23,618 nt of DNA, from positions 1 through 23,618 of the forward strand of contig JBNJGY010000031.1 in assembly GCA_051748045.1 (NCBI GenBank), read 5' to 3'. The notes under the pieces were generated by a model. The model saw nothing but the letters and a program-made list of their open reading frames with translations, was not told the DNA's origin and ran no database searches. Each line of letters starts with the position of its first letter. The first letter of the stretch is position 1. This document shows, piece after piece, positions 1 to 23,618 of the stretch. The stretch is from Thermotogota bacterium. GTDB taxonomy: Bacteria; Thermotogota; Thermotogae; Petrotogales; Petrotogaceae. A program made the translations under genes and the position numbers.

Positions 1-11
1 TAACTAATAGT

Positions 12-42
12 AAAAGCCTTTCTTAAAAAAAGAAAGGCTTTT
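12..42. terminator. Intrinsic terminator hairpin (possibly bidirectional) downstream of the 46..1605 gene
   Basis: AAAAGCCTTTCT-N7-AGAAAGGCTTTT inverted repeat with A/T tails, 3 nt past the stop codon of the minus-strand ORF. Confidence 0.75.
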
Positions 43-45
43 GTT

Positions 46-1605
46 TTATAAATAAAAATATTTTAAAAATTCCAAATAGATATACCAGTTTAAATTATCT
101 GTTTTTGTTAAAAATTCTCTATAATAAGCATCACCAAATGCTCTATATTTAGAATTAAATATTTTTATCCCTAATTCCAAATCATCAATGGAGTAATAAG
201 GATTGATCATATAAGTATTTATAAATTCTTCTTCCGTAATATCATAGTCTATATAATCTTCTATATTTAATTTGAAATTTTTGTAATTCGCAAAAATTCG
301 AGGAGTTACAGTTAGATTTTTTATTTCTTCACTATTAAAATATTCAATTCTTAATTCTGTTCTAAAATTATCAAACCCTCTATAGATATTATTAATATCA
401 AAATAAAATGCATTATCAACTTCATTATCATCATTTAATTTAAACTGAATACCATTCAAAATATTTATATTATAATCTTTGCCATATAAAAATGTATTTA
501 AACTAAGTGTTGTTGATGTTGCATCCATAGAACTCAAACCTTTAAAATCATATCTTAATTTCATGAAATGATCATAAGCATTTGTAACTATATAATACCC
601 ATCTTTGAGGTACAAATTAATATTTGGTTTAAATATTAATCCTTTGCCAATAAAGCTTTTCTCATAATAAGTATCAGATAAAAAATTATAATCTATTTCT
701 TTTGAATAGTCATTGTATACTTTATAAGTGAATGATTCTTGTTCAATTGTATTGGTAGCAGAATTAGAGTTATCTTCTATTTCTGATTTTAAATAATCAA
801 CAGTTAATTGATTTTCATTATACCCAAAATCATAATCATAATTAATTTCTAACAATGAATCTGTTTTAAACCCTTTTAATAATCCAGATTTCATATCAAT
901 ATTTAAGTCAAATAAATATTTAATATCATTATATTCAAAATTATCTTTTACATATGAAAAATCATCTTTGTTGTACTTATAAGTTATAACAGAATCATTT
1001 TCAAATTCTACTAATTCATAATTGTTTTCAACAACATTTGTATATTTACTATCAATACTGGATTCTTTTTCTTTAATTTCATTTATATATGAAAAATCTA
1101 TTTCATATTCATTCTTGTTAATTTCTGCTTCATATCCTATACCAAATTCATCATCTTTAATTATATTATCTATATTAATATCTTGATTATTATTATAAGC
1201 TATCATATATCTATTATCTAAATATTTTCCATTTAGATCTTTATAATATAAATATAGATTATCCATTATAAATGTTGGATATAATTTAATTTTCTCTTGA
1301 TTAAGTTGTATTTTTATATTTTTAAACTCTAATTCTAAATTATTAAATTTTAATTCTTGACCATATATATCATCTTCAATTATTTTATTTTTATATTCTA
1401 TATCGACTTTATACTTTATATCTGATTCTTTATCCAGAAAATAATCTTCCGAAGTAAAATTAATAGAAAAATTTGTCCAAGAATCTATCCCATCTGGACT
1501 AAAATATAACCAATATCTAGTTTGAAAATTATTAGGCAATTGTTCAAAGGAAAATGAAACTAACGATACTAATATCAACAAAACAGCAAGAAATATTTTT
1601 TTCAT
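46..1605 (-). CDS. Secreted protein, probable outer-membrane (toga) beta-barrel, possibly a divergent OmpB paralog
   Basis: 519-aa ORF with GGGAGG RBS, Sec signal peptide (MKKIFLAVLLILVSLVSFS), Tyr/Phe/Asn-rich alternating beta-strand pattern, aromatic C-terminal strand (WYIYLEFLKYFYL); lies directly downstream of ompB. Confidence 0.6.
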   Translation of the reverse strand: MKKIFLAVLLILVSLVSFSFEQLPNNFQTRYWLYFSPDGIDSWTNFSINFTSEDYFLDKESDIKYKVDIEYKNKIIEDDIYGQELKFNNLELEFKNIKIQLNQEKIKLYPTFIMDNLYLYYKDLNGKYLDNRYMIAYNNNQDINIDNIIKDDEFGIGYEAEINKNEYEIDFSYINEIKEKESSIDSKYTNVVENNYELVEFENDSVITYKYNKDDFSYVKDNFEYNDIKYLFDLNIDMKSGLLKGFKTDSLLEINYDYDFGYNENQLTVDYLKSEIEDNSNSATNTIEQESFTYKVYNDYSKEIDYNFLSDTYYEKSFIGKGLIFKPNINLYLKDGYYIVTNAYDHFMKLRYDFKGLSSMDATSTTLSLNTFLYGKDYNINILNGIQFKLNDDNEVDNAFYFDINNIYRGFDNFRTELRIEYFNSEEIKNLTVTPRIFANYKNFKLNIEDYIDYDITEEEFINTYMINPYYSIDDLELGIKIFNSKYRAFGDAYYREFLTKTDNLNWYIYLEFLKYFYL

Positions 1606-1624
1606 TTTATAACCTCCCTAAATT

Positions 1625-1660
1625 AAAAGAAACCCGACTATATTACAAGTCGGGTTTTTT
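1625..1660 (-). terminator. Intrinsic terminator after ompB
   Basis: AAACCCGACT-N8-AGTCGGGTTT stem followed on the minus strand by a U-rich tail (CTTTT). Confidence 0.8.
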
Positions 1661-1688
1661 GATTTATAATAAATCAATATTGTTTATC

Positions 1689-3215
1689 TTAGAATGAGAA
1701 TGTAGCTTTAGCAAATAAGTACCAGTGAATAGCTGCAAAGTCTCCCCAGTTTTCTTCTGTACCTACATGTCCACCCATTGATAAGATTGAGTTAGGTGAA
1801 TATGTTGCATCTAAAGTCCATACTGGATCTGCAATATTTTGAATGCTTGCATAGTCACCATTAGCATCTAATGTATAGTTGTATAATGATGCATCAATTG
1901 ATACGTTTTCTACAGGGTAAACAGATACATTAACATCATATGCCATGAATTCATCTGTTACACTAGCCATATCTGTTAAAGGAACTAAATCTCCCATGTC
2001 TGTTAATTCAGCCATATAGTTGAAACCGAACATATCTTCTGTCATTCCACCCCATACTTTTGCTGTTAAACCAAATGGAGTAGCAATTTCAGTTGAATCC
2101 ATTTTACCAAATTGTGCTGATACTTTGAATAATTCATGTAATTCTTCATTAGAGTAAGTAACACCATATTCATATGATAATGCAGGTGATGCACCTAAGT
2201 CATATGTAACTGTGTCATATATTCCAAATACTCCTGCCATACCTAAATCTGCACTAGCGTCTACACCTGCGGATACATATGAAGCTTCTCCTGTGTAATC
2301 AACATGAGCAAATGGGAATGGATTTTCTGTTCTATATTCGAAAACAGCATGTGGAGTAACTGTCATAGATGGGTCATCTACAACTGAGAATGCTCTTTCA
2401 TAGTTTACGTTTAATCTATAAGCTGTTTCATCAAAAGCTGTTATATCAGTAGCTGATTGCATTCCAAACGCAGCTGCCATTGATAAACCTTCAACCATTT
2501 CTGCTCCTGTCCAGTCTGTACCAGCAGCAAAACCCATGAATTTACCTGAAGTTGTTGAAGATTCTAATGTAACAGGTGTTCTATCTTTATTAGCGCCCCA
2601 GAATGCAGCATTAATGTTTCCTAATCCCATATCGTAAGCGAAAGGCATATTAACTGCCATAACATCTCCAGCTACAATAGTTGTAGCAGAATCAGAAGTT
2701 GCATGTCTTGTGTCTAAATTATCTAATGTGATATAAGTGAAATCTAAATCTAATCCTTTGAAGTTAGCTGTCATATATTTTGTTCCTATTGGATCATCAA
2801 TTAAACCATCACCACTTTTATCATAGTTAGCTAAATAGTAAACATTAACTGTATCTTCGTATGGGTAGTTCATGAATCCTAAATTCATCATAGAATCTTC
2901 ATATGTTGCACTTAAGAAAGTTGGAGTCATATCAGATCCAGCTGTATCATAAGCAACATCTGCAGCTGAGAAGTTTAATGTTAATGAAGCTTCTCCATCT
3001 GTAGTTTCACCTGATAAAGCCAAGCTAACTGAATGTTCTGCATTGTATAATACACCATTATCTACAAATAAATCAAAACCTGTTTCTTCAAATAATAATC
3101 CAAATCCTATGCTTCCACTTACACTAGCTGTATAGTTAGGTCCTGAAGCAACTATTCCAGCGAATGAAGCTAATGCCATTGCTAATACGGCTACTATAGC
3201 CACGAGTTTTTTCAT
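1689..3215 (-). CDS. ompB: Major toga beta-barrel/porin (OmpB / Omp-beta-like)
   Basis: 508 aa, signal peptide MKKLVAIVAVLAMALASFA, amphipathic beta-strands, C-terminal beta-signal WYLFAKATFSF, codon usage typical of a highly expressed gene; position after secG-tyrS-ompA matches known Thermotogales synteny (symbol assigned by synteny). Confidence 0.75.
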   Translation of the reverse strand: MKKLVAIVAVLAMALASFAGIVASGPNYTASVSGSIGFGLLFEETGFDLFVDNGVLYNAEHSVSLALSGETTDGEASLTLNFSAADVAYDTAGSDMTPTFLSATYEDSMMNLGFMNYPYEDTVNVYYLANYDKSGDGLIDDPIGTKYMTANFKGLDLDFTYITLDNLDTRHATSDSATTIVAGDVMAVNMPFAYDMGLGNINAAFWGANKDRTPVTLESSTTSGKFMGFAAGTDWTGAEMVEGLSMAAAFGMQSATDITAFDETAYRLNVNYERAFSVVDDPSMTVTPHAVFEYRTENPFPFAHVDYTGEASYVSAGVDASADLGMAGVFGIYDTVTYDLGASPALSYEYGVTYSNEELHELFKVSAQFGKMDSTEIATPFGLTAKVWGGMTEDMFGFNYMAELTDMGDLVPLTDMASVTDEFMAYDVNVSVYPVENVSIDASLYNYTLDANGDYASIQNIADPVWTLDATYSPNSILSMGGHVGTEENWGDFAAIHWYLFAKATFSF

Positions 3216-3275
3216 GAAAAACCAAACCCCCTTTGAAAGTTTTGTAATTTTTTATGTACTTATTAAATCTTTCTT

Positions 3276-3305
3276 ATTATATCATACGTCAAATTCATTT
3301 GTCAA
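3276..3305 (-). promoter_or_regulatory. Strong sigma70-type promoter for ompB
   Basis: Minus strand reads TTGACA (3305-3300)-N18-TATAAT (3281-3276) with an extended -10 TG. Confidence 0.7.
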
Positions 3306-3353
3306 TAAGCATTACAGAATTTATTAACCAAATATTTCTAAACAGTTAATTAA

Positions 3354-4199
3354 TTATGGTAAGAATATTCCAGCGATACCTGCACCTAAACCAGCAATTG
3401 CAACAATCCATAAGAATGCGTTGCTTCCGCCTTCTAATTCATCAATTCTTGTGTTTGCAGCTGCAATTTCTTGATTTAATACATCTATATCGTCTGTATT
3501 AACTGCTACTTTTTTAACTGTTTTTGGATATGTTTCAATCATTGATTCTAATAACATCATTTGATCTGATGATAATTGTGAAGATTTTAATTCTCTTACG
3601 TCTGATCTTATTGAGTCAATGTCATCCATTAACAAGAATAAATCTTGAGATATTGCATCTGCTGAATTTTTAGCTCTGTAAGCAGATCTTTTAACGTCTG
3701 GATAGCTGTTTCTGATATCTGACATTAATTCTTCGTCAGCAGCCATAGCAGCTTCTAAAGCGTCAATTCTTGTGTTTGTAGCATTAATATCTTTTCCTAA
3801 GTCATCAATTTGAGCAAATACATCATATTTTAATTTCAAAATTGCTCTTGTGCTTCTTGATTTGAATTCTTCTAACTCTTCTAAAGAAGCTGGGTCCTCA
3901 TTTACTCTTTTAGATAAAGCTTTTAAAGTTGTTTCCATTCTTTCAATATCTTCAGCTTTTGCAATCATAGGAGAATTTTCTAAATACATGATCGCTCTTG
4001 TTAACCATACTGAAGCTTCTGATCTCATTAACGCTTCTGACCCGTTAAAATTATCTTGATCAGTAGGAACTACACCCTTATTCACAAGGTTCATAACATA
4101 GTCATAAGCCCAGTGATCTTGTTTTACGTCTTCAAATCCTGCTGCAAATGCCGCAACCACAAAAAGTAAAGACAAAAATAGCACCAATGTTTTTTTCAT
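3354..4199 (-). CDS. ompA: Toga anchor protein OmpA / Omp-alpha (SLH domain + coiled coil + C-terminal membrane anchor)
   Basis: Signal peptide, SLH motif (FEDVKQDHWAYDYVMNLVNKGVV...FNGSEALMRSE), long heptad-rich coiled coil, hydrophobic C-terminal tail (AFLWIVAIAGLGAGIAGIFLP); synteny with tyrS and ompB. Confidence 0.85.
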   Translation of the reverse strand: MKKTLVLFLSLLFVVAAFAAGFEDVKQDHWAYDYVMNLVNKGVVPTDQDNFNGSEALMRSEASVWLTRAIMYLENSPMIAKAEDIERMETTLKALSKRVNEDPASLEELEEFKSRSTRAILKLKYDVFAQIDDLGKDINATNTRIDALEAAMAADEELMSDIRNSYPDVKRSAYRAKNSADAISQDLFLLMDDIDSIRSDVRELKSSQLSSDQMMLLESMIETYPKTVKKVAVNTDDIDVLNQEIAAANTRIDELEGGSNAFLWIVAIAGLGAGIAGIFLP

Positions 4200-4250
4200 G
4201 TTTCATTACCCCCTTTTATAAGTGTTGTTAATTATTGTAACCACTATGTA

Positions 4251-4278
4251 ATTATACTACAATTTACTTAAAAATCAA
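4251..4278 (-). promoter_or_regulatory. Putative promoter for ompA
   Basis: Minus strand reads TTGATT-N16-TATAAT. Confidence 0.45.
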
Positions 4279-4299
4279 AAATACTTTTGAAATAATCAC

Positions 4300-5496
4300 T
4301 TAAACAAGAACTATTTTATAAAATTTTCTCTTTCCTATCCTTAATACTTCACCCCCCTTGAGATTTAATTGTTCTTTGAAATCACTAATTTTTTCTTCAT
4401 TAATTTTAACTGCGCCTTGCTTTATCATTCTTTTTGCTTCACTTTTACTTTCAAAAAGATTGTTGTCTATTAATAAGTCCATTATTTCAATTTTATTTTT
4501 TTCAATATTTATCTCTGGCATTTCATCAGGATTATTTTTCTTCTGGAAAATATTTATAAAATGTTTTTTTGCTTTTTCAGCTTCTTCTACAGAATAAAAA
4601 TCTTTTACTATTGATACGCCTAAATCCATTTTTATGTCTCTTGGGTTTGTTTCAGGTTTTTCAAGAAGTTTTTCTATATTTCTTATTTCATCAGAAGTCA
4701 TATCTGTTAAATATTTCATGTATTTGATAATTAAAGTATCAGGAATTGACATAACCTTACCAAACATATCTTCTGGCGTATCCGTAAAAGCAATATAATT
4801 ATCATAACTTTTACTCATTTTAAGATTCCCATCTGTTCCTTCTATGATAGGCATTGTAAGAACAATTTGCGGTTTGATACCGTCTACTTCTTGTAGTTTT
4901 CTACCAACAAGAAGGTTGAATAATTGGTCTGTTCCACCTATTTCAACATCTGATTCAATCATAACAGAATCATAACCTTGTGCAATAGGATACAAAAACT
5001 CTGAAATACTAATTGGTTGATTCGATGTATATCTTTTGTTGAAATCATCTCTTTCTAGCATTCTTGCAACTGTATATTTTGAAGATAACTTTAAAACATC
5101 TTCAAAAGACATTTTATCAAACCATTCACCATTGTATCTCAATGTTGTTTTTTCTTTATCAATAATTCTAAATGCTTGTTCAGCGTATGATTTAGCATTT
5201 TCAATTACATCTTCTTTAGTTAGCATAGGTCTTGTTTTGGATTTTCCAGAAGGATCACCAATCCTAGCAGTAAAATCACCAATTATTAAAATAACCTCAT
5301 GTCCTAAATCTTGAAATTGTTTTAATTTTTTTAAAACAACAGCATGTCCTAAATGTAGATCCGGTCTAGATGGATCTACTCCTAATTTAATTTTTAATTT
5401 TTTCTTTTCTTTCAATTTATTTATAAACTCTTCATCATTTATAAAGTCCATTGTATTTTCTTTTATAATTTTTAGTTGATCTTGTGGCTTAATCAA
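4300..5496 (-). CDS. tyrS: Tyrosine--tRNA ligase
   Basis: HIGH-like HLGH, KMSKS, GGTDQ and C-terminal S4-like domain (SKSEAKRMIKQGAVKIN); TTG start. Confidence 0.97.
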   Translation of the reverse strand: MIKPQDQLKIIKENTMDFINDEEFINKLKEKKKLKIKLGVDPSRPDLHLGHAVVLKKLKQFQDLGHEVILIIGDFTARIGDPSGKSKTRPMLTKEDVIENAKSYAEQAFRIIDKEKTTLRYNGEWFDKMSFEDVLKLSSKYTVARMLERDDFNKRYTSNQPISISEFLYPIAQGYDSVMIESDVEIGGTDQLFNLLVGRKLQEVDGIKPQIVLTMPIIEGTDGNLKMSKSYDNYIAFTDTPEDMFGKVMSIPDTLIIKYMKYLTDMTSDEIRNIEKLLEKPETNPRDIKMDLGVSIVKDFYSVEEAEKAKKHFINIFQKKNNPDEMPEINIEKNKIEIMDLLIDNNLFESKSEAKRMIKQGAVKINEEKISDFKEQLNLKGGEVLRIGKRKFYKIVLV

Positions 5497-5512
5497 AATT
5501 CTTCAACCTCAC

Positions 5513-5749
5513 TTAAGCTAAAACTAAAGTAGTTACAAAACAAGAAAACATGAATATAATCCCGAACCATAATGCCCATTTTGCTGAAGCGTCCATTCCT
5601 TTATCTCTTCCAAAATTAGCTTGAGATGCGCCTCCTCCAAATGCTCCACCTAATTCAGAATTTCTTTGCATTCTTTTCAATGAGAAAAAGATAACTCCTA
5701 CTGATAGTAATAAATGTACTATAACCATTATTATTCCTAAAGCACTCAT
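5513..5749 (-). CDS. secG: Preprotein translocase subunit SecG
   Basis: 78 aa with two TM segments flanking the glycine-rich loop ELGGAFGGGASQANFG; AGGAGG RBS. Confidence 0.9.
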   Translation of the reverse strand: MSALGIIMVIVHLLLSVGVIFFSLKRMQRNSELGGAFGGGASQANFGRDKGMDASAKWALWFGIIFMFSCFVTTLVLA

Positions 5750-5783
5750 TTATGTATCCTCCTTTGTCTTAATTCCATCATAA

Positions 5784-5812
5784 ATTATACATTATTGATA
5801 TTCATATTTCAA
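5784..5812 (-). promoter_or_regulatory. Promoter for secG-tyrS
   Basis: Minus strand reads TTGAAA (5812-5807)-N17-TATAAT (5789-5784). Confidence 0.6.
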
Positions 5813-6008
5813 GTATGAAAAGTATGAAATAGTAAATGTAATGATTGACAGTGAAATAATTATTTATATGTTATCATTTAATAAAGATATTTCATAATTA
5901 CAATATATTTAGATAAATGCTTATAATCAACAATAATAACGGGTATTTGATTTTTACATATATTCTTTAAAATAGTAAAATTTTAATGTAAACTGTAATA
6001 TACTAATC

Positions 6009-6022
6009 AGGAAACGCTTTCA
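6009..6022. promoter_or_regulatory. LacI-family (cre-like) operator, probably autoregulatory
   Basis: AGGAAACGCTTTCA, a 14-bp imperfect palindrome centred on CG that fits TGNAANCGNTTNCA except at position 1; lies 15 nt before the LacI start codon. Confidence 0.65.
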
Positions 6023-6037
6023 ACATTTTAGGAGGTA

Positions 6038-7045
6038 ATGTTATTGAAAAATAACAAAGCAACTACTATAAAAGATGTAGCCAAAAAGGCTAATACCGGT
6101 ATCGCTACTGTTTCCAGAGTTATTAACAATTCTGGAAGAGTTAGTGAAAAGACAAAGGCAAGAATTTTAAAAGCTATAGATGAATTAGGTTATAGTCCAA
6201 ACTTACACGCAAGATCTTTATCTTCAAAAAAAGGTAATTCAATTTCTCTTGTTGTACCAGATATGGGAGAATTTTACGGGATTCTATATAAGAATATGGA
6301 AAAAAAACTTTCTGAAATTGGGTACAGACTTATTGTTTTTCCACTTGTTGATGAAATATCTTTAGCAAAAATAAAAAATAAAACTGATCTTATCTATCAA
6401 ACTGATGCTGTTTTTATATCATCTTTATCAGTTAAAAAGATTTTTGAAGATAAAATCCCACAAAAAAAATTAATATTAATAGACTCAAAAGATGAAAGGT
6501 TTGATTCTATATATATAGATAATTATGAGATTGGCGTAAAAGCTGCGGAATACCTTTTAAACAAGAGTAAATCAAGAGATAAATTCCTCATTATATCATT
6601 TAAAGAACTTGAAAATGATTTTACGTCTCATGTCTTTAAACAAAGAGACCAAGGATTTTTGGATACTTTGAAAAGATACAACAAAAGATGTAAAAGAATT
6701 TATGCTGATCTTTATTGGAATGGTGGATATGAGGCTATGAAAAAATATGTTAAAAAAACAGATATTACAAAAAGCAAAGTTCATATATTTTCAACTTGTG
6801 ATATGCTCGGTTTTGGAGTAAGAAACTTTTTCAATGAAAATAGACTTAAACCAAATATCAATTATAATTTAATAGCAGTAGATGATCTACCTATTAGCGA
6901 AGTAATAGGATTAACAACTGTACAGCAACCACTAAAAACTTTGGCAGAAAAATCAGTTTCCACATTTAAAAGTTTTTTGAAAAATAAAGATAAAAAAATA
7001 ACCCATAAAAAAGTGGATCCAAAAGTAATAATTAGAAAAACTTAA
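6038..7045 (+). CDS. LacI family transcriptional regulator
   Basis: N-terminal HTH TIKDVAKKANTGIATVSRVIN, hinge YSPNLHARSL, periplasmic-binding-like C-domain (LTTVQQP); AGGAGG RBS. Confidence 0.95.
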   Translation: MLLKNNKATTIKDVAKKANTGIATVSRVINNSGRVSEKTKARILKAIDELGYSPNLHARSLSSKKGNSISLVVPDMGEFYGILYKNMEKKLSEIGYRLIVFPLVDEISLAKIKNKTDLIYQTDAVFISSLSVKKIFEDKIPQKKLILIDSKDERFDSIYIDNYEIGVKAAEYLLNKSKSRDKFLIISFKELENDFTSHVFKQRDQGFLDTLKRYNKRCKRIYADLYWNGGYEAMKKYVKKTDITKSKVHIFSTCDMLGFGVRNFFNENRLKPNINYNLIAVDDLPISEVIGLTTVQQPLKTLAEKSVSTFKSFLKNKDKKITHKKVDPKVIIRKT

Positions 7046-7090
7046 AAATAAAAGCTCTGTGTTTATTATTTTACAGAGCTTTTATTTTTT
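7044..7090 (+). terminator. Intrinsic terminator after the LacI gene
   Basis: AAAAATAAAAGCTCTGT-N12-ACAGAGCTTTTATTTTT. Confidence 0.8.
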
Positions 7091-7149
7091 ATGTAATTAT
7101 CTTTTGATATAATTACTATGAAAATGAAATTTTTGTGGAGGTGCTAACT

Positions 7150-8973
7150 TTGTACGAACCGAATTTGATAAGGAATATTTCCATTATCGCTCATATAGAT
7201 CATGGGAAAACAACCCTTGTAGATAGAATACTAGAAATGACTCATAGGGTAGAAGACAGAAAAATGCAAGAACAATACCTTGATATGATGGATTTAGAAA
7301 GAGAAAGAGGAATAACCATCAAGTCTCAACCTGTTAAAATATTTTTTGATTCCAAAGACGGTAACAGATATGAAATTAACATTATTGACACACCAGGGCA
7401 TGTTGACTTTACTTATGAAGTGTCTAGGTCTCTTGCTGCATGTGAAGGTGCTGTTTTATTAGTTGATGCATCTCAAGGTGTCGAAGCGCAAACTGTTACA
7501 AACACTTATTTGGCTTTAGATAATGAACTTGAAATATTGGGAGCAATTAATAAAATTGACCTTCCAAATGCAAACCCAGAAGAAACTATTCTTGAATTAA
7601 ATGATCTTGTAGGAATAGATACTGAGGATATAAAGAAAATATCTGCTAAAACTGGTGATGGTGTTAAAGAGCTGTTAGAACAAATAGTTCAAAAAGTACC
7701 TTCCCCTGCATCAAAAGATCAAAAAGACAAAAAATTAAAAGCTCTTATTTTTGATGCTAAGTATGACAAATATAAAGGAGTTATTATTTATTCAAGAATA
7801 TTTTCTGGTGCAGTTAAAAAAGGCGATAAAATAAAACTAATGAACACAATGGAAACTTATGAAGTTTCAGAAGTAGGAGAATTTCATCCAGAAATGGTTG
7901 AATCAAAAGATTTATCTGCTGGCGAGGTAGGATATATAATAGCAGGTATAAAAGATATAGAAGAAGCAAAAGTTGGAGATACAATAACTTTAGCCAATAA
8001 CCCTATTGAGGAAAAATTACCTGGTTATAAAGAATCGAAACCTATGGTTTACGCAGGGCTTTACCCAGGTTTACCAAAATATTATGAAGAATTGAGAAAA
8101 GCTCTTGAAAAACTTAAACTAAATGATGCTTCTCTTGACTTTGTTCCTGAAAATTCACCTGCTATGGGATTTGGATTTAGATGTGGTTTTTTAGGTCTTT
8201 TACATATGGATGTTATAAAAGAAAGACTTCAAAGAGAATTTGAGTTAGCTGTTATACTTACAGTTCCTAGTGTTGTTTATAAAGCTAAAATGAAAAATGG
8301 TGAAATGGTTGAAATAAACAATCCAGCTGAATTTCCAGATCCGGATCAGATTGATGAAGTTTTTGAACCTTTTTCTAAATTGGATATAATAACTCCTCCA
8401 GAATACATGGGAAATCTAGTTAATTTAGCACAAGTAGATAAAAGAGGGGAATTTTTGTCAGTTTCAAACGCTGGTAAAGACAGAGTTGTACTTCATTTTG
8501 AAATACCAATTGCTGAATTAATATTTGATTTCTTTGATAAAATGAAAGCAATGTCTAGGGGTTATGCTTCTATGGACTATGAATTTACTGAATATAAAAA
8601 ATCAGATCTTAAAAAAGTACGAATTCTGGTAAACAAAGAACCAATTGATGCTTTATCATTTATAGATCATGAATCTAAAGTATATGAGACTTCAAGAAAA
8701 ATTGTTGATAAACTTAAAGATTTAATTCCAAAACATCAGTTTGAATTACCTATTCAAGCTTATGCTGGTGGAAAAATAATTGCAAGGTCTACAATTAAAG
8801 CTTTTAGAAAAGATGTTCTTTCAAAATGTTATGGTGGAGATGTAACAAGGAAAATGAAGCTAATAGAGAAACAAAAAGAAGGTAAAAAGAAGATGCGAGA
8901 AATTGGTAGTGTTAATATTCCTCAGGATGCTTTTCTTGCACTACTCAAGATTAATGAGGAAGACAACAATTAA
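7150..8973 (+). CDS. lepA: Elongation factor 4 (LepA)
   Basis: AHIDHGKTT, ERERGITIK, DTPGHVDF, NKID, GFRCGFLGLLHM, KCYGGDVTRK. Start moved to TTG at 7150 because GGAGGT at 7137-7142 is the RBS (ORF track starts at 7135). Confidence 0.97.
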   Translation: MYEPNLIRNISIIAHIDHGKTTLVDRILEMTHRVEDRKMQEQYLDMMDLERERGITIKSQPVKIFFDSKDGNRYEINIIDTPGHVDFTYEVSRSLAACEGAVLLVDASQGVEAQTVTNTYLALDNELEILGAINKIDLPNANPEETILELNDLVGIDTEDIKKISAKTGDGVKELLEQIVQKVPSPASKDQKDKKLKALIFDAKYDKYKGVIIYSRIFSGAVKKGDKIKLMNTMETYEVSEVGEFHPEMVESKDLSAGEVGYIIAGIKDIEEAKVGDTITLANNPIEEKLPGYKESKPMVYAGLYPGLPKYYEELRKALEKLKLNDASLDFVPENSPAMGFGFRCGFLGLLHMDVIKERLQREFELAVILTVPSVVYKAKMKNGEMVEINNPAEFPDPDQIDEVFEPFSKLDIITPPEYMGNLVNLAQVDKRGEFLSVSNAGKDRVVLHFEIPIAELIFDFFDKMKAMSRGYASMDYEFTEYKKSDLKKVRILVNKEPIDALSFIDHESKVYETSRKIVDKLKDLIPKHQFELPIQAYAGGKIIARSTIKAFRKDVLSKCYGGDVTRKMKLIEKQKEGKKKMREIGSVNIPQDAFLALLKINEEDNN

Positions 8974-9077
8974 TCGCTAATAATTAGTTTTAATTTTAAA
9001 TTTATATATTTGTAAAACTGGTATATTTAATGTATAATATAGACAAATTGATATCATTTTGCATGGGGGTGTATCCT

Positions 9078-9416
9078 TTGTCAAACAGTGCTAATGGACA
9101 AAAAATGTCCAAACTACAGATTTACAACATCATCCTGTGGATTGTTGGTCTTTCAACAACCTTTCTGTTCACTTTATGGTTAGATTTGCCTGTAGTTTTA
9201 TTTGTTATCGCTATTGTAGCAGTTATTTCAAAACAATGGTTCTTAGGTATGGCTATGGCTTTTCTTAGAGGAACTGGTGTTTTTGGAGTTGCTGAAGGCG
9301 GTATTGAAATGTTGTGGATCACATTGTTTTTACTGTTTGTATTCATGTGGGGAATTTATAGATTCTTCTTTGATACAGACAAATTCTTGAGAAAAAGAAG
9401 ATTTAAAAAACTATAA
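9078..9416 (+). CDS. Small multi-pass membrane protein, unknown function
   Basis: Three to four hydrophobic segments and a basic C-tail; GGGGGTG RBS precedes in-frame TTG at 9078 (ORF track starts at 9030). Confidence 0.7.
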   Translation: MSNSANGQKMSKLQIYNIILWIVGLSTTFLFTLWLDLPVVLFVIAIVAVISKQWFLGMAMAFLRGTGVFGVAEGGIEMLWITLFLLFVFMWGIYRFFFDTDKFLRKRRFKKL

Positions 9417-9444
9417 AAATTAGGAGCCTAGGCTCCTAATTTTT
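9415..9444. terminator. Bidirectional terminator between convergent genes
   Basis: 30-bp perfect palindrome AAAAATTAGGAGCCTAGGCTCCTAATTTTT between two stop codons. Confidence 0.85.
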
Positions 9445-11415
9445 TTATATTTTTAAATTATGTTGATTTTTTATTTTTTGCATTTGATCTCTGTAATTAG
9501 CTGCATCTTCATACCTTAATTCTGAAGCTGCTTTGTACATTTCTTCTTCTAGAAAATTATAATAATCTTCTGGCGACATTCCTTCTCCAACAGCAAAAAC
9601 ATAATCTTCTTCATCCATCTGAGATTTAAAAGGTGCGAATACATCATCAGGTAATTTTTTAATAATAGTTTGTGGAGTTATATTGTTATCTTTGTTAAAC
9701 TGCATTTGAATTTCTCTTCTTCTATTTGTCTCTTCAATTGATCTTTTCATTGCTTTTGTAACTCTATCTGCATACAAGATAACTTTACCATTTACATTTC
9801 TAGCAGCTCTACCAATTGTTTGGATAAGAGTTGTTTCTGACCTTAAAAAACCTTCTCTGTCTGCATCCATAATAGCTATTAAAGAAACTTCAGGCATATC
9901 CAACCCTTCTCTAAGAAGGTTTATTCCAACAACTACATCAATTTCTCCATTTCTTAATTTTTTAACTACCTCTGATCTTTCTATAGTATCTAATTCTGAA
10001 TGTAAATATTGGGATTTTATTCCCATTAGGTTTAAATGATCCGATAACATTTCCGCGTCTTTTTTCGTTAACACAACGGCTAAAGCCCTCTCTCCCCTTT
10101 TCACCACTGTATTTAATTCTGAAACAAAATCATCAATTTGGCCTTCAGTTTTTGTAATAATTACTTCAGGATCAACAAGACCTGTAGGTCTAATAATTTG
10201 TTCAACAATTTGATCTGAAACTTCCATTTCAAAATTTCCTGGTGTTGCAGAAACAAAAATAGCCTGTTTAATCCTTTCTAGGAATTCATCAAAACGTAGA
10301 GGTCTGTTATCTAACGCTGAAGGAAGCCTGAATCCAAAATCAACTAAATTTTTCTTCCTCGCATAATCTCCTTTGAACATCCCCCCAATTTGAGGAACTG
10401 CTATATGCGATTCGTCTATAAAAGTAATAAAATCATCTTCAAAATAATCTAAAAGTGACCAAGGTGAATCTCCAGGGTTTCTATCATCAAAATATCTTGA
10501 ATAATTCTCAATACCTTTACAATACCCCATAGTTTCCAAAAATTCCATATCTTGTCTCGTTCTCTGTTCTATTCTTTGTGCTTCCAATAATTTACCCTGT
10601 GATTTGAAAAGTTCCATCTGTCTCTTCAAATCCTTGTCTATATTAGCCATTGCATTTTGTATTTTTTCCTCCGATGTAACAAACTCTTTTGCGGGATATA
10701 TAGTTATTTTATCAAATTCTTCGATTTTCGTTCTATTATACAAATCAAAAGATTCTATAGATTCAACTTCATCGTCAAAGAAAAGAATTTTTATACCAAA
10801 ATCTTCATAAGGAGGATAAACTTCCAAAACTTCGCCTTTCCATCTAAATGTTCCACCAGAAAAATCATCTTCTTTTCTTGAATACAGCATTTTTCCTAGT
10901 TTTTCAAGAATTTGTCTTCTATTAAACCTTTCGCCTTTTCTTAAATATAAGTTGATCCCTTGAAAATCTCTTGGATTCCCTGATGCGTATATAGCTGAAA
11001 CAGAAGAAACAACTATAACATCTCTTCTTGTTAAGATAGATTTTAATGTAGATAATCTCATTTTGACTAAAACATCGTTAATGTCAGCATTTTTTTCAAT
11101 ATAAATATCTCTTGTTGGAACGTATGCTTCTGGTTGATAATAATCATAATATGAAATAAAAAACTCAACTCTATTTTCAGGGAAAAATTCTTTAAACTCA
11201 TAATATAATTGAACAGCTAAAATTTTATTAGGTGACATTATAAGAGCTGGTCTACCAGTTTGTGCAATTATATTAGCCATAGTGTAAGTTTTACCTGAAC
11301 CGGTGACTCCTAAAAGTGTTTGAAACCTATCATTATTAGTTATACCTTTAACTAGATCTTCTATAGCTTTAGGCTGATCACCTTGTGGTTGATATTCAGA
11401 TTTTAGTTGATACAT
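9445..11415 (-). CDS. uvrB: Excinuclease ABC subunit B
   Basis: [18 protein letters not shown] beta-hairpin, [16 protein letters not shown]-terminal UVR domain. Confidence 0.98.
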
Positions 11416-11419
11416 AAAA

Positions 11420-12079
11420 TCACCTCAAATGATCTTCTATTTGTTTTAAATCATTTATTTTTTCAATATTTTCTAAATTATGTTTGTCGTTTCTATCTAT
11501 TAATAAAGCTTTTATTCCAAATTCTTTGGCTCCATAATAATCTGCTTCTACTTTGTCTCCTATAAAAATAGCTTCATCTTTATTGACATCCAAATTCTTC
11601 AAAGATCTCTCAAAGATTTCTGGAGCTGGTTTGTACATTTTTGCATCTTCCGAAATGATCAAATCATCGTAGTATATTTCATTTTTCTCCAAAACTTTTT
11701 TGACAAAATAAGTGTCTGCATTAGTGATAATACCTATTTTATATCCTTGATCTCTAATTTTTTCTACTGTATCTACATCATCGTATCCCTTTAGTCTTGC
11801 AAAAGTTTCGTACATAAGATCTACGTAAAAATCAGAACTTTCAGTTAATCCATATAAAGCTTTTAGTTTATTAAATAAAATCTTATAGTAATATCTTTCT
11901 GGTTTGAAATCTTTTTCATGATGACCATCAAAAGTTTTTTCGTAAAATTTGTATATTATCTCTTCTATTTCATCAAAATCTATATTTGTTTCTATGGATA
12001 ATTCATACGATATGGGTTTAAAAAGATTATCTGCATCAACAAGAGTTCCAAACAAATCGAATATCACTGCTTTTATCAT
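11420..12079 (-). CDS. HAD-superfamily hydrolase
   Basis: Motif I FDLFGTL, motif II ITNA, KP, motif IV GDKVEAD; 4 nt upstream of uvrB. Confidence 0.9.
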
Positions 12080-12118
12080 AATTTCAACTCCTAATTTAAT
12101 TTATATTTCAATTATAAC

Positions 12119-12155
12119 AAAAAACCGAGAATAGAAAGAAATCTATTCTCGGTTT
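12119..12155 (-). terminator. Intrinsic terminator after the 12169..13392 gene
   Basis: AAACCGAGAATAGA-N6-TCTATTCTCGGTTT with a U-tract on the minus strand. Confidence 0.8.
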
Positions 12156-12168
12156 GATAACATTTTTT

Positions 12169-13392
12169 TTAAAAAATAAATTCCACACCTAAGTTTATTT
12201 TCAAACCATTCTCTGCATCTAAAGTACTAGAATTAAATTCATTTTGAATTGGAAAATCAAATATATAAGAGCCTTCTGCAAAAAAACCTATATTTTTTGT
12301 CAGTGCAAAATTCATCATTATTCCTGGAGAAACATAAAAAGAGTTATATATTCCATTCAGCTCATCTACAATAAACGTAGTTTTTCCTCCCAAATCTATA
12401 TTTGGAGTTACACTTATATTATTTGCATAAATCATATAACCCATCTCAATACCAGCTAAAGTATCTAATTGATCACTAGCAAAAGTAAAACTAAAATCAC
12501 CTGCAAAATAAAACCCTTCATAATTATCCATTCCAATTTTCATACCAATTCCATTTTTCCCAGAATTAAAGTTTGTATAATATAAATTAAGTCTTCCTCT
12601 GAAAGGGCTCATATAAGGGTTTTCTAAAACATAAGAAGCATCTTTTACTCTAAATCTTGTAGGATATTCTGCTATTCTCAAAATTGCGGTTTCTTCTCTA
12701 ACTTGTTTTACATATAATTTCCCATCTAAAATAGTTTTTCTGCCATTTCCTACATTAACTTCTCTTGCAAACTGAAAAACCATACCTTCATATATCCCAG
12801 CATTTCTTCCTAAATTAACTTTTACAAAATCATCTATAATATCAGAAATAACATTTGCTTTTATTTTAAATAATGCATTTAGTTTAGTTACTATGTTAGA
12901 TGAAACACTAGAAATAGCATAATTTCTTGCTTCTCTATTGGCAGAGAAGCTTGATTTAAAACCATCTATGTAAGATGTTCCACTTCCCATAAATCTTTTT
13001 GTTTCTTTTACTTCAGCGGTATTGATATCTATAAGTTTATAATTAACCCAAATATTGTATTCCCAATAATCTTGTTCTGTATCCTCATTATACTTTTTAT
13101 CTTCAAAAGTATCTAAAATTTCAACAAAAATCAATGCATCTGCATTAATATCCTTCAATGCTTTTGTATTATTCCCACTGATTTTTTCAATTACATCTCT
13201 ATATAAAAAATCATTAGATGTAACAACCCTGTATTTTCCTTGAGAATTCAATCTAGAAATAATACTTTCCCTTAATATTGCTGAATCATCAGCATTACCT
13301 GTAGTATATACAACTAAAGTTTTTCTCAAATCTTGTGATAATCCAAATATTGACATCAACAAAATTATAAATATTATAAAATATTTTCTCAT
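12169..13392 (-). CDS. Secreted envelope protein: CsgG/FlgT-like N-terminal and middle domains plus a C-terminal beta-barrel-like region
   Basis: Signal peptide; 'VNYKLIDINTAEV' (CsgG/TolB-N-like) and 'VKVNLGRNAGIYEGMVF' (FlgT-C-like) patterns; alternating strands ending GLKINLGVEFIF. Confidence 0.55.
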   Translation of the reverse strand: MRKYFIIFIILLMSIFGLSQDLRKTLVVYTTGNADDSAILRESIISRLNSQGKYRVVTSNDFLYRDVIEKISGNNTKALKDINADALIFVEILDTFEDKKYNEDTEQDYWEYNIWVNYKLIDINTAEVKETKRFMGSGTSYIDGFKSSFSANREARNYAISSVSSNIVTKLNALFKIKANVISDIIDDFVKVNLGRNAGIYEGMVFQFAREVNVGNGRKTILDGKLYVKQVREETAILRIAEYPTRFRVKDASYVLENPYMSPFRGRLNLYYTNFNSGKNGIGMKIGMDNYEGFYFAGDFSFTFASDQLDTLAGIEMGYMIYANNISVTPNIDLGGKTTFIVDELNGIYNSFYVSPGIMMNFALTKNIGFFAEGSYIFDFPIQNEFNSSTLDAENGLKINLGVEFIF

Positions 13393-13506
13393 TTTAAAAC
13401 ACCTCCTATTTTCAATTCAATTATATTACCTTATATTTTTAAAAGCAATAAAAAATTGATTTTATGTCATTGCAAAGAATAACTTGGCTATATATAAAAT
13501 AAAAAA

Positions 13507-14667
13507 TTATAATATAGTGTACATAAGATGAGAAAACATAGCAGCTAACAAACCAGCTATTGTATGAGATAAAATAGCTTTACTTGCTAATTTTCTTGAA
13601 CCAATAGCATCCATCATCGCAACGTGAGTTGATAAATATCCACTCCACGTCAAACCAATAGATGTGAATACAGCAACCTCATTTCCTGTCATAATTCCTT
13701 CTTTGATAAATGTCGGTATCAAAGCCAATGCTGCACCAGTAGAACCAAGTGAAGTCAGTGGGAATGCTATTAATTTTGGAGCCTCAAAACCAAATAAAAA
13801 TTCTAAAACAGGAGAAACCTTACTAGCTATCCAAGGCAAAAAAGGTACACCTTCATAAGCTAAACCTTGATAACCTAAATTTATATCTTTTGGCCCATAA
13901 GTAATAATCATAATAAAAGTAGAAATAATCAATACTCCAGGGATAATATCAAGACCTAATTGAACTCCCCCTTTTCCACCTTCTAAAAGAGCATCTAAAA
14001 CCCTTGATCCTGCAGTACCCTCACGAACTTTTCTCCAAGTAACTGTTTCTTCACCTTCATTTTCTATATCTCCAAACTCTTTTTTTGTAAAGACAGAAAA
14101 TATTCTAACACTAATTATACTTCCTACTACAGCTCCCATAAGGCCTATAAAAACTGGTTTAACTAGATTTTCACCCATATCTCCAGATTGTGCAAGCATA
14201 TATGTTGACACGATAAGTCCCATTCCAAATGAAGTTCCTAAATTACACAATAAAGGAACTTGCCATTTTTTAAAAAATTTTATAAACTCTCTATCTTTTG
14301 TAAGTGTTAAAATTGCGGGGTTATCTGACAAAAATGTTGTTAATATACCAATAGAAGCAGCTCCAGGTAAATGGTATAAAGGCTTCATCAAATATTTAAG
14401 TACTCTATTAATAAGATTCACAACACCAAATTCAGAAAGCAAAGCCCCCAATGCACCTGTTAAAACAGCAACAGCCATAATGAAAAAAACTGTGTTTAAT
14501 AATAAATCATGAGCTGTAGCCATTAATGTTTTAAAAAGATTAGCTGGTTCCATATATAATGAAAGAGGAACGAAAATACCCGCTAAAATTATTAAAAAAA
14601 CAAATGGTTCTGATTCTATCTTTATATTTCTTCTTTTAATCTTTCTTGCTGTAATTCTTGTTTTCAT
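13507..14667 (-). CDS. Integral membrane protein, nucleoside-recognition Gate domain (CD0519/CD1768-like), probable transporter
   Basis: About 9-10 TM segments; TAHDLLLNTVFFIM, FLSDNPA, NLGTSFGMG, WSGYLSTHVAMMD recalled from this family. Confidence 0.65.
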   Translation of the reverse strand: MKTRITARKIKRRNIKIESEPFVFLIILAGIFVPLSLYMEPANLFKTLMATAHDLLLNTVFFIMAVAVLTGALGALLSEFGVVNLINRVLKYLMKPLYHLPGAASIGILTTFLSDNPAILTLTKDREFIKFFKKWQVPLLCNLGTSFGMGLIVSTYMLAQSGDMGENLVKPVFIGLMGAVVGSIISVRIFSVFTKKEFGDIENEGEETVTWRKVREGTAGSRVLDALLEGGKGGVQLGLDIIPGVLIISTFIMIITYGPKDINLGYQGLAYEGVPFLPWIASKVSPVLEFLFGFEAPKLIAFPLTSLGSTGAALALIPTFIKEGIMTGNEVAVFTSIGLTWSGYLSTHVAMMDAIGSRKLASKAILSHTIAGLLAAMFSHLMYTIL

Positions 14668-14814
14668 CTTATCAACCTCGCTATGAAAATTTTTTCATTC
14701 AAAACAAAAATACTAGATTTCACCTAAAATTCAAAACTCTAAAATCCCTTATTTTTAAGGATAACAACTAATTACTTTAAAAATTCTTATTTTATATTGA
14801 TTTTTTATAACCAT

Positions 14815-14842
14815 AAAAAAAAGATAGGACTTCTCCTATCTT
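14815..14842 (-). terminator. Intrinsic terminator after ecfA2
   Basis: AAGATAGGA-CTTC-TCCTATCTT stem overlapping the stop codon, followed by a U-tract on the minus strand. Confidence 0.75.
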
Positions 14843-15647
14843 ATATTGAAGCTATTTGATTTGCAAGTACCATATCATTTTTTAACAAAGCTTTTCTATA
14901 CAACCCTAATTTTTTGTCAAGTACTATTCCAGATCCTTCTAGTTCTTCTATGTCAAGTGATATAAAATCATCAAATTCACCTTTAAAAGCTATATTCCCG
15001 TCTTTTAACATTAATACTTTTGGTTTTAGTTCAACAAACTCATTTATCCAATGAGTTGCAAGAATCAATGTTTTACCGGAATCATTAAGTTTTTTAACCA
15101 TTTTAAATACTGACTTTCTAGTGCTATAATCTAGACCAACAGTAGGTTCATCAAAAATTATGTAATCAGGTTCATAAGACAAGACAGATATTATTGCTAC
15201 TTTTCTCATTTCTCCCCCAGATAAATTAAAAGGGCTTCTGTCAAGATATTCATGAGGTAAAGCAAGAATATTCATATAACTTTTTATTTTTTCCAAATCA
15301 TAATCTACTTCAAAATTTTTTGGGGCATATTCAAACTCTTCATTTACTGTAGGTAAGAAAAATTGAGCTTCGGGATACTGAAAAATAATTCCAATTTTCT
15401 TTCTTATATCTCTTATATCTTTCTTTTTATCTTTAATAGAAACATCATCTATATAGATATCTCCTTCTTCAGGAAATATTAAACCGTTGAAAGTATTAAT
15501 CAGTGTACTTTTCCCTGAACCCGTATGTCCAATAAAAAGCCAAAGCTCTCCGTCTTTTATTTCCATTTCGATATTTTTCAAAGCCTTTTTTTCAAAAGGT
15601 GTATTTTTTGAATATGTGAATGAAATATTGTCTATTTTAATTCCCAA
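14841..15647 (-). CDS. ecfA2: ECF transporter ATPase (EcfA2/CbiO-like)
   Basis: YSKNTPFEKKAL N-terminus, Walker A GHTGSGKST, FQYPEAQFF, SPFNLSGGE, Walker B IFDEP; overlaps ecfA1 by 11 nt. Confidence 0.88.
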   Translation of the reverse strand: MGIKIDNISFTYSKNTPFEKKALKNIEMEIKDGELWLFIGHTGSGKSTLINTFNGLIFPEEGDIYIDDVSIKDKKKDIRDIRKKIGIIFQYPEAQFFLPTVNEEFEYAPKNFEVDYDLEKIKSYMNILALPHEYLDRSPFNLSGGEMRKVAIISVLSYEPDYIIFDEPTVGLDYSTRKSVFKMVKKLNDSGKTLILATHWINEFVELKPKVLMLKDGNIAFKGEFDDFISLDIEELEGSGIVLDKKLGLYRKALLKNDMVLANQIASI

Positions 15648-16389
15648 GGTATTTCACCAACTCTTCATAATCTTTATTCGTATGTTTTTTTACCTCAAAT
15701 TCTATAGGATATTCAATATTAAAATCATTATGTTTATAAAAGTCATCTCTTGTTCCATCAAAATGAACTTTCCCTTCTTTTAATGCTATAATTCTCGACA
15801 CATCTTCCAAATCATCAGAATGATGAGAAGCTATTATTATAGTCTTTCCAAGATTAACAAGTCTTTTAATAACTTTATAAACCTCTCTTCTTCCAACGGG
15901 ATCAAGCATAGTTGTAGGTTCATCCATAAGAATGATTTCAGGCTCCATAGCAACAATAGAAGCAATTGCAAGTCTTTGTTTTTGTCCACCTGAAAGTGCA
16001 TTAGGATCTGATTTTTCCAGTCCTTTTAACCCTACAACTTCCAATGCCCATTTTATCTTTTTCAACATTTCTTCTCTCTCAACCCCGATATTTTCAAGTC
16101 CAAAAGCTACATCTTCTTCCACGGTTACTCCAACAATTTGATTTTCAGGATTTTGAAAAATATAACCAACTTTTATCCTGCTTTTATCATCAAGATTTTC
16201 ACCTTTAAAAAAAACTTCACCATCATACTCAGTAAAAATACCACTAATAATCTTCATCAAGGTTGATTTACCACTTCCATTATCTCCAACAAGTCCAGTA
16301 AACTCACCTTTTTCAAACTCAATATTAATGTTTTGAAGTATTTTTGTATTTCCATATGAGAAATTAATATTTTTACATCCAAAAAACAT
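15637..16389 (-). CDS. ecfA1: ECF transporter ATPase (EcfA1/CbiO-like)
   Basis: GDNGSGKST, FQNPENQIVGVTVEEDVAFGLEN, LSGGQKQR, DEPTTMLDP. Confidence 0.9.
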   Translation of the reverse strand: MFFGCKNINFSYGNTKILQNINIEFEKGEFTGLVGDNGSGKSTLMKIISGIFTEYDGEVFFKGENLDDKSRIKVGYIFQNPENQIVGVTVEEDVAFGLENIGVEREEMLKKIKWALEVVGLKGLEKSDPNALSGGQKQRLAIASIVAMEPEIILMDEPTTMLDPVGRREVYKVIKRLVNLGKTIIIASHHSDDLEDVSRIIALKEGKVHFDGTRDDFYKHNDFNIEYPIEFEVKKHTNKDYEELVKYLGN

Positions 16390-16390
16390 A

Positions 16391-17146
16391 TTAATCTTCC
16401 TTTACTGATTTATATACCCTTGCTCCACCATCTTTTGCAATAACTTTTGAATTACCAAATATTTCTTTCATGTATTCCATAATCCTTTTACCACCTTTAT
16501 TATGAAAGGCAACTAATTGTAAAGAACCATTTTCATTCAAATGATCAATGGATTGTTCTACTAATTCCATCCATATTTCTTTCCCAGCTACTATTGGTGG
16601 ATTAGATACTATCATATCAAATTTTTCATCTTCCCATGGTTCAAATAAGTAACCATGCCTAATTTCTACATTTGCATTATTATCTTTCGCATTTTTCCCA
16701 GCATAGTCTACAGCTCTTTTATTAATATCACTCATGTATATTTCTGTATTTGGGTATTCTTTTTTCAAAGTAATACCAATAACACCATATCCACAGCCTA
16801 TATCGAGTATTTTTCTACCATCGATATCCATATTTTCAATCAGAGCAATAGTCGCTCTGTCAACTCTTTTTTTACCATAAACTCCCGAAGGAGCTTCAAA
16901 TTTATACTCATGATCATTTTTTAACTTTAAATTCAAATTCTTTATTGTCAATTCAGAAGTTGGATTTTTTGTATAATAATGTTCAAATTTATCTGTTTTA
17001 GGTTTTTTCTTTTTATCTTTCTTCTTCAAAGTTTTCTTATCTACAAGATCCATAACCTCGTCAACATCCAAGTGCGCTATATCTTCAGGTCCTAATATTT
17101 GAACATCTTCTCTTTTTTCTTCTTTTTCTCTTCTATTTTTACTCAA
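16391..17146 (-). CDS. Class I SAM-dependent methyltransferase, RsmC/YbxB (MTS) family, with a charged N-terminal extension
   Basis: EHYY motif, LDIGCGYGVIG SAM-binding loop, SNPP motif; AGGAGG RBS before TTG. Confidence 0.88.
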   Translation of the reverse strand: MSKNRREKEEKREDVQILGPEDIAHLDVDEVMDLVDKKTLKKKDKKKKPKTDKFEHYYTKNPTSELTIKNLNLKLKNDHEYKFEAPSGVYGKKRVDRATIALIENMDIDGRKILDIGCGYGVIGITLKKEYPNTEIYMSDINKRAVDYAGKNAKDNNANVEIRHGYLFEPWEDEKFDMIVSNPPIVAGKEIWMELVEQSIDHLNENGSLQLVAFHNKGGKRIMEYMKEIFGNSKVIAKDGGARVYKSVKED

Positions 17147-17167
17147 AAGATATTCCTCCTTATTTCT

Positions 17168-17821
17168 TTAAAAACCTTTATAAGCCAATTCTAGAGTAAA
17201 TGTATAATCATTATCAAATTTATAAAAAATAAACCCACCAGGAATCACAGAATAATTCCCTAAAAAGTTTATATAAAATCTTATATCCCATTCATCTGTA
17301 TCAAAAAACTCATACCCAACATATCCATTAAAACCTCTCAATTGAGCTAAGTCTTCTGGAAATGCTTGGAAATAATATGATAATCCTTCTTCTGTTCTAA
17401 CAATGTTCATTGTTCTCAAGCTTAAATTGGCTCCAAAAATTATATTAGATAATTGTCCATTAAAAAAAATGTTTGAACCAAAATATCCAGCATATTCTGT
17501 TTCTGTAGAAGGTTCCGTAAAAGAATTGAAAAAACCAATCCCAAAATCAAATTGATCATAAACAATATCTAAACCAGCATTAATATTATTATTTTGTACA
17601 GGATTCTCCATAGCAAAATTAAAACTAACAAAAGGTTGTACTCTTTCAAAAAATGTCTGTCTATATGAAAAAGAAAAATCCTTGTTGGATATTTTCAAAT
17701 AATTGTTCGAGTCTCTATATCCAGCCCCAATACTCTGTGGTATATCTAATACAGCAAACACTTCTGCAAATACCCCTATAGAAATAATTACAACGGTTAG
17801 AAAAATTATTAGCTTTTTCAC
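17168..17821 (-). CDS. Secreted protein, possible small outer-membrane beta-barrel
   Basis: AGGAGG RBS before in-frame GTG at 17821 gives signal peptide MKKLIIFLTVVIISIGVFA; aromatic alternating strands; ends FTLELAYKGF. Confidence 0.6.
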   Translation of the reverse strand: MKKLIIFLTVVIISIGVFAEVFAVLDIPQSIGAGYRDSNNYLKISNKDFSFSYRQTFFERVQPFVSFNFAMENPVQNNNINAGLDIVYDQFDFGIGFFNSFTEPSTETEYAGYFGSNIFFNGQLSNIIFGANLSLRTMNIVRTEEGLSYYFQAFPEDLAQLRGFNGYVGYEFFDTDEWDIRFYINFLGNYSVIPGGFIFYKFDNDYTFTLELAYKGF

Positions 17822-17877
17822 TTTCACCCCTCCTACAATTTTATAACAATTCAATTATAACAAAAATATATAAAAAA

Positions 17878-17980
17878 GGTGGCTGAGCACCCCGCGGCAC
17901 ACGAAAAACGACGCTTATGGCTGCTCCCTTCCGGGCCTGACCAGATTCACGAGTTTTCGTTGCGCGGGACCCAGCCACTT
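17878..17980 (-). ncRNA. ffs: Signal recognition particle RNA (small bacterial SRP, 4.5S)
   Basis: GC-rich island; minus strand contains domain IV TCAGGCCCGGAAGGGAGCAGC with a GGAA tetraloop; ends pair (GTGGCTG/CAGCCAC) and are followed by a U-run. Confidence 0.95.
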
Positions 17981-17996
17981 GTAAGTCCCGAATAGT

Positions 17997-18024
17997 ATTA
18001 TACCATAGATAAATAAAAAATCAA
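17997..18024 (-). promoter_or_regulatory. Promoter for ffs
   Basis: TTGATT (overlapping the purH stop)-N16-TATAAT with an extended -10 (TGGTATAAT). Confidence 0.65.
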
Positions 18025-19487
18025 TACTTGTGGTATCTATTAGGAGTAACAAAAATATTAATACCTTTCTCTTTTAAAATTTCAAGATATTGTTCATCTT
18101 TTGGAAGAGCTGGAGGAACTATAACATTCTTAATATTCCAATCTTCTATTTTTTTAATAATGTAATCACTGTTAATTGGTGAATCAAAAATGAGGGTTCC
18201 TTCTTTTATTTCACCTTGGTACTCATCAGCGATTATATCTAAAATATTAAGGGCTATTTTTCTATTTAGAGCACCTTGAACCCCTGAATAAATTTTATTT
18301 CCATTGACATAAACAATTGTATCTGATTTATGTTGTTTTGCAATTTCAAAAGCTATTTTTTCATCATACTCAATATCTAAATTTAAGTCTCTTGATTCTT
18401 GTTTTACAACTAAGTCCCCATCTATTAGGTATTCATAATTTTTATCTATAATATGTTTATCCATTTTAAAAACCATAGATTTATAACTCAATAATTTTTC
18501 TTGATCCAAATCCTGTGTAGTTAATATACAATCAATCTTAAATTCTTTCAATTCCTTGATTAATTCTTTATTATTTGTAAAAATAACCCCACCTCTCATT
18601 TTACTTGCTTGGTTTAAAAATGATTTATAATCTTTTTCTGAAGGATCATTATATCCAAATACAAAAACTCCTTTTTTAGCAAAACCTAAAAAATCTTTGT
18701 CTGTTTTAGAAACCACATTATATAAAAGTTTTACATCTTTTAATATTCTGAGAGTTGGACTTTTATGTTTAGTCATATTTTCCAAATAATCAAACATACT
18801 TTCTTTTTCCGAAATTTTCAATAATGTTGCTTCCTGTAAAGGATTAGATCCATATCTAAGCATACCTATAATTTCAAAAAATTCATGTTCATACTTTTCG
18901 GAAGCAAAAAGTTCGGAAAATATTTTATGTATTGTTGAATCATATCTCGATGTAGAATAAAAAGATTTAAGAGCTAATTTCCTCCTATTATGTAAAGGTA
19001 CATCTCCGCAATCTTCTATACTATCAATAATGTTTCTGTAATCTGCTGGATCAACAATAGGAACAACATCTCTATAATTTTTTGCAGCTGCCCTTAATAA
19101 TGCCAACCCACCAATATCTATATATTCTAACAACTGTTCTTCTTTTGTAGTGCTTTCAGCAACTTTATCAAAAGGATATAAATTAACAACTACTAAATCT
19201 ATCCTTGAAATATCCAAATCTTTTAGATCAGAATCATGTTCTTTATTACCAACCTTTGCTAAGACCCCGCCAAAAAGTTTTGGATGAATACTTTTTACTC
19301 TACCATTTAAAATCTCAGGAGTAGATGTATAATCTTGAATTTTTGTTACTTTTATACCTTTGCTTTCTAAATATTCAGCTGTTCCTCCAGTAGAAATGAT
19401 TTCTACATGGTTATCGTATAAAAAACTTGCGAATTCTTCAAGCCCTTCTTTATTATAAGTTGAAATTATTGCTTTTTTTATATTCAT
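18021..19487 (-). CDS. purH: PurH-like protein: intact IMP cyclohydrolase (MGS-like) domain plus degenerate AICAR transformylase domain
   Basis: STGGT, GRVKSIHP, VNLYPF, IDIGG, RAAAKN and LRYGSNPLQ present; transformylase motifs KHxNPCG and SDAFFPF absent. Confidence 0.75.
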   Translation of the reverse strand: MNIKKAIISTYNKEGLEEFASFLYDNHVEIISTGGTAEYLESKGIKVTKIQDYTSTPEILNGRVKSIHPKLFGGVLAKVGNKEHDSDLKDLDISRIDLVVVNLYPFDKVAESTTKEEQLLEYIDIGGLALLRAAAKNYRDVVPIVDPADYRNIIDSIEDCGDVPLHNRRKLALKSFYSTSRYDSTIHKIFSELFASEKYEHEFFEIIGMLRYGSNPLQEATLLKISEKESMFDYLENMTKHKSPTLRILKDVKLLYNVVSKTDKDFLGFAKKGVFVFGYNDPSEKDYKSFLNQASKMRGGVIFTNNKELIKELKEFKIDCILTTQDLDQEKLLSYKSMVFKMDKHIIDKNYEYLIDGDLVVKQESRDLNLDIEYDEKIAFEIAKQHKSDTIVYVNGNKIYSGVQGALNRKIALNILDIIADEYQGEIKEGTLIFDSPINSDYIIKKIEDWNIKNVIVPPALPKDEQYLEILKEKGINIFVTPNRYHKY

Positions 19488-19582
19488 TATCCTGCCTCCT
19501 ATTTTTTCTATTTACTATATTCTATCACTTGATTTATTAATTTTTTTTACAATCTTTAAAAATTTAGGAAGCAATTTCTTAA

Positions 19583-20905
19583 TCACAAGTATTTTAAATA
19601 CTTTTTGATCTCCCAATCTGTAACTTGTGTTCTGTATTCTAAAGCTTCTTGTTCTTTAATAGCAAGGAAACTCTTAGTTATATGCTCACCTAGAATACTT
19701 TGAATAAATTTGTCTTCTCTTAAAGCTATAATAGATTTTTCTAAAGACCCAGGAAGATTATCTATTCCTCTATGAATCTTTTCTTTTTCATTCAATTTAT
19801 AAATATTTTCAATAACTGGATCTTCTGGTTTAATTTGTTTTTTTATTCCTTCAAGACCTGCTGCAAAAACAACCGCTAAAAGTAAATATGGATTTGCAGT
19901 TGGATCTGGACTTCTTAACTCTGCTCTTGTTCCTTTACCTCTTGTAGAAGGAACTCTAATTAAAGCTGATCTATTTGAAACACTCCAAGCTATATTTGTT
20001 GGTGCTTCAAACCCAGGAACTAACCTTTTATAAGAATTAACAGTTGGGTTAGCAATAGCAGTAATAGCCTTAATATGTTTGATAATACCACCAATGAAAA
20101 ATCTTATTTTATCGCTTAATTCCCTTTCAGCATTTTTATCATAAAAAATATTTTCTCCGTCTTTAAACAAAGATAAATGTGTGTGCATTCCAGAACCATT
20201 AATATCAGCGAATGGTTTTGGCATAAAAGTTGCATGAAGACCTCTTAAAAGAGCTATAGTTTTAACTACCAATTTAAAAGTTTGAATGTTATCAGCTGTT
20301 TTCAACAACTCATCATATTCAAAATCAATCTCATGCTGAGAAGGAGCAACCTCATGATGAGATGCCTCAACATTAATTCTCATATCTTCAAAAGCTTCTA
20401 CAATATATTTTCTAGTTTCTTCTCCTAAATCAATAGGTAATAAATCAAAATAACCACCATCATCAACAAAATCTAAAACGGGATTAGATTTTTCGTCTTT
20501 TGGAAGCAAGAAAAATTCTGGCTCTGGTCCACAATGACCTTCATAACCGTATTCCTTCAACTCTTTAATAACTTTCTTCAAAACATATCTCGGGTCTCCA
20601 TCAAATGGTTCTCCCTCTGGAGTTTGTATATCACAAATAAGCCTTGCAACTTTCCCTTTTTCAACTGTCCAAGGTAAAACAGTAAAAGTGTCTATATCAG
20701 GTTTTAAAAGCATGTCTGATTCATCAATTCTTGCTAAACCTTCAATAGAAGACCCATCAAACATTGTCCCCTCTGTCAATGATTCTTCAAGTCTTGTCAC
20801 AGGAATCTCAACATTTTTGAGCATTCCATTGATATCTGTCACCTGTAACCTTACAAACTTTACTCCCTCTTTTGCGACTAAATCAATTAGTTCACCTTTT
20901 GTCAT
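19583..20905 (-). CDS. glnA: Glutamine synthetase type I
   Basis: FDGSSIEG, GPEPEFF, HHEVAPSQHEI, FMPKP, NGSGMH, YKRLVPGFEAP, NRSALIRVP, ELRSPD. Confidence 0.97.
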   Translation of the reverse strand: MTKGELIDLVAKEGVKFVRLQVTDINGMLKNVEIPVTRLEESLTEGTMFDGSSIEGLARIDESDMLLKPDIDTFTVLPWTVEKGKVARLICDIQTPEGEPFDGDPRYVLKKVIKELKEYGYEGHCGPEPEFFLLPKDEKSNPVLDFVDDGGYFDLLPIDLGEETRKYIVEAFEDMRINVEASHHEVAPSQHEIDFEYDELLKTADNIQTFKLVVKTIALLRGLHATFMPKPFADINGSGMHTHLSLFKDGENIFYDKNAERELSDKIRFFIGGIIKHIKAITAIANPTVNSYKRLVPGFEAPTNIAWSVSNRSALIRVPSTRGKGTRAELRSPDPTANPYLLLAVVFAAGLEGIKKQIKPEDPVIENIYKLNEKEKIHRGIDNLPGSLEKSIIALREDKFIQSILGEHITKSFLAIKEQEALEYRTQVTDWEIKKYLKYL

Positions 20906-20918
20906 AAATTCCCCTCCT

Positions 20919-20958
20919 AAAAAGTAACAAAGCCGACACTTAATGCGTCGGCTATGTT
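20919..20958 (-). terminator. Terminator-like hairpin inside the glnA 5' leader (putative attenuator)
   Basis: Minus strand AACATAGCCGACGC-ATTAA-GTGTCGGCTTTGTT followed by ACTTTTT and then the AGGAGG RBS. Confidence 0.65.
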
Positions 20959-21035
20959 GTGTATTTAAAAACTGTCCCCGTAGTTTTTATTTTCAAAAAT
21001 AGAGATTTAAGAACGTAATCAATTTTATTAGTCAT
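20952..21035 (-). CDS. Putative 27-aa leader peptide of glnA (MTNKIDYVLKSLFLKIKTTGTVFKYTT)
   Basis: ATG at 21035, TAG at 20954-20952 overlapping the 5' arm of the hairpin; only a weak RBS-like AGAAGCGA upstream. Confidence 0.35.
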   Translation of the reverse strand: MTNKIDYVLKSLFLKIKTTGTVFKYTT

Positions 21036-21052
21036 ACATCGCTTCTATTTGT

Positions 21053-21081
21053 ATTATATCACTATATTAATTCTTCGTCAA
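21053..21081 (-). promoter_or_regulatory. Sigma70-type promoter for glnA
   Basis: TTGACG (21081-21076)-N17-TATAAT (21058-21053) with an extended TG. Confidence 0.75.
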
Positions 21082-21097
21082 CTGAAATCATTTTATC

Positions 21098-21126
21098 TTT
21101 ACAAAGGGTGTTAATAGTGATATAAT
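21098..21126 (+). promoter_or_regulatory. Promoter for tRNA-Glu
   Basis: TTTACA-N17-TATAAT with an extended TG, back-to-back with the glnA promoter. Confidence 0.7.
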
Positions 21127-21141
21127 TAATCTAGCAAAAAT

Positions 21142-21216
21142 GGCCCCATAGGATAACGGCCAGTCCATCGGATTCTCAGTCCGAGAGTCGGGGTTCGATT
21201 CCCCGTGGGGCTGCCA
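21142..21216 (+). tRNA. tRNA-Glu (anticodon CTC)
   Basis: Acceptor stem GGCCCCA/TGGGGCT, anticodon arm TCGGA-TTCTCAG-TCCGA, T-arm CGGGG-TTCGATT-CCCCG, encoded CCA. Confidence 0.96.
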
Positions 21217-21258
21217 TAAAAAACAGGATTAGAACAAAAATTCTAATCCTGTTTTTTA
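21217..21258. terminator. Bidirectional terminator between tRNA-Glu and the convergent membrane-protein gene
   Basis: TAAAAAACAGGATTAGAA-N6-TTCTAATCCTGTTTTTTA. Confidence 0.85.
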
Positions 21259-21756
21259 TTATTTTCTCTTTTTGAAGAGTATTAACAGTCCTATTAATAT
21301 GAAAGCTGCTCCGATTATAGAACCACCTATTGCTGTTGTTGTTAAATTGGTCAATAAAAATATCAATCCCAATACAGATAATATTCCTACTGGAACTAGT
21401 AAGCCTTTTTCCCTTTTTCCAAAATAATAAAGTTGGAAGAGCCCAAAGGCAGGAGCAAGTATAAATATAGGCCATAGTAAATCCATGTATTTGAAATTTG
21501 TAAAAATGTTAAAATAGAAAAAAGTACCTATTACTAATAGTATTCCTCCAGGTACCAATTCGCCTGCATCTTTTGAATTTCTTTTTGTGAAGAAATCTAA
21601 TTCCATACTTAATCCTGGAACAAGAATAAATAACGGCCATATGTATTCCCAAATATTTCTGTCATCAAAAACTCCAAAAATTAATAGAACACCTATCGCT
21701 AGAAACAAAAGCCCATAAATTACTTTACTTAAATCTTTAATTACAACCACCCCCAA
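21259..21756 (-). CDS. Membrane protein with repeated WP-x-F-I-L motifs (LiaF/LiaI-TM or DUF5668-like)
   Basis: About 6 TM segments, duplicated 'WPLFILVPG' / 'WPIFILAPA' units; start codon uncertain. Confidence 0.7.
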   Translation of the reverse strand: MGVVVIKDLSKVIYGLLFLAIGVLLIFGVFDDRNIWEYIWPLFILVPGLSMELDFFTKRNSKDAGELVPGGILLVIGTFFYFNIFTNFKYMDLLWPIFILAPAFGLFQLYYFGKREKGLLVPVGILSVLGLIFLLTNLTTTAIGGSIIGAAFILIGLLILFKKRK

Positions 21757-21809
21757 ATGATATTTATTCTATTATACTATATATTTATTTATTTTTTTTA
21801 AAATTTTAC

Positions 21810-21839
21810 TTGAAAATAGTTAGGTTTTCGTATTATAAT
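21810..21839 (+). promoter_or_regulatory. Putative promoter for the aldo/keto reductase gene
   Basis: TTGAAA-N18-TATAAT, followed by AGGAGG RBS. Confidence 0.5.
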
Positions 21840-21860
21840 TGATATAAGGAGGGATAATTT

Positions 21861-22994
21861 ATGCAGTATAGAGAACTTGGAAATACAGGAGAAAAGGTTT
21901 CAGTTTTAGGTTTTGGTTGTATGAGATTTCAAACTATCGGTGAAGGAAACGAAAACATCGATGAAGAATTAGCTATAAAACAATTGAGACATGCAATAGA
22001 TAACGGAGTTAATTATGTCGACACAGCTTATCCATATCATGGTGGAAACAGCGAATTGTTAGTAGCTAAAGCATTAAAGGATGGCTATAGAGAAAAAGTT
22101 TATCTAGCAGATAAATTACCTTCATGGTTGATTAAATCAAGAGATGATATGGACAAATATTTAAATGAACAATTAGAAAAGTTAGAAACAGATCATATTG
22201 ATTTTTTTCTTTTACATGCTTTGAGAAAAGATTTTTGGGATAATTATCTAAAAAATGATGTTTTTGATTTCATTAAAAAAGCAAAAGAATCCGGAAAAAT
22301 TAAACATATTGGTTTTTCTTTTCATGATGAGCTTCCTGTTTTTAAAGAAATAGTAGACGCTTATGACTGGGATTTTTGTCAAATTCAATATAATTTCATG
22401 GATGAAGATTATCAAGCTGGTTTAGAAGGATTAAATTACGCTGCAGATAAAGGCTTAGGGATAATTGTTATGGAACCTCTAAGAGGAGGCAGTTTAACAA
22501 ACAACCTCCCTGAAGATATTCAAAAAATTTGGAATTCTGCTGATATAAAAAGATCACCTGCTGAATGGGCGCTTAGATTTGTTTGGAACAATCCAAAAGT
22601 TGACCTTTTATTAAGTGGGATGAACCAATTTAACCATATAGACGAGAATATAAGAGTCGCTGATGATGCTCTTCCAAATAGTCTTACAGAAAAAGAACTT
22701 GGTATCATTGAAAAAGTAAGAAAGGTTTATGATAGCCGAATAAAAGTAGATTGTACAAGTTGTAAATATTGTCTACCTTGTCCAGAGGGAGTTATGATTC
22801 CTAATATTTTCTCTCTTTATAACAACGCAAGTATATATAACACTTGGGAATCACAAAAGAAAGGATATGCTAATTTAGAAAAACAAGGAAAAGCTGCTGA
22901 CAAATGTATTGAATGTGGCCTTTGTGAAGAAGCTTGTCCACAAAATATACCTATCAGAGAAAAACTAAAAGAAGCAAGAGCAGCTTTAACATAA
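21861..22994 (+). CDS. Aldo/keto reductase with C-terminal 4Fe-4S dicluster domain
   Basis: LGFGCMR, DTAYPYHGGNSE, IGFSFH, MEPLRGG; CxxCxxCxPCP and CxxCxxCxxxCP motifs. Confidence 0.93.
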   Translation: MQYRELGNTGEKVSVLGFGCMRFQTIGEGNENIDEELAIKQLRHAIDNGVNYVDTAYPYHGGNSELLVAKALKDGYREKVYLADKLPSWLIKSRDDMDKYLNEQLEKLETDHIDFFLLHALRKDFWDNYLKNDVFDFIKKAKESGKIKHIGFSFHDELPVFKEIVDAYDWDFCQIQYNFMDEDYQAGLEGLNYAADKGLGIIVMEPLRGGSLTNNLPEDIQKIWNSADIKRSPAEWALRFVWNNPKVDLLLSGMNQFNHIDENIRVADDALPNSLTEKELGIIEKVRKVYDSRIKVDCTSCKYCLPCPEGVMIPNIFSLYNNASIYNTWESQKKGYANLEKQGKAADKCIECGLCEEACPQNIPIREKLKEARAALT

Positions 22995-22997
22995 ATT

Positions 22998-23028
22998 AAA
23001 TGCCGAATCATTAGATTCGGCATTTTTT
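22998..23028. terminator. Terminator between convergent genes
   Basis: AAATGCCGAATC-ATTA-GATTCGGCATTT plus a T-run; the loop overlaps the PfkB stop codon. Confidence 0.8.
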
Positions 23029-23616
23029 ATATATATATCTTTTTAATTCATCTTCAGTTAAAAATCCTTCAGAAGCACTTTTTTCTCCTATTTTATATCC
23101 TGCAAAAAATATTGCTTTCTTTAATGCTTCATAAGAGTCTTCACCTTTTGCATAAAAATGAGTGAAAGAAGAAAACAGAGAATCTCCAGCTCCAATAGTA
23201 TTTACAATTGGTCTTATATCTACAGCTTTGAAATGTTTGATTTCTTTTTTTTCTGCATCATGTATTAAAGCACCTTTTTTACCAAGGCCAATTACTATAA
23301 TTTTATTTTTGAATTTATTATAAGTTTCTTCTATAAAATTTTCAGGATTCTTTATATTCTCATCTGACATAAAAAGAATATCAGAATATTTCATATAATC
23401 TTTGTTATAATCATCTTCTAAATCTTGAATAGCGTGAACGTCAGAGGCTATGAGTTTATTCATATTTTTAGCTATTTTTAAATACTTTCTTGAAAAATTT
23501 ATGTTGCATAGAACTACCGTATCTGCTTTTTCTATACTTTTTTCAAAAACATTTTGCGGGTAATCTGTTTCCTGGATATTTTTCAGATCAACATTTATAG
23601 ATCTTTTCCCTTCATT
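23011..23616 (-). CDS. PfkB/ribokinase-family carbohydrate kinase (5' part lies beyond the window end)
   Basis: C-terminal signature VNTIGAGDSLFSSF; frame stays open from 23463 to the window edge (…VVLCNINFSRKYLKIAKNM…). Confidence 0.88.
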   Translation of the reverse strand, partial: NEGKRSINVDLKNIQETDYPQNVFEKSIEKADTVVLCNINFSRKYLKIAKNMNKLIASDVHAIQDLEDDYNKDYMKYSDILFMSDENIKNPENFIEETYNKFKNKIIVIGLGKKGALIHDAEKKEIKHFKAVDIRPIVNTIGAGDSLFSSFTHFYAKGEDSYEALKKAIFFAGYKIGEKSASEGFLTEDELKRYIYKKCRI

Positions 23617-23618
23617 AT

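Follow-up and report, generated by a model that had tools for sequence, protein, structure and literature searches.

What a terminator-like hairpin does in front of a glutamine synthetase gene is the question raised by the glnA locus of a salt-lake Thermotogota bacterium (G000; genome of 2.41 Mb, 28% G+C, 99.65% complete). Nearly every lineage studied controls glutamine synthetase via P-II, GlnR/TnrA, NtcA, NtrC or ANTAR. The initial annotation of the window, i.e., of the whole stretch of 23,618 nucleotides that was analysed, proposed that the glnA leader holds an undescribed attenuator or riboswitch. We compared this leader with those of two relatives of the same genus that also carry it, G002 (98% GlnA identity) and G001 (89% GlnA identity), and set it beside the other leader terminators of the host genome. 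On this comparison, the name attenuator is plausible, the name riboswitch is unsupported, and the distribution of the leader is narrow. The features of the locus are collected in Table 1.

Table 1. Features of the glnA locus, with positions numbered along the window.
Feature	Position	Strand	Remarks
glnA promoter, TTGACG-17-TATAAT	21081-21053	-	11/12 matches; -35 at 21081-21076, TG at 21061-21060, -10 at 21058-21053
Predicted glnA 5' leader, ~140 nt	20906-21046	-	start predicted ~7 nt past the -10
First long imperfect stem, doubtful	20997-21050	-	outer arms 21050-21044/21003-20997, inner arms 21040-21035/21017-21012
Leader ORF of 27 codons, probably not translated	21035-20952	-	stop codon touches the terminator foot
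Pyrimidine-rich tracts, candidate anti-SD	21014-21001	-	can pair with the ribosome-binding site in predicted folds
Hairpin 2	20989-20966	-	8-bp AU-rich stem, 8-nt loop (9 nt in G001 and G002), invariant G run
A/C-rich single-stranded linker, hairpin 2 to terminator	20965-20954	-	12/12 identical in G002, 11/12 in G001
Intrinsic-terminator hairpin	20953-20931	-	9 bp, 6 of them G-C, loop of 5; extendable to 20958-20926
U-rich terminator tail	20930-20919	-	tail score 3.06; invariant in all 3 genus genomes
glnA Shine-Dalgarno (SD)	20918-20911	-	AGGAGG core 20918-20913 invariant in 3 genomes; 8th base differs in G001
glnA, glutamine synthetase type I, 440 aa	19583-20905	-	Gln-synt_C 7e-133, Gln-synt_N 3.2e-31
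tRNA-Glu(CTC), divergent from glnA	21142-21216	+	own promoter 21098-21126, 11/12 matches
Palindromic hairpin with T runs, tRNA-Glu terminator	21216-21259		listed by the terminator scan on + only
LiaF-like ORF with LiaF-TM domains, beyond tRNA-Glu	21259-21756	-	same strand as glnA

The hairpin had been noted as having no same-strand gene upstream that it could terminate. The immediate neighbour is indeed the divergent tRNA gene, but beyond it a LiaF-like ORF lies on the strand of glnA. Judging by its symmetry, the palindrome that separates this ORF from the tRNA presumably also stops the minus-strand LiaF-like transcript at the 3' end of the ORF. No glnR is adjacent to glnA, as had been remarked, and the gene downstream encodes AICARFT and MGS domains. 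This purH-like gene product of 488 aa shows a modest AICARFT match (4.9e-24) in addition to the MGS domain; the spacer between glnA and the purH-like gene (19488-19582) is devoid of a terminator and contains, by eye, a promoter-like hexamer pair with TG. Elsewhere in the window, a small bacterial SRP RNA is encoded at 17878-17976 (-) with 79.3 bits. As for transcripts, eight salt-lake metatranscriptome runs contain 5–22% of the sampled sequence words, and in the four runs compared the exact contig pieces, 151–241 nt in length, all fall within the glnA coding sequence and outside 20903-21085.

We found that the near-consensus promoter reported ahead of glnA is well founded. Its hexamers, accompanied by the TG, are identical at 12/12 positions in both G001 and G002, with the spacer identical at 10/17 in G001, and it is the best of seven promoter-like sites in 20700-21400, where shuffled sequences yield 2.6 ± 1.4. 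The position of the -10 box places the likely transcription start at ~21046. The 145-nt leader folds with -32.5 kcal/mol (z = -3.06), a stability reached by none of 200 shuffles.

The GC-rich hairpin described before the AGGAGG ribosome-binding site also stands, with the pairs and loop given in Table 1; like intrinsic terminators, it consists of a G+C-rich stem-loop and, immediately after it, a U-rich stretch, and it ends 26 nt ahead of the glnA start codon. Its tail is interrupted, three U being followed by a G. The search for terminator-like sites returned two, compared with 0.3 ± 0.6 in shuffles, and the stem of the glnA hairpin was calculated at -15 to -16 kcal/mol at 37°C, of which -9.8 kcal/mol remain at 60°C. 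To place these values, we refer to a scan of the 2.41-Mb genome for G+C-rich hairpins with a T-rich tail, which gave 560 in total, 299 of them situated at most 120 nt after a co-directional ORF and taken as the gene-end set. Median values of the gene-end terminators are -15.5 kcal/mol for the stem and 3.23 for the tail score, and the glnA hairpin (-15.0 kcal/mol, 3.06) is close to the median on both measures: 44% of the 299 are no stronger in stem energy and 45% no better in tail. Only 71 of the 560 hairpins lie inside ORFs, though ORFs make up 89% of the DNA, and arithmetic from this in-ORF count gives a chance expectation of ~0.004 such hairpins per 236-nt spacer on one strand. The glnA hairpin is an average terminator of this genome, placed where no gene ends.

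The promoter scan detected no promoter-like site between the GC hairpin and the glnA ATG; hence, glnA must be transcribed through the hairpin. This bears on the idea that the leader is in fact the gene of a ~120-nt small RNA with its own set of targets, for which the read-through into glnA would be incidental. Such a gene would agree with a promoter-to-terminator unit that is both complete and conserved; yet read-through cannot be incidental where glnA is left without any other promoter, and the search of the genome for antisense partners returned a single near-match of 21 nt (C42:14488-14508), located inside a long coding ORF. We consider this explanation highly improbable.

The distribution of the leader is restricted. 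An orthologous glnA was matched in 33 of 41 related genomes searched, and its upstream regions in other genera of the order are unrelated and lack the leader. BLAST with the leader over 51 genomes of the order recovered only the three genus genomes, the other matches being short AT-rich stretches. The leader structures are retained in three closely related genomes only. A covariance model covering hairpin 2, the linker and the terminator, run over 151 genomes of the phylum, retrieved the same three genomes at 119–123 bits, with the next best match at 33.9 bits and none of the lower-scoring matches that were checked situated at glnA. Among metagenomes, a pattern scan gave 13 loci, two of which represent the leader, each identical to that of G001 or G002, and a GlnA search of genome contigs returned mostly distant genes of Bacillota and Chloroflexota together with one locus equal to G002. 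No further copies of the leader or its loop were found in the host genome, while the word that forms the hairpin 2 loop occurs in it three times, one of the other copies being in an mraY-like coding sequence.

We also observed hairpins ahead of glnA in two other genera. In genus g9 of the same family (L012, L014, L020), an 11-bp hairpin immediately following a -10-like box spans ~34 to 8 nt ahead of glnA; the G-run ribosome-binding site constitutes its 3' arm, and the glnA start codon is reached through a U run. In genus g15 (L023-L027), a 5-bp hairpin with a G-rich loop is positioned ~36 to 19 nt before glnA, just ahead of the ribosome-binding site, and by eye its second stem pair is changed on both sides and kept in L027; the hairpin search recorded it in L023 and L026.

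Within the genus, the leader is identical at 143/148 positions between the host and G002 and at 129/148 between the host and G001, where fourfold-degenerate sites of glnA agree at 76/142. Outside the variable promoter spacer, the G001 values are 12/12 for the promoter hexamers, 11/12 for the linker and 21/23 for the terminator. Judged by these identities, the leader is constrained along its length within the genus. The spacer between glnA and purH is just as conserved in G001 (87/95), so that high identity is not peculiar to the leader. The two terminator changes in G001 constitute one compensatory exchange of a C-G for a U-A pair, and the single change in the linker lengthens the G001 terminator stem to 14 continuous pairs with -20.5 kcal/mol. 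Since the comparison rests on three distinct sequences only, covariation is not significant, the covariation measures being reached by 158 of 500 shuffles.

The leader had been depicted as a series of three consecutive structures, of which hairpin 2 and the GC hairpin are present, but the first, a long imperfect stem, is doubtful. Its 5' arm (21050-21044) begins upstream of the predicted start site and one pair is broken in each of its sub-helices in G001, including a central G-C replaced by U.U, with none of the losses compensated. Hairpin 2 itself is weak, at -4.3 kcal/mol at 37°C, and is unfolded at 60°C. Six of its pairs are invariant and two are changed one-sidedly (C-G to U-G and U-A to U-G), and its loop letters are unchanged across the genus apart from one inserted A. 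A DNA operator palindrome was considered for the conserved stem and dismissed, as a conserved G.U pair would be a mismatch in DNA; the same pair hints weakly at a role at the RNA level.

The pyrimidine-rich tracts upstream of hairpin 2 bring translational control into view. In that scheme, the tracts at 21014-21001 would sequester the SD, with hairpin 2, whose loop mimics an SD, and the GC hairpin serving as scaffold or competitor. In both predicted folds, a long-range helix that takes in AGGAGG closes around hairpin 2 and the GC hairpin, the helix persists at 50–60°C in silico, and one-sided changes keep its pairing (A-U to G-U). However, the two folds differ in register, the single-sequence fold using 21005-21001 and the alignment fold ~21019-21006; all changes are one-sided with no compensatory one among them, and two pairs fail to form in the register tested. 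Pairing between A runs and U runs is, moreover, expected by composition at 28% G+C, and a tail of terminator quality would be left unexplained. Overall, control at the level of translation appears improbable.

We examined whether the leader belongs to a described RNA family, as the initial annotation had advised, and it matched none. At the gathering score, Rfam recognizes only the SRP RNA and tRNA in the window, and a permissive scan of 20800-21150 gave nothing better than E = 2. T-box elements were matched neither at E ≤ 10 in 20800-21150 nor at the gathering score in the window, and the Rfam covariance models of the glutamine riboswitch (glnA RNA and Downstream-peptide) found no match on the leader; the earlier impression that neither the cyanobacterial glutamine riboswitch nor a T-box is recognizable here was therefore borne out. 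A self-contained metabolite riboswitch responding to glutamine, glutamate, 2-oxoglutarate or another nitrogen signal, with its aptamer and expression platform made up of hairpin 2, linker and terminator, would consequently have to be new. It would fit with the conservation of unpaired elements, with the failure to find P-II, ANTAR or a GlnR-like regulator (see below) and with the use of terminators by four known riboswitch families in this genome. Against it, folding of the nascent leader prefixes revealed no alternative helix that competes with the terminator: prefixes ending at the terminator 5' arm or loop reach -7.7 to -8.3 kcal/mol vs. -7.3 kcal/mol without the arm. Pairing of the 5' end with the linker, tried as an antiterminator, was rejected, being broken by three changes in G001. 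With no competing antiterminator helix, a self-contained riboswitch is unsupported, and the low stability of hairpin 2 and the confinement to one genus among the 151 genomes of the phylum speak against it as well; the three sequences yield no covariation in favour of an aptamer. We judge the riboswitch reading, as put forward at the outset, to be quite improbable.

As for protein regulators, the ANTAR domain (PF03861) was detected in none of the three genus genomes, compared with 23 of 151 in the phylum and 10 of 25 in the family, and P-II likewise in 0/3 vs. 12/26 in the family. AmtB gave no match in the host genome, the control search being positive in all 14 control genomes. No MerR protein of GlnR size was found, given that eight of the nine MerR_1 matches fall in seven ORFs of 270–425 aa and the remaining match, in a frame of 139 aa, looks unlike GlnR by eye. 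Five of the MerR ORFs (L150, L152-L155; contigs C5, C38, C42 and C1) are paralogs of 405–425 aa with an N-terminal MerR domain, and two MerR ORFs also match methyltransferase domains. CsrA was considered as well, the leader possessing one GGA in a hairpin loop and another in the SD. The csrA gene is present within a flgK-flgL-fliW-csrA cluster (named by position and size), and the flagellin-domain search in the host genome matched FlgL only. At the level of abstracts, we found no literature on a glnA leader in Thermotogota.

A ribosome translating the leader ORF could, in principle, reach the stop codon at the foot of the terminator and block the hairpin. In the host, the first terminator base is shared with this stop codon, and the genome uses leader peptides at trpS, trpB, metQ and pyrB, the last of which ends inside its terminator. 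Unlike these four, however, the glnA leader ORF has no Shine-Dalgarno ahead of it, and it contains no Gln codon. In addition, one extra base in G001 and G002 puts the ORF out of frame and brings its end into the 3' arm of hairpin 2, by a by-eye count on the alignment roughly 15 nt upstream of the terminator. Consequently, the leader does not qualify as a leader-peptide attenuator, and ribosome-mediated attenuation seems very improbable.

Attenuation as such is common in this bacterium. The genome scan listed 39 leader-type terminators, of which 37 regions were analysed, glnA and one duplicate being left out. Five of the 37 hold riboswitches, namely Lys (asd), purine twice, FMN (ribD) and TPP (thiB), and seven are tRNA or tmRNA ends. 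Downstream ORFs were named with NCBIfam for 29 of the 37, after eight tRNA/tmRNA ends or duplicates had been dropped, and unexplained terminators were found to precede trpS, trpB, metQ, pyrB, pyrG, argS, rimP and others. Leader peptides preceded by an SD occur in four of the 13 leaders examined (trpS, trpB, metQ and pyrB), three of them with WWW or MMM. The distance from terminator to start codon, 7–44 nt in four of the five riboswitch leaders, brackets the 26 nt of glnA. These other leader terminators, comprising riboswitches and leader peptides, indicate that attenuation is in routine use in the host.

Some of these leaders merit description in their own right. The trpS and trpB leaders each encode a 17-aa Trp peptide with three consecutive Trp codons and an SD (L167:270-323 (+) and L185:265-318 (+); contigs C5 and C30), and no T-box was found at either of them even at E ≤ 0.05. 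At metQ, the leader peptide ahead of the terminator has 33 aa and a run of three Met codons (L168:884-985 (-), contig C5), and the 40-aa leader peptide of pyrB reaches 16 nt into its terminator, as in pyrBI (L177:245-367 (+), contig C14). Leader terminators lacking an Rfam match are located before argS, pyrG, rimP, a pyridoxamine kinase gene and a threonine-aldolase-like gene (L179, L186, L169, L187 and L183; contigs C19, C32, C8, C38 and C25, respectively).

It is also conceivable that the glnA leader does not switch at all, and that the hairpin is a fixed partial terminator damping a very strong promoter or a structure that stabilizes the mRNA or shapes the ribosome-binding site. The lack of an alternative structure that competes with the hairpin, the failure to find a known regulator or motif and the imperfect U tail are all compatible with such a constitutive leader, as is the equal conservation of the neighbouring spacer, by which conservation alone implies no switch. 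On the other hand, neither the invariant hairpin 2 loop nor the linker (11–12/12) would then have a role, and all leader terminators of this genome that can be explained are regulatory. Biosynthetic genes such as glnA are, besides, regulated in most bacteria studied. A leader of this kind, which would make the element an ordinary structured 5' UTR, strikes us as rather unlikely.

The reading we prefer, to which we assign a probability of roughly 0.4 and which is thus tentative, is that the glnA leader is a genus-specific transcription attenuator whose read-through is most likely set by a trans-acting factor. RNA polymerase would start at the strong sigma-70-type promoter and meet a hairpin of ordinary strength with its U tail 26 nt before the start codon, where by default a large share of the transcripts would end as a ~120-nt RNA. 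Expression of glnA would come only from read-through, i.e., the gene would be off by default, until a trans-acting factor, bound to hairpin 2 at its G-rich loop and to the A/C-rich linker, prevented terminator formation. A trans-acting factor is favoured because the RNA offers no competing helix but retains a conserved loop and linker, and the sensor of this orphan attenuator is probably trans-acting for that reason; the same lack of an antiterminator structure, together with the lack of a known binding motif in the leader, counts against this reading. So do the interrupted U tail, the occurrence in three species-level genomes plus two identical metagenome contigs, the non-significant covariation, the equal conservation of the glnA-purH spacer and the lack of the leader at glnA in other genera of the order, given that one would expect a wider distribution of a sensor tied to a universal metabolite. 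The promoter, the hairpin of terminator grade, the conservation within the genus and the lack of a family match are established, and the start site, termination in vivo, any regulation and the link with nitrogen are what we infer from them.

The only regulatory feature visible at glnA is a leader terminator outside any described family. Should this terminator be under regulation, its sensor would read nitrogen status in a new manner, and the host would offer a compact Thermotogota model of attenuation, with riboswitch, leader-peptide and orphan attenuators side by side. It could further be speculated that the genus, in which no GlnR-type regulator was found either, lost P-II, AmtB and ANTAR and evolved an RNA-level nitrogen sensor of its own in their place. 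Loop, linker and terminator would then represent a new class of glutamine- or 2-oxoglutarate-responsive attenuators, which would function as a riboswitch lacking a classical antiterminator or else be recognized by an RNA-binding regulator not yet described; we consider this extended scenario a long shot.

Among known systems, the leaders recognized by ANTAR proteins (the EutV, NasR and AmiR targets) resemble the glnA leader in having an intrinsic terminator before a nitrogen-assimilation gene and a small hairpin upstream. In an ANTAR target, the second hairpin and the terminator 5' arm have bases in common. Ramesh et al. (2012; PMC3369931) describe these RNAs as two tandem small hairpins with hexanucleotide loops, in which A is first and G is fourth. 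The glnA leader, in contrast, has no such pair of mini-hairpins, only a single small hairpin with a loop of 8–9 nt; prefix folds gave no hairpin that uses the terminator 5' arm, by eye no stem with a six-base loop lies in the preceding 30 nt, and the genus has no ANTAR protein that we could detect. In Bacillus-type protein attenuation (TRAP, PyrR, HutP and LicT), a protein that binds single-stranded or loop elements decides whether the terminator forms. The glnA leader is similar to these in carrying a terminator and differs from them in that by eye it contains neither repeated triplets nor a known binding motif. TRAP and PyrR act on an antiterminator, an element that is missing here.

The glutamine riboswitch, represented in cyanobacteria and marine metagenomes by the glnA RNA and Downstream-peptide motifs (cf. 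Weinberg et al., 2010), is likewise a cis-acting RNA before glnA. It belongs to a different phylum, however, and the leader studied here has a terminator platform with no recognizable aptamer. Compared with the riboswitch and peptide attenuators of its own genome, the glnA leader is set apart by the lack of a known aptamer or of an SD-preceded peptide with regulatory codons, and it shares with them the arrangement of promoter, leader and GC hairpin with U tail, the last at a distance of a few to 47 nt from the start codon. Leader-terminator attenuation is itself already known, and the glnA leader is probably a gene-specific instance of it, kept within one genus only.
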